Of a DNA stretch of 6,335 bases, positions 1 through 6,335 are shown one piece after another (positions within the stretch are counted from its first letter, which is position 1; each line of letters begins with the position of its first letter). The notes beneath the pieces were generated by a model, which saw nothing but the letters and a program-made list of their open reading frames with translations, did not search any database and was not told the DNA's origin. The translations under genes were made by a program, and so were the position numbers. Source of the DNA: Escherichia coli. GTDB lineage: Bacteria; Pseudomonadota; Gammaproteobacteria; Enterobacterales; Enterobacteriaceae. The stretch lies in NCBI RefSeq assembly GCF_003334355.1, contig NZ_QOWP01000066.1. One strand, written 5' to 3'.

Positions 1-80
1 ATGCTTCCATCGGAAACGATGATCTGGCAGCCTGAGTTCACAGATAAAACACTCTCCAGGAAACCCGGGGCGGTTCACAA
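1..80. repeat. Left copy of perfect 80-bp terminal inverted repeat
   Basis: Positions 1-80 are the exact reverse complement of 6256-6335 (80/80). Identity breaks at position 81 versus 6255. Contains GTTCACA twice (36-42, 73-79) and the 12-mer TAAAACACTCTC (45-56). Confidence 0.97.
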
Positions 81-1200
81 TTATGCGGTTATATCGCTTA
101 CCTGCGGCCTCAATGAATTTTTGCTGCCCTTTAGTAGCAGACTCATAAAGCTGTTTATCTGAAATGCCTCCCAGACCATCGTTATATGTTCTGACCAGAT
201 TTTCCCGAGCCTGTTGTTGATTCAGCCTGTTCGTACCCGTTCCAAAAAAAGGAATTTTTTCGCCTGTTTTCTGGGCCAGACTCTGCACAGTGTTTTTATC
301 TTTCAGTACGTCACTGGTCATTAACGGTAGGTTTCTTTCCGATGCAAAATCAACAGCGGCTTTCGCTTCCGGTGCCATATCACCGCGAACGGCCCTCGAA
401 ACGGCACTCACTGTATTCTCCAGACCCTTACCAATGCCGCCAATGCCAGCAGAGATTACCGTTTGTAACGGATCAATATCTTCTCCACCAGCGAGGCTGG
501 TGGCTCCCTGTAGTGCTAAATCTGTAGCTGCTGATTTCCCTATGGCCCCCAGCACCGTTCCGGCCCTGCCCGCTGGTGTAAACGCCAGCGCATTAGCCAG
601 AAACGATGCCACGTCTTGCGGTGATAAACCCGGCTTGTTCAGAGCATAATCACCGGATGGTAGGGAAACGATAGTGTTACCCTTCTCATCCTGCCTTAAT
701 TTCGCTCCCATGCTCTGAAGAATCTTTTCCTGAGATGCGTCAGAGCCGAAAAGTTGAGACCATCGAGCTTTTAGAGCATCCATGCTGAGTGAGGTTAACT
801 CTGGGGCAAGGTCGACATTTTGCAGTCTCTCCATCTCTGGAGTCATTCGGCTTTCGCCTGTTATAGCATCGCGCATCGCAGCCCCAAGACTGGCTCCCTG
901 TTCTGCTGAACGTTCAAGCCCCTCTCTTTGCTGAGTCGCTAACTTTGCATACCCTGACGCAAGAGAATTATCAGATGATGTATGTTGAATATTTTGAGTT
1001 GCTGATTGGGCTCGGTCTATTTCATTCGTTGATGGTAGTGGATAGGCAGCATAAAAAGCCTGCTTAGCCTGCTCTACACTTTCTCCGGCTTGCGGGGCAA
1101 CGACTTCGTTGAAGTATTGCTCCTGAGCCTGCGCTTTTTGTTCTGGTGCTAACGCCTGATACTGTGGAGAGGCGATAACATCTTTCCATGCTTTAGCCAT
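1..1200 (-). CDS. Hypothetical protein, third gene of minus-strand operon; 400 codons in window, 3' end beyond window start (partial)
   Basis: ATG at 1200..1198 overlaps the TAA stop of the upstream gene by 1 nt (TAATG), implying translational coupling. SD-like GGGGTG lies 5-6 nt upstream. Hand translation of all 400 codons down to position 1 shows no stop (MAKAWKDVIASPQYQALAPEQKAQAQEQYF ... GKRYNRIIVNRPGFPGECFICELRLPDHRFRWKH). Ala/Gly/Gln/Ser-rich with no catalytic motif recognised. Absent from the ORF track, presumably because it has no in-window stop. Confidence 0.8.
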   Translation of the reverse strand, partial: MAKAWKDVIASPQYQALAPEQKAQAQEQYFNEVVAPQAGESVEQAKQAFYAAYPLPSTNEIDRAQSATQNIQHTSSDNSLASGYAKLATQQREGLERSAEQGASLGAAMRDAITGESRMTPEMERLQNVDLAPELTSLSMDALKARWSQLFGSDASQEKILQSMGAKLRQDEKGNTIVSLPSGDYALNKPGLSPQDVASFLANALAFTPAGRAGTVLGAIGKSAATDLALQGATSLAGGEDIDPLQTVISAGIGGIGKGLENTVSAVSRAVRGDMAPEAKAAVDFASERNLPLMTSDVLKDKNTVQSLAQKTGEKIPFFGTGTNRLNQQQARENLVRTYNDGLGGISDKQLYESATKGQQKFIEAAGKRYNRIIVNRPGFPGECFICELRLPDHRFRWKH

Positions 1201-2666
1201 TAATCACCCCATAGTGAAGAAAAGTTACTGCTGGCTGCTGGCTGTGATACCTGCTCAGATTGCGGCAATGTCTGCGACGAAGAAGAAGTTCCTCTGTCAA
1301 CTGCTGAAATAACCCGCAAAGCATCATAAGCTCGACCAGAAGCAGCTTTCAGCGAATTGAACTGGTTTTCCATCTTCCGGCGCTTGGTATCAATGGTTTT
1401 TGTGGAATCACCAGGCTGAGGGAAATACATTTGATAATATTTTGACATTTCAGCAGGTACGATAGCTGCCCCTGTTTCCTGACGGAGTATTGCCATTATT
1501 GCGTCATTAGCATTAACAACGTATTGCTGCTCTGTTGGGCTGAGCGTTAAGTTAGCCAGCGTCCCATTACCCAAAGCATTATTAATGATCGCCACTCGCT
1601 GTGGGCTAATCTGGCCTTTCAGTGTATCCATTGAATCAAGAGCATCCCTAACTCTGTATGCAAATCCAGCAGCTTTTTTAGCCCCTTCTGGCGACTTTTC
1701 CATGATCTTTTGAGCTGTTGGCAAAGCTATTAGACGAAACCCATCTCCAGATATTGGCTGGTTTAGTTTTCCCTGCTCTTCACTTCCGTCTGTGTAGTAT
1801 TTTGTGACAGTGCCATCATCGTTTTCCCTAACACTCATTAATTTTTTGGCGTTTGTATTAATTCCAGCCGCTGCCGCAAATGCCGCCGCCCCCTCTGGAT
1901 CCGCCTTTAACATTTGAGCGTACTGATTGTAATTCTGCATTGCTGCTGTTGGTGCATATGCTGACGTTAACGCATTTGCTCGGCTAATATCCTGCCCTCT
2001 CGCCTGAAGTGCTTCGCCAGCCTGATTGCTGCGGATTGTCTCTGCCAACTCGCCGCGCTCAATATCCCGACCTTCCATTTGATCTTTGATATCGAAATAC
2101 TTCTCATGACCGAGAGAAAACAGCGCCAGATTACCTGCGAAATGCTGGAAGCCCTGCGGGTCATTAACCTGCATTTCAGCAATAGTTTCTGGAGGGATAC
2201 CTAAACGACGCATCTCCTGCTCATTATCCATCATGAACCTGCCAAATGCGCCCGGACCAAGCGATGAGGCTACCTGTGCTTTGAGCGCCAGATTGCCATA
2301 ATCATCCCTTTGAGCATCATCGACATAACTCATCCCTTTACGGACTTCCTCAAACTCTTCTGGGAATGCTGTAATAAGATTACGCATCTGCTCCCTGTCG
2401 CCGGACGCATAAGCATCTGCATAACCTTTCTGGAATGCCGCTTTACGCTCCTGCTGTTGCTGCTGCTTATAAATATCAGCAACTCCAGCCAGACCACGTA
2501 ACGCGGTCAGACCAACGTTATTTGCACCTGAGCGAGCCAGTTCATTGTTTTCGCGGATCAGACCAAGCGTTGCGTTAATGTCGCTTGCCTTTGGCGCATT
2601 CTCGTTTTGCGTACCGATGCCAGCCAGAAAACCACCAGAATTAATACCCTGTTGCCACGTAGCCAT
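1200..2666 (-). CDS. Hypothetical low-complexity protein (488 aa from ATG), second gene of operon
   Basis: The ORF track gives 1200..2678 (492 aa) starting at a GTG that overlaps the upstream small ORF. I prefer the ATG at 2666..2664 (MATWQQGINSGG...), 4 nt after the TAA of the 57-aa ORF. Stop TAA at 1202..1200. Contains a QQQQQ run and Ala/Gln-rich segments. No Walker, HNH, integrase or nuclease motifs seen by eye. Confidence 0.85.
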   Translation of the reverse strand: MATWQQGINSGGFLAGIGTQNENAPKASDINATLGLIRENNELARSGANNVGLTALRGLAGVADIYKQQQQQERKAAFQKGYADAYASGDREQMRNLITAFPEEFEEVRKGMSYVDDAQRDDYGNLALKAQVASSLGPGAFGRFMMDNEQEMRRLGIPPETIAEMQVNDPQGFQHFAGNLALFSLGHEKYFDIKDQMEGRDIERGELAETIRSNQAGEALQARGQDISRANALTSAYAPTAAMQNYNQYAQMLKADPEGAAAFAAAAGINTNAKKLMSVRENDDGTVTKYYTDGSEEQGKLNQPISGDGFRLIALPTAQKIMEKSPEGAKKAAGFAYRVRDALDSMDTLKGQISPQRVAIINNALGNGTLANLTLSPTEQQYVVNANDAIMAILRQETGAAIVPAEMSKYYQMYFPQPGDSTKTIDTKRRKMENQFNSLKAASGRAYDALRVISAVDRGTSSSSQTLPQSEQVSQPAASSNFSSLWGD

Positions 2667-2670
2667 TGAT

Positions 2671-2844
2671 TTACCCACGTCCAGTTAAAGTGTAAGCCAG
2701 CGCCTTATCCATTAATCCCCGAGCAATTTCGTGGATCGTTGGCGCAACTCCTACCTCTGATTTTTTACGCTGCTCCTCCTGAATTTTCTTTATCGCTTCC
2801 ATTTGCTTCTCACTTATCAATACTGGCTTTACTGAAATAGCCAT
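2671..2844 (-). CDS. Small 57-aa protein, possible ribbon-helix-helix-like DNA-binding regulator (inference)
   Basis: ATG at 2844..2842 preceded by a strong SD (AAGGGGG, 4 nt spacer); stop TAA at 2673..2671. Translation MAISVKPVLISEKQMEAIKKIQEEQRKKSEVGVAPTIHEIARGLMDKALAYTLTGRG has a short N-terminal beta-like segment (KPVLIS) followed by two predicted helices, as in Arc/Mnt/CopG-type folds. Too short for the ORF track. Confidence 0.55.
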   Translation of the reverse strand: MAISVKPVLISEKQMEAIKKIQEEQRKKSEVGVAPTIHEIARGLMDKALAYTLTGRG

Positions 2845-2877
2845 AACGCCCCCTTAGAACTGTATAAAACAACAGTT

Positions 2878-2905
2878 ATTATAGTTTCACAAATCGCAAT
2901 ATTAA
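2878..2905 (-). promoter_or_regulatory. Candidate sigma70 promoter for the three-gene operon
   Basis: On the minus strand a perfect -10 TATAAT (plus-strand 2878-2883), a 16-bp spacer and a -35-like TTAATA (2900-2905, 4/6 match). The predicted start is about 25 nt upstream of the 57-aa ORF ATG. Confidence 0.4.
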
Positions 2906-2918
2906 TCATCGCAATTGC
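2893..2918. promoter_or_regulatory. Operator-like repeats overlapping the -35 region
   Basis: Direct repeat ATCGCAAT at 2893-2900 and 2908-2915 flanking the palindrome ATTAAT, plus the 8-bp perfect palindrome GCAATTGC at 2911-2918. Confidence 0.35.
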
Positions 2919-2939
2919 AAAATATGAAACAAATAGCAC

Positions 2940-2972
2940 AAAAAAATGCCACCGCTCAGTAGCTGGTGGCAT
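2940..2972 (-). terminator. Rho-independent terminator between the primase unit and the downstream operon
   Basis: Minus-strand RNA reads AUGCCACC-A-GCU-ACUG-AGC-GGUGGCAU followed by UUUUUU: an 11-bp GC-rich stem with one bulge and a 4-nt loop, then a 6-U tract. Lies downstream of the primase gene and iterons, and upstream of the operon promoter. Confidence 0.7.
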
Positions 2973-3166
2973 CGTTCTGTATGTCAGGTTTTGACAGGTT
3001 TTTTATGGACTCTAAAAACTATATTTATGGTGTCGCATTACTCTTCACGGCAGGCGCTTTCCAGTTCTGCCCTTGCTTCTGGCTCCATTGGTAATTTGAT
3101 TCGCGATCAGCTATGCGGATGGTTTGCTGAACAGGCATAACAACTTCTCAAAGGCTGTTTTTTGAA

Positions 3167-3183
3167 CTACGAAAATTTCGTAG
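3167..3183. promoter_or_regulatory. Palindrome CTACGAAA-A-TTTCGTAG, putative protein-binding site
   Basis: Perfect 8-bp inverted repeat with a 1-bp centre. Shares the TACGAAA/TTTCGTA half-site with the palindrome at 3222-3242. Confidence 0.35.
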
Positions 3184-3221
3184 TGCTCACTTTCAAAAAC
3201 GTCACGCCCTTGTACACAGGA

Positions 3222-3242
3222 TTTTACGAAAGTCTCGTAAAA
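3222..3242. promoter_or_regulatory. Palindrome TTTTACGA-AAGTC-TCGTAAAA, putative protein-binding site
   Basis: Perfect 8-bp inverted repeat with a 5-bp spacer. Overlaps the 12-mer TAAAACACTCTC (3238-3249), which also occurs in the terminal inverted repeat. Confidence 0.35.
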
Positions 3243-3291
3243 CACTCTCTGATGCCAGCCAGGTGTTGTGCGCATCAATTCAGTCACATTG

Positions 3292-3405
3292 TGTTGGTTC
3301 AAAATACCGTGTTGTTGGTTCAGTGTTGGTTCAATAAAAAGAATAAAATCCTTATAAAACAATACTCTTTACAAATTGAACCAACTGAACCAACTGAACC
3401 AACAC
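3292..3405. repeat. Iteron cluster, putative replication origin or cis-replication region
   Basis: TGTTGGTTCA at 3292-3301, 3313-3322 and 3324-3333 (21- and 11-bp phasing). A 43-bp AT-rich spacer (3334-3376). TGAACCAAC at 3377-3385, 3386-3394 and 3395-3403 in inverted orientation; the 11-mer GTGTTGGTTCA is perfectly inverted at 3395-3405. Starts 24 bp after the primase-helicase stop. Confidence 0.6.
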
Positions 3406-3428
3406 CTTTTCTACGCACATGAAGAAGC

Positions 3429-6185
3429 TCATTCTTCAGATGAGTTGTAATCTCCTGGCTGGTAATTGAGTACATAAACGTTTATTTGTCGTCCCTGAAT
3501 ACGTGGTGATTTTCTTTGGTATCCACGACCGCTGTTTGGTGGGGTTAGCATCCCGGCTTTTTTCAACACTTCAGCAAACTGTTTTGCGTTGAAACCACAT
3601 GCGATCTCCTTTTCAAATGTGGCCGGGAATGTGTAGAAAATCATTGGGCTTTCGTCATGTTCTCCACGCTGACGGTATCCGGCTAAATCTTTGATTGGCA
3701 AATCTGCCGGGCTGTATGGAAATGGTGCAAAACGGCTAAGCCCATAGGCATTAAGAAATGCCTCCGTTTGTTCAATAATCTGCTGATGTTCTTTGTTACC
3801 TGTGCCGAACTCGCGCAACCATGCGTTATAGCTGTGCTGTATCGCATCACGGCATGTCTGAGCATCCCAGCCTGTTACAACCTCGCCTAACAGCAATGCG
3901 GCCTCCAGAATGGCAAATCGCGCGGCTACACGGTGAACCTGCTCACCATAATCGGATGGAATCAGGCTTCTCCATCTGCTTTCGCAGTCACGAACAGTTT
4001 TAATAGCCTGTTGCTGGTGGTCTGCCAGCCATTTAATCCACTCACGCCCGGCTGCGCCGTGGTGATGCTGGTAAGCGTCTTTCAGTGCGTCTGCGTGCTG
4101 TTTTCCGTTCTGGTAATCGTGAAAGAGTACTGCTTTACTCAACGGAATATTCAGCAGTCGCACCAGTTGCCCGGCTTTGGTTTTTCGCCCGGAAGTAGCG
4201 ATAAATGTTTCTAAATCCATTTCTCCAGTGCTGATTGCCACTGTACGCCAGCGTTTTAGATCCCGGTTTCCACCATCTTTAGCGCCTTGCAGTTTCCCTA
4301 CACCGTTAAATAACGCATAGGCAGACTGTGAAACACTGACAGGATCAGCGCCCTGACCAACTTCATCAAGCGGCATTAGTCCGTCATTGTGGGCGGCGGC
4401 TTCATTTGCCAGCCCCAGCGCGGTTCCGTACCACGTCAGCCGCAGTAAATCAGGGTTGCCGTATAAGCTGCTCGCCACGTTTGCCGTGGTGGTCTTACCT
4501 GCGCTCGACTGCTCATAGAAATGAATGCCGAACCCGTCAGCGCCCACCAGCCCAATCAATGGCGCTGCCAGTGCTGCGCCGATCCCGGTCATCATTGAAT
4601 AGTTACCAAAGGCCAGACGCGCCACGTTATCACGCCAGCTTTTCGCGCTCCCTGAGACGGTATATCCGGCTGCGGCTGAGCTTCTCCCGCTGAACAGCAC
4701 AGGATTTTCAGGTGTTCCGATGATTTCCCCATCAGGCATGATGTACGCTCCGCATTGCCAGCCAGTGGCATGAGCAACACGCCACAATTCACGAGAGCCA
4801 CTGCGTTGTAGCCAGTCTGCCAGTATTGCTCTGAGGCTGCTTTTGGTCGTGACATTTACCCCACCAGCTTTAAGTGTGCGCCATCCTTCACGTTCACCAA
4901 TATCAGCCAGTGGAATGGCAGCGGTTGTCGGCGTTTCAGAACCAAACGACAGCCAGCGAAGAATGAGATACTGGTCTTTATCGTCTCTGCCAGTACCGAT
5001 AACGCTTAACGGAGAACATAACCAGCTTTCGTTATTGATGATTTCTCCACTCTGGCTGTCAGCTCTCGGAGATACCCAATAAATACCATCCTCGCGGCTT
5101 TCTATTCTTGGTTTCAGTGGGTCGGTATCCATAACCTTAAAATCGCTTCCCTCAATGGTCTGTGGCTGCTGTTTCACGCCATTACCCTGTGGTTGGTACA
5201 TTGACTTATTGAACGCTTCTGTGGCGCATTTAATGCCGTGTTTTTGGTGGTAATCATTCCAGTCTGCTTTGTGATCTGTCGGGGGTAATGCCACCCATCC
5301 AGAAACAGATAAAGCTGCTTTTTCTGCTGCTATTCTCCCCGTGTTTTGTCTTCCTTCGCTGTGGTCGTTATCCGCAGCAATGATGATTTGTGCTGAAGGA
5401 AATTTATCCCGCAGTACCTGGGCGACATATAACAGGTTCCCGGCATCAATCGCCGCCACTGTCAGCGATTCTGGACGAATTAAATGGGCAGATAATGCCG
5501 TTGCCAGCCCTTCTGCGATTAAGATGCTCTGTGTTGTTTCTGGTGCGTTTATGGCGTGATATGCCCCTCGCTTTGCTGAACCTGTCAGGAGTCTTTTTTC
5601 ACCATGTGAGGTAATAGTCTGTGCTGCTGTGACTGCGCCGGATTTATCCACCAGCGCCAGCAACAGAGATCCATCGGGCAACACTGGGAATGTAAAATCA
5701 CCTACCCCTTTCGCAACCAGATAATCAGATTTGCCGTTTACAGCCTTTCTGCGCATGTCATCAAACTGACGGGAAAACGTATCCCGTCTTTGTTGTTCGT
5801 CCTTCTCTGCCCTTTTCAGGCGCTCCTGTTCGCGTCGCTGGCGCTCGGTTTCCAGTTGTTCCCGTTTCTGGCTGGTGGCTTCTGGTGTTTCCGTTGTCCG
5901 GTAATCAATACCCAGAACATCAGCGGCAAGAAGCGCCGCCTCTGTTGTGTCGCAGTTATTTACGCGTTTAATTAAATCCAGCCCATCACCAGCGCCGCAC
6001 TGATTACAGATGAAGCTACCGCGCCCGTTGTCGTCGAACCGGAATCGATCTTTGCCCCCACATGCAGGGCAGGGAGCATGACGGCGAGGAGAGTCAGGGA
6101 CATTTATGTTCAGACAGCCCAGCACATGAGGCCAGTTGTTTTCAGACGCACTGATAACCTGACGGATAAGATCAATGTTTCGCAT
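3429..6185 (-). CDS. Primase-helicase, P4 alpha-like (zinc ribbon + TOPRIM + P-loop NTPase, 918 aa)
   Basis: ORF track 3429..6185. ATG preceded by SD ACGGGGG with a 5-nt spacer. Zinc-ribbon motif CPACGGKDRFRFDDNGRGSFICNQCG (aa 39-63, nt about 5997-6071). Charged linker ERQRREQERLKRAEKDEQQRRD. TOPRIM signatures IAEGLATA and IIIAADNDHSEG (aa about 220-300). Walker A-like SSAGKTT (aa 560-566, nt 4488-4508) and Walker B-like MPLDEVG. The architecture matches the P4 alpha and DUF927-type primase-helicases of satellites and integrative elements. Confidence 0.92.
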   Translation of the reverse strand: MRNIDLIRQVISASENNWPHVLGCLNINVPDSPRRHAPCPACGGKDRFRFDDNGRGSFICNQCGAGDGLDLIKRVNNCDTTEAALLAADVLGIDYRTTETPEATSQKREQLETERQRREQERLKRAEKDEQQRRDTFSRQFDDMRRKAVNGKSDYLVAKGVGDFTFPVLPDGSLLLALVDKSGAVTAAQTITSHGEKRLLTGSAKRGAYHAINAPETTQSILIAEGLATALSAHLIRPESLTVAAIDAGNLLYVAQVLRDKFPSAQIIIAADNDHSEGRQNTGRIAAEKAALSVSGWVALPPTDHKADWNDYHQKHGIKCATEAFNKSMYQPQGNGVKQQPQTIEGSDFKVMDTDPLKPRIESREDGIYWVSPRADSQSGEIINNESWLCSPLSVIGTGRDDKDQYLILRWLSFGSETPTTAAIPLADIGEREGWRTLKAGGVNVTTKSSLRAILADWLQRSGSRELWRVAHATGWQCGAYIMPDGEIIGTPENPVLFSGRSSAAAGYTVSGSAKSWRDNVARLAFGNYSMMTGIGAALAAPLIGLVGADGFGIHFYEQSSAGKTTTANVASSLYGNPDLLRLTWYGTALGLANEAAAHNDGLMPLDEVGQGADPVSVSQSAYALFNGVGKLQGAKDGGNRDLKRWRTVAISTGEMDLETFIATSGRKTKAGQLVRLLNIPLSKAVLFHDYQNGKQHADALKDAYQHHHGAAGREWIKWLADHQQQAIKTVRDCESRWRSLIPSDYGEQVHRVAARFAILEAALLLGEVVTGWDAQTCRDAIQHSYNAWLREFGTGNKEHQQIIEQTEAFLNAYGLSRFAPFPYSPADLPIKDLAGYRQRGEHDESPMIFYTFPATFEKEIACGFNAKQFAEVLKKAGMLTPPNSGRGYQRKSPRIQGRQINVYVLNYQPGDYNSSEE

Positions 6186-6197
6186 TCTGGCCCCCGT

Positions 6198-6335
6198 TTA
6201 GTGCGTCACTGGTGCTTCTGGGATGCCGTTTTCGTTTAGTTCGGCAATAAAGCTGTTGTGAACCGCCCCGGGTTTCCTGGAGAGTGTTTTATCTGTGAAC
6301 TCAGGCTGCCAGATCATCGTTTCCGATGGAAGCAT
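6198..6335 (-). CDS. Small ORF (45 aa) directly upstream of the primase-helicase; start may lie beyond the window
   Basis: ATG at 6335..6333 and TAA at 6200..6198, ending 12 nt before the primase ATG. Translation MLPSETMIWQPEFTDKTLSRKPGAVHNSFIAELNENGIPEAPVTH. The first 80 nt are the terminal inverted repeat. Operon-like spacing with the primase supports it, but it is short and without recognised motifs. Confidence 0.4.
   Translation of the reverse strand: MLPSETMIWQPEFTDKTLSRKPGAVHNSFIAELNENGIPEAPVTH
6256..6335. repeat. Right copy of perfect 80-bp terminal inverted repeat
   Basis: Exact reverse complement of 1-80. Confidence 0.97.

Follow-up and report, generated by a model that had tools for sequence, protein, structure and literature searches.

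Organization of the locus

The window (the whole 6,335-nucleotide stretch of Escherichia coli DNA that was analysed) is a contig delimited by two IS1203/IS629 ends. Its features are listed below.

1–77, no strand assigned: terminus (77 nt) of an IS3-family IS1203/IS629 element, at the contig boundary; cuts the gp16-like gene
78–1200, minus strand: 5′ part (codons 1–374 of 701) of a gene assigned to the P22 gp16 family of ejection ('DNA transfer') genes; IS-disrupted
1200–2666, minus strand: gene assigned by Pfam and PHROG to the P22 gp20 family of ejection proteins; intact, mosaic
2671–2844, minus strand: p57, a small island-specific operon leader gene (57 aa), conserved in related islands
2850–2925, minus strand: operon promoter region, TTAATA-16-TATAAT (2905–2878) between conserved GTTTCA and TGAAAC elements
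about 2940–2980, minus strand: intrinsic terminator (hairpin, then U7) between the replication unit and the operon
3290–3405, no strand assigned: GAACCAAC/GGTTCAGTT iterons, tandem 9-nt repeats between primase gene and terminator
3429–6185, minus strand: TOPRIM + DUF927 primase-helicase gene (918 aa; phrog_1139 DNA primase, E = 3.5e-178), outside the operon
6259–6335, no strand assigned: second IS1203/IS629 terminus, in inverted orientation; cuts a 200-aa gene upstream of the primase gene

Three tightly packed, co-oriented ORFs on the minus strand (2671–2844, 1200–2666 and 1200 down to 1), described in an earlier sequence-only reading of this DNA, were confirmed, as were the 4-nt gap (ATCA) between the 57-aa and 488-aa ORFs and the TAATG stop/start overlap joining the 488-aa ORF to the third. 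The length of 488 aa is counted from an ATG; with the GTG at 2678 as start it would be 492 aa. That reading had also taken the operon for a separate transcription unit downstream of the replication module, with its own promoter and a strong terminator before it, and this view held. The terminator hairpin (−22.7 kcal/mol, z = −6.5 versus shuffles) is followed by the U7 tract, and a consensus scan also finds a terminator. The TTAATA-16-TATAAT site is the top-scoring sigma-70-like promoter in positions 1–3500, a stretch where promoter-like sites are not more numerous than in shuffles. Within the promoter region, GTTTCAT and TGAAACTATAAT are kept in E. coli, Serratia and Erwinia islands, and the region moves with the cassette even where the primase gene differs. 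A search of the conserved 400-nt leader for a non-coding RNA gave only sub-threshold eukaryotic miRNA noise in Rfam. The iterons, a candidate replication origin for the DUF927 primase module, are kept in a Serratia island with a DUF927 primase and replaced by other sequence in an E. coli island with a DUF5906 primase.

At the window ends, positions 1–80 form a perfect inverted repeat of 6256–6335, and the terminus at 1–77 matches thousands of IS3/IS1203 transposase-gene ends on plasmids at 100%. The breakpoint in the gp16-like gene reads ...ATAATTG followed by TGAACCGCCCC, and that in the 200-aa gene upstream of the primase gene reads ...GCTGTTG followed by the same sequence. An IS at the gp16 junction was found in none of the complete E. 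coli genomes searched. The third ORF, previously given as at least 400 aa, is a real reading frame, but only codons 1–374 belong to the gene, the last 26 codons being read-through into IS1203/IS629. Because the IS cuts the gp16 gene at codon 374, the window copy of the operon is probably defective and non-functional.

The large proteins belong to P22 ejection-protein families

No recognisable family had been seen in either large protein from the letters alone, and on this point the earlier reading has to be revised. The 488-aa protein matches Pfam PF16928 (Inj_translocase; E = 8.8e-85, aa 12–228 against model positions 1–217 of 218) and phrog_917 (E = 3e-145, aa 1–488 against profile positions 1–504 of 509), the latter a full-length gp20-type similarity that includes the C-terminal part essential in P22. 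It is 59% identical to gp20 of phage N7 over aa 1–234, with one difference in the first 60 aa, and 52% identical to APSE P33 over aa 50–455 (tblastn). Judged by these matches, it is a member of the P22 gp20/Inj_translocase family. Its gene is mosaic, with stretches 84–91% identical at the DNA level to Salmonella P22-like phages, a pattern that indicates recent recombination with phages.

The third gene was followed in an intact island copy (L001, 19018–21123), where it encodes 701 aa. Aa 19–700 of that protein align with phrog_770 ('DNA transfer protein'; E = 5e-156), a full-length match. In tblastn its identity is 67% to ORF13 of phage N7 over 634 aa and ∼30% to P22 gp16 over 474 aa (E = 7e-44). 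The names given by PGAP to this gene include 'P22-gp16 family phage DNA ejection protein'. By homology, then, the third ORF is part of a gene of the P22 gp16 family. The matches to phage profiles are full-length, and therefore the island gp20 and gp16 are not fragments. A guess in the earlier reading that both large proteins resembled virion-internal or ejection proteins of small phages thus fits the families found here. NCBIfam was silent (0 matches) for all three operon proteins, and therefore the PGAP names come from other evidence; a PDB sequence search returned no relative of known structure for p57 or for the gp20-like and gp16-like proteins. PGAP also flags the 701-aa gene as 'incomplete' or 'missing C-terminus'; the ORFs proved complete on checking (L001, L002, L013, L014 and L015; a contig end cuts the L004 copy) and the flags were rejected as artefacts.

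The P22-like phages (Lederbergvirus: P22, Sf6, HK620, N7 and Kapi1) share with the operon the adjacent gp20 and gp16 genes, their order and overlapping stop/start, gp16 directly following gp20 in N7 and Kapi1 too, and also the intragenic mosaicism typical of gp20/gp16 genes (PMC10883804). The operon differs from the phage 14-7-20-16 block in that no portal, coat, scaffold, tail or lysis genes lie nearby, in its own promoter and a leader gene absent from 50,697 phage records, and, for the window allele, in lacking gp14 and gp7 and sitting in an 18-kb integrase–primase island. When genome contigs were scanned with the gp16-like protein, eight of the nine loci found were ordinary P22-like prophages or prophage remnants, seven of them with portal and/or gp14/gp7 upstream and one (L011) with the gp16 match only. 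The contig scan with the gp16-like protein also yielded the island copy L004.

The leader gene p57

No match to p57 was found in Pfam, PHROG, NCBIfam or PADLOC, or by tblastn against the 50,697 phage records at E ≤ 1. Its homologues, in Serratia, Klebsiella, Erwinia, Raoultella and others, share the invariant motif S..GVAP..H.IARGL.DKAL and always come first in the equivalent operon; dN/dS among island copies is 0.13. The description of the 57-aa protein as RHH-like gained no support from Pfam, AF2, Foldseek or hhalign. AF2 models the p57 monomer with an extended N-terminal part and two helices (pLDDT 77.6), and Foldseek gave 0 matches in the PDB; a tethered-dimer model (pTM 0.20) is without strand; hhalign against the Arc-family proteins of N7 and Kapi1 gave a probability of 0.65%; and Pfam found nothing on 12 homologues. 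The possibility that p57 is a gp7 remnant was discarded, as BLASTP gave no alignment.

The host island is an EcCIMP1-type satellite

The window primase is identical at 912 of 918 aa (99.3%) to that of EcCIMP1, the phage-inducible chromosomal island of E. coli MP1 (Pick, Stadel & Raivio, ISME J 2025; PMC11773190), and because of this identity we read the window locus as an allele of the "DNA transfer" module of an EcCIMP1-type satellite. Excision and transduction of EcCIMP1 have been shown experimentally, only with the P22-like helper Kapi1; transduction is low (about 5e3 per ml), a Kapi1-like prophage is present in only 2 of 21 EcCIMP1 strains, and Kapi1 titres from induced lysogens are left unchanged (PMC11773190). 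Its authors tentatively propose a role in packaging or capsid morphogenesis for the genes downstream of the primase, and the words 'ejection' and 'injection' are absent from their paper (PMC11773190). The gp20 and gp16 protein families and the EcCIMP1 satellite family are thus already known and published, and what had been called an unassigned operon becomes an IS-damaged copy of two well-known phage protein families in a published satellite family.

Both islands have the order int–alpA–antA–ash–small ORFs–primase, the terminator–promoter–p57 leader arrangement, and a PerC gene and variable cargo downstream; the thrW site is common to the intact copy L001, strain 83972 and the EcCIMP1 backbone. 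They differ in the cassette: EcCIMP1 carries p53-gp14-gp7-gp20 (439 aa)-SLT::gp16 (906 aa), whereas the window has p57-gp20 (488)-gp16 (701) without gp14 and gp7, its gp20 and gp16 being 25% and 22% identical to those of EcCIMP1. Unlike EcCIMP1, the window copy is interrupted by IS1203/IS629 in two places.

Intact islands with the same 78–6262 segment have an integrase, an AlpA-type regulator and att repeats, all outside the window; in L001 the integrase matches phrog_1 (E = 2e-77), the AlpA-like gene matches phrog_66/2790, and the repeats, of 22 nt, are separated by 18.2 kb. The window contig is without int and alpA, which lie beyond the IS copies. Annotation and PHROG scans of five copies (L001, L002, L013, L014 and L015) revealed no capsid, portal, terminase, tail or lysis genes, the ejection genes being the sole virion-protein genes of the island. 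The earlier reading had held that clear homology to phage ejection, tail or scaffold proteins in a phage gene order would make this an ordinary structural module. Ejection-protein homology and the phage gene order were indeed found, but with no capsid, portal, terminase, tail or lysis genes in the island around it, the operon does not count as an ordinary structural module. The same reading had entertained a defence cargo, to which PADLOC lends nothing (no match for the three operon proteins or the L001 cargo ORFs), and had used P4 as its frame of comparison.

The element is not canonical P4. Like P4, it is an integrative island with genes for a tyrosine integrase, an AlpA-type regulator and an Ash-family protein; iterons follow its large primase-helicase gene, and its cargo region is variable and of defence type. 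Sister islands even use a P4-alpha-like D5_N/DUF5906 primase. By contrast, the window primase is of the TOPRIM + DUF927 type and not alpha (D5_N/DUF5906), psu, delta, sid and epsilon were not annotated or detected among the island proteins scanned (annotation and PHROG), and the helper shown experimentally for the EcCIMP1 family is a podovirus of the P22 type rather than a P2-like myovirus.

Cassette alleles, selection and the same slot in other genera

Allele A (the window type) is present in at least 264 and allele B (14-7-20-16) in at least 253 of 5,426 complete E. coli genomes. Across the three cassette alleles, gp20 and gp16 are just 22–25% identical while the backbone dS is about 0.025, and the promoter–p57–cassette unit was found behind two different primases and two integrases. 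These comparisons argue that cassette content is exchanged as a unit on an almost identical backbone. The gp14 gene (DUF2824/phrog_651, annotated 'head morphogenesis') is present in alleles B and C and missing from the window and Serratia alleles. The cassette ORFs examined were intact in all six other sampled island copies, save one gp16 at a contig end, and dN/dS between island copies was 0.06–0.14 for gp16 and 0.10–0.29 for gp20 (0.06–0.29 overall), ratios by which the cassette genes are under purifying selection. EcCIMP1 and its own helper share 26% identity in gp20 and 24% in gp16; at this level of divergence, we regard the island ejection genes as not a redundant copy of the helper's. 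About one in ten complete E. coli genomes thus carries an island without capsid, tail or terminase genes in which ejection genes are kept intact and selected.

Homologues of p57 head the same slot in Serratia, Klebsiella, Erwinia, Raoultella and one metagenome contig. Proteins of the ejected or DNA-conduit class fill this p57-led slot in nine of ten distinct contexts, covering at least five genera: P22 E proteins, T7-gp14-type internal virion (core) proteins or tape-measure proteins, the last in sister islands of Klebsiella and Erwinia and in L026. The minimal layout with gp20 and gp16 only recurs independently in Serratia. An E. coli variant (L027–L029) has three small unknown proteins in the slot and no recognisable virion proteins.

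A possible role in genome delivery

In P22, gp20 and gp16 exit the virion with the DNA and build a conduit that spans the periplasm and the inner membrane. P22 can assemble and inject with foreign E proteins in place of its own; among the E proteins, gp20 and gp16 vary most, and mutations that escape SieA lie in these two (PMC10883804). We consider it an evenly balanced proposition that the three genes form a 'genome-delivery' operon of an EcCIMP1-type PICI, a satellite of P22-like podoviruses, loading gp20 and gp16 into helper particles. On helper phage induction, the AlpA-driven programme of the island would switch the operon on, and the island gp20 and gp16 would be loaded into helper-built procapsids, alongside or instead of those of the helper. 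Particles with island DNA would therefore inject through an island-specified conduit, which may change how strongly SieA-type injection blocks or membrane factors of the recipient affect entry; conduit proteins of its own would also let the island use whichever helper type it meets. The window allele, lacking gp7 and gp14, would depend on the helper for both. Of the readings weighed here, the likeliest is that the island loads DNA-delivery proteins of its own into helper-built particles.

Against a delivery role stands the fact that E proteins load before DNA packaging. They would thus enter helper and satellite particles alike, with no obvious advantage to the satellite in particular. Also to be set against it are the low EcCIMP1 transduction, the few Kapi1-like prophages, the slot contents of L027–L029 and the IS-broken window copy.

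It is unlikely, though it deserves some weight, that the island proteins act by interference or exclusion, poisoning helper virions as mismatched subunits or, when made in the resident cell, disturbing the conduit that an incoming P22-like phage builds. Interference with helpers is common among satellites, the island gp20 and gp16 differ in type from the helper's, gp16 is membrane-associated, and this step is also where SieA acts. Virion poisoning, however, sits poorly with the unchanged Kapi1 titres from induced lysogens carrying EcCIMP1 (PMC11773190), and exclusion with the lack of an obvious path from cytoplasmic E proteins to the periplasmic conduit of an incoming phage. The proteins are full-length and under purifying selection throughout, not truncated dominant-negative fragments; PADLOC is without match; and the full-length tape-measure proteins of sister islands better fit a building than a blocking role.

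We find it improbable that the operon is an evolutionary relic, a fragment of a P22-like prophage late operon captured by recombination and carried as a functionless hitchhiker on a successful island. The mosaic gp20 with its stretches close to Salmonella phages, the tolerance of the window copy to an IS insertion and the PGAP 'partial' flags could be read this way, but the flags are artefacts, the ORFs are intact in six other copies and dN/dS is far below 1. A dedicated promoter and leader gene conserved across genera, repeated allelic replacement instead of decay, and analogous delivery proteins in the same slot in distant genera speak against it as well.

Very improbable is a role in redirecting helper DNA packaging or head assembly to island DNA: the operon sits where other Gram-negative PICIs keep their packaging module and gp14 of alleles B and C bears its 'head morphogenesis' annotation, but P22 7−, 16− and 20− mutants package DNA and make particles unable to inject (consistent with PMC10883804), which argues that the gp7, gp16 and gp20 families are not packaging functions, the window and Serratia alleles lack gp14, and the E. 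coli cassette yielded neither a terminase-like nor a pac-recognition protein.

Comparison with other satellites

Returning to genome delivery, we tentatively extend it, with less than even confidence, to a general form: EcCIMP1-family satellites of Enterobacterales may carry an exchangeable 'genome-delivery' slot (promoter and p57), filled by conduit proteins of the exploited phage that are loaded into helper particles, an undescribed kind of molecular piracy that would target ejection and not capsid size or packaging. The cargo of such a slot would range over P22 gp(14-7-)20-16, T7-gp14-type core proteins and siphovirus tape-measure proteins (with or without Dit), and a conduit chosen by the island could, for example, be insensitive to the SieA-type injection block of a helper prophage. 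Should helper virions take up these proteins, DNA entry would be under satellite control, with effects on recipient range, superinfection exclusion and the spread of phage-borne DNA-delivery modules. EcCIMP1 and Kapi1 form an existing, working experimental system suited to direct testing.

Capsid-forming cfPICIs supply some of their own virion components and take the rest from the helper. They encode capsid and packaging proteins and steal tails, whereas the window island has only internal ejection proteins. In mycobacterial EPIPs and for the proposed TMP-like protein of PLE11, a satellite likewise retains a DNA-delivery or tail-length protein while most virion genes are missing (bioRxiv 10.64898/2025.12.02.691453); these are unrelated lineages with other hosts, and the case described here differs in that its conserved, swappable slot, headed by p57, holds podovirus ejection proteins. 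A PICI paper on 'Tail assembly interference' was set aside as a precedent, since the proteins it deals with are different ones: what it calls 'gp20' is a central tail fibre, and its P22 target is the gp26 needle.

The operon encodes P22-type ejection proteins

All substantial genes of the window lie on the minus strand, in the following arrangement:

3429–6185, minus strand: primase-helicase, 918 aa
2671–2844, minus strand: p57 ORF, 57 aa
1200–2666, minus strand: gp20-like ORF, 488 aa
start at 1200, open to position 1, minus strand: third ORF (gp16-like)

The tight packing described in the sequence-only reading was exact, with 4 nt (ATCA) between p57 and the 488-aa ORF and a TAATG overlap between the latter and the third ORF. 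The 488-aa protein matches Pfam PF16928 (‘DNA/protein translocase of phage P22 injectosome', E = 8.8e-85) and, over its full length, phrog_917 (E = 3e-145). It is a mosaic: residues 1–60 show a single difference from gp20 of Escherichia phage N7 and residues 1–234 are 59% identical to it, the remainder being unrelated to N7 gp20, while APSE P33 is 52% identical to residues 50–455. The 701-aa gp16-like protein, whose sequence was taken from the intact island copy L001, gives a full-length match to phrog_770 (‘DNA transfer protein', E = 5e-156); its identity is 67% to N7 ORF13 and about 30% to P22 gp16. Phages N7 and Kapi1 have the gene order gp14-gp7-gp20-gp16, so the gp20-gp16 pair of the window keeps the phage order. 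PGAP names the two genes ‘phage DNA ejection protein' and ‘injection protein / P22-gp16 family'. These names and profile matches overturn the earlier view that no family could be assigned. The same matches, with the likeness to N7 and P22 gp16, bear out the accompanying guess of ejection proteins, an identity that we regard as almost certain.

PGAP flags the 701-aa gene as ‘incomplete; missing C-terminus' in several genomes, as in L002:19308–21123 and L013:16598–18413. The ORF is complete, with no internal stops; the flag arose because the gene was compared against a P22 gp16 model that is shorter.

The third gene is interrupted in the source strain

A perfect 80-nt inverted repeat (1–80 versus 6256–6335) shows that the window is a short-read contig between two inverted IS copies. 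Each arm comprises the 77 terminal nt of an IS1203/IS629 element (IS3 family) plus TTG at the junction, and the same IS end is presented at both junctions. Alignment with an intact copy placed the breakpoints at ...ATAATTG|TGAACCGCC in the third gene and at ...GCTGTTG|TGAACCGCC upstream of the primase; the shared TTG may reflect chance or target preference. The third ORF thus represents only codons 1–374 of the 701-aa gene, its final 26 codons being read-through into the IS. No complete E. coli genome carries an IS at the gp16 junction, so the disruption is confined to the source strain.

The operon belongs to an island of the EcCIMP1 family

Segment 78–6262 is intact in at least 264 of 5,426 complete E. 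coli genomes, where it forms part of an island of ∼18 kb. The island carries, in order, genes for an integrase, an AlpA-like regulator, an AntA/B antirepressor, DUF4222, Ash, small ORFs, the primase, p57, gp20 and gp16, beyond which come variable cargo and PerC. No genes for capsid, portal, terminase, tail or lysis proteins were found in it. The element belongs to the family of EcCIMP1 (PMC11773190), the window primase being 99.3% identical to that of EcCIMP1 (MP1 locus). EcCIMP1 is a 19,963-bp PICI of E. coli MP1, located at tRNA-Thr between proA and yagU; it requires alpA and int, and it is excised and transduced only upon induction of the P22-like phage Kapi1, and it contributes to the superinfection immunity of Kapi1 lysogens (PMC11773190).

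The cassette is exchanged between islands and conserved

The backbone primase shows a dS of only ∼0.025, yet at least three cassette alleles were found.

Cassette alleles of the E. coli islands (allele; source; gene order)
A; window, L001, L002 and L014 (E. coli island copies); p57-gp20(488)-gp16(701)
B; L004 and strain 83972; p53-gp14-gp7-gp20(473)-gp16(701)
C; EcCIMP1 itself; p53-gp14-gp7-gp20(439)-SLT::gp16(906)

Identity between alleles A and C is only 25% for gp20 and 22% for gp16. Among complete E. coli genomes, allele A is present in at least 264 and allele B in at least 253. The terminator-promoter-p57-cassette unit also occurs behind a DUF5906 primase, in a setting where the integrase and att site differ too. 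Across the six further copies sampled, all cassette ORFs examined are intact (the L004 gp16 runs off the contig end, so that its first 412 codons were checkable), and dN/dS values are 0.06–0.14 for gp16 and 0.10–0.29 for gp20. Judged from these sequence comparisons, the cassette behaves as an exchangeable unit under selection. Between EcCIMP1 and its helper, gp14 is 83% and gp7 57% identical; the low identity of gp20 (26%) and gp16 (24%) indicates that the island is not simply duplicating helper proteins.

p57 heads a proposed slot for delivery proteins

p57 has no match in Pfam, PHROGs, NCBIfam or PADLOC, nor in 50,697 phage records. Its proposed ribbon-helix-helix (RHH) fold found no support in any test run: the AF2 monomer, an extended N-terminus with two helices, is compatible with RHH and not diagnostic of it, Foldseek returned no match for the model, a tethered-dimer model was poor (pTM 0.20) and the hhalign probability for Arc-family repressors was 0.65%. 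p57 is conserved, with the invariant motif S..GVAP..H.IARGL.DKAL, and other genera have homologues. In all cases examined, the homologue is the first gene of an operon that follows a primase of the DUF927 or DUF5906 type, and the upstream regions recovered are of the int-AlpA-AntA/Ash island type.

Genes following p57 homologues (source; content)
Serratia; gp20 and SLT::gp16
Klebsiella quasipneumoniae; transglycosylase-domain tape-measure protein (phrog_2276, E = 2e-199) and Dit-like tail protein
Erwinia persicina and locus L026; 108-aa protein and full-length tape-measure protein (phrog_1107, E = 0)
Raoultella; 605-aa phage protein, C-terminus tape-measure/‘injection transglycosylase'-like
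Metagenome contig L025, 8506–15933; T7-gp14-type internal virion protein (E = 1e-61), internal protein with SLT, and a pair of large virion proteins
E. coli variant L027–L029 (L027:8177–9599), DUF5906 primase; three small proteins (223, 115 and 116 aa)

Nine of ten distinct contexts thus hold proteins of the ejected or conduit class, which in their source phages accompany the DNA out of the virion and either make or prime the conduit across the envelope. The sole exception is the E. coli variant, whose three small proteins have no PHROG match. The set of virion proteins in the metagenome contig suggests a helper of a different podovirus lineage.

The gene after the tape-measure-like protein of Raoultella (L023:11142–11648) has a small-terminase-like N-terminus (phrog_57, E = 4.5e-9), and a second ORF there (13168–13752) gives a faint Terminase_2 match. 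These genes may provide a packaging-redirection function missing from the E. coli islands.

Control and replication sequences near the cassette

Upstream of p57, the site TTAATA-16-TATAAT (2905–2878) is the top-scoring sigma-70-like site within 1–3500, a region where the count of such sites is not above chance. The promoter elements GTTTCAT...TGAAACTATAAT are conserved as far as Serratia and Erwinia. Directly upstream of the promoter lies a strong intrinsic terminator (−22.7 kcal/mol, z = −6.5, then seven U). On either side of the promoter (2850–2925), ∼36 nt apart, stand the inverted elements GTTTCA and TGAAAC, kept from E. coli to Erwinia; they may bind an activator (AlpA?) or p57.

A non-coding stretch of ∼280 nt (∼2965–3246) ends at the terminator. 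It is nearly identical in L014 and EcCIMP1 despite their different primases and absent from Serratia; it moves together with the cassette. Rfam gave no match, and the stretch may serve as a regulatory leader or yield an RNA peculiar to the island. Iterons GAACCAAC/GGTTCAGTT (3290–3405) lie in the interval from the primase stop codon to the terminator. A Serratia island whose primase is of the DUF927 type retains them, and in an E. coli island with a DUF5906 primase unrelated repeats take their place; they form a candidate replication origin co-varying with its initiator.

A possible role in DNA delivery

In P22, gp7, gp20 and gp16 are ejected and build a conduit, and assembly and injection tolerate foreign E (ejection) proteins as substitutes; variability among the E proteins is highest in gp20 and gp16, to whose C-terminal regions SieA-escape mutations map, gp7 being conserved (PMC10883804). 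Helper-dependent mobilisation of the EcCIMP1 family by a P22-like phage is known from the literature (PMC11773190); homology, context, conservation and cassette exchange come from the present analysis. Upon helper induction the island operon would be expressed, island gp20 and gp16 would enter helper-built procapsids, and particles with island DNA would acquire altered entry properties. The minimal layout of gp20 and gp16 only, which E. coli and Serratia show independently of each other, agrees with such loading because specificity resides in these two proteins. A role in delivery has, in our judgement, about an even chance of being correct; loading into helper procapsids, its specific mechanism, is somewhat less probable and is proposed tentatively.

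Interference or exclusion directed at phages is a less likely function. That the operon is a relic, as its truncated copy in the window might be read, seems improbable beside the intact ORFs and dN/dS values of the other copies. A packaging role, suggested by the EcCIMP1 authors, who noted that phage structural genes are absent (PMC11773190), is slightly less probable still for a cassette of ejection proteins.

The locus adds a new allele to a module of a satellite family already described; its proteins belong to well-known families, and it is damaged in the source strain. That the module corresponds to the ejection-protein block of P22, and that a p57-led ‘delivery-protein' slot recurs across genera, appears to be stated here for the first time: neither was found in the searchable literature, and the words ‘ejection' and ‘injection' are absent from the EcCIMP1 paper (PMC11773190). 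According to a 2025 preprint, tape-measure proteins are otherwise absent from satellites, save mycobacterial EPIPs and a proposed PLE11 case (bioRxiv 10.64898/2025.12.02.691453). The wider slot reading, drawn from ten contexts, is put forward tentatively, as rather less likely than not.

The region 3′ of the cassette is a hotspot of variable cargo, with Abi_2 abortive-infection genes, an RnlA/RnlB toxin-antitoxin pair, PRiA4_ORF3 and PerC (island loci L002:16724–17686, L017:15650–16612, L018:16949–18162 and L021:16531–17538), and resembles the defence hotspots of P4-like satellites.

Follow-up and report, generated by a model that had tools for sequence, protein, structure and literature searches.

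Two inverted IS1203/IS629 ends and an assembly cut as the very probable source of the terminal inverted repeat in an Escherichia coli island fragment

When a contig with phage-like genes is bounded by a perfect inverted repeat, the question arises of whether the repeat marks the termini of a complete linear genome, the borders of an invertible segment, or the place where an assembler stopped. This question was addressed for an Escherichia coli contig of 6,335 nt, analyzed at its full length (the window). A perfect 80-bp inverted repeat at both ends, as the earlier note had described it, was recovered in a repeat search of the window with the same arms and the same limits: 1-80 and 6256-6335 are perfect reverse complements over 80 nt (100%) with a spacing of 6175 nt, and the identity breaks off at 81 versus 6255. 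The second-best inverted repeat in the window is only 19 nt long with 79% identity. A chance origin of an 80-nt perfect match in 6.3 kb is excluded. The window is very probably unique DNA enclosed by IS1203/IS629, an insertion sequence (IS) present in two inverted copies, and the contig was cut just inside the repeat by the assembler. The coordinates of the features are compiled in Table 1.

Table 1. Features of the 6,335-nt window (L001, E. coli ECamp52; L002 and L003, plasmid records)
Feature	Position	Strand	Evidence or remark
IS1203/IS629 (IS3 family) copy 1, last 77 nt	1..77	+	Identity over 77/77 positions with the right end of IS1203-family copies annotated in plasmid records L002 and L003
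CAA, native target triplet abutting IS copy 1	78..80	+	Uninterrupted ECamp52 (L001): ...AGCGT CAA TTATGCGG...
P22 gp16-like DNA-transfer/injection protein gene, first 374 of 701 codons	78..1200	-	Cut by IS copy 1
P22 gp20-like ejection protein gene, intact, 488 aa	1200..2666	-	phrog_917 "released from the phage upon host infection", E=3.3e-145
Hypothetical gene, 57 aa	2671..2844	-	ORF list; WP_001018522.1 in ECamp52 (L001)
Candidate iteron-type origin adjoining the primase gene	3293..3403		Six exact 9-mers TGAACCAAC, three per strand, around a 43-nt AT-rich spacer
TOPRIM + DUF927 primase-helicase gene, intact, 918 aa	3429..6185	-	phrog_1139 DNA primase, E=3.5e-178; RefSeq annotation
phrog_1515 200-aa gene, last ~19 codons and stop	6198..6258	-	Cut by IS copy 2; phrog_1515, E=1.2e-47
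TTG, native target triplet abutting IS copy 2	6256..6258	+	Uninterrupted ECamp52 (L001): ...AAAGCTG TTG TGAAGATC...
IS1203/IS629 copy 2, last 77 nt	6259..6335	-	Exact reverse complement of 1-77; same database matches as copy 1

The arms were identified by comparison with annotated IS copies. Positions 1-77 correspond exactly to the right end of a 1310-bp element in the two plasmid records, where the element is annotated as "IS3-like element IS1203 family transposase" and the gene ends at the equivalent of window position 35. In this element the tips are TG...CA and the terminal inverted repeats are imperfect. When the two ends of the reference copy are compared, 13 of 13 positions agree, followed by 9 of the next 12. 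The reference copies are flanked by 3-bp direct duplications, CTG in L002 and CAA in L003, and 3-bp target duplications were found in 33 of 58 full-length IS copies from other loci. IS629 and its isoform IS1203 have been reported mostly from prophages and prophage-like elements, with duplications of 3-4 bp (PMC3271280). Judged from the sequence identity, each arm represents the terminal 77 nt of IS1203/IS629 at its right end. The right tip of copy 1 reads ...GGTTCA, and the right terminal inverted repeat lies within the 77 nt. The last 35 nt of the transposase gene are located within each arm, with the stop codon TGA at window positions 33-35 in copy 1. The two copies are mutually inverted, and both right ends point inward at the unique segment. 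In each copy 77 nt are visible, and a full-length IS would lie beyond each contig end.

This IS end is abundant in the species. It was found in 4,074-4,134 of 5,426 complete E. coli genomes; the 4,074 genomes account for more than 24,000 places, and the median is 3 per genome. The terminal bases of the window have thousands of matches annotated as IS3-family transposase, and they do not match, at the locus of the core, any of the 264 genomes that carry the core described below. The longer repeat whose inverted copies had been proposed to flank a unique segment is the 1310-bp IS1203/IS629.

The same identification bears on the possibility, also raised in the earlier note, that the arms represent a duplicated gene 5' end. 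This does not hold: the arms are the 3' (right) end of the IS with the end of the transposase gene. Both arms do contain an inward ATG, as had been noticed, and it is incidental, located within the IS and outside the transposase frame. The ORFs that start there, 1-162 (+) and 6198-6335 (-), leave the IS in a frame other than that of the transposase; they are chimeric and do not represent a duplicated gene start. The right inward ORF happens to be in frame with the native C-terminus of the remnant of the 200-aa gene, and this remnant forms the tail of the chimeric 45-aa product. The native 200-aa protein of E. coli ECamp52 ends with ...HNSFIAELNENGIPEAPVTH, identical to the tail of the window ORF.

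The segment between the arms was compared with the same set of complete genomes. In a megablast search with the whole window, 264 of the 5,426 complete E. coli genomes include one place that covers at least 80% of the window, and the best matches extend from 78 to 6262 with 99.9-100% identity. The match to ECamp52 (NZ_CP196304) shows 1 mismatch over 78-6262, and the ECamp52 sequence extends past both sides. In the 264 genomes the core is contiguous chromosomal DNA, located at one chromosomal site and continuing on both sides into the same genes. In ECamp52 it is an internal part of a satellite-like island that adjoins tRNA-Thr and proA. The island encodes a tyrosine integrase, a helix-turn-helix regulator, an antirepressor, an ash-family protein and several small genes, as well as the 918-aa TOPRIM + DUF927 primase-helicase, the 57-aa gene, the 488-aa "phage DNA ejection protein" and the 701-aa protein.

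The genes in the window were characterized with the PHROG families and the RefSeq annotation. The minus-strand gene of 400 codons that had been said to pass through the left copy without a stop is present: the ORF from 1200 to 1 consists of 400 codons and is free of stops. In a PHROG scan it matches phrog_770, DNA transfer protein, with the E-value 2.4e-58, and phrog_29864 with 9.9e-131. The native 701-aa protein of ECamp52 matches phrog_770 with the E-value 4.7e-156, and the window ORF is identical to it over the first 374 residues. Genes corresponding to the 701-aa protein are annotated as P22 gp16 family or gene 16 in the matched records. Given a full IS, the fused frame would run for 53 more codons to a stop. 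The 488-aa protein is named "phage DNA ejection protein" in RefSeq, and the description of its family phrog_917 is the same as that of gene 20 in the records of P22-like phages; the gene shows ~86-93% nucleotide identity to parts of P22-like phages. No family match was found for the 57-aa gene in the family searches.

A candidate iteron-type origin adjoins the primase gene. The 9-mer TGAACCAAC has 10 matches at ≤1 mismatch, versus 1.4 expected, and this number was reached in 0 of 200 shuffles. The candidate origin is part of the cargo and is separate from the terminal repeat.

At the left junction, the homology to the uninterrupted ECamp52 sequence ends precisely at the IS tip; at the right junction it ends within 4 bases of the tip, and these bases match by chance. 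Both joins are observed at the canonical tip of the IS, and the two genes are truncated there. The position of both joins at this tip argues that the junctions are genuine transposition products and not spurious joins. Neither 240-nt junction was found at ≥80% coverage in any of the 5,426 complete E. coli genomes with megablast. The exact junction 34-mers are absent from IMG/VR, the right-junction 34-mer is absent from the JGI metagenome contigs, and the left-junction 34-mer is absent from the GTDB representative genomes. The two chimeric products have no match in an exact-protein look-up. The outer flanks would be the remaining island with 3-bp duplications.

The difference between 77 nt of IS and 80 nt of repeat lies in the target triplets. 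Both triplets are CAA in the orientation of the IS, though at two different native sites, and the 77-nt repeat therefore reads as 80 nt by a coincidence of ~1 in 64. A target preference of the IS was considered as the reason for the shared CAA and was rejected. Among 120 independent flanks of the IS right end, collected from IMG/VR and plasmid loci, CAA follows the right end at 2 sites. The triplets duplicated in 33 reconstructed empty sites show no strong preference, and a weak bias in these sites is observed only outside the triplet, with C at -2 and G at +2. Since CAA is present at 2 of 120 sites and the triplet itself is unbiased, the shared triplet is attributed to a chance match. This coincidence (~1/64) is not predicted by the model of two insertions and counts against it. 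Intramolecular replicative transposition, which generates an inversion and inverted target duplications, would leave the inverted duplicates next to different IS ends, one of them within the segment and the other beyond it; this scenario was rejected on reasoning, because both triplets are native at their own sites.

The position of the contig ends is probably explained by the copy number of the IS. A multi-copy element of 1310 bp cannot be crossed by short reads, and contigs stop a k-mer length inside such an element. The default largest k of SPAdes is 77. Both contig ends lie 77 nt inside IS1203/IS629, and the stop at this distance is ascribed to the IS being multi-copy and impassable for the assembler. 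The cut at 77 nt probably reflects the k-mer of the assembler. The 77 nt of IS fit SPAdes with k=77 plus a 3-nt coincidence, and an overlap of 80 nt fits equally a node-centric graph with k=81. Of the ~120 IMG/VR loci with this IS end, 23 likewise break off inside the IS, at a depth of 40-288 nt. Beside the two inverted repeat copies, the earlier note had offered a boundary in the assembly graph where a repeat was collapsed; both are borne out, and the two descriptions are one situation viewed from two sides.

The course of events can be proposed as follows. The short-read contig would represent 6.2 kb of a satellite-like chromosomal island with the primase-helicase gene, the candidate origin and the genes for P22-type ejection proteins. 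This island segment would be flanked by two inverted copies of IS1203/IS629 with their right ends inward. One copy would have been inserted into the gp16-like gene, and the other into the 200-aa gene upstream of the primase gene. The assembler would then have been stopped by the multi-copy IS, with 77 nt of IS left at either end of the contig. The outcome would be a 77-nt terminal inverted repeat, lengthened to 80 nt by the same triplet at both insertions.

Two inverted IS copies around a cargo also recall composite transposons such as Tn5 and Tn10, in which a pair of IS moves the enclosed DNA. The inverted IS1203 pair would then have turned a self-replicating island module, consisting of the primase-helicase, the iteron-type origin and the P22-type ejection genes, into a unit of 6.2 kb that has moved or can move. 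If this is true, the IS1203 pair could carry the replication module from one replicon to another, or the module could be inverted by IS-IS recombination. The geometry matches, as inverted IS copies bracket the cargo; two inverted right ends are visible and full-length copies would stand behind them. The cargo includes a replication module. However, the cargo is a collinear internal piece of the island found at one chromosomal site in 264 genomes, and both IS copies cut island genes in the middle of their frames, as expected of two insertions in situ. No record was found with the segment and the IS arms in another context, the 5,426 complete E. coli genomes included. Prophages bound by IS30, named "IScream", were described as composite-transposon-like (PMC12247996), and the window resembles them in that phage-related genes are bracketed by two IS copies. 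In contrast to them, the IS here is of the IS3 family and not IS30, and instead of a functional phage the pair encloses a fragment in which two genes are truncated. Unlike Tn5, Tn10 and the "IScream" prophages, the unit in the window shows no evidence of moving. A composite transposon is considered very unlikely.

A mixed sample would account for the junctions in another way, with one strain carrying only the left insertion, another carrying only the right one, and the assembler merging the two. The absence of either junction from the closed genomes is in line with this. However, the uninterrupted allele of each strain would branch the assembly graph exactly at each junction, and the contig would stop there without reaching 77 nt into the IS. 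The core, with its single mismatch to the reference, likewise bears no sign of collapsed variants. The mixture is regarded as highly improbable.

The IS ends could also have been wrongly joined to the contig by the assembler, with no IS abutting the segment in the real genome. Contig ends near repeats are error-prone, and the junctions have no external confirmation in the complete E. coli genomes, in IMG/VR, in the JGI contigs (right) or in the GTDB genomes (left). Against this stands the position of both joins: they coincide to the base with the canonical tip ...GGTTCA, which is the signature of transposition. For a spurious k-mer join, common sequence would also be required, and no more than 0-4 nt are common to the IS tip and the empty sites. 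It is hardly credible that the extensions are chimeric in this sense.

The reading of the window as a complete linear replicon, be it a phage, a satellite or a plasmid, whose 80-bp inverted terminal repeats (ITRs) are genuine, or as a programmed invertible switch, can be practically dismissed: a perfect inverted repeat exactly at both ends and a replication gene with a candidate origin inside would suit it, but the repeat is the interior-facing end of an IS with thousands of other occurrences, two genes are truncated at it, the core continues into flanking genes in 264 genomes, and the window contains the primase-helicase and ejection proteins only, with no protein-primed polymerase, telomere resolvase or invertase among its ORFs and in the family searches. 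The statement of the earlier note that the window is not a complete linear genome with ITRs agrees with this, as the core runs on into flanking genes and the arms are IS ends, and its suggestion of an invertible segment found no support as a programmed inversion. Site-specific inversion of the Hin/Gin/Cin or Fim type was rejected, with no recombinase gene among the window ORFs or family hits and with the repeat being an IS end. The segment may be flipped by RecA-mediated homologous recombination between the two IS copies, as a generic possibility only.

Two IS1203/IS629 insertions followed by an assembly cut, the preferred explanation, combine known components: the IS, the type of island and the limitation of assembly are all known, and the two insertion sites are new. 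The feature is ordinary in this sense. Like other IS1203/IS629 insertions in E. coli prophage-like elements, those in the window show the identical 77-nt right end and junctions at the canonical TG...CA tip, and they disrupt genes of a prophage-like island, the kind of location reported most often for IS629 (PMC3271280). They differ in that both sites are absent from all 5,426 complete E. coli genomes and in that the ends of the element alone are visible. As in other short-read contigs broken at multi-copy repeats, the contig breaks off at both ends after the same short stretch, 77 nt, of a multi-copy element. The difference is that the same IS end was met twice in opposite orientation, so that the overlap appears as a terminal inverted repeat, and that a chance triplet extended this overlap to 80 nt.

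In the CheckV rule, an inverted repeat of at least 20 bp at both contig ends leads to the call of a complete genome (PMC8116208), and the repeat in the window would pass. The authors of CheckV named ITRs as a hallmark of transposons, and their high-quality standard was reached by only 33.2% of ITR contigs (PMC8116208). Unlike in such ITR-based calls, the ITR in the window was directly identified as IS ends, and the contig is an internal fragment of a larger island. The case is a caution that an inverted repeat at both ends of a phage-like contig can be two copies of a common IS and the cut of an assembler. Its recognition prevents a chromosomal island fragment of 6.3 kb from entering the catalogues as the complete genome of a small phage or satellite. 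For the biology of the strain, the window would record two strain-specific insertions of IS1203/IS629 that inactivate two island genes, events that are routine for IS1203/IS629.

In the uninterrupted island at tRNA-Thr/proA of Escherichia coli strain ECamp52 (NZ_CP196304, locus L001; 11018-24204 in L001 coordinates), satellite-type genes are found alongside ejection-protein genes similar to those of phage P22, and the annotation of this interval includes neither capsid nor tail genes. Parts of the ejection genes show 86-93% nucleotide identity to P22-like phages. Beside the primase-helicase gene, exact copies of TGAACCAAC are clustered, and an AT-rich spacer of 43 nt is flanked by the minus-strand and the plus-strand copies. 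The observed count of this cluster was matched by none of 200 shuffles. The cluster looks like a replication origin of the iteron type.

Features of the island, its circular relative and the right junction
Feature	Location	Strand	Description
TGAACCAAC cluster	window 3293-3403	both	6 exact copies, directly 3' of the primase-helicase gene
TGAACCAAC, 3 copies	window 3293, 3314, 3325	-	exact
TGAACCAAC, 3 copies	window 3377, 3386, 3395	+	exact, in tandem
Ejection-protein genes	window 1-2666		P22 gp20- and gp16-like
Satellite-type genes	NZ_CP196304 island		integrase, ash, antirepressor, primase-helicase
Circular record	NZ_CP148430.1, 1-12152		integrase, HTH regulator, antirepressor, ash, same TOPRIM-DUF927 primase, truncated gp20-like gene
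Right junction	window 6256-6262; L001 (NZ_CP196304), 18179-18185 in L001 coordinates		TTG followed by native TGAA

The same island type was found closed as a circle in NZ_CP148430.1, a record of 12,152 bp labelled "plasmid", and the primase end of the window is also matched by the chromosome of the strain carrying this record. The circular record and the chromosomal match in the same strain suggest that an episomal form of the island can exist.

The target preference of IS1203/IS629, the element found at both window ends, was tallied from 33 empty sites reconstructed from its insertions in the collected loci (L002-L120). The duplicated 3-bp triplet is unbiased, while C is observed at -2 in 22 sites and G at +2 in 18. 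These frequencies suggest a weak, palindromic preference, C-N-[NNN]-N-G, to which neither of the two window insertion sites fits fully. At the right site, the four native bases after TTG are the same 4 nt with which the IS tip begins; for this reason the BLAST match runs on as far as 6262, which makes the exact junction look ambiguous. Read in the IS orientation, the right empty site is TTCA-CAA, similar to an IS right tip followed by a spacer of 3 nt.

An IS66-family element interrupts this primase-helicase gene in a further E. coli genome, NZ_CM176349.1; thus, the island is a target of different insertion sequences in different strains.

Follow-up and report, generated by a model that had tools for sequence, protein, structure and literature searches.

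The window analyzed here (the whole 6,335-nt stretch of Escherichia coli DNA) carries all of its genes on the minus strand. Its two ends are inverted copies of one IS3-family end, such that the first 80 nt are the reverse complement of the last 80, and the window proper comprises only the primase-to-gp16-like segment between these IS ends. The genes, and the intergenic region with which this study is concerned, are as follows:

6185..3429, minus strand: gene for a 918-aa TOPRIM/DUF927 primase
Between the primase gene and the 57-aa ORF: intergenic region of 585 nt
2671..2844, minus strand: gene for a 57-aa protein, the first of its operon; orphan family, predicted RHH dimer fold, candidate autoregulator
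1200..2666, minus strand: gene for a 488-aa P22 gp20-like DNA ejection (DNA transfer) protein (phrog_917; E value, 3e-145)
78..1200, minus strand: 5' part of a gp16-like DNA transfer/transglycosylase gene, interrupted by the IS3-family end at ~77

The gp20-like gene, which is annotated as "phage DNA ejection protein," starts 4 nt past the stop of the 57-aa gene and was therefore placed in the same operon. The gp16-like call is based on the 701-aa product of a related locus (L001), which matches phrog_770 ("DNA transfer protein").

Positions 78 to 6262 of the window are 99.98% identical to positions 11439 to 17623 of L001, a 28.8-kb locus containing an island of E. coli ECamp52. The L001 island lies at tRNA-Thr beside proA and encodes an integrase, an AlpA-like regulator, antA, ash, a primase, and perC, with no capsid or lysis genes. 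The same integration site and gene set (int, alpA, antA, ash, primase, and perC) are found in EcCIMP1, the phage-inducible chromosomal island (PICI) of E. coli MP1 that is mobilized by the P22-like phage Kapi1 (Pick, Stadel and Raivio 2025, PMC11773190). The MP1 locus and the window are 98.3% identical from the primase gene through the 57-aa gene. On the basis of this sequence identity and gene content, we assign the element to the EcCIMP1-type PICIs, predicted satellites of P22-like phages. EcCIMP1 has gp14- and gp7-like genes, whereas the window copy lacks them, is truncated by IS3 at both ends, and is probably immobile; helper-dependent excision and transfer were demonstrated for EcCIMP1 with Kapi1 (PMC11773190). 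AlpA, the master regulator of EcCIMP1, autoregulates, and EcCIMP1 alpA is responsive to the helper but not to mitomycin C by itself (PMC11773190).

The region between the primase gene and the 57-aa gene contains the following elements, given in the direction of transcription; the minus-strand promoter sequence reads ...GTTTCATATTTTGCAATTGCGATGATTAATATTGCGATTTGTGAAACTATAATAACTGTTGTTTTATACAGTTCTAAGGGGGCGTTATG.

2940..2973, minus strand: intrinsic terminator, with a hairpin GAUGCCACC...GGUGGCAU(U) followed by a U7 run
2915..2929, reading TTTCATATTTTGCAA on the minus strand: distal box (O_D), a 15-bp imperfect palindrome centered near -51
2900..2914: variable 15-bp spacer between the boxes, holding the weak -35 element and the second ATCGCAAT copy
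2905..2900, minus strand: -35 element TTAATA, with four of six consensus matches and a 16-nt spacer to the -10 hexamer
2885..2899, reading TTGCGATTTGTGAAA on the minus strand: proximal box (O_P), filling the -35/-10 spacer and centered near -21
2883..2878, minus strand: -10 hexamer TATAAT, a perfect match to consensus
2877..2858, minus-strand reading: predicted LexA (SOS) box AACTGTTGTTTTATACAGTT, with its core CTGT-N8-ACAG at 2860-2875, directly after the -10 hexamer and spanning the predicted transcription start
2849..2855, minus strand: Shine-Dalgarno sequence AAGGGGG, separated by 4 nt from the ATG at 2844

The terminator hairpin has a minimum free energy of -24.1 kcal/mol (z = -5.97 against 200 shuffles) and ends approximately 10 nt before the distal box. 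The same element (2973..2940) was also flagged as terminator-like by a consensus scan, and a hairpin with a T-run lies upstream in the Erwinia and Pantoea loci as well. Given a strong terminator directly upstream, the operon would form an independent transcription unit, and the terminator is predicted to insulate it from transcription out of the primase/ori region. A search of the whole window against Rfam at a permissive threshold gave just two chance matches of miRNA models on iteron inverted repeats, and no known RNA accounts for the region.

A consensus promoter scan of positions 2500 to 3600 returned one promoter-like site against 1.9 expected, a result that alone is within chance. We compared 19 loci, consisting of the DNA upstream of homologs of the 57-aa gene anchored on the best two-box match and representing 10 genera (Serratia, Klebsiella, Erwinia, Raoultella, Chimaeribacter, Lonsdalea, Pantoea, Pectobacterium, Rahnella, and Escherichia). 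The TATAAT hexamer is identical in 17 of these 19 loci (1.64 bits per column), and a G-rich Shine-Dalgarno sequence occupies the equivalent position in all of them. The -35 position is not conserved across the family and is weak in every locus; a loose T-n-A-T-C-A was seen. From the -10 hexamer, we infer a transcription start at approximately 2870 to 2872, which would give a leader of ~27 nt with the Shine-Dalgarno sequence at its end. We read the region as the core of a predicted, widely conserved sigma-70 promoter on the minus strand that drives the operon headed by the 57-aa gene. The original prediction, made from the letters of the DNA, had placed a TATAAT -10 hexamer with a weak -35 element upstream of the small gene, in the promoter region of an operon led by that gene. 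The conserved hexamer, the strong upstream terminator, and the short leader ending in a Shine-Dalgarno sequence bear this out.

That prediction had further proposed that the -35 element is embedded in ATCGCAAT direct repeats and a GCAATTGC palindrome and that these serve as operators for an RHH-like product of the 57-aa gene. Every element that it listed is present (the ATCGCAAT copies at 2893-2900 and 2908-2915, and the GCAATTGC palindrome at 2911-2918), but the repeats by themselves are within chance. In first-order Markov resampling of the 96-nt AT-rich leader (31% G+C), an exact 8-nt direct repeat within 30 nt arose with a probability of 0.17 and a perfect 8-nt palindrome with a probability of 0.45. 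Neither the second ATCGCAAT copy nor the GCAATTGC palindrome is kept in EcCIMP1, which has ATTACGAT and GCAATTAC instead, or in Escherichia sp. L010, which has AATCACGAT. Being within chance and lost in these close relatives, ATCGCAAT and GCAATTGC were rejected as operators.

The symmetric elements that are conserved over the promoter are two 15-bp imperfect palindromes with the motif TT(T/G)CA-N5-TG(A/C)AA. In all 19 loci, the two boxes start exactly 30 bp apart and a 1-nt gap separates the proximal box from the -10 hexamer, giving a fixed order of a 15-bp palindrome, 15 variable bases, a 15-bp palindrome, one base, and TATAAT. The distal and proximal boxes carry 1.44 and 1.39 bits per column, respectively, against 0.67 for the inter-box spacer and 0.47 for the upstream flank. 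Within the boxes, the half-sites hold 1.3 to 2.0 bits and the centers 0.8 to 1.0, while the inter-box spacer has substitutions even between E. coli alleles. The distal box is the sole exact match to the pattern within the window (0.10 expected), and as a pair the motif occurs only at this promoter in the ~200 kb of collected loci, which include the complete L001 island. EcCIMP1 has the boxes and the -10 hexamer as in the window, together with a 53-aa homolog of the 57-aa protein.

A blind scan of 2.9 million IMG/VR viral contigs with the bare DNA pattern (i.e., both boxes plus TATAAT) yielded 22 matches, mostly on 13- to 25-kb contigs. In 21 of the 22, a homolog of the 57-aa protein starts ~20 to 30 nt downstream; in the lone exception (L039), the pattern falls in an AT-rich early promoter of a phage, with a cro-like HTH gene. 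The neighbors of this module vary both upstream (primase, PerC, SSB, or defense-like AAA_15/21 genes) and downstream (gp20/gp16-like, SLT/Dit-like, or tape-measure-like genes). In a different element with a 40%-identical homolog (L052), both boxes are retained at the 30-bp spacing, along with TATAAT and a CTG-N10-CAG sequence, while one or both boxes are missing from the most divergent homologs (26 to 28% identity; D5-type primase elements, including L047 and L048). The best explanation of this pattern is that the two palindromes are operators overlapping the promoter. The earlier proposal of operator-like symmetric elements at this promoter therefore stands in kind but not in the elements it named, and one of the two conserved palindromes falls mostly outside the interval to which it referred (2878-2918).

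The 57-aa family comprises 64 representatives (E value, ≤0.001) among 1.84 billion proteins and is confined to Enterobacterales-type elements; its members are basic and 53 to 60 aa long. No match to the 57-aa protein was found by tblastn in 50,697 phage records, which argues that this is not a phage gene. Pfam RHH models (RHH_1, CopG, and Arc included) matched neither the 57-aa protein nor any of 36 family members, and PHROG, NCBIfam, and PDB sequence searches with the protein gave no family or solved RHH match. Profile comparison of the family with Arc and CopG by hhalign was not significant (probability below 1%), although the strand and helix A nonetheless aligned in register with CopG. An AF2 monomer (an extended N terminus and two helices) had no Foldseek match in the PDB.

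We also modeled a fused dimer in AF2, linking the two copies through 30 Gly/Ser residues and supplying a matched alignment. The best model has a beta(6-10)-alpha-alpha arrangement in each copy, with pLDDT values of 70 to 85 in the ordered parts and a pTM of 0.57; it was the only confident one of five models, the other four being poor. It shows the topology of the RHH class, an intertwined beta-alpha-alpha dimer with a two-stranded antiparallel ribbon, and TraM, AvtR, VirC2, PutA-RHH, NikR, omega, ParD, and CopG were listed with it for the RHH reading. The two fixed 15-bp palindromes likewise supply the symmetric subsites over the gene's own promoter that are looked for in an RHH-class operator. 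An RHH fold of the 57-aa protein is thus predicted with moderate confidence; the RHH-like character originally ascribed to the product agrees with the single confident dimer model.

The ribbon of this model (S-V-K-P-V-L-I) is largely hydrophobic. Its sole basic residue, K6, gives way to Q, A, or S in members with unchanged boxes, and alignment in register with Arc, CopG, and NikR would put V5, P7, and L9 at the outward positions. A hydrophobic VKPVLI ribbon without the typical polar base-reading residues would be atypical for a base-reading RHH repressor. Covariation between ribbon residues and half-site variants revealed no clean specificity switch. The tight linkage of promoter and gene (21 of the 22 blind matches) favors the 57-aa protein as the candidate binder.

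Just outside the interval originally considered, and absent from that prediction, lies the sequence at 2858-2877, which conforms to the LexA box consensus TACTGTATATATATACAGTA (CTGT-N8-ACAG) (PMC8072944). CTGT-N8-ACAG has a single match in the window (0.06 expected) and a single match in the 28.8-kb L001. The heterology-index-like score of the box is 6.8, compared with a leave-one-out median of 8.0 and a maximum of 16 for the reference boxes, these scores being approximate, with a matrix based on 24 E. coli SOS boxes. The value is near the published low-HI peak of ~7.3 (PMC12527982). Scores below 10 occur at ~5 in 100,000 positions of the collected loci, and nearly all of these are the equivalent site in relatives.

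The box is identical in EcCIMP1, and 10 of the 19 loci have the canonical spacing with scores of 6.5 to 8.9 and a variable center; the Serratia, Erwinia, Pantoea, and Lonsdalea boxes diverge in the 8 nt at the center yet retain CTGT and ACAG (scores, 6.5 to 8.9). Eight loci, including those of Klebsiella and Raoultella, carry CTG-N9-CAG instead (scores, 14 to 19), and one has no box. Judging from their spacing, the CTG-N9-CAG variants should not bind LexA. With such boxes in about half of the family, SOS control would therefore be frequent and not universal. The canonical and N9 states are interspersed on a neighbor-joining (NJ) protein tree, which is poorly resolved as a tree of 55 aa, and loss of the LexA spacing as one clade-specific event was rejected on this distribution. 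Outside the 19 loci, LexA boxes (GTCTGTATGTTTAACCAGTA; score, 9.4) precede the 26%-identical homologs L047 and L048 at an equal distance to the start codon, in promoter sequence that otherwise differs from that of the window, and the CTG-N10-CAG box of L052 (score, 11.6) also lies at this distance.

The LexA box is the best-supported candidate regulatory input of the promoter. Because it covers the predicted start, host LexA should block transcription until the SOS response. It is quite likely that host LexA acts on the promoter through this box, and this part of the reading is stronger than autoregulation by the 57-aa protein through the RHH fold, for which we regard the chances as about even. 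Taking the parts together, we lean toward an SOS-gated promoter that is probably autorepressed by its RHH product via the two palindromes. In a lysogen, LexA bound over the start site would keep the operon off. Upon DNA damage, the P22-like helper would be induced and LexA cleaved, and the promoter would be released. The first, RHH-like product of the operon would then occupy both palindromes as dimers of dimers, with one dimer per half-site by analogy with Arc at Pant. We infer repression rather than activation from such occupancy; the resulting negative feedback would damp both the RHH-like protein and the ejection proteins, capping expression after the loss of LexA.

Another account would keep the promoter and the LexA box as real and assign the palindromes to some other factor (i.e., an island, helper-phage, or conserved host protein), the 57-aa protein being no transcription factor and serving, for example, as a partner or chaperone of the ejection proteins. 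We consider this rather unlikely. The hydrophobic ribbon and the missing RHH sequence signature are in its favor, as is the similar ribbon (KPILV) that L047 and L048 keep yet without boxes. Palindromes of the 5-N5-5, 15-bp form suit HTH dimers, and the one blind match without a 57-aa homolog is the promoter of a cro-like HTH gene. Moreover, the 57-aa gene is always the first in ejection/transfer-protein operons, even with a different primase family, and a fixed first gene would remain linked to the promoter whatever the binder. However, the rest of the complete island has no such box pair, not even in the promoter region of the autoregulated alpA, and paired boxes are likewise missing from every promoter of the helper Kapi1. 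Judging from the downstream cargo, the helpers would be of different types (P22-like and tape-measure-like) and yet the boxes stay constant, which makes a helper-encoded binder unlikely, and the 57-aa protein is itself a small basic protein that models as an RHH dimer.

Specific candidates for another binder were considered as well. A helper regulator using the same operators was rejected, since Kapi1 has neither paired boxes nor a canonical LexA box, and the sequences of its Arc and Mnt proteins are unrelated; Kapi1 also has no homolog of the 57-aa protein. AlpA was rejected as the binder because no boxes lie near alpA, though AlpA autoregulates (PMC11773190). Among host proteins, the box pattern was compared with the sites of familiar regulators. 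To our knowledge, the motif fits the site of no E. coli regulator (Fis, CRP/FNR, CytR, Cra, PurR, ArgR, IclR, and others).

It is quite improbable that the palindromes are activator sites, through which the RHH product or another protein, occupying the spacer and a site at approximately -51, would recruit or remodel RNA polymerase and give positive feedback after LexA release. The -35 element is weak and unconserved in all loci, the center of the distal site near -51 is where class I activators commonly bind, and activation is known for some RHH proteins (TraY and AmrZ, for example). The 16-nt -35/-10 spacer that the proximal site fills is, however, a classic position for a repressor (compare Arc at Pant), a promoter with a perfect TATAAT and AT-rich DNA upstream can function without an activator, and no result of the analysis favors activation. 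Very improbable is the absence of dedicated operators, with the conserved AT-rich blocks reflecting promoter architecture (UP-element-like or curved DNA) or shared ancestry and their symmetry being incidental: short repeats and palindromes are frequent by chance in a region of 31% G+C and many of the loci are related by descent, but conservation sits in the 5-nt half-sites while the centers and the spacer vary, and the spacing is invariant in 10 genera and in the 40%-identical homolog with diverged surroundings.

An SOS-gated promoter with RHH autorepression would combine features of two kinds of known systems. Like Arc/Pant of phage P22 (immI region) and CopG, it has a predicted RHH protein as the first gene and a symmetric operator overlapping the promoter. 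In contrast to Arc/Pant, which has one 21-bp operator, the window has two candidate operators 30 bp apart with other half-site sequences, and a LexA box in addition; sequence similarity between Arc and the 57-aa protein is undetectable, and the Arc ribbon uses Q9, N11, and R13, whereas that of the 57-aa protein is hydrophobic. From the CopG-type autorepressors, the 57-aa protein differs in having no significant hhalign match and no match to the Pfam RHH_1, CopG, or Arc models. CopG (RepA) of pMV158, omega, ParG, and ParD belong to replication or partition contexts, whereas the genes downstream here encode phage ejection proteins.

Mobile-element promoters controlled by LexA include those of the colicin operons, phage 186 tum, the Gifsy antirepressors, and CTXphi PrstA (RstR plus LexA). 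As in these cases, an E. coli-type SOS box overlaps a mobile-element core promoter at our locus and would link expression to DNA damage, and in CTXphi an element-specific repressor works alongside LexA, as we propose for the window promoter. The known cases gate an antirepressor, toxin, or replication gene, while the genes behind the predicted LexA box here encode satellite ejection proteins; the window family also differs from known LexA promoters in that the box spacing of many relatives is 1 nt too short.

The regulatory design is thus conventional in kind and undescribed for an EcCIMP1-type island. The EcCIMP1 paper makes no mention of this promoter, LexA, or an RHH protein (PMC11773190), and our literature search found no paper combining PICI, LexA, and SOS box. 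New here are an RHH-like family of orphan proteins, a promoter that had not been described in this recently reported PICI family, and what may be a direct SOS input into a PICI operon. As a tentative and broader proposal, EcCIMP1-type satellites may tie the production of ejection proteins to the SOS response via LexA, independently of helper-induced AlpA, with feedback from an orphan RHH protein at two phased operators, and lineages may toggle the SOS input by single-nucleotide changes in spacing (CTG-N10-CAG versus N9 or N11).

PICIs are thought to be activated by helper-phage proteins and not by damage to the DNA as such. A LexA box on a separately terminated and promoted ejection operon suggests a second, helper-independent timing input, which would prime the satellite just as the helper prophage is induced. 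The model explains the possible silence of the ejection-protein operon in the lysogen and gives a probable role to a conserved "hypothetical protein" present in hundreds of E. coli genomes. For EcCIMP1, it offers a testable arrangement of two repressors and three sites within 75 bp. If true, the broader proposal would amount to the first description of direct LexA input to an operon of a Gram-negative PICI and would establish a new RHH family.

At the homologue loci L002-L009 and L047-L051, the DNA-transfer/ejection-type operon was always headed by a homologue of the 57-aa gene, and its remaining gene content differed: the genes that followed were gp14/gp7/gp20/gp16-like, or SLT plus Dit-like, or encoded a 1050-aa tape-measure-like protein. 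The primase encoded upstream was of the TOPRIM/DUF927 or the D5_N/Pox_D5 type at these loci, and defence-like AAA_15/AAA_21 genes sat between the primase and the 57-aa module in Klebsiella and Raoultella.

A GATC-containing motif, (A)ACGATCAAAT, was kept approximately 10 to 25 nt upstream of the distal TTKCA box at L004, L006, L008, L009, and L011-L018 (Klebsiella, Raoultella, Pantoea, Erwinia, Chimaeribacter, and Serratia silvae loci), often in two copies approximately 10 nt apart (e.g., CGATCAAAACGATCAAAT); it was absent in the E. coli window. This motif may be a site for Dam methylation or for a regulator. Loci with the short variant of the LexA-like box (CTG-N9-CAG) usually carried a second −10-like TATAAx directly after the distal box (L004, L008, L011, L012, L016-L018, and most IMG/VR matches); no locus whose LexA box is canonical had this second element. 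Where it is present, the 30-bp unit resembles box plus −10 duplicated in tandem.

The TTKCA boxes were missing from L047 and L048, the loci of the most divergent homologues. Both contained instead a perfect palindrome with the same 5-N5-5 geometry, which overlapped their LexA box and was preceded by a good promoter (TTGACG-17-TAAGTT):

L047/L048 3955-3973, ATACAGA-N5-TCTGTAT, 46 nt upstream of the start codon

Further sites and the IS sequences at the window ends were located as follows:

1-77 and 6263-6335, IS3-family (IS1203-like) end, in inverted orientation relative to each other
1652-1671, second LexA-like site CTCTGTATGCAAATCCAGCA within the gp20-like coding region (CTG-N10-CAG; score, 10.8)
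3168-3182 and 3225-3239, a pair of 15-bp palindromes with 57-bp spacing: TACGAAAATTTCGTA, which is perfect, and TACGAAAGTCTCGTA
3291-3334 and 3371-3405, iterons just downstream of the primase gene

The second LexA-like site may be a chance occurrence. The two palindromes, with the iterons on one side and the terminator on the other, have the appearance of operators of some other protein. The iterons consist of three TGAACCAAC-type copies in direct orientation, spaced 9 nt apart, opposite three inverted GTTGGTTCA copies, with an AT-rich stretch between them, and this cluster is a candidate origin. In complete islands, a second, inverted cluster (87 to 95% identical) adjoins perC approximately 7 kb away (7173-7259 in L001, the island of E. 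coli ECamp52), an arrangement reminiscent of the P4 ori and crr.

The last 80 nt of the window, when reverse complemented, were identical to the first 80 nt. Given that the IS insertions interrupt both the gp16-like gene and the gene that lies upstream of the primase gene, the island copy in the window is a remnant flanked by IS ends. The record L044 (NZ_CP148430.1; 12,152 bp), submitted as an E. coli plasmid of 12 kb, is such an island in circular form. Besides the 57-aa gene, which has the same promoter there, it carries antA, an icd-like gene, perC, and genes for the primase and an integrase, and it possibly represents an excised, replicating form of the island.

Follow-up and report, generated by a model that had tools for sequence, protein, structure and literature searches.

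A probable intrinsic terminator insulating a separately controlled ejection-protein unit in a PICI-like satellite island of Escherichia coli

Analysis of a 6,335-nt stretch of Escherichia coli DNA (hereafter the window) revealed, at positions 2940-2972, a hairpin with an adjoining U-run that very probably constitutes a Rho-independent (intrinsic) terminator on the minus strand and insulates a separately controlled unit downstream. Such an element would mark the end of a replication operon and the start of a late unit under its own control that carries ejection-protein genes. The sequence, fold, strand, position and conservation of the element were observed directly, and from these we infer termination itself, its efficiency and control by LexA. 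In the mechanism that we propose, transcripts of the replication operon would start near alpA and cross the primase gene, an iteron origin and a decayed gene remnant, until RNA polymerase passes from 2972 to 2940, where the nascent RNA would fold into an 11-bp hairpin at a U7 tract and be released. Some 35 nt past this point, a second unit comprising a 57-aa ORF and genes resembling P22 gp20 and gp16 would begin at its own promoter, which is overlapped by a LexA-type operator. Because release at the hairpin would be followed by a unit with its own promoter, the terminator would shield this second unit from read-through. Intrinsic terminators are seldom 100% efficient, so some co-transcription of the two units is likely.

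Read along the minus strand from 2972 to 2940, the element is 5'-AUGCCACC-A-GCU-ACUG-AGC-GGUGGCAU-UUUUUU-3', a hairpin (2946-2972) of 8+3 bp in which 7 of the 11 pairs are G-C. The 5' arm (AUGCCACC, 2972-2965) is followed by a bulged A (2964), inner arms of GCU (2963-2961) and AGC (2956-2954) enclose a 4-nt loop (ACUG, 2960-2957), and the 3' arm (GGUGGCAU, 2953-2946) passes immediately into a U7 tract (2940-2946) whose first U pairs as the closing base of the stem. The initial annotation had described an 11-bp GC-rich stem followed by U6, and this description is exact in that the first U of U7 closes the stem and leaves U6. Folding with ViennaRNA gave -24.1 kcal/mol for the 56-nt minus-strand segment (z = -5.84), a value that 0 of 200 shuffles reached, and -16 to -17.3 kcal/mol for the hairpin by itself. 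The site combines several hallmarks of intrinsic terminators, namely a stable G+C-rich stem-loop, an adjacent U-tract, a noncoding location after a co-directional gene and, across lineages, a structure that is kept through compensatory changes while the sequence is not. Canonical E. coli and phage terminators such as trp t, rrnB T1 and lambda tR2 likewise combine a short-looped, G+C-rich hairpin of 8-11 bp with U7 directly after the stem, a few dozen nt past a co-directional stop codon. The present element differs from them in its one-nucleotide bulge, in lying inside a mobile island, and in moving with its downstream promoter as one cassette.

Searches across the window singled out the same site. 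A general terminator scan listed it on the minus strand only, and a stricter scan for a single hairpin with at least six T within the next 7 nt ranked 2940-2972 as by far the best in the window, the runner-up folding at -6.8 kcal/mol. Along the gene strand of the ~19-kb island to which the window belongs, this hairpin is the sole strong intergenic hairpin with a T-run. That a palindrome came to lie beside an A/T run by chance would be in keeping with the lenient terminator-like patterns of the window, which show no enrichment (10 found versus 7.1 expected). Against chance, dinucleotide shuffles of the whole window on both strands yielded a site at or below -16 kcal/mol in only 2 of 200 cases (at or below -14 kcal/mol in 10 of 200), the element is conserved in 45 copies, and elsewhere it is replaced by other hairpins at the same position, so that we regard this explanation as having a negligible probability. 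A permissive E-value Rfam scan of the whole window returned nothing at the hairpin and two chance miRNA-like matches on the iteron palindrome. Two ORFs that begin in the palindrome's ATGCCACC (2829-2972 on the minus strand and 2946-3140 on the plus strand) were taken as spurious.

The primase, iterons, terminator, promoter and operon all lie on the minus strand, which the initial annotation had left unstated, and in minus-strand order the locus comprises the primase, the iteron origin, a gene remnant, the hairpin with U7, the promoter, a LexA-box-like operator, the 57-aa ORF and the ejection-protein genes. The gene for the 918-aa primase-helicase (3429-6185, minus strand; zinc ribbon, TOPRIM and DUF927) is the final one to remain intact in the replication operon upstream. 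It is followed by a replication origin (3291-3405) in which two iteron sets surround an AT-rich spacer, with three direct GTTGGTTCA iterons at 3293, 3314 and 3325 (spanning 3293-3333) and three inverted ones at 3377, 3386 and 3395 (spanning 3377-3403). The coordinates (primase stop at 3429, iterons at 3405-3291, hairpin at 2972-2940, promoter at 2905-2878, operon start at 2844) bear out the claim that the hairpin lies downstream of the primase and iterons and upstream of the operon promoter; the primase is not its immediate upstream neighbour, however, as a decayed gene remnant takes that place. This remnant is a 36-aa ORF (3028-3138, minus strand) that corresponds to the C-terminus of a 152-aa gene, intact in three related islands (L005, L107 and L114), which shares the ORF's stop codon and has a similar C-terminus. 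We rejected the 36-aa ORF as a real small gene, since it is the tail of the 152-aa gene and a TGG>TGA change places a stop codon inside it in 20 of 44 copies. The stop codon of the 152-aa gene or its remnant lies 56 nt ahead of the hairpin, so that the terminator follows the final gene, or what is left of it, in the replication operon by this distance.

Two further features occupy the region ahead of the hairpin. Between the origin and the remnant are two operator-like TACGA-N5-TCGTA palindromes (3242-3222 and 3184-3166, 57 bp apart), which also occur in two relatives of the island (L002 and L004). Just upstream of the hairpin in the minus-strand sense, a tandem 10-bp repeat TGWCAGGTTT (2982-3001) forms part of the conserved cassette; in another relative (L003), whose homology to the window begins here, both repeat copies share one G>A change (TGWCAAGTTT). 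These features bear on the possibility that the hairpin is mainly the 3' end or stabiliser of a short regulatory RNA transcribed from 2973-3290, with no role as a barrier to the primase operon. Such an RNA would account for the conservation of ~60 nt upstream of the hairpin, tandem repeat included, and for operator-like palindromes further upstream in a region whose ORF has decayed. The minus strand from 3430 to 2973 has no promoter-like site, though, zero Rfam families matched, and relatives that keep the hairpin have this region swapped for the 152-aa gene or for unrelated sequence. A regulatory RNA therefore seems to us very unlikely to be the main role of the hairpin, and in that case too the element would count as an intrinsic terminator.

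Downstream of the terminator, the -35 element of a sigma-70-like promoter (TTAATA-16-TATAAT, 2878-2905, minus strand; a 10/12 match and the best in the window) lies 35 nt past the hairpin and U7, and its -10 hexamer is invariant across most related lineages. Abutting this hexamer and covering the expected transcription start is a LexA-box-like operator of the form CTGT-N8-ACAG (2858-2877, AACTGTATAAAACAACAGTT; in minus-strand order, 2877-2858, AACTGTTGTTTTATACAGTT), a pattern with one match in the window versus 0.06 expected. Its heterology index of ~5.0 equals the median of 19 E. coli LexA operators (range 0.3-9.8), all figures, like the weight table built from these operators, being approximate; on the same approximate scale, the corresponding boxes have indices of 3.9 (Serratia), 4.2 (Erwinia) and 8.5 (L016). 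In the relatives from Klebsiella and Raoultella and in L024, the box is an off-spacing CTG-N9-CAG variant, and the lineage L019-23 is without a LexA-like box. We interpret these patterns to mean that SOS (LexA) control of the downstream operon is likely in the present island and, given the off-spacing or absent boxes in some relatives, not universal in the satellite family. The conserved -10 hexamer together with the CTGT-N8-ACAG box accords with a unit under its own control that requires insulation. Further upstream in the promoter region (2884-2934, minus strand), a TTTCAT-N4-TGCAAT-like motif occurs twice (ATCGCAAT at both 2893 and 2908). Its two copies are kept in every lineage (in the equivalents of L006-L025), even where the LexA box is lacking, and are possibly the site of an additional dedicated regulator. 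Among the islands with inspected annotation, most contain a gene of the PerC family.

The initial annotation had placed a three-gene operon behind this promoter, and three genes do follow it, the third being cut by an insertion sequence in the present strain. The first gene is the 57-aa ORF (2671-2844, minus strand; Shine-Dalgarno sequence AAGGGGG at 2855-2849), whose product is conserved in islands of Escherichia, Serratia, Klebsiella, Raoultella and Erwinia with the invariant residues GVAPT.H.IARGL.DKAL. Searches of PHROG, Pfam, PDB sequences and Foldseek with this protein gave zero matches. Its AlphaFold model (pLDDT 74) has an extended N-terminus and two helices, and the protein could be a ribbon-helix-helix DNA binder, a fold that the model fits only loosely. 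Next come a 492-aa P22 gp20-like DNA ejection protein (1200-2678, minus strand), whose gene overlaps the start of the following one, and a P22 gp16-like ejection protein/transglycosylase (79-1200, minus strand), of which the N-terminal 374 codons are left by an IS3-family end; the intact gp16-like protein in L001 has 701 aa.

By analogy, the closest functional parallel to such a unit is operon I of the Staphylococcus aureus pathogenicity islands (SaPIs), reportedly a LexA-controlled packaging operon (Ubeda et al. 2007, cited in PMC6092414). Like the present island, SaPIs reportedly have an origin 3' of the initiator gene in their replication module, followed by a distinct late operon under an SOS-type operator. 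The two differ in that the host here is Gram-negative, the sequences are dissimilar, LexA binding is here a prediction from sequence, and the cargo consists of ejection proteins in place of the capsid-size or terminase genes of SaPIs.

We assessed conservation of the terminator in 45 E. coli-type copies gathered from genomes, IMG/VR and metagenomes with a search pattern placed outside the hairpin and U-run. The U-run was T7 in 43 of the 45 copies and T8 in the remaining 2, never shorter than seven. Stem variants comprised AGC>AAC (10 copies), AUG>ACG (5 copies), GGUGG>GGCGG (3-4 copies), and AGC>AUC, a double change (L127) and GCCACC>GCUACC (L130) in one copy each, and all of them fold at or below -12.6 kcal/mol on the coding strand. 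Of the four stem transitions, three turn a coding-strand pair into A.C while leaving G.U on the opposite strand, and the fourth does the reverse; pairs are kept at 91% on the coding strand versus 97% on the opposite strand, a difference far from significant. Given the split of three transitions to one, the E. coli-type polymorphism by itself shows no selection for coding-strand pairing. The Erwinia type adds one G.U change favouring the minus strand, and we set aside the comparison of G.U with A.C polymorphism as a strand test, its tally of 3 plus and 1 minus (with 1 further minus from Erwinia) being uninformative.

The same polymorphism enters the case for an action of the palindrome on the plus strand or as DNA, as an antisense terminator pointing toward the origin or as a single-stranded DNA hairpin in replication. 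The plus strand folds well (-17.8 kcal/mol, z = -3.6), three of the four E. coli-type stem transitions keep G.U on that strand only, the origin is ~320 nt away, and at 2982-3011 the plus strand contains another hairpin, weak and with T6 after it. However, the plus-strand palindrome is followed by CGUUCUGU in place of a U-run, neither a plus-strand gene nor a promoter-like site lies upstream of it, and the skew among transitions is not significant, with L130 and the Erwinia island L011 showing the opposite, G.U on the coding strand. The other lineages also speak against a role as DNA, for their hairpins lie 1-3.7 kb from the primase and origin, yet are always equally far from the small ORF and retain a coding-strand T-run. 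We accordingly judge a plus-strand or DNA role highly improbable and retain the minus-strand terminator as our reading.

Distant relatives, which were reached through homologs of the 57-aa protein and the contigs that encode them, provide comparative evidence for this terminator. In five lineages whose upstream gene is co-directional, the coding strand has a hairpin and T-run with differing stem sequences, 120-140 nt ahead of the ATG of the small ORF and 13-56 nt behind the stop codon of the upstream gene. These are the E. coli type (AUGCCACC..GGUGGCAU with T7, -17.3 kcal/mol), L016-18 (AAAGCCACC-AGCCC-GGUGGCUUU within a T6 run, -13.5 kcal/mol), Erwinia persicina L011/12 (AGCCCGU-AUAA-GCGGGCU with T7, -11.4 kcal/mol), L024/25 (GCCCGC-UAUA-GCGGGC with T6, -11.2 kcal/mol) and L132 (CCUCGC-UCCG-GCGAGG with T6). 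The Erwinia L011/12, L024/25 and L132 elements have homologous flanks, and in this Erwinia-type trio all six stem pairs are 100% paired, two of the six having changed on both sides and one being a coding-strand G.U; between the window and L016, one stem pair is switched from U-A to A-U. A fixed position, a coding-strand T-run and stems that change while remaining paired are what an RNA terminator predicts, and neither a protein site recognised by sequence nor an element of the origin would predict this fixed-position pattern. The claim of two transcription units with independent regulation is supported in silico, first by a hairpin and U-run that five lineages keep with differing stems and then by a LexA-box-like operator whose conservation extends to Serratia, Erwinia and one more lineage.

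The distant relatives also speak to whether the inverted repeat, instead of acting as RNA, is an operator bound by a protein that regulates the adjacent promoter, as its near-perfect symmetry, its location 35 nt upstream of the -35 and its travelling with the promoter as one cassette when flanks recombine might suggest. The stems are wholly different between lineages (GCCACC, GCCCGC, CCUCGC) while the T-run, the TTTCAT..TGCAAT motifs and the -10 hexamer stay, which is the signature of an RNA structure and not of a sequence-specific site, and lineages with a divergent upstream neighbour keep the promoter motifs and lack the hairpin. An operator role for the palindrome has, in our estimate, only a very slight probability, and the intrinsic terminator remains the preferred interpretation.

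Not all relatives have a comparable element. Where the upstream neighbour is divergent (Klebsiella L009/10, Raoultella L013 and L014, and L128/129), a hairpin with a T-run is absent; among co-directional arrangements, Serratia L006-8 have only a degenerate hairpin before T5, and in L019-23 the hairpin that follows a PerC gene lacks a U-run. The feature is thus not obligatory, since these last two groups lack a canonical terminator. The tie between hairpin presence and the orientation of the upstream gene is suggestive, with few independent lineages behind it.

In L003, homology to the window runs from ~30 nt before the hairpin through the 57-aa ORF, and the rest differs, with another P4-family primase and, as cargo, an M41 peptidase-like gene; L004 has a DUF5906 primase upstream and a full P22 gp14/gp7/gp20/gp16-like set downstream. 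These swaps indicate that hairpin, promoter, operator and small ORF form one module that has been joined to varied replication genes and cargo. A distant-mode comparison of the cassette (2845-3010) with 50,697 phage records gave zero matches, so that it was apparently not borrowed from a sequenced phage. Scanning species-representative genomes with the promoter/operator pattern TGAAACTATAATNACTGT gave 59 matches, among which only L077 (Escherichia sp.) was inspected and found relevant, and 51 unopened matches were judged by their record titles to be chance occurrences in unrelated, mostly AT-rich genomes.

The cargo behind the 57-aa ORF is a genome-delivery module that varies by lineage (window 79-2678; L004, L005, L009, L011, L016, L022, L024, L130), its versions being P22 gp14/gp7/gp20/gp16-like sets, gp20 and gp16 only, T7_gp14-like with an SLT transglycosylase, TMP_3 tape-measure proteins, and SLT with a Dit-like protein. 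It would seem that these satellites encode DNA-ejection proteins of their own; a literature search on satellites carrying ejection or tape-measure genes found nothing relevant.

Taken by itself, the terminator is ordinary and routine, one more well-supported case in an unannotated intergenic region, and more interesting than it are the probable SOS operator, the architecture of the cassette and the genome-delivery genes behind it. We tentatively raise the idea, which we hold to be a possibility with the balance of probability against it, that the terminator is the upstream edge of a portable, self-insulated cassette driving lineage-specific genome-delivery genes, composed of terminator, regulated promoter, SOS-type operator and small conserved ORF and residing in enterobacterial PICI-like satellites. 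Were this so, the satellites would bring their own DNA-ejection machinery, matched to the type of helper, and the terminator would silence membrane-active proteins while the replication operon is on. The arrangement provides a testable model for the timing of cargo expression in a widespread satellite family, as well as clear module boundaries for engineering and annotating these islands.

The locus described in the initial annotation is only part of a larger satellite island. Positions 78-6262 of the window are 100% identical to part of the chromosome of E. coli ECamp52, and at least 80% of the window occurs in 264 of 5,426 complete E. coli genomes; for the segment 2800-3440, at least 80% occurs in ~330 of the 5,426 (~6%) and some part in 611. 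Both edges of the window (1-77 and 6263-6335) are IS3-family (IS1203-like) ends with the same terminal sequence in inverted orientation, which makes the window a piece bounded by IS copies; it may be a segment bracketed by two such copies in the manner of a composite element, or the contig may merely end in repeats. An intact copy (L001) is a ~19-kb island adjoining tRNA-Thr and proA, in which a tyrosine integrase, a 67-aa AlpA (Pfam Phage_AlpA PF05930, E = 8.5e-20), AntA/AntB, DUF4222, Ash and several small genes are followed by the TOPRIM/DUF927 primase, the 57-aa ORF, a 'phage DNA ejection protein', the 701-aa gp16-like protein and, later, a PerC-family regulator. Apart from a few distal ones, the island genes lie on one strand, the minus strand of the window.

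The definition of Gram-negative PICIs includes unidirectional transcription and an origin directly 3' of the primase with two iteron sets around an AT-rich stretch (PMC6092414). The present island has an integrase at tRNA-Thr with an adjacent AlpA, and a primase followed by an origin with two iteron sets, and by its gene content and layout we classify it as a putative PICI-like phage satellite. It resembles described Gram-negative PICIs such as EcCICFT073 (PMC6092414, PMC6739421) in its tRNA-site integrase, AlpA, primase-replicase, unidirectional gene order and origin, whose two iteron sets lie on either side of an AT-rich stretch, and differs in its cargo, which consists of P22-type ejection proteins in place of Rpp or capsid-morphogenesis genes. 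Neither an internal terminator nor a LexA box is mentioned for the Gram-negative PICIs in PMC6092414 and PMC6739421, and a literature search on PICIs with LexA or a terminator found nothing relevant. Satellite phage P4 likewise has a P4-alpha-type primase and integrates at a tRNA gene, and relatives of the present island have Ash and Icd-like genes, whereas psu, delta and sid are not among the annotated genes of the island. Immunity of P4 relies on RNA-controlled premature termination, and in contrast nothing suggests that the hairpin described here is regulated in that way.

Two observations on related islands may be added. The 12,152-bp circular record NZ_CP148430 (L002), entered as a non-mobilizable plasmid, resembles a related island in excised form; it contains integrase, PerC, the 57-aa ORF, primase and AntA/B and keeps the hairpin/promoter cassette, and the ejection-protein genes are absent. 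This circular copy is consistent with excision and is the one observation that favours induction and packaging by a helper phage. In Klebsiella and Raoultella islands (L009, L010 and L013, ~2350-4330), a gene pair on the opposite strand, encoding an AAA_15/AAA_21 ATPase and a protein of ~190-200 aa, sits between the replication genes and the cassette, with TATAGGCAGAA..TTCTGCCTAT palindromes repeated alongside, and this pair looks like an anti-phage defence insertion.

Follow-up and report, generated by a model that had tools for sequence, protein, structure and literature searches.

Two inverted repeats next to the putative replication origin of an EcCIMP1-like island of Escherichia coli are probable relics of a palindrome within phage anti-repressor genes

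Two short inverted repeats (dyads) occupy a spacer of the window, by which we mean the whole stretch of DNA analysed (6,335 nt of the E. coli contig NZ_QOWP01000066.1, assembly GCF_003334355.1), and they are probably not regulator sites set in spacer DNA but two vestigial copies of a palindrome built into the coding sequence of phage anti-repressor (ant) genes. Judged by sequence, the parent family is that of the N-terminal domain (Ant-N) of the anti-repressors of P1 (Ant1/Ant2), Stx phages and P22-like phages (phrog_1726). A further-reaching statement, to which we give even chances, is that the dyads are relics of a codon-aligned hairpin palindrome selected in the N-terminal-domain coding regions of phage anti-repressor genes, that is, of a previously undescribed class of cis-elements acting on the expression of their own gene or as a favoured place of recombination.

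In its interior, the window matches chromosomal islands of E. coli located at tRNA-Thr/proA, whose genes comprise int, an AlpA-like HTH gene, antA, ash, a TOPRIM/DUF927 primase, P22-like ejection proteins and PerC. The region 2840–3440 is 98% identical to EcCIMP1 of strain MP1, an island whose induction and packaging by the helper phage Kapi1 are reported (PMC11773190). By these matches, the window belongs to a phage-inducible chromosomal island of the EcCIMP1 kind, of which it covers just the part from primase to ejection proteins (Table 1); an Icd-like gene is present elsewhere in this island family. The ends of the contig (1–80 and 6256–6335) form a perfect 80-nt inverted repeat, and it is therefore bounded by two IS copies. 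The putative origin consists of GTTGGTTCA iterons (3291–3334), an AT-rich core (3335–3374) and inverted iteron copies (3375–3405), while the terminator-like hairpin would stop the primase-operon transcript downstream of the dyads. The 57-aa ORF and the genes for the ejection proteins are preceded by the only sigma-70-like promoter of the region, which an imperfect 17-nt dyad (2884–2900/2914–2930) overlaps.

Table 1. Features of the window and of the island discussed in the text.
Feature	Position (nt)	Strand	Remarks
Palindrome 1	3166–3184		9-1-9, ACTACGAAA-A-TTTCGTAGT; longer than first drawn (3167–3183)
Palindrome 2	3222–3242		8-5-8, TTTTACGA-AAGTC-TCGTAAAA
Fragment A	3217–3243	-	27 nt of a 'FYETFVKP'-type anti-repressor allele, standing alone; hardly more than palindrome 2
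Fragment B	3095–3196	-	remains of an 'EHYEIFVVQK'-type anti-repressor (N-terminal domain), from ...LE.EH to RESK
37-codon ORF	3025–3138	-	MPVQQTIRIADRES...; fragment B continued out of frame; corresponds to MSIKQALRVAARES of intact Ant
Primase/replicase gene (TOPRIM + DUF927)	3429–6185	-	island gene
Putative island replication origin	3291–3405		directly downstream of the primase gene
Intrinsic-terminator-like hairpin	2940–2971	-	GCCACC(11 nt)GGTGGC at 2971–2949, plus T run
Sigma-70-like promoter	2905->2878, within 2878–2930	-	TTAATA-16-TATAAT; only one of the region
57-aa ORF	2671–2844	-	context feature
P22 gp20-like DNA ejection protein	1200–2678	-	context gene
gp16-like protein, start portion	ends at 1200, within 1–2844	-	interrupted by the IS end
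IS3-family end	1–80		perfect 80-nt inverted repeat with 6256–6335
antA gene of the island itself			palindrome sequence TTTCCCCAAATTTGGGGAAA

Both palindromes were present as originally described (CTACGAAAATTTCGTAG, 3167–3183; TTTTACGAAAGTCTCGTAAAA, 3222–3242), and their placement between a terminator and iterons was confirmed, the minus-strand hairpin (2971–2949) with its T run and both iteron blocks being found. A common 15-bp pattern, TACGA-N5-TCGTA, fits the two dyads (TACGAAAATTTCGTA, 3168–3182; TACGAAAGTCTCGTA, 3225–3239), whose cores are alike at 13 of 15 positions; their centres are 57 bp and their starts 55 bp apart. The different spacers ascribed to them depend on the arm boundaries chosen, since both read TACGA-N5-TCGTA; the accompanying distance of 55 bp stands as a start-to-start value. 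With at most one mismatch allowed, the pattern is found at two places in the window, namely the two dyads (expected count 0.07), and two matches never occurred in 200 dinucleotide-preserving shuffles of the window.

The dyads had been placed in a non-coding stretch. No intact gene does cover them, yet the minus strand carries the remains of a protein-coding gene. Read on that strand, palindrome 1 corresponds to the codons CAC TAC GAA ATT TTC GTA GTT (HYEIFVV) and palindrome 2 to TTT TAC GAG ACT TTC GTA AAA (FYETFVK), both being types found at the site of the family, 7 codons after DELxG. All blastn matches of 2940–3250 fell within anti-repressor CDSs of unrelated phages, and around palindrome 1 all of 32 nt agreed with an intact gene, ant of Klebsiella phage phiKp_30 (CDS L004:2538-3266), whose product belongs to phrog_1726, 'anti-repressor' (E=3e-100), and is homologous to P1 Ant1, P7 Ant and Stx-phage Ant.

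Fragment B was delimited by nucleotide alignment to the ant locus L027 and to phiKp_30, by BLASTP of RDVFESEHYEIFVVQKT against KDELEGEHYEIFVVQKS and by translation. Directly after palindrome 1, a 9-nt and a 1-nt deletion (10 nt together) shift its frame: the relic reads ...FYETFVKSCVQGRDVFESEHYEIFVVQKT and, past the deletion, MPVQQTIRIADRES, the latter being equivalent to MSIKQALRVAARES of intact Ant. The 37-codon ORF (Table 1) had no PHROG match and is most likely not a gene. Indeed, both minus-strand ORFs of this stretch (83 and 37 aa) were rejected as genes: they are out-of-frame Ant pieces without family matches, and their N-terminal parts vary with the mosaic junction described below. Fragment A aligned with the IMG/VR ant genes L056, L058, L060 and L041 with one mismatch and one gap over 27 columns (best local alignment), and nucleotide alignment found no ant homology in the flanking DNA on either side. 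Palindrome 2 reads as a decayed version of the 11-1-11 form GTTTTACGAAAcTTTCGTAAAAC. A tandem duplication was considered as the source of the pair and discarded, the DNA between the dyads being without ant homology and the dyads matching different alleles. Ant-N homology of the relics is present at both nucleotide and protein level and in the correct frame. No intact Ant ORF remains (stops, the 10-nt deletion, no start, loss of the N-terminal 50 codons and of the C-terminal domain), and the locus is therefore a relic and not a member gene of phrog_1726.

To characterize the parent palindrome, intact family members were sampled by means of a codon-degenerate DNA anchor on RESKAVRR, blind to the palindrome, yielding 120 IMG/VR loci with 87 distinct segments. 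Intact Ant-N genes carry a perfect, codon-aligned palindrome of up to 11-1-11 located 7 codons after DELxG. Arms of at least 8 were present in 59 of 84 site regions and in none of 84 control regions of the same genes. The covariation check proposed for homologues gave a positive outcome: in IMG/VR sequences that are not phylogenetically independent, arm positions were paired in 87.8% of the structure-pair count, versus 69% in shuffles and 33–47% with the partner slid, and 120 cells were changed on both sides against 42 expected, a number that none of 500 shuffles reached. Two arm pairs display all four Watson–Crick types. The arms comprise the sets GGGT/ACCC, GTTT/AAAC, GACC/GGTC and GCAC/GTGC, the cores GAAAnTTTC, AAAAnTTTT and ACAAAAAGT, and Pseudomonas-type genes have GGGGTGTGCA-7-TGCACACCCC at the same site. 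The arms co-vary as the encoded peptide changes, lineages reading YTKSV and GVCRKIAH being still palindromic, and the codons of RESKAVRR vary freely at synonymous sites. The Ant-N family thus displays what defines a coding palindrome, a perfect repeat within an ORF kept in orthologues beyond codon expectation.

The same trait was found in nine annotated phages, including P1, APSE-7, a T1-like phage, and Acinetobacter, Shewanella and Pseudomonas phages. AntA-type genes showed the same pattern in population samples, and long intragenic dyads were seen in single examples of Bro-N-like and KilA-N-type genes. On this comparative evidence, the palindrome of live genes is held by a base-pairing constraint, that is, by hairpin or cruciform potential at RNA or DNA level. 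Of the earlier proposals, that of a structural element thus comes nearest, for the parent family, whose site is pairing-constrained with compensatory changes, and not for the copies here, which are vestigial. Literature searches retrieved no description of palindromes in ant genes.

In an AlphaFold2 model of the Ant-N domain (pLDDT 80), the palindrome-encoded peptide lies within one beta strand, the first after helix 2; the symmetric residues are therefore not cross-strand partners, and covariation at the protein level was dismissed as a cause on the same ground. Searches for known relatives of the domain gave little: Pfam returned just a non-significant HTH_31 match for phiKp_30 Ant, a profile search of PDB sequences with the Ant-N domain gave no match, Foldseek of the model against PDB gave nothing significant (weak winged-helix and KH look-alikes, best E=0.18), and NCBIfam had no name for any palindrome-bearing protein.

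Arm mismatches, looked at as a clue to which strand is structured, were nearly even between the A.C and G.T kinds (roughly 4 events versus 3). As for the origin of the symmetry, blocks of 3–4 adjacent pairs are swapped symmetrically and core and outer-arm types assort. Such multi-pair swaps would be hard to reach via single compensatory steps. Our best guess is that template switching corrects the arms, which would fit both the symmetric multi-base swaps and the assortment of cores and outer arms; the palindrome of live genes would then be a DNA-level hairpin or cruciform, generated and re-perfected by replication template switching.

The islands themselves were compared over about ten sequences of 95–100% identity, a divergence too low for a strong test of constraint. 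Uncompensated substitutions were observed in both dyads, G->A in palindrome 2 (L003, L207 and L208) and A->G in palindrome 1 (L210). Islands of the L003 type have a different primase and origin and the same relic. The L134 variant keeps the same origin and carries another gene in place of ~3050–3232, and it is thus without palindrome 1 and half of palindrome 2; conservation of the dyads in related elements, named beforehand as a test, therefore holds for the former and not for the latter. A role of the dyads as part of the origin failed on the same comparison, as they are present with another primase and origin and absent beside the same one; it is the type of primase that the putative origin module follows, not the dyads.

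Homology with L003 stops at the outer edge of palindrome 2 and homology with L134 restarts at its centre (coding strand, GTTTTACGAAA / TCTGAAC), so that mosaic junctions of two independent island variants fall at palindrome 2. The same palindrome is interrupted, precisely at its centre, by an IS903-like element in an unrelated contig. When genomes were scanned for the double dyad, 71 stretches came up, almost all of them unrelated and many from Prevotella; outside E. coli, the pair with its 72-nt span was found in just one other Escherichia sp. genome, in the same island (100,044 species genomes).

We envisage that two dead ant scraps came to lie on the minus strand, between the island origin and the primase-operon terminator, by recombination with P22-like or lambdoid phage DNA. 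The order of these events is a reconstruction, since an intact Ant-N gene was not found at this position in any island. In the island, the dyads would have no operator or small-RNA role and would merely be transcribed in the 3' region of the primase operon, palindrome 2 presumably being a recombination scar at the border of a variable cassette slot, left there because hairpin-forming palindromes attract breakpoints.

Some observations count against taking the dyads as relics. Palindrome 1, with its 9-1-9 form, matches some live genes in quality; both dyads are on the primase-operon transcript, upstream of the terminator, where an RNA effect such as 3' stability is possible; and the occurrence of palindrome 2 at two junctions could reflect use in cassette exchange instead of a passive scar.

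It is in line with these points that the dyads might be still-functional hairpins, serving the stability or processing of the primase-operon 3' RNA or acting as a DNA crossover point for swaps of the cassette that lies between origin and terminator, an explanation we consider unlikely. Both dyads do fold (-8.6 and -10.0 kcal/mol, z about -2 to -2.5), the transcribed strand carries them after the primase stop and ahead of the terminator, and the two independent junctions and the IS903-like insertion all fall at this palindrome. Live genes nevertheless have the stronger folds (-13.5 to -15.2 kcal/mol), uncompensated changes pile up in the island copies, L134 manages without the dyads, and passive, hairpin-stimulated illegitimate recombination predicts breakpoints at palindromes equally well. 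As intrinsic terminators the dyads do not qualify: the terminator scan reported neither of them, and no T run comes after them on either strand. That the palindromes arose by chance, or as a by-product of the amino-acid sequence alone, is refuted by the data: the motif Y-E-x-F-V can be encoded palindromically, TAC/GTA and GAA/TTC being reverse-complement codon pairs, but the window shuffles did not yield the pair, peptide-keeping synonymous-codon shuffles give arms of at least 8 in 3.7% of cases versus the 70% observed, and quite different peptides (YTKSV, GVCRKIAH) are palindromic as well.

The main idea of the original prediction, two operators for a dimeric regulator of the island, of a helper phage or of the host, had in its favour the two near-identical 15-bp dyads (TACGAAAnTnTCGTA) of like architecture, 57 bp apart and well past chance, and has become very improbable. 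There is no promoter to regulate: no sigma-70-like site was found in or beside 3140–3260 on either strand, the sole one in 2600–3600 (2905->2878) being more than 260 bp away from the dyads and past a terminator. Further copies of the motif were absent from 12–24 kb of island DNA (islands L001–L003), surroundings of regulator genes included, and no second copy of each gene's own palindrome was present in ~850 kb of phage DNA around 92 ant genes. In homologues, arm pairing is kept to position 11, the outer 4 bp included, and the half-site sequence is not, as expected of base pairing rather than of recognition by a protein; moreover, the dyads stem from two different gene scraps and are no designed pair, and L134 dispenses with them. 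Small immunity RNAs of P4-like elements had also been mentioned, without a claim of proof. We find it hardly credible that the stretch holds the gene of a small RNA (regulatory or immunity, P1 C4/P4 CI type) with the dyads as its stems, even if an Icd-like gene exists in the island family and a strong minus-strand terminator lies about 200 nt downstream. No Rfam family, RF01695 and RF03163 (clan CL00128) included, had a match on the stretch at E<=1, whereas the same search detected C4 and its targets in P1 (68.8 and 51 bits), and Rfam gave nothing at the dyads in the window or at those of seven loci with intact genes; no promoter-like site was seen, and the gene relic accounts for the sequence base by base.

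Once read as vestigial ant sequences, the dyads no longer give a false lead towards an operator pair or an immunity RNA concealed between origin and late genes in an EcCIMP1-type island, whose spacer appears instead as a junkyard of phage gene scraps in a variable cassette slot. In practice, a six-frame homology check is advisable before intergenic palindromes of mobile elements are called operators. Regarding the live genes, ant genes, a widespread class among the regulatory genes of phages, alter amino acids so that base pairing survives, a clean natural case of nucleic-acid structure prevailing over protein sequence. If functional, the palindrome would give the genes that set off prophage induction a control or recombination element that has so far gone unrecognised; if purely mutational, it would be a strong natural example of template switching that makes and keeps hairpins in coding DNA. 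Hairpins of this kind are reported to trigger Lamassu/DdmABC (PMC11707656), and, should the palindrome be a selected element, ant genes would carry hairpin structures sensed by some defence systems.

Compared with EcCIMP1, mobilised by the P22-like phage Kapi1 (PMC11773190), identity across the intergenic region, with both dyads in it, is 98%, and the gene order is alike (primase, spacer, small ORF, DNA-transfer/ejection proteins, PerC), as is the proA/tRNA-Thr site of the relatives; IS3-family elements interrupt the copy in the window on either side, and it lacks genes of the DUF2824 and gp7-like kinds. In that paper, a term search retrieved no mention of a replication origin or of iterons, and 'antirepressor' was used there just for the annotated gene of the island. 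P1 C4 and P4 CI RNAs (CL00128) belong to a related setting, that of satellites and P1-like immunity regions in which small RNAs control ant genes, but no sequence or structure match with them is seen here, and C4 is located upstream of icd-ant in P1 and not within ant. With dyad-symmetric phage operators, such as those of the lambda/P22 repressor, Mnt and Arc, the dyads share the arrangement as a short pair of equal architecture; promoter, further copies and cognate regulator are lacking here, and it is pairing, not sequence, that is conserved. Fragments A and B are homologous to P1 Ant1/Ant2, P7 Ant and the Ant of Stx and P22-like phages (phrog_1726), with the dyads at the site of the family; unlike these intact genes, the one here is dead, and pieces of two alleles lie 25 nt apart. 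Finally, conserved perfect inverted repeats or 'coding palindromes' have been attributed to replication template switching (Lavi et al. 2018, PMC5941160; Mikhailov et al. 2019, PMC6649704; Monttinen & Loytynoja, PMC8794818). They resemble the ant site in having perfect arms within an ORF, conserved in orthologues, with both arms changing together; whereas they are spread genome-wide, the ant palindrome is one codon-aligned element of 15–27 nt whose place within a family of phage regulatory genes is fixed, with an analogous site in AntA-type genes.

Both palindromes of the original prediction are present between the terminator and the iterons, and these landmarks proved genuine: a terminator-like hairpin on the minus strand and GTTGGTTCA iterons around an AT-rich core. 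Palindrome 1 is longer than first described, with a 9-1-9 structure (ACTACGAAA-A-TTTCGTAGT), and the different spacers attributed to the two dyads disappear when they are read as TACGA-N5-TCGTA, the geometry being then the same at both sites, which share 13 of 15 positions and lie 57 bp apart, centre to centre. No third site with up to one mismatch was found in the 6.3-kb window (expected count 0.07), and two such sites occurred in none of 200 dinucleotide-preserving shuffles of the window. The double pattern also occurs, with a span of 84-86 nt, in many Prevotella/Bacteroidales contigs (loci L136-L206), and a Chitinophagales contig (L197, 3289-4464) has 28 matches to the pattern, those listed being ~140-270 nt apart; these matches appear unrelated to the island. 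A further 8-3-8 dyad, CCACCAGCGAGGCTGGTGG, lies at nt 485-503 of the window, within the gp16-like ejection-protein gene, and is shared by the island copy L002.

The stretch had been described as non-coding, while its minus strand turned out to be a dead protein-coding gene homologous to phage anti-repressors (Ant). Indeed, all matches retrieved by distant blastn of nt 2940-3250 against plasmids and phages fell inside anti-repressor genes, from Stx phages, P1-like plasmids and Klebsiella, Acinetobacter, Shewanella and Pseudomonas phages, with palindrome 1 at the centre each time. In the P22-like Klebsiella phage phiKp_30, 32/32 nt around palindrome 1 are identical, inside a 242-aa CDS assigned to phrog_1726 "anti-repressor" (E=3e-100), which shares homology with P1 Ant1/Ant2, P7 Ant and Stx-phage Ant over its N-terminal ~105 residues. 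The minus-strand frame of the window reads ...PGWHQRV-FYETFVK-SCVQGRDVFESE-HYEIFVV-QKTAFEKLLCLFSKPSA followed by a stop, with palindrome 2 coding for FYETFVK (TTT TAC GAG ACT TTC GTA AAA) and palindrome 1 for HYEIFVV (CAC TAC GAA ATT TTC GTA GTT). Relative to intact genes, the frame is shifted after palindrome 1 by deletions of 9 nt and 1 nt, and continues as a 37-codon ORF (MPVQQTIRIADRES...) whose counterpart in Ant is MSIKQALRVAARES. Local alignment against 120 ant genes delimited two scraps, Fragments A and B, with no ant homology between or upstream of them, thus ruling out a designed pair or a tandem duplication as the source of the dyads.

Coordinates of the features in the window and of the antA palindrome in island copies
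Feature	Position	Strand	Remarks
TOPRIM+DUF927 primase	6185->3429	minus	918 aa
Putative origin	3291-3405		iterons and AT-rich core, between primase and dyad stretch
Fragment A	3217-3243	minus	27 nt; one mismatch and one gap vs FYETFVKP-type ant genes
Palindrome 2	3222-3242		TACGA-N5-TCGTA at 3225-3239
Palindrome 1	3166-3184		TACGA-N5-TCGTA at 3168-3182
Fragment B	3095-3196	minus	EHYEIFVVQK-type ant scrap, local alignment
Terminator	2971-2940	minus	terminator-like hairpin
Sigma-70-like promoter	2905->2878	minus	only one found
57-aa ORF		minus	downstream of the sigma-70-like promoter
P22 gp20-like and gp16-like DNA ejection proteins		minus	after the 57-aa ORF
TTTCCCCAAATTTGGGGAAA palindrome (antA/AntB)	L002 18410-18429; L003 19808-19827; L001 11420-11439		island copies

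Every interior gene of the window lies on the minus strand, and the gp16-like gene is truncated at its end. A perfect 80-nt terminal inverted repeat (nt 1-80 and 6256-6335) matches IS3-family (IS1203/IS629-like) ends found in thousands of plasmids, thus the contig is bounded by IS copies, and is either an island fragment between two of them or the result of an assembly break at such copies. In complete genomes, the same block is part of a ~17-kb island located at tRNA-Thr/proA or yicC and carrying integrase, AlpA-like HTH, antA, ash, primase and PerC genes. Nucleotides 2840-3440, both dyads included, are 98% identical to EcCIMP1 of E. coli MP1, a phage-inducible chromosomal island whose induction and transfer by the P22-like phage Kapi1 were shown experimentally (PMC11773190). 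In the window's putative origin, three iteron copies are direct and three to four inverted; that of EcCIMP1 (L329 18390-18500) has a 10-nt insertion corresponding to one more AAAATACCGTGTTGTTGGTTCA unit, and islands of the L003 type, with a DUF5906 primase, carry unrelated CCTGTAC-type repeats instead.

In live ant genes the site is palindromic in nine annotated phages irrespective of the encoded peptide: TACGAAATTTTCGTA in phiKp_30 and Stx2a_F451; TACGAAAGTTTCGTA, with Ser as AGT every time, in Acinetobacter Highwayman, Shewanella ZP9 and the T1-like E. coli phage CY1; CCTACAC-AAAAA-GTGTAGG (peptide YTKSV) in Erwinia Midgardsormr38 and APSE-7; TTTTACAC-AAAAA-GTGCAAAA in P1; and TGCAA-AAAAA-TTGCA in Pseudomonas U8. 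Against ascertainment bias, family members were retrieved through the invariant RESKAVRR motif, which lies 85-100 nt further downstream and served as a codon-degenerate anchor, giving 120 IMG/VR loci and 87 distinct segments, which are not independent samples. At the palindrome site, most of the 87 show a long and perfect dyad (e.g., GGGTTACGAAAcTTTCGTAACCC, GTTTTACGAAAcTTTCGTAAAAC, GACCTACAAAAtTTTTGTAGGTC, GCACTACGAAAtTTTCGTAGTGC or, with a spacer, GACCTACAC-aaaaa-GTGTAGGTC and GGGGTGTGCA-gaaagat-TGCACACCCC). Of 84 site regions, 59 have arms of at least 8 nt, vs 0/84 for control regions of equal length taken downstream in each gene; when synonymous codons are shuffled with the peptide kept, the share is 3.7%.

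Covariation in homologues, one of the checks proposed with the original prediction, was indeed observed in intact ant genes. In an ungapped alignment (A5) that takes DELxG as anchor and comprises 56 distinct sequences, 87.8% of the cells of an 11-pair structure are paired, vs 69% after shuffling and 33-47% when the 3' partner is slid; cells changed on both sides number 120 (42 expected) and the covariation score reaches 0.464 vs 0.144 (0/500 shuffles in each case), with all four Watson-Crick types at pairs 19-39 and 20-38. At the site, TAC and GTA are invariant in their third position, whereas RESKAVRR codons show free synonymous variation, and outer-arm and core types assort independently. 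An AlphaFold2 model of the N-terminal domain, Ant-N (pLDDT 80), has the encoded peptide lying within a single continuous beta strand (residues 58-63), so that symmetric residues are not cross-strand partners and protein-level covariation fails to account for the pattern. Nor is the live-gene palindrome a dispersed operator, since the ~850 kb of phage DNA around these genes contain no second copy of each gene's own palindrome. It is matched by no Rfam family, and no description of these palindromes was found in the literature searched. The Stx2a Ant gene also has a second, smaller dyad, GCAATAATGATTTTATTGC (7-5-7; L006 1604-1622), over conserved RNNDFIA codons, ~45 nt upstream of the main palindrome.

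The coding palindrome is wider than one gene family. When dyads with arms of at least 10 nt were sought in the 1.07 Mb of phage DNA retrieved, most intragenic ones, terminators aside, fell in other anti-repressor-type genes, matching phrog_245/5060 (read as Bro-N-like), phrog_129/63 (read as KilA-N-type) and phrog_377 (AntA, a second anti-repressor family). Perfect dyads with arms of 10-12 nt, single examples for each of the putative KilA-N-type and Bro-N-like cases, lie at L005 2601-2626 (11-4-11, P1 kilA), L017 2039-2063, L114 4039-4063, L030 13510-13534 and L108 1396-1420. Blind sampling of AntA genes anchored on DYHLTLDxAKELAM (IMG/VR loci, L211-L329 range) showed that, in most members, the DYHLTLD motif is preceded at 40-60 nt by a hairpin whose arms measure 9-14 nt and whose loop is usually 6 nt long; many stems co-vary (TTTGCTTTCC/GGAAAGCAAA, GTTTGATTCCCC/GGGGAATCAAAC, TTATTATTTCCC/GGGAAATAATAA, CCGCTCGCC/GGCGAGCGG); arms of at least 8 nt occur in 40/64 site regions vs 1/64 control regions, and in 2.3% of synonymous shuffles. 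AntA dyads are found also at L006 2716-2741 and 3256-3277, and TTTCCCCAAATTTGGGGAAA, a perfect 10-0-10 palindrome, is part of the coding sequence of the live antA/AntB gene carried by the island itself. In Stx2a_F451, two strong Rfam sRNA-Xcc1 (RF02221) matches of 64 and 74 bits (L006 2420-2509 and 2960-3045) lie directly upstream of its two AntA-type genes.

Many live-gene variants are complementary up to the centre (11-1-11, 11-0-11), which is not needed by an RNA hairpin; A.C and G.T mismatches are equally frequent, and 3-4 adjacent pairs are symmetrically exchanged as blocks. These sequence patterns fit a DNA-level process better than stepwise RNA compensation, a candidate being replication template switching, which has been put forward to explain conserved perfect inverted repeats (PMC5941160; PMC8794818). 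Three points speak against a purely mutational origin, however: the palindrome stays at a fixed site over deep divergence, is retained in two domain families and decays in dead copies, which argues that selection tied to the live gene also acts; we give a real cis function in live genes an even chance.

For the dyads in this island, no tested evidence points to function. Most probably they are vestigial: scraps of phage anti-repressor genes would have recombined into a variable island slot, bringing the dyads, and hairpin-forming sequence would have attracted the breakpoints, thus leaving palindrome 2 as a recombination scar, with passive transcription within the primase-operon 3' region. The feature that stands out is palindrome 2 as a breakpoint: L003 homology stops at its outer edge, L134 homology restarts exactly at its symmetry centre (coding strand GTTTTACGAAA|TCTGAAC, the bar marking the junction), and the window's ant homology stops 5 nt past its other edge. 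In an unrelated viral contig (L071, IMG/VR_UViG_2721755829_000002, ~2000-2020), the right half of the Ant-N palindrome (ACAAAAAGTGTAAAACCC) directly adjoins an IS903-like end (...TTATTCAACAAAGCC), thus an IS inserted at the palindrome centre. It is unlikely, though conceivable, that RNA or DNA hairpins of the dyads are still useful, for transcript stability or as a cassette-exchange hotspot. L003-type islands have the same relic but a different primase and different origin repeats, and the L134 variant keeps the window's origin, having ~3050-3232 replaced by an unrelated 152-aa gene, without palindrome 1 and half of palindrome 2. Uncompensated substitutions among eight island sequences (G->A in palindrome 2 of L003, L207 and L208; A->G in palindrome 1 of L210) are about as dense as in the flanks, a weak test of constraint at 95-100% identity. 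Compared with the live 11-1-11 form, inner and outer pairs are already gone from palindrome 2, and intact genes form stronger hairpins (-13.5 to -15.2 kcal/mol) than the relic does (-8.6 and -10.0 kcal/mol). The alternative cassette (L134 2686-3144, E. coli FMU073332) codes for the hypothetical protein WP_032235469.1, with an SD-like GGGAG upstream.

The operator pair for a dimeric regulator did not hold, as no further TACGA-N5-TCGTA copy was found in the islands examined and no promoter near the dyads; we consider it very improbable. Features of the C4/CI RNA class were looked for and not found, making a part in an immunity RNA, also mentioned originally, slightly more improbable still, and chance or a peptide by-product is the least credible source of the dyads. 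Separately, an imperfect 17-nt dyad (GTTTCACAAATCGCAAT/ATTGCAAAATATGAAAC, 2884-2930), with ATCGCAAT at 2893 and 2908, overlaps the sole sigma-70-like promoter, upstream of the 57-aa ORF and ejection-protein genes, and is a better operator candidate than the two reported dyads.

For operators, terminators, iterons and C4/CI RNAs alike, defining features that were tested are absent from the element, which therefore falls outside these classes; both the gene family (Ant) of which it is a relic and the type of island around it are known. As a conserved perfect inverted repeat within ORFs, the family-wide coding palindrome belongs to a known but rare kind, which includes the coding palindromes of nematomorph mitochondria (PMC6649704).

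Follow-up and report, generated by a model that had tools for sequence, protein, structure and literature searches.

Introduction

In PICIs, the origin of replication is the region immediately 3' of the replication gene (Fillol-Salom et al. 2018, PMC6092414), and opposed iteron sets around an A+T-rich region directly 3' of pri-rep are a published hallmark of PICI and SaPI origins (PMC6092414, PMC9371898). In SaPIs, rep is followed directly by six to twelve iterons, which are split equally between the two sides of an A+T-rich centre, in opposed orientations, and are read by the winged-helix domain of the C-terminal portion of Rep (PMC9371898). Among E. coli elements, origin function has been tested by a conditional-plasmid assay for EcCICFT073 (PMC6092414). 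Inspection of the EcCICFT073 origin sequence revealed TCTACC repeats in both orientations directly past the gene, unrelated to the iteron described below.

EcCIMP1, the PICI of E. coli MP1, is mobilised by the P22-like phage Kapi1, and its induction and excision by a P22-like helper phage have been published (PMC11773190). The published description names a primase and no origin: the terms 'iteron' and 'origin of replication' are absent from that paper, as is 'ori' as a word (PMC11773190). The supplement of the 2018 PICI paper (Fillol-Salom et al.) likewise contains neither a thrW island nor iteron sequences given as text. Here we describe a repeat module that very likely represents a vegetative origin of EcCIMP1-type islands, and compare it with the PICI and SaPI origins, with phage P4, and with iteron plasmids.

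An island segment of the EcCIMP1 type

The DNA analysed is a stretch of 6,335 nucleotides from E. coli (hereafter "the window"), of which positions 78–6262 are 100% identical to a chromosomal island of E. coli ECamp52. This island is integrated at tRNA-Thr, adjoining proA, and its genes include an integrase, an AlpA-like regulator, antA, ash, a TOPRIM/DUF927 protein (here Pri-Rep, the product of pri-rep), P22-like DNA-ejection genes, and perC. The MP1 locus occupies the same tRNA-Thr/proA site, and its core proteins are the same as those of ECamp52 or nearly so: MP1 and ECamp52 share the accessions of the AlpA-like and PerC proteins, the integrase and Pri-Rep accessions are adjacent, and the intergenic region past pri-rep is 98% identical between the window and EcCIMP1. 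Both gene set and integration site thus match those of EcCIMP1, for which helper-dependent mobilisation is published (PMC11773190), and on this comparison the window is part of an EcCIMP1-type PICI at tRNA-Thr/proA.

The two ends of the window (1–77 and 6263–6335) are mutual reverse complements and match the terminal sequence of IS1203/the IS3 family, so that the 6.2-kb island segment is bracketed by two inverted IS copies in the source genome. Both the 701-aa DNA-transfer gene and the reading frame upstream of pri-rep are truncated by these copies.

Opposed iterons around an unstable spacer directly past pri-rep

An initial annotation of the window had described three iterons at 21- and 11-bp spacing, a 43-bp A+T-rich stretch, and three further iterons in inverted orientation, all of which are seen in the sequence (Table 1). 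The six exact copies of the 9-mer in the window all fall within 3293–3403, with none elsewhere in a scan of the whole 6.3 kb. When up to one mismatch is allowed, the window contains 10 matches compared to 1.5 expected, a count reached by none of 200 shuffles. The two triplets are asymmetric: the units of the gene-proximal one follow each other without gaps every 9 bp, and those of the distal one are spaced at 11/21 bp. A distance of 25 bp separates the nearest iteron from the stop codon of the 918-aa ORF. The spacer between the triplets is the least stable duplex of the 6.3-kb window at the 30-, 43-, and 60-bp scales (−44.8 kcal/mol vs. a window mean of −60.5, sd 4.1).

Table 1 Features in and around the candidate origin module (window coordinates)
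Feature	Position	Strand	Description
Gene-distal iterons (x3)	3293..3333	+	GTTGGTTCA beginning at 3293, 3314, and 3325 on the + strand, spacing 21 and 11 bp (repeat finder); opposite orientation to the proximal set; read as (T)GTTGGTTCA when 3292/3293, 3313/3314, and 3324/3325 are taken as starts
A+T-rich spacer, presumed DNA-unwinding element	3334..3376	.	43 bp, 84% A+T; contains TTGTTTTATAAGGATTTTATT (gene strand)
Gene-proximal iterons (x3)	3377..3403	-	GTTGGTTCA on the gene strand, TGAACCAAC on the + strand; contiguous 9-bp units at 3377, 3386, and 3395; stretch ends ...CAACAC at 3405
Non-iteron element	3411..3422	-	TCATGTGCGTAG (gene strand), between stop and first iteron; conserved across loci
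pri-rep gene	3429..6185	-	918 aa, predicted primase/helicase/initiator fusion; coordinates with stop codon
CTGGCTGGCA box	3253..3262	-	Gene strand, just past distal iterons; conserved across loci
Two palindromes TACGAAAnnnTCGTA	3168-3182 and 3225-3239	.	15 bp each, 57 bp apart (repeat finder)

The module shares with PICI and SaPI origins both its placement immediately 3' of pri-rep, found likewise in ~45 relatives, and its opposed iteron sets, with at least two iterons per side (here 3 + 3) around an A+T-rich region. We therefore consider it very likely that 3293–3403 represents one complete module of an EcCIMP1-type vegetative origin, with the 918-aa Pri-Rep as its cognate initiator. By analogy with the SaPI and EcCICFT073 origins, this module would be expected to act as an origin, at which the initiator binds, the DNA melts, and the helicase is loaded.

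A 10-bp indel, located between the first and the second spaced iteron, separates the window (3312–3313) from the MP1 locus (L072, 18414–18443). Because of this 10-bp insertion relative to the 11/21 form, the distal spacing in EcCIMP1 is 21/21, i.e., three 21-bp direct repeats. With either spacing, 21/21 or 11/21, the sites face approximately the same side of the helix.

The layout is conserved in register with the stop codon

A scan of species-representative genomes yielded 64 loci, including ~50 clear homologues (54–99% identity) across Enterobacterales, for which the 330–500 bp past each stop codon were extracted and compared. About 45 diverged loci from ~30 genera share the same layout in register with the stop codon, namely 2–7 contiguous repeats at ~+25 to +50 from the stop, a ~45-bp A+T-rich spacer, and then opposite repeats at ~+96, +107, and +128, with the 11/21 distal spacing kept in most relatives. 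This comparison supports the proposal, already made in the initial annotation, of a putative origin with a DNA-unwinding element. In two relatives (L044 and L058), no such repeats were found past the gene, and an SSB-like reading frame begins directly there.

The iteron itself differs by lineage, and every copy in a given locus, on either strand, has the same version. Most loci, including the window, have the TGAACCAAC iteron, while TGAGACAAC is found in six loci from Enterobacter, Kosakonia, Buttiauxella, Shimwellia, and others, TGGGATAAGT in L050, L052, L053, and L060, and TGAACCGAC in L020, L039, and L048. The remaining versions are AAACCGACC (L038), TAACCCGT (L015), TAACCCAC (L047), and TGGGCTAA (L043). 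In contrast to the iterons, several neighbouring motifs are constant whatever the iteron type: the motif past the stop (window 3411–3422), which reads TCACATGCGTAG or CTCACATGTGAG; the spacer motif TTGnTTTATAAGG (window 3345–3365), in which no convincing IHF or DnaA consensus was recognised by eye; and the motif CTGGCTGGCAG past the distal set (window 3253–3262). Since these spacer and flank motifs stay conserved independently of the iteron type, it is likely that other factors or signals act at the origin.

Individual loci display further variations. Seven contiguous proximal iterons are found opposite three distal ones in L051, and Yersinia pekkanenii (L033) has three separate iteron arrays within 7.5 kb. 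The ACTTATCCCA/TGGGATAAGT iteron of L050, L052, L053, and L060 resembles the DnaA-box core TTATCCACA. Finally, the 106.5-kb Klebsiella phage P12620-1, a large phage and possibly a phage-plasmid, encodes a 711-aa homologue without the primase part (L006, 2554–4990; 71% identical over residues 355–907), which is followed by eleven TGAACCAAC iterons in a two-module layout. Within E. coli, the candidate origin module was identified in 513 of 5426 complete genomes, i.e., roughly one in ten, at a median of two places per genome.

Pri-Rep combines a P4-like primase with a SaPI-Rep-like part

The 918-aa ORF includes three Pfam domains, Zn_Ribbon_Prim, Toprim_3, and DUF927. A match to SaPI Rep (8tch, E = 1e-11) covers residues 401–813, with a further match to the SCCmec helicase Cch. 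Alignment to P4 alpha is confined to residues 7–361 (33% identity over 359 aa, E = 1e-41), and the helicase and C-terminal parts of alpha correspond to the Pfam domains D5_N, DUF5906, and Pox_D5. Taken together, the Pfam, 8tch, and P4 alpha comparisons therefore identify Pri-Rep as a fusion of a P4-like primase with a helicase/initiator of the SaPI Rep type.

Phage P4 had been put forward as the model for this locus. This parallel holds for the primase part, which alone is homologous to alpha, but does not extend to the helicase/origin-binding part, for which Pri-Rep has DUF927 and a predicted SaPI-Rep-like winged helix in place of the alpha domains. The two systems have in common a primase-helicase-initiator fusion in an enterobacterial satellite, with homologous zinc-ribbon/Toprim primases, as well as an iteron-bearing cis site directly past the gene, in which the repeats point both ways, and a further iteron cluster kilobases away. 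They differ in that the P4 sites lie upstream and downstream of the replication operon, whereas both modules are downstream here, and in that the annotation of the EcCIMP1-type island includes no sid, psu, delta, or cos genes. The window also contains no copy of the P4 type 1 repeat TGTTCACC, consistent with the suggestion in the initial annotation of a specificity unlike that of P4. Judged from sequence, the locus is thus a SaPI/PICI-type Rep-origin module, with likeness to P4 alpha limited to the N-terminal primase; the earlier reading is essentially right, and the kind of system is already known.

Compared to the Rep-origin systems of SaPIs (SaPIbov1, SaPI1, and SaPI5) and EcCICFT073, the window iteron has a different sequence and is a 9-mer, vs. 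a 5-6-mer in SaPIs. The window system further adds the P4-alpha-like primase and, in E. coli, includes two modules with 7–8 kb of cargo between them. The published E. coli PICIs CFT073, RM13514, 042, and ATCC 25922 were considered as possible carriers of the same Pri-Rep type and rejected, as all carry other replicases with no detectable relation to the window protein, including the Pri-Rep of EcCICFT073 itself: those of CFT073, RM13514, and ATCC 25922 are each a 'DNA primase family protein', and that of 042 is a RepA-family helicase.

Iteron plasmids of the R6K/RK2/pPS10 class carry direct repeats of 17–22 bp to one side of the unwinding element, and their origins work with DnaA boxes and host DnaB/DnaC, the Rep protein including neither helicase nor primase. 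Both they and the window have repeated initiator-binding sites (predicted here) adjoining an A+T-rich unwinding region. However, the window units are 9 bp long, inverted, and found on both sides, and the predicted initiator would itself be a helicase-primase with DUF927 and Toprim domains, so that the system does not belong with the RepA/pi/TrfA class; no DnaA box was noted in the window module. For SCCmec Cch, an MCM-like helicase with DUF927, no cognate iteron origin has been described to our knowledge, and Cch carries no fused Toprim primase, unlike the window Pri-Rep.

A C-terminal patch covaries with the iteron

Sequence searches of the PDB with two profiles of the C-terminal domain returned nothing or one insignificant match. 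A first structure model (aa 690–918, based on 27 close homologues) was poor over the last 110 residues (pLDDT 40–55), and its Foldseek match to Cch was only suggestive; it was discarded in favour of a model from 56 diverse homologues. A search of residues 790–918 against 1.84 billion representatives identified 269 relatives, and in full-length relatives the match is found at the C-terminal end of 575–1100-aa proteins. The model from 56 sequences (pLDDT 88.5, pTM 0.81) comprises a helix, three strands, two helices (65–72 and 78–87), and a long beta-hairpin. The best structural match of this predicted winged-helix domain is the SaPI Rep initiator.

Across an alignment of 41 homologues and 918 columns, the only columns in which every TGAGACAAC-type protein has a common residue absent from all TGAACCAAC-type proteins are 891, 892, 893, and 896. 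Residues 891–896 correspond to model positions 102–107 and are predicted to lie within the beta-hairpin. With residue 890 included, this patch reads QRKSPRI in TGAACCAAC-type proteins and QGRV-RE, with P894 deleted, in TGAGACAAC-type proteins, which otherwise rank among the nearest to the window protein (97–99% identical in segments 551–650 and 741–800). The patch also differs with the other iterons: S893T is found in L020 (TGAACCGAC iteron), KRKALKR or KKKALRK in TAACCC-type proteins, and WQIRTPRLKH and WQIRMPRLRH in the TGGGATAAG and TGGGCTAA types, respectively, with T vs. M in the patch paired with GGGATAAG vs. GGGCTAA in the iteron.

By our own arithmetic, the chance of four such columns falling within six of 918 residues would be ~3e-7 if columns were independent, which is not fully the case because the patch is physically close to the iterons. 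Since only ~70–110 bp separate the two, some co-inheritance by linkage is expected. Residues from 896 to the stop show no segregation by iteron type, and these non-segregating residues between the patch and the stop argue against simple hitch-hiking, without excluding it. Overall, the way in which iteron changes track patch 891–896 supports the C-terminal domain as the probable iteron reader, as had been proposed from the window alone.

We propose the following mechanism for this system. A P22-like helper phage would induce the island, leading to its excision and to the production of Pri-Rep. The C-terminal winged helix would read the 9-bp TGAACCAAC via its basic beta-hairpin, with R891, K892, S893, and I896 setting specificity, and Pri-Rep would assemble on both oppositely oriented iteron sets. 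The 43-bp A+T-rich spacer between these sets would then melt, the DUF927 AAA+ helicase would self-load, like SaPI Rep, and the N-terminal zinc-ribbon/Toprim primase would prime for the host polymerase.

A probable origin is thus now located for EcCIMP1-type islands, and the standard plan of PICI origins would also apply to a replicase type outside those of the four E. coli PICIs compared above. The natural iteron variants, together with the six-residue patch, provide a ready test of origin reading by self-loading helicases, and these variants also bear on how co-resident islands avoid cross-talk.

A second inverted module, separated by cargo in E. coli

Across the 46-kb ECamp52 locus, the 9-mer is found in 12 copies vs. 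0.3 expected, with six at the window site, five beside perC (L001, 15742–15841), and one isolated chance copy. The second cluster is an inverted and slightly decayed copy of the first, has its own A+T-rich spacer, and lies 7.4 kb away. Similarly, EcCIMP1 has two clusters of six exact copies each (L072, 18393–18513 and 9853–9973), separated by 8.4 kb, and the remainder of the 28-kb locus contains none; the second module (9853–9973) adjoins perC. The cargo between the modules consists of P22 gp20-like and DNA-transfer/transglycosylase genes in ECamp52, and of a different set (DUF2824, an ejection protein, and a lytic transglycosylase) in MP1.

In many other genera, the two modules abut, forming an array of 10–12 iterons in ~290 bp that is followed by an SSB gene. 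The gap between modules is 0.4 kb in L038 and ~0.95 kb in L051, with a small gene in between; for relatives with only six iterons, the loci cover 3 kb past the gene. In the compact relatives, the CTGGCTGGCA box is found at the centre of the ~290-bp putative origin, and the similarity of the window to these compact origins stops after this box. The window would therefore hold one half of a two-module origin, the centre of which took up cargo in E. coli.

The second inverted module is probably either a second origin or a cis-acting partner. More tentatively, and with considerable doubt, these observations could reflect a bipartite origin made of two inverted complete modules, which would form a compact imperfect palindrome of ~290 bp in other genera and be split by cargo in E. 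coli, with wing residues 891–896 as the recognition code. If this were the case, firing or pairing of both modules could selectively amplify or invert the cargo, or form a loop like P4 ori-crr, and the CTGGCTGGCA box at the origin centre would represent a preferred site of cargo capture. The split arrangement around swappable ejection genes may also bear on the gain of helper-mimicking cargo by satellites.

The existence of two modules also makes a crr-like role possible for the module studied here, which would then be a cis-acting auxiliary site, with initiation at the perC-side module or elsewhere and Pri-Rep looping the DNA. We view this as improbable. In intact islands the two modules are indeed inverted and kilobases apart, and P4 crr is annotated directly downstream of alpha, with type 1 repeats in both orientations, separate from ori. 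However, each module alone has the complete layout of a SaPI-type origin, with opposed iterons around an A+T-rich spacer, and the helicase/origin-binding part of Pri-Rep is SaPI-Rep-like, a system for which no second site is reported (PMC9371898). Because the modules abut within ~290 bp in many genera, they appear to be one unit rather than two kinds of site.

Other possible roles of the repeats

We give little credence to the repeats serving another function instead, whether in packaging by the helper terminase (a pac-like site), in partition, or in control of the ejection operon, as an operator bound by Pri-Rep or another island protein. Repeat sets around a bendable A+T-rich stretch are also found in some pac sites, e.g., that of P1, which would fit a pac-like role. 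The site is located between pri-rep and the next operon, to which promoter-like (2878–2905) and terminator-like (2948–2963) sites belong, and EcCIMP1 has no terminase gene (PMC11773190). Against such functions, the repeat covaries with the Pri-Rep C-terminal domain and with no helper function, and the module follows the homologous gene despite differing downstream genes (SSB, PHROG families without known role, or regulators). The same iterons are also found in the 106-kb Klebsiella phage P12620-1, in a context of its own. An autoregulatory, packaging, or operator role could nonetheless exist alongside origin function.

It is very unlikely that the inverted repeats act as a hairpin or cruciform, e.g., by stabilising the 3' end of the pri-rep transcript or by terminating it. 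The predicted RNA fold of the region is stable (−50.2 kcal/mol, z = −7.3 vs. shuffles), and an Rfam scan of 2600–3600 yielded only generic plant miRNA hairpin models, far below threshold, reflecting the inverted repeat. However, the site has no U-tract and no terminator call, the spacing of the two arms is unequal (9/9 vs. 11/21), triplicated direct repeats would be superfluous, and covariation with a protein patch would be unexpected for a pure RNA element. In addition, a hairpin is not preserved, since arm copy numbers differ in relatives (7 vs. 3 in L051; 2 vs. 3 or 4 in others).

Finally, a chance repeat or a coding sequence, the latter named in the initial annotation as what would overturn the origin reading, can be confidently rejected despite overlapping ORFs of 51, 83, and 86 aa: the shuffles and the number of exact copies in both the 46-kb and 28-kb loci (12 vs. 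0.3 expected) argue against chance, the 10-bp indel relative to EcCIMP1 falls within and frameshifts every overlapping ORF, no CDS is annotated at the site (RefSeq; MP1 locus), and the repeats of the two strands vary in concert from lineage to lineage.

Ejection-type cargo and palindromes next to the module

The island, although a satellite, encodes homologues of the P22 gp20-type 'released on infection' protein and of DNA-transfer/transglycosylase proteins (PHROG 917, 770, and 29864). These ejection-type genes are located at 1200–2678 (−) and 78–1200 (−) in the window, and at 19018–22589 in the ECamp52 locus (L001). A PADLOC search of the cargo proteins gave no defence-system match. For EcCIMP1, a packaging role has been proposed for the ejection-type proteins (PMC11773190).

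The two palindromes TACGAAAnnnTCGTA are flanked by the origin module on one side and by the promoter region of the downstream ejection-gene operon on the other. They are the sole two such sites in the 46-kb intact locus, compared to 0.14 expected, and are identical in EcCIMP1. These palindromes may represent a putative operator for some dimeric regulator.

Follow-up and report, generated by a model that had tools for sequence, protein, structure and literature searches.

The window, i.e., the whole stretch of 6,335 nt of Escherichia coli DNA analyzed here, begins and ends with a perfect 80-nt inverted repeat (positions 1–80 and 6256–6335). These ends match the ends of IS3-family elements in thousands of E. 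coli records (IS629 is annotated under one match); the inverted repeat of an IS end being present on both sides, the window is a stretch bounded by two IS copies. Comparison with phage and plasmid collections yields matches at the IS ends only. The interior of the window is 99–100% identical to a chromosomal island of about 360 complete E. coli genomes, situated at the tRNA-Thr gene next to proA (thrW in locus L001); in all, matches occur in 365 genomes. The genes of the island are, in order, an integrase, an HTH regulator, an antirepressor, DUF4222, Ash, small ORFs, and a TOPRIM/DUF927 primase; the primase is followed by a 57-aa ORF, DNA-ejection proteins similar to gp20 and gp16 of P22, and PerC. 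The island is co-linear with EcCIMP1 (locus L093), the sequence being identical at the origin and at the hairpin discussed below. EcCIMP1 is the phage-inducible chromosomal island (PICI) of E. coli MP1, induced by phage Kapi1 and excised in a helper-dependent manner (PMC11773190). The island is an EcCIMP1-type PICI. It has the gene order int, alpA-like HTH regulator, pri of Gram-negative PICIs, which are characterized by co-orientation of int, the alpA-type regulator, and pri, a size of about 10–20 kb, integration at a specific att site, and induction by a helper phage; induction is known for the co-linear EcCIMP1.

The 918-aa product of pri-rep contains the Pfam domains Zn_Ribbon_Prim, Toprim_3, and DUF927, matches PHROG 1139 "DNA primase" (E = 3.5e-178), and is named "TOPRIM and DUF927 domain-containing protein" in RefSeq; on the Pfam and PHROG matches, the gene was correctly called a primase in the initial annotation. 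The protein has an acidic C-terminus (...NSSEE*), and its last codons, TCT GAA GAA, constitute the 5' arm, on the mRNA, of a short dyad centered near the stop codon. Two small ORFs over this site, at 3162–3422 on the plus strand and 3320–3475 on the minus strand, are treated as spurious because they overlap the iterons or the end of the primase gene; a PHROG search with the plus-strand ORF gives no match.

Gene end and predicted replication origin

The surroundings of the dyad are a predicted origin of the PICI/SaPI type (Table 1). Published origins of this type consist of two inverted sets of iterons around an AT-rich region, directly 3' of pri-rep (Fillol-Salom et al. 2018, PMC6092414; PMC7581432, which cites Ubeda et al. 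2007 for the SaPI type), and that of EcCICFT073 was examined by a plasmid-maintenance assay (PMC6092414). The origin considered here shares the position directly after the stop codon of the primase/initiator and has, as far as its sequence tells, two inverted iteron sets with a 9-bp period (GTTGGTTCA) and a 43-bp AT-rich spacer. The initiator, like SaPIbov1 Rep (PMC7581432), carries a DUF927 helicase domain. There is also a likeness to satellite phage P4, whose alpha protein is described with ori and crr in the summary given in PMC6092414: both have a fused primase–helicase–origin-binding initiator and a second iteron cluster several kb away, although here the helicase is of the DUF927 family, the iteron sequences are different, and the origin is directly 3' of the gene. 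The second cluster of the island lies upstream of perC (5136–5260 in L001).

Table 1. Features at the end of pri-rep and in the region downstream of it.
Feature	Coordinates	Strand	Sequence or basis
Primase-helicase gene pri-rep, 918 aa	3429–6185	−	ORF, Pfam, PHROG, RefSeq annotation
Stop-codon dyad	3420–3438	−	mRNA UGAAGAA-UGAGC-UUCUUCA; 7-bp stem, 5-nt loop with the primase UGA
Origin leader (spacer from stop to first iteron)	3406–3428	−	Alignment of 55 non-redundant leaders
Primase-proximal iteron set	3377–3405	+	3 × TGAACCAAC (+AC), 9-bp period
AT-rich spacer (43 bp) between the inverted iteron sets	3334–3376		Sequence; published PICI origin organization
Distal iteron set	3293–3333	+	GTTGGTTCA at 3293–3301, 3314–3322, and 3325–3333
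Intrinsic-terminator-like site	2940–2972	−	TGCCACC-N11-GGTGGCA, then T7; scan and direct reading

On the mRNA strand the proximal iterons read GTGTTGGTTCA GTTGGTTCA GTTGGTTCA, and the first of them starts 24 nt after the primase stop. The distal iterons are inverted relative to the proximal ones; in EcCIMP1 the distal set has one extra, spaced copy. The spacer between the sets is presumed, by analogy with the published origins, to be the melting region.

The leader reads GC TTCTTC ATGTGCG TAGAAAAGG on the mRNA strand after the stop. It comprises a pyrimidine-rich flank, UUCUUC in the mRNA (plus strand 3421–3426), which precedes the core CAUGUGCG, an instance of the motif CAYRTGNG (plus strand 3414–3421); GTAGAAAAGG follows the core on the mRNA strand. 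The 3' arm of the dyad in the mRNA is this flank together with the first two bases of the core (CA).

The stop-codon dyad as a single-site structure

On the plus strand the arms TGAAGAA (3420–3426) and TTCTTCA (3432–3438) enclose the loop GCTCA (3427–3431) and form a perfect stem of 7 bp; the primase TGA, seen as TCA at 3429–3431, falls inside the loop. Reading of the sequence, together with the end of the 918-aa minus-strand ORF, bears out the initial annotation, which had described precisely a dyad with the stop codon in its loop.

The dyad is weak, its stability is modest, and its thermodynamics are unremarkable. The bare 19-mer in the mRNA sense folds with −4.9 kcal/mol; in a 31-nt context the energy is −7.5 kcal/mol (z = −1.35), which is at least equaled by 16 of 200 dinucleotide shuffles, and in a 101-nt context z is +0.11. 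Folded as DNA, the dyad has z = −2.0, with 9 of 200 shuffles equally good. A search for perfect stems (7 bp or longer, loops of 3–8 nt) gives nine hits at six distinct sites in the window, against 2.2 ± 1.8 hits in shuffled sequence; the gap of 585 bp that follows the primase gene contains three of the six sites. Across a given stop codon, a Watson–Crick stem of 7 bp is expected in about 0.3% of cases in uniform random sequence. The family's gene end being purine-rich and its downstream flank pyrimidine-rich, the chance of a stop-spanning stem is raised: with this composition the expectation is 1.3% for seven Watson–Crick pairs, and 13% if G–U pairs are allowed.

Searches for known elements at the site are negative. 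Rfam has no family at the dyad, and in the whole window at E ≤ 1 gives only two spurious matches of miRNA models, both on the iteron inverted repeat. The scan for −10/−35 promoter elements has no match in 3400–3440; a promoter reading out of the iterons, considered by analogy with the perC-proximal iteron copy, is rejected on this account.

The initial annotation also held that the dyad is not a terminator for lack of a U tract, and this is upheld. Like a rho-independent terminator, it is a stem–loop at a gene end, but only two of its seven pairs are G–C, so that the stem is not G+C-rich, and the stop codon sits inside the loop. Beyond the stem the mRNA strand continues with UGUGCGUAGAAAAGG and the plus strand with GATGAGTTG; since neither strand has a T/U run, the dyad is no intrinsic terminator, nor is it among the sites found in the intrinsic-terminator scan of the window. 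The terminator-like site at 2972–2940, which lies about 455 nt past the end of the primase gene, is a better candidate and is probably the end of the pri transcript. Beyond this candidate, at 2905–2878, there is a promoter-like site for the genes of the 57-aa ORF, gp20, and gp16.

An alternative to be weighed is that the dyad functions as RNA within the pri mRNA, slowing or modulating translation termination or protecting the transcript against 3'–5' decay. For this speaks the fact that the stem is part of both the minimum-free-energy (MFE) and the centroid structure of the local mRNA; the low stability and A/U-richness of the stem speak against it. The mRNA channel of the ribosome spans roughly 12–15 nt 3' of the A site. 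By this textbook geometry both arms would lie under the ribosome during termination, so that a stem of −5 kcal/mol could form only on untranslated RNA. Moreover, since the transcript probably runs about 455 nt further, to 2972–2940, the stem is not at a 3' end where it could block exonucleases. Taken together, the covered arms and the longer transcript make a role in termination or 3'-end protection mechanistically unlikely.

Comparison with homologous loci

The homologues comprise three divergent E. coli copies (L002–L004, 66–71% identity) and 80 loci from one-genome-per-species Enterobacterales, collected with a profile of the C-terminal 371 residues. The hairpin tests are based on 48 non-redundant homologues, and the alignment of the leader box on 55 non-redundant leaders. 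In most of the 80 loci the iterons, which have a 9-bp period and fall into several sequence classes, are immediately 3' of pri-rep, and most loci have a common plan of the junction: acidic tail, stop, pyrimidine-rich tract, core, A/T-rich stretch, iterons. The last residue is Glu in 38 of the 48 non-redundant loci; purines make up 76% of the last 12 coding nucleotides, and pyrimidines 70% of the first 10 nucleotides after the stop.

As a control we used chimeras, which combine the gene end of one locus with the sequence that follows the stop in a second locus. Of the 48 real loci, 50% have a stem of 5 bp or more across the stop when G–U is allowed, as do 43% of the chimeras; in permutations, p is 0.29 for the length of the stem and 0.28 for the MFE. 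If only Watson–Crick pairs count, a stem of 7 bp or longer is present in two of the 48 loci, namely the window and L009, and in 1.3% of the chimeras. In the register of the window, 59.6% of the cells of alignment A3 pair, compared with 58.6 ± 1.0% in column shuffles (104 of 500 reach the real value), and the covariation score is 0.149 against 0.143 for shuffled columns. When the partner is slid by −2 or −3 columns, pairing is equal or better: due to the purine-rich gene end and the pyrimidine-rich flank, about 60% of cells pair in any register. Consensus folding of the homologues with RNAalifold predicts no pairs, and the register and loop size (3 to 10 nt) vary among the stop-spanning stems of the homologues.

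A natural experiment is provided by six loci in which the stop is at 0 or 42–81 nt from the iterons. In five of them (L048, L067, L071, L074, and L085) extra sequence lies between the stop and the origin; in L044 the box is inside the coding sequence, the gene continuing through it. In each of the six the box has stayed next to the iterons, and no stem across the stop is longer than 4 bp. Overall, the box is conserved and stays linked to the iterons, and the pairing of the dyad shows neither covariation nor conservation.

Two further comparisons concern individual loci. The window and L009 differ by an apparently compensatory pair of changes (GAAGAA/TTCTTC versus GAGGAA/TTCCTC). Four aligned variant E. 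coli copies keep the dyad, with one synonymous change from GAA to GAG that turns the closing A–U pair into G–U; being about 99% identical to the window, these copies carry no weight on the question of conservation.

The RNA element discussed above would be favored by the compensatory-looking change in L009 and by the stems of at least 5 bp, G–U included, that about half of the homologues can form across the stop. Against it, the pairing does not exceed that of chimeras, shuffles, or slid registers, RNAalifold gives no consensus structure, the register and loop size are not constant, and the hairpin is missing wherever the stop and the origin box are apart; we consider such an element very unlikely. 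Conservation of the dyad in homologues, which the initial annotation had named as the check, is thus not observed, perfect 7-bp pairing being confined to two of 48 loci, pairing being equal to that of the controls, and RNAalifold giving no consensus. Of the possibilities the annotation had listed, coincidence stands, whereas an effect on termination or mRNA stability does not agree with the conservation, chimera, and displaced-stop tests.

The choice of stop codon bears on another reading, in which the dyad is a recoding signal for selenocysteine insertion or for readthrough into an extension, ASSCA, that ends with TAG. Indeed, the stop is UGA, it is embedded in a hairpin, and an in-frame TAG occurs six codons after it. 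However, the stop codon of most homologues is TAA or TAG; this excludes recoding of the selenocysteine type and by itself effectively refutes the signal, and the putative extension ASSCA is not conserved in homologues. Bacterial SECIS hairpins lie 3' of the UGA, are larger, and have a specific apical loop. The dyad shares with them, and with readthrough stimulators, only the proximity of UGA and hairpin: with its 7-bp stem it is far smaller, the UGA is in its loop rather than 5' of the hairpin, and it lacks conservation. A recoding signal is hardly credible here.

The leader box and the source of the dyad

The alignment of 55 non-redundant loci over the 32 nt before the first iteron yields the leader consensus TTTYTC-AYRTGNG-...-WWWW-..TG-iteron. 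The motif CAYRTGNG is present in its strict form in 29 of 55 leaders and in a relaxed form in 43 of 55; with a background of about 0.4% per leader, this is an approximately 100-fold enrichment. The box is always 13–19 nt before the called start of the iterons. Its core is unchanged across the iteron classes GTTGGTTCA, GTTGTCTCA, GTCGGTTC, CTTATCCCA, GTGGGTTA, and CCGGTCAC; as the core is the same whatever the class, the box is not a degenerate iteron. A DnaA box beside the iterons was considered as well: six homologues (L013–L016, L022, and L025) carry TTTTTCACA, and the DnaA box is perfect in some homologues, but none (TTWTNCACA, at most one mismatch) is found at 3405–3440 of the window, and hence it is not a family-wide feature. 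Likewise, a palindrome or hairpin within the leader box, pairing its Y-rich arm with a downstream A/G-rich arm, is striking in L068, L026, L030, L038, and L074; as a feature of the family it is rejected, since the stems of 54 leaders do not exceed in length those of chimeras or shuffles.

These data also bear on the possibility that the dyad acts as DNA, being a palindromic site for a dimeric protein or a small cruciform that aids the loading of Pri-Rep next to the iterons. The distance to the last iteron is 15 bp, the left arm of the dyad (plus strand) overlaps the conserved leader box, the folding of the dyad as DNA is somewhat above that of shuffles (the z = −2.0 given above), and some homologues have clean palindromes at the box, e.g., TTTCTCATGTGAGAAA in L068 and CCTCACATGTGAGG in L026. 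On the other hand, the right arm is coding and its position relative to the box differs between loci, palindromy of the box does not exceed that of chimeras (mean stem 3.37 versus 3.56, p = 0.92), and 3405–3440 contains no DnaA box with one mismatch or fewer. In addition, stable extrusion of a cruciform requires more than a 7-bp A/T-rich stem. We regard a DNA-level role of the dyad as quite unlikely.

The dyad is real but ordinary, and it is very probably a by-product of composition rather than a selected structure. On this reading two separately constrained sequences happen to abut here: the codons of the acidic tail (Ser-Glu-Glu, TCT GAA GAA) and the flank of the origin box, TTCTTC with CA, the CAYRTGNG box belonging to the replication origin, at a fixed distance before the first iteron. 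Since GAR codons are complementary to a YTC-rich tract, short stop-spanning stems, differing in register, arise easily in this family; the perfect match over 7 bp in this E. coli lineage would be one such stem that arose by chance. Against this by-product reading it can be held that an exact 7-bp dyad over a stop is uncommon even by the family chimeras, let alone under uniform composition (the 1.3 and 0.3% given above), that the change in L009 looks compensatory, and that a stem of 5 bp or more, G–U included, is possible in half of the homologues. Given these stems, selection for "generic complementarity" without covariation is formally conceivable. From the above, we infer a DNA-level action of the box in the function of the origin, and no role for the hairpin itself.

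The conserved CAYRTGNG box of DUF927-type PICI origins is the sole mildly new observation of this analysis. The passages describing PICI/SaPI origins in PMC6092414 and PMC7581432 contain neither a CAYRTGNG leader box nor a stop-codon hairpin. Tentatively, the box may have a function in these origins that has not been described before; it could serve, e.g., as a primer start or recognition site for the Zn-ribbon/TOPRIM domain, as a mark for helicase loading, or as the site of a host factor. In that case the dyad at the stop codon would merely reflect the box in the codons of the acidic tail.

The result removes a candidate regulatory RNA: as a hairpin, the dyad does not matter. More generally, an acidic C-terminal tail beside a pyrimidine-rich origin flank can mimic a structure at a stop codon. 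As a side product, the anatomy of the replicon of an EcCIMP1-type PICI is precisely delineated: it starts at the pri-rep stop, includes the leader box, three iterons, the AT-rich spacer, and the three iterons of inverted orientation, and ends at a module boundary near 3246. Provided that the leader box has a function, the model of the PICI origin, which at present consists of the iterons and the AT-rich region only, would gain a component.

The origin leader and the iteron classes

The analysis of homologous primase-helicase (pri) loci from one-genome-per-species Enterobacterales (L007–L086) shows that, in the first 60 nt past the leader, the iterons keep a constant period of 9 bp while their sequences fall into discrete classes: GTTGGTTCA, GTTGTCTCA, GTCGGTTC, CTTATCCCA, GTGGGTTA, ACGGGTTA, CCGACAA, GTGTGTCA, and CCGGTCAC. 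Presumably, the iteron class goes with the C-terminal domain of the primase-helicase, which is variable. The array is enlarged to at least seven tandem copies in one locus (L028).

The leader box is the same whatever the iteron class, and lies 13–19 nt ahead of the first iteron. Among the non-redundant loci, the strict form of CAYRTGNG is present in 29 of 55 and the relaxed form in 43 of 55 (background 0.4%). Where the stop codon is displaced, the box remains with the iterons and not with the stop. One locus, L067, has a second box-like copy (TTTTTCATGTGAG) approximately 85–100 nt past the stop; as this extra copy sits beyond the tandem array, the box here is found on either side of the iterons.

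In three loci (L045, L064, and L069), another coding-looking sequence begins right at the primase stop, overlapping or adjoining it, and no iterons were found within the first 90 nt past this stop; hence, the origin of these loci must be elsewhere. In two of the divergent E. coli copies (L002 and L003), a gene for a single-stranded DNA-binding protein is annotated shortly past the origin.

Features of the window and of related loci
Feature	Location	Strand
Terminal inverted repeat, perfect, 80 nt	window 1–80 and 6256–6335	
P22-type DNA-ejection protein genes, gp20-like and gp16-like	window 82–2678	minus
Sigma-70-like promoter, TTAATA-16-TATAAT, after the terminator-like hairpin	window 2878–2905	minus
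Intrinsic-terminator-like hairpin with T7 run	window 2940–2972	minus
Two perfect 8-bp hairpins with TACGA...TCGTA arms in common	window 3166–3184 and 3222–3242	
Module boundary	window about 3246–3290	
Conserved origin-leader box, CAYRTGNG with pyrimidine-rich 5' flank	window 3406–3428 (core 3414–3421); L007–L086, just before the first iteron	
Second iteron cluster	L001 (chromosomal copy of the same island) 5136–5260, with the origin at pri ~7.6 kb away; L005 1480–1610; L006	

A second iteron cluster at perC

Most genomes carrying the island have two such iteron sites. The second consists of three copies of GTTGGTTCA, then an AT-rich stretch, then inverted copies with spacing; it lies immediately upstream of perC and touches a TATAAT-like hexamer ahead of the perC start. 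The cluster recalls the ori/crr of P4 or, alternatively, iteron-mediated control of perC.

Genes left of the origin and the window ends

This PICI, without capsid or terminase genes, carries P22-type DNA-ejection genes. The gp20-like protein has 492 aa; the gp16-like gene has a transglycosylase-type PHROG match. In EcCIMP1, the co-linear PICI of E. coli MP1, the corresponding genes are similar to genes of Kapi1, the podovirus that serves as its helper (PMC11773190). The sigma-70-like promoter precedes a 57-aa ORF (2844..2671), which has no family match and shares an overlap with the gp20-like gene at the latter's start.

Both window ends match inward-facing ends of IS3-family insertion sequences (IS629 is annotated under one match). 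One IS copy cuts short the gp16-like gene and the other interrupts the sequence that lies upstream of the primase; the window therefore resembles a contig with repeat copies as its borders.

The downstream module and the replicon boundary

The two hairpins (ACTACGAA-AAT-TTCGTAGT and TTTTACGA-AAGTC-TCGTAAAA) fall inside the downstream module 2845–3245, and could be operator sites. In strains SEC470 and W284, this module adjoins a different replicon, with a DUF5906 protein and CTGTACCAC-type repeats. The sequence left of the boundary is common to islands with a DUF5906 replication protein; to the right, the iterons, leader, and pri form a separate exchangeable replicon cassette.

Follow-up and report, generated by a model that had tools for sequence, protein, structure and literature searches.

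Among the closest described systems is EcCIMP1, a mobilisable island of E. coli that is excised and transferred by phage Kapi1; the paper reports the island without dissecting its primase protein (PMC11773190). For the phage-inducible chromosomal islands (PICIs) of E. coli, four allelic variants of Pri-Rep have been described, the pri-rep-ori region of EcCICFT073 has been shown to be a working replicon, and GN-PICI origins consist of two iteron sets around an AT-rich region (PMC6092414). In the SaPIs, the iterons lie immediately downstream of rep, where they flank an AT-rich region, and are bound by the C-terminal winged helix of the Rep proteins. Hexameric 3'-5' helicase activity is known for SaPI Reps as well as for Cch, and in the Cch hexamer a neighbouring subunit has been reported to cover the DNA-binding face of the winged helix (PMC9371898).

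The DNA analyzed here, a stretch of 6,335 nt from E. coli referred to as the window, contains an ATG-initiated ORF of 918 aa, and the RefSeq annotation of identical islands lists the same 2757-nt CDS. Its product was identical to the EcCIMP1 primase at 912 of 918 residues (99%) and matched PHROG 1139 ("DNA primase") across the full 918-aa length (E 3.5e-178). With a probability of roughly 0.85, we consider the gene to belong to a phage-inducible chromosomal island, namely an EcCIMP1-type satellite of P22-like phages, and to encode Pri-Rep, its replication protein. This kind of Pri-Rep is already known and the protein is an ordinary one for its type of E. coli phage satellite. The result leaves the current understanding of the family, which is very large (more than 20,000 clusters at 50% identity), as it stands. 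The analysis provides a concrete map of pri-rep for EcCIMP1-type satellites that includes residues to mutate, 20 residues likely to choose the origin, and the location of the origin itself (Table 1). A search of the window with Rfam at the gathering threshold returned no RNA family.

Table 1. Coordinates of pri-rep, the parts of its product and the adjacent origin in the window
Feature	Position	Strand	Basis
pri-rep gene, 918 aa: TOPRIM primase with fused DUF927 initiator-helicase	3429..6185	-	ORF, PHROG, Pfam, AF2
Primase zinc ribbon, aa 34-69, with C39, C42, C60 and C63	5979..6086	-	Pfam PF08273, E 5.9e-15
Charged connector, aa 101-147, one long predicted alpha-helix between zinc ribbon and TOPRIM	5745..5885	-	AF2, composition
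DnaG/T7 gp4-like TOPRIM catalytic domain, aa 149-330 (E225-G-L-A-T-A, D272-N-D274)	5196..5741	-	Pfam, Foldseek
Flexible inter-module linker, aa 331-358	5112..5195	-	Low pLDDT, poor conservation
Beta-rich N-terminal domain of the DUF927 helicase, aa 360-500	4686..5108	-	Pfam DUF927, AF2 strands
AAA+ ATPase core, aa 514-690 (Walker A 558-566, Walker B D607-E608, S652/E655, R676)	4116..4646	-	Column statistics, PDB, fold
P-loop EQSSAGKTT, aa 558-566, E558 for the first Gly of the family consensus	4488..4514	-	Alignment
Helical lid/connector, aa 694-814	3744..4106	-	AF2 helices H694-814
C-terminal winged-helix domain, aa 816-910, proposed origin-binding domain	3456..3740	-	
Basic wing GRGYQRKSPRIQGRQINVYV, aa 886-905, proposed iteron-specificity determinant	3471..3530	-	Translation, covariation
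Origin iteron set 1: GTTGGTTCA three times in tandem, period 9	3377..3403	-	Starts 26 nt after the stop codon
AT-rich origin spacer, presumed melting site	3334..3376	.	Sequence; local GC about 0.40
Origin iteron set 2: three inverted GTTGGTTCA copies starting at 3293, 3314 and 3325	3293..3333	+	Aligned with the EcCIMP1 origin
Terminator-like hairpin with T-run, roughly 450 nt past the stop codon	2940..2980	-	Inverted repeat, terminator scan; consensus match only

Intact copies of the island (loci L001 and L083) run from tRNA-Thr through int and an HTH gene to pri; int and alpA precede pri there and share its direction, and the island sits at a tRNA site. This upstream part is missing from the window owing to an IS end at 6263. 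One IS629/IS1203 end is present at positions 1-77 and again, inverted, at 6259-6335; the latter copy lies 77 nt upstream of the gene, and only positions 78-6262 match the intact islands. Of the gene preceding pri in those islands, only the last ~65 nt remain, and at the opposite side of the window the gp16-like gene is truncated as well. Because the IS end separates pri-rep from its upstream operon, the gene may not be expressed normally in the window. These two truncated genes and the inverted IS ends on both flanks would fit a stranded remnant, i.e. an intact ORF outside any working satellite of the source genome and possibly not expressed. We regard this as rather unlikely, since neither the ORF nor the origin nor any catalytic residue is damaged, and the island sequence is 100% identical to the copies in intact islands; moreover, an IS can supply an outward promoter.

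The analysis established the domain architecture, homology and fold of Pri-Rep (AF2 model of the 918-aa protein, pLDDT 92.3). In all likelihood it is built of two modules, a primase and an initiator-helicase, joined via a disordered linker (aa 331-358). The linker exhibited a pLDDT of about 52-56 without secondary structure in the AF2 model and was poorly conserved, and helicase-only homologues start just past it. The second module (aa 360-918) most probably belongs to the MCM-like AAA+ initiator-helicases that load themselves, the type represented by DUF927, SCCmec Cch and SaPIbov1 Rep. Its N-domain is rich in beta-strands and is followed by the ATPase core, the helical lid and, at the C-terminus, the winged helix. 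Pfam DUF927 (PF06048) covered aa 365-643 (E 5.6e-47, model positions 5-282 of 284). Searches of the PDB retrieved SaPIbov1 Rep (8tch) and Cch (5dgk) with E-values of 1.3e-11 and 0.007 for the single sequence and of 6e-44 and 1.1e-34 for the family profile, which matched no other PDB entries. Foldseek placed Cch (TM 0.76-0.78) and SaPIbov1 Rep (TM 0.71; both target-normalised, about 570-590 columns) first, followed by the T7 gp4 primase at the N-terminus and then by MCM-clade AAA+ proteins. The structural match to Cch and SaPIbov1 Rep is full-length and takes in the beta-rich N-domain, and the counterpart of the C-terminal domain is the Rep/Cch winged helix. N-domain, AAA+ core and C-terminal winged helix together make up the same fold as in the DUF927 / Cch / SaPIbov1 Rep group. 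For the AAA+ core, fold matches comprised Cch, SaPIbov1 Rep, MCM, RavA, BrxL and ComM. A defence-ATPase identity as suggested by BrxL and RavA was rejected, as these matches were far weaker than those to Cch/Rep and limited to the AAA+ core. The NCBIfam match to SCCmec Cch1 was far below threshold (38 bits vs a cut-off of 700) and served as a lead rather than as evidence.

The ATPase motif set of the helicase module, consisting of the Walker A Lys, the Walker B D-E and a candidate arginine finger (R676), is intact. Among 92 diverse homologues (alignment A1), K564, S652, E655 and R676 were invariant, and D607 as well as E608 were nearly so. The P-loop had been called atypical in the sequence-only reading for its SSAGKTT; this applies to E558, as a Glu in place of the first Gly, which might bear on the ATPase, is present in 3 of the 92 sequences, but not to the two serines, since the family consensus is G-x-S-S-x-G-K-[TS]-T with "SS" as the norm. 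YEQSSAGKTT is common to EcCIMP1 and all homologues of at least 80% identity in A2, an alignment of closer homologues.

No motif had been recognized in the C-terminal part of the protein, and Pfam likewise returned no family match for aa 644-918. The suggestion that the C-terminal 200 aa form the iteron-binding domain agrees with our data for the last ~100 aa, the winged helix, but not for aa 694-814, a helical lid that is conserved together with the ATPase (occupancy about 1.0) and exhibited no association with iteron type. Given its winged helix and the covariation with iteron type detailed below, iterons are very probably bound by the extreme C-terminus.

Downstream of the gene, six exact 9-bp iterons are arranged in two inverted groups of three around an AT-rich spacer, the first of them 26 nt past the stop codon, while shuffled sequences averaged 1.5 matches to the iteron per whole window with one mismatch allowed. 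The iteron/AT-rich/iteron layout, which is also that of GN-PICI and SaPI origins (PMC6092414, PMC9371898), was kept in most of about 70 homologous loci, which employ 13 different iteron words, and in most of these it begins about 22-30 nt past the stop codon. The position of the terminator-like hairpin would place the origin inside the transcribed 3' region. Intact islands contain two separated iteron regions. Their origin may be bipartite, in which case the diverged second copy near perC, at a distance of 7.5-8.5 kb, might work like ori and crr of P4.

Sequence of the wing and iteron type were statistically linked among 61 homologues representing 13 iteron types. In windows of 30 aa, pairs of the same iteron class were more alike than expected only in aa 841-910, with a peak at aa 881-910. 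The excess likeness of the wing within a class amounted to +0.12 to +0.16 and was reached in 0 of 2000 label shuffles, a test that does not fully control for shared ancestry. It is the wing alone, at aa ~886-905, that tracks iteron type in this sample, and class-specific wing motifs are visible in the alignment. GRG[YF]QRKSPR was present in 28/28 class-A proteins, even at 55-65% identity elsewhere, and in the closest cross-class pairs differences were 3-5 times denser in aa 883-903. The coarse comparison of whole-domain identities failed to separate class A from class B (iteron word GTTGTCTCA), and this signal emerged only in the 30-aa windows and the alignment itself. Classes B and C each comprise two different wing motifs, which argues against a simple one-to-one code and suggests that other parts of the protein may contribute.

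Winged helices often use helix 3 to read bases. Iteron specificity could therefore be read mainly elsewhere, in the recognition helix or the N-terminal beta domain, with the signal in the wing reflecting recombination blocks rather than DNA contacts. Mosaic recombinants do occur in the family (P0002), and the tolerance of two wing motifs each by classes B and C points in the same direction. We nevertheless consider this unlikely, since helix 867-876 (FAxVLxxAGML) is nearly unchanged across iteron classes, all other 30-aa windows are devoid of a positive association, and the closest class A and class B proteins differ only at about 6 neighbouring residues of the wing.

A more speculative possibility, somewhat less likely than not, is that the wing, a short basic segment (~15-20 aa, GRGYQRKSPRIQGRQ here), is an exchangeable reading head that chooses the 9-bp iteron at which the helicase is loaded. 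In the mechanism proposed for the protein as a whole, the winged helix, chiefly its basic wing, would recognise the iterons downstream of the gene, and the protein bound at both iteron sets would assemble into hexamers, which would melt the AT-rich spacer and then unwind the DNA, presumably with the polarity of their relatives, while the tethered primase would make primers for the host polymerase. As the DNA-binding face of the winged helix is covered in the Cch hexamer, such a mechanism would need a rearrangement. If the wing does act as such a reading head, the family would offer a natural series of matched wing/iteron pairs, a basis for deriving a recognition code and for building orthogonal replicons. 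Such matched variants could guide work on satellite incompatibility as well as on orthogonal replicons.

The first module (aa 1-330) is, with high confidence, a primase of the DnaG/P4-alpha type composed of a zinc ribbon, a charged helix of ~47 residues and a TOPRIM catalytic domain. Pfam bore out both domains predicted from the sequence, Zn_Ribbon_Prim at aa 34-69 with its four cysteines (C39-P-A-C42 and C60-N-Q-C63) and, after the charged segment, Toprim_3 at aa 221-318. C39, C42, C60 and C63 as well as E225, D272 and D274 were invariant in A2. The zinc ribbon aligns with aa 30-66 of P4 alpha, and the TOPRIM domain matched the T7 gp4 primase fragment (1nui/1q57) in Foldseek.

An Arg/Glu/Gln-rich segment had been noted ahead of the TOPRIM domain; it is present at aa 101-147 (PEATSQKREQLETERQRREQERLKRAEKDEQQRRDTFSRQFDDMRRK), with the string originally quoted at aa 113-134, and D, E, K and R make up 55% of aa 96-148. 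Its reading as coiled-coil-like found no support, as the AF2 model has one single continuous helix spanning aa 101-147 and a search for a heptad seam of hydrophobics detected none. A coiled coil through which the protein dimerises or oligomerises would be in keeping with a 47-residue helix rich in E, R, K and Q and with a protein that is probably hexameric, in which the helices of neighbours could pair. It appears improbable, however, since even the best heptad register has strongly hydrophobic residues at no more than 4 of its 13 a/d positions, all of them at the C-terminal end, where pLDDT is highest and which we take to pack on the TOPRIM domain. Furthermore, opposite-charge pairs at i/i+3 and i/i+4 are in excess (22 vs 14.5 +/- 2.9 expected), and enrichment in such pairs is characteristic of single alpha-helix (ER/K) segments. 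Family-wide, the helix at this position is poorly conserved in sequence but near-constant in length (median 47 aa), which fits a spacer. By sequence pattern and pLDDT, the segment thus looks like a single-helix spacer rather than a coiled coil, and it may serve to place the zinc ribbon at a fixed distance relative to the TOPRIM site.

The sequence-only reading had described the protein as a primase-helicase larger than P4 alpha. Both points were confirmed, the former by Zn_Ribbon_Prim, Toprim_3 and DUF927 in Pfam together with the Cch/Rep fold, the latter by the 777 aa of P4 alpha. The additional 141 aa derive from the larger helicase module and not from the linker; the equivalent linker of P4 alpha is of similar length, although not highly charged. 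The likening to P4 alpha is justified for the primase, which is homologous over aa 7-361 (P4 alpha aa 5-339; 33% identity, E 1e-41), but does not extend to the helicase. When the domain mapping proposed at the time was carried out, a helicase fold was found, yet in an architecture (DUF927 plus winged helix) different from that of P4 alpha, which has the Pfam domains D5_N, DUF5906 and Pox_D5 beyond its primase; a Pfam search of Pri-Rep for these three detected none. That Pri-Rep is merely a longer P4 alpha-type protein, with a TOPRIM primase, a D5-like SF3 helicase and a P4-type origin-binding domain, is highly improbable despite the alignable N-terminal 360 aa with their shared Zn_Ribbon_Prim and Toprim_3 and the P4-like neighbours in the island (ash family protein, AlpA-like HTH), because the P4 alpha alignment contains no similarity past aa 361, the three P4 alpha domains are absent, the family profile matches only SaPIbov1 Rep and Cch in the PDB, and SF3-type Reps (SaPI5 PriRep 7ola, AAV Rep40) are far weaker fold matches (TM 0.34-0.38). 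For the helicase part, this reading was refuted by Pfam, the P4 alpha alignment, fold and profile search. A natural but wrong filing is thereby corrected, as such enterobacterial "P4-like primases" carry an MCM-like Cch/Rep initiator-helicase and not an SF3 helicase.

Compared with known systems, Pri-Rep resembles P4 alpha in its zinc ribbon and TOPRIM primase with an E-G-x-A-T-A motif (E225-G-L-A-T-A230), in combining primase, helicase and origin binder on one polypeptide and in being a satellite replication protein; the two separated iteron regions of intact islands recall P4 ori and crr. In contrast, no sequence relationship exists between the helicase and origin-binding modules of the two proteins, and the origin repeats of P4 are 8-10 bp words located elsewhere in its genome. 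T7 gp4 and DnaG share the zinc-binding domain and the TOPRIM RNA-polymerase domain (Foldseek 1nui, 1q57, 2au3), but their connector is a short flexible linker instead of a long charged helix, and the helicase of gp4/DnaB is of the RecA-type SF4 whereas that of Pri-Rep is AAA+ MCM-like. SaPIbov1 Rep and SCCmec Cch, both DUF927 MCM-like (SF6) self-loading initiator-helicases, have the same fold as the second module at only 16-17% identity. They lack a fused TOPRIM primase (pri is separate in SaPIbov1, and Cch has other partners), and their iterons measure 5-6 bp compared to 9 bp for Pri-Rep, the hosts of which are Gram-negative. The Pri-Rep of EcCICFT073, likened here by position and layout alone, occupies the same place in its island, after alpA and before the origin, and has the same arrangement of two iteron sets around an AT-rich region (PMC6092414). 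Differences from EcCIMP1 (E. coli MP1, CP139039; PMC11773190) include 10 nt that the origin in the window lacks between iterons 4 and 5, the additional DUF2824 and lytic transglycosylase genes in the downstream cargo of EcCIMP1, and the IS629/IS1203 ends bracketing the segment in the window. Beyond the 912 shared residues, EcCIMP1 has the same iteron origin directly downstream, and intact copies of the island display its gene order of thrW/proA, int, AlpA-like HTH, antirepressor, Ash and pri, followed by P22-like DNA-transfer genes and PerC.

The 918-codon ORF (3429..6185, minus strand) is labelled "TOPRIM and DUF927 domain-containing protein" by RefSeq in identical islands and matched PHROG 1139 "DNA primase" over its full length (E 3.5e-178). 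The sequence-only reading had described a primase-helicase longer than the 777-aa P4 alpha with a zinc ribbon, a charged stretch, a TOPRIM domain and the P-loop SSAGKTT, all of which are present; domain mapping with Pfam returned Zn_Ribbon_Prim, Toprim_3 and DUF927, and no Pfam domain was found beyond aa 643. The AlphaFold2 model, for which an alignment of 92 diverse homologues served as input, was confident (mean pLDDT 92.3).

Features of the primase-helicase (aa) and of its surroundings (nt of the window)
Feature	Position	Strand or orientation	Source or remark
Zinc ribbon, C39-x2-C42 ... C60-x2-C63	aa 34-69		Pfam Zn_Ribbon_Prim
TOPRIM	aa 221-318		Pfam Toprim_3
DUF927	aa 365-643		Pfam, E 5.6e-47
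Zinc-ribbon domain	aa 1-95		AlphaFold2 model
One continuous helix	aa 101-147		AlphaFold2 model
TOPRIM domain	aa 149-330		AlphaFold2 model
Disordered linker	aa 331-358		AlphaFold2 model
Beta-rich domain	aa 360-500		AlphaFold2 model
P-loop core	aa 514-690		AlphaFold2 model
Helical region	aa 694-814		AlphaFold2 model
Small alpha/beta domain	aa 816-908		AlphaFold2 model
Iteron set 1, three tandem GTTGGTTCA	3377-3403	sense of pri gene	
Origin spacer, AT-rich	43 nt, between iteron sets		
Iteron set 2, three GTTGGTTCA copies	3293-3333	opposite	
gp20-like gene	1200-2678	minus	PHROG 917, E 3e-145
57-aa ORF	2671-2844	minus	conserved, no family match, just upstream of gp20-like gene

P4 alpha aligned with the window protein by BLASTP over aa 7-361 only (33% identity, E 1e-41), with no alignment between the two beyond aa 361, and none of the three domains that follow the primase in P4 alpha (D5_N, DUF5906 and Pox_D5) was found in the window protein. 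The helicase part matched SaPIbov1 Rep (8tch; E 1.3e-11 with the single sequence, 6e-44 with the family profile) and SCCmec Cch (5dgk; E 0.007 and 1.1e-34, respectively), the only two found when PDB sequences were searched with the family profile. Foldseek ranked Cch first (TM 0.76-0.78) and SaPIbov1 Rep second (TM 0.71, both normalised to target), each match spanning ~570-590 columns and with them the entire length of those proteins, followed by T7 gp4 primase fragments (at the N-terminus of the model) and then by MCM, RavA, BrxL and ComM. The window protein therefore joins a primase like that of P4 alpha to an initiator-helicase of the Cch/Rep2 type, which is MCM-like (SF6). Comparison with P4 alpha thus holds for the homologous primase but not for the DUF927/Cch/Rep-type helicase. 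After position 340 the window protein has 578 aa versus ~440 in P4 alpha. The 141 extra residues stem from this larger C-terminal module and not from the charged linker, since at that position P4 alpha carries a similarly long segment.

Eleven homologous loci (L046, L055, L059, L064, L066, L067, L069, L071, L072, L078 and L080) encode helicase-only relatives of ~700 aa in total, which keep the helicase, the winged helix and downstream iterons without the zinc-ribbon/TOPRIM module and start with unrelated N-termini; the disordered linker is therefore a point at which the primase module can be exchanged. Another protein of the family, P0002, matched the window protein almost exactly in aa 1-95 and from ~aa 430 on, was closer to the 80%-identity group in between, and is a recombinant mosaic within the gene.

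The helix sequence PEATSQKREQLETERQRREQERLKRAEKDEQQRRDTFSRQFDDMRRK is very charged (D/E/K/R content of aa 96-148, 55%) and had been read as coiled-coil-like. This was not supported by the heptad pattern: in the best register only 4/13 a/d positions were strongly hydrophobic, all of them at the C-terminal helix end, the region of highest confidence (pLDDT ~90 or more), which is taken to pack against the TOPRIM domain. Pairs of opposite charge at i/i+3 and i/i+4 were enriched (22 versus 14.5 +/- 2.9 in shuffles). Among 71 family members having the primase module, the connector was nearly fixed in length (median 47 aa, mostly exactly 47), rich in Ala/Glu/Arg/Lys and terminated in a conserved A..A..hW..A.P motif, the rest being poorly conserved; with a charged fraction of 0.55 versus a family median of 0.38, the window protein lies at the charged extreme. 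Our best reading is a fixed-length, single-alpha-helix-like element, for which we infer a spacer role between zinc ribbon and catalytic site, and a charged connector that is a family-wide trait and not peculiar to the window protein.

The Walker A motif had also been called atypical. Across the 92 homologues the P-loop consensus is G-x-S-S-x-G-K-[TS]-T, and in the window protein (EQSSAGKTT, aa 558-566) S560 is shared by 83/92, S561 by 74/92 and G563 by 91/92, K564 being invariant. Given these frequencies, the S-S form of Cch (GQSSTGKS) and the related S-T-x-G-K-T form of SaPIbov1 Rep (GSTSTGKT), "SS" is normal for the family, and the unusual point is E558 alone, which replaces the first glycine in 3/92 sequences and is common to all enterobacterial relatives of at least 80% identity and to the mobilisable EcCIMP1. 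Walker B D607/E608, S652, E655 and R676 were invariant or nearly so, and the ATPase is probably active.

The origin contains six exact copies of GTTGGTTCA, the first one 26 nt past the pri stop codon. Most of the 80 loci returned by a genome scan for relatives had the same layout, beginning ~22-30 nt past the stop codon, and the repeated word varied among them (GTTGGTTCA, GTTGTCTCA, GTCGGTTCA, AACGGGTTA, AGTGGGTTA, CTTATCCCA, GTTGTCCCA and others, 13 classes). In one locus titled Chryseobacterium sp. (L004, CACSKA010000004.1), likely a mislabelled or contaminated assembly, an enterobacterial-type copy of 78% identity is accompanied by the same GTTGGTTCA origin. Iterons 4 and 5 of the window origin are 10 nt closer together than in EcCIMP1 (window 3302-3324 compared with L083 18414-18443; spacing 11 versus 21 nt), those 10 nt being absent from the window. 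Intact islands have an inverted second origin copy near perC, outside the window (L083 9853-9973, L001 10742-10841), 7.5-8.5 kb away from the one that follows pri and consisting of 3 iterons, an AT-rich spacer and 2-3 iterons, with conserved iterons and diverged spacers; this arrangement recalls P4 ori and crr. Two 15-nt palindromes, TACGAAAATTTCGTA and TACGAAAGTCTCGTA (3168-3182 and 3225-3239, 57 nt apart), lie between the origin and a terminator-like hairpin, and a dimeric regulator could bind there.

When identity in 30-aa windows was regressed on overall identity for all pairs among 61 proteins, pairs of the same iteron class exceeded the expected identity only in aa 841-910 (peak 881-910, +0.16), the excess elsewhere being near zero or negative. 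The excess in aa 871-910 (+0.137) was reached in 0/2000 label shuffles, which control only partly for shared ancestry. All 28 class A proteins carried GRG[YF]QRKSPR[IV], including those only 55-65% identical elsewhere; class B carried QG[RK], classes D and E K[KR]K motifs and classes I and J WQ[IG]RTPR, and the preceding helix (FAxVLxxAGML) did not differ between classes. Comparison of the closest cross-class pairs showed a density of differences 3-5 times as high in aa 883-903 as in aa 360-870. The last ~100 residues are a winged helix, in which the basic wing (aa 886-905) is therefore the likely determinant of iteron specificity; the relation is not one-to-one, as two different wing motifs occur in class B and likewise in class C. 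The proposal that the C-terminal 200 aa bind iterons is thereby supported and narrowed to this wing, aa 694-814 being a helical lid whose conservation goes with that of the ATPase and which has no link to iteron class. The wing-iteron series is the one aspect on which further work might pay off.

Similarity to intact islands was limited to window 78..6262, and window 1-77 and 6259-6335 are exact inverted copies of one IS629/IS1203 terminus (IS3 family); the window thus holds a 6.2-kb satellite fragment flanked on its two sides by IS copies of opposite orientation. The pri gene and origin are intact, only the last ~65 nt remain of the gene preceding pri in intact islands, the gp16-like gene at the opposite end is also cut, and at least the IS copies stand between this segment and int and alpA. 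At the nucleotide level the gp20-like gene was 86-93% identical to P22-like phages of Salmonella and E. coli; it is followed by the gp16-like gene, whose ORF extends past the left end. That the satellite carries such P22-type DNA-ejection proteins is consistent with helpers of the P22-like kind, for example Kapi1. The 57-aa ORF overlaps the gp20-like gene start, has a promoter-like site at 2905-2878 (-) and is hypothetical in every island's annotation (WP_001018522/4).

The family comprises 20,719 clusters at 50% identity (E <= 1e-3), and 264 complete E. coli genomes carry near-identical copies. SaPI Reps are self-loading initiator-helicases whose C-terminal winged helix binds iterons, these lying directly downstream of rep in opposite orientations around an AT-rich region, and the MCM-like group includes SaPIbov1-type Rep and Cch (PMC9371898). 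Gram-negative PICIs carry int, alpA and pri, and their origin follows pri. DUF927 proteins have already been included among the primases of these PICIs (PMC10111431). The "DNA primase" of EcCIMP1, a PICI located between proA/thrW and yagU that the P22-like phage Kapi1 mobilises (PMC11773190), was identical to the window protein at 912/918 positions. The feature is of a kind already known, the Pri-Rep protein of a PICI together with its origin.
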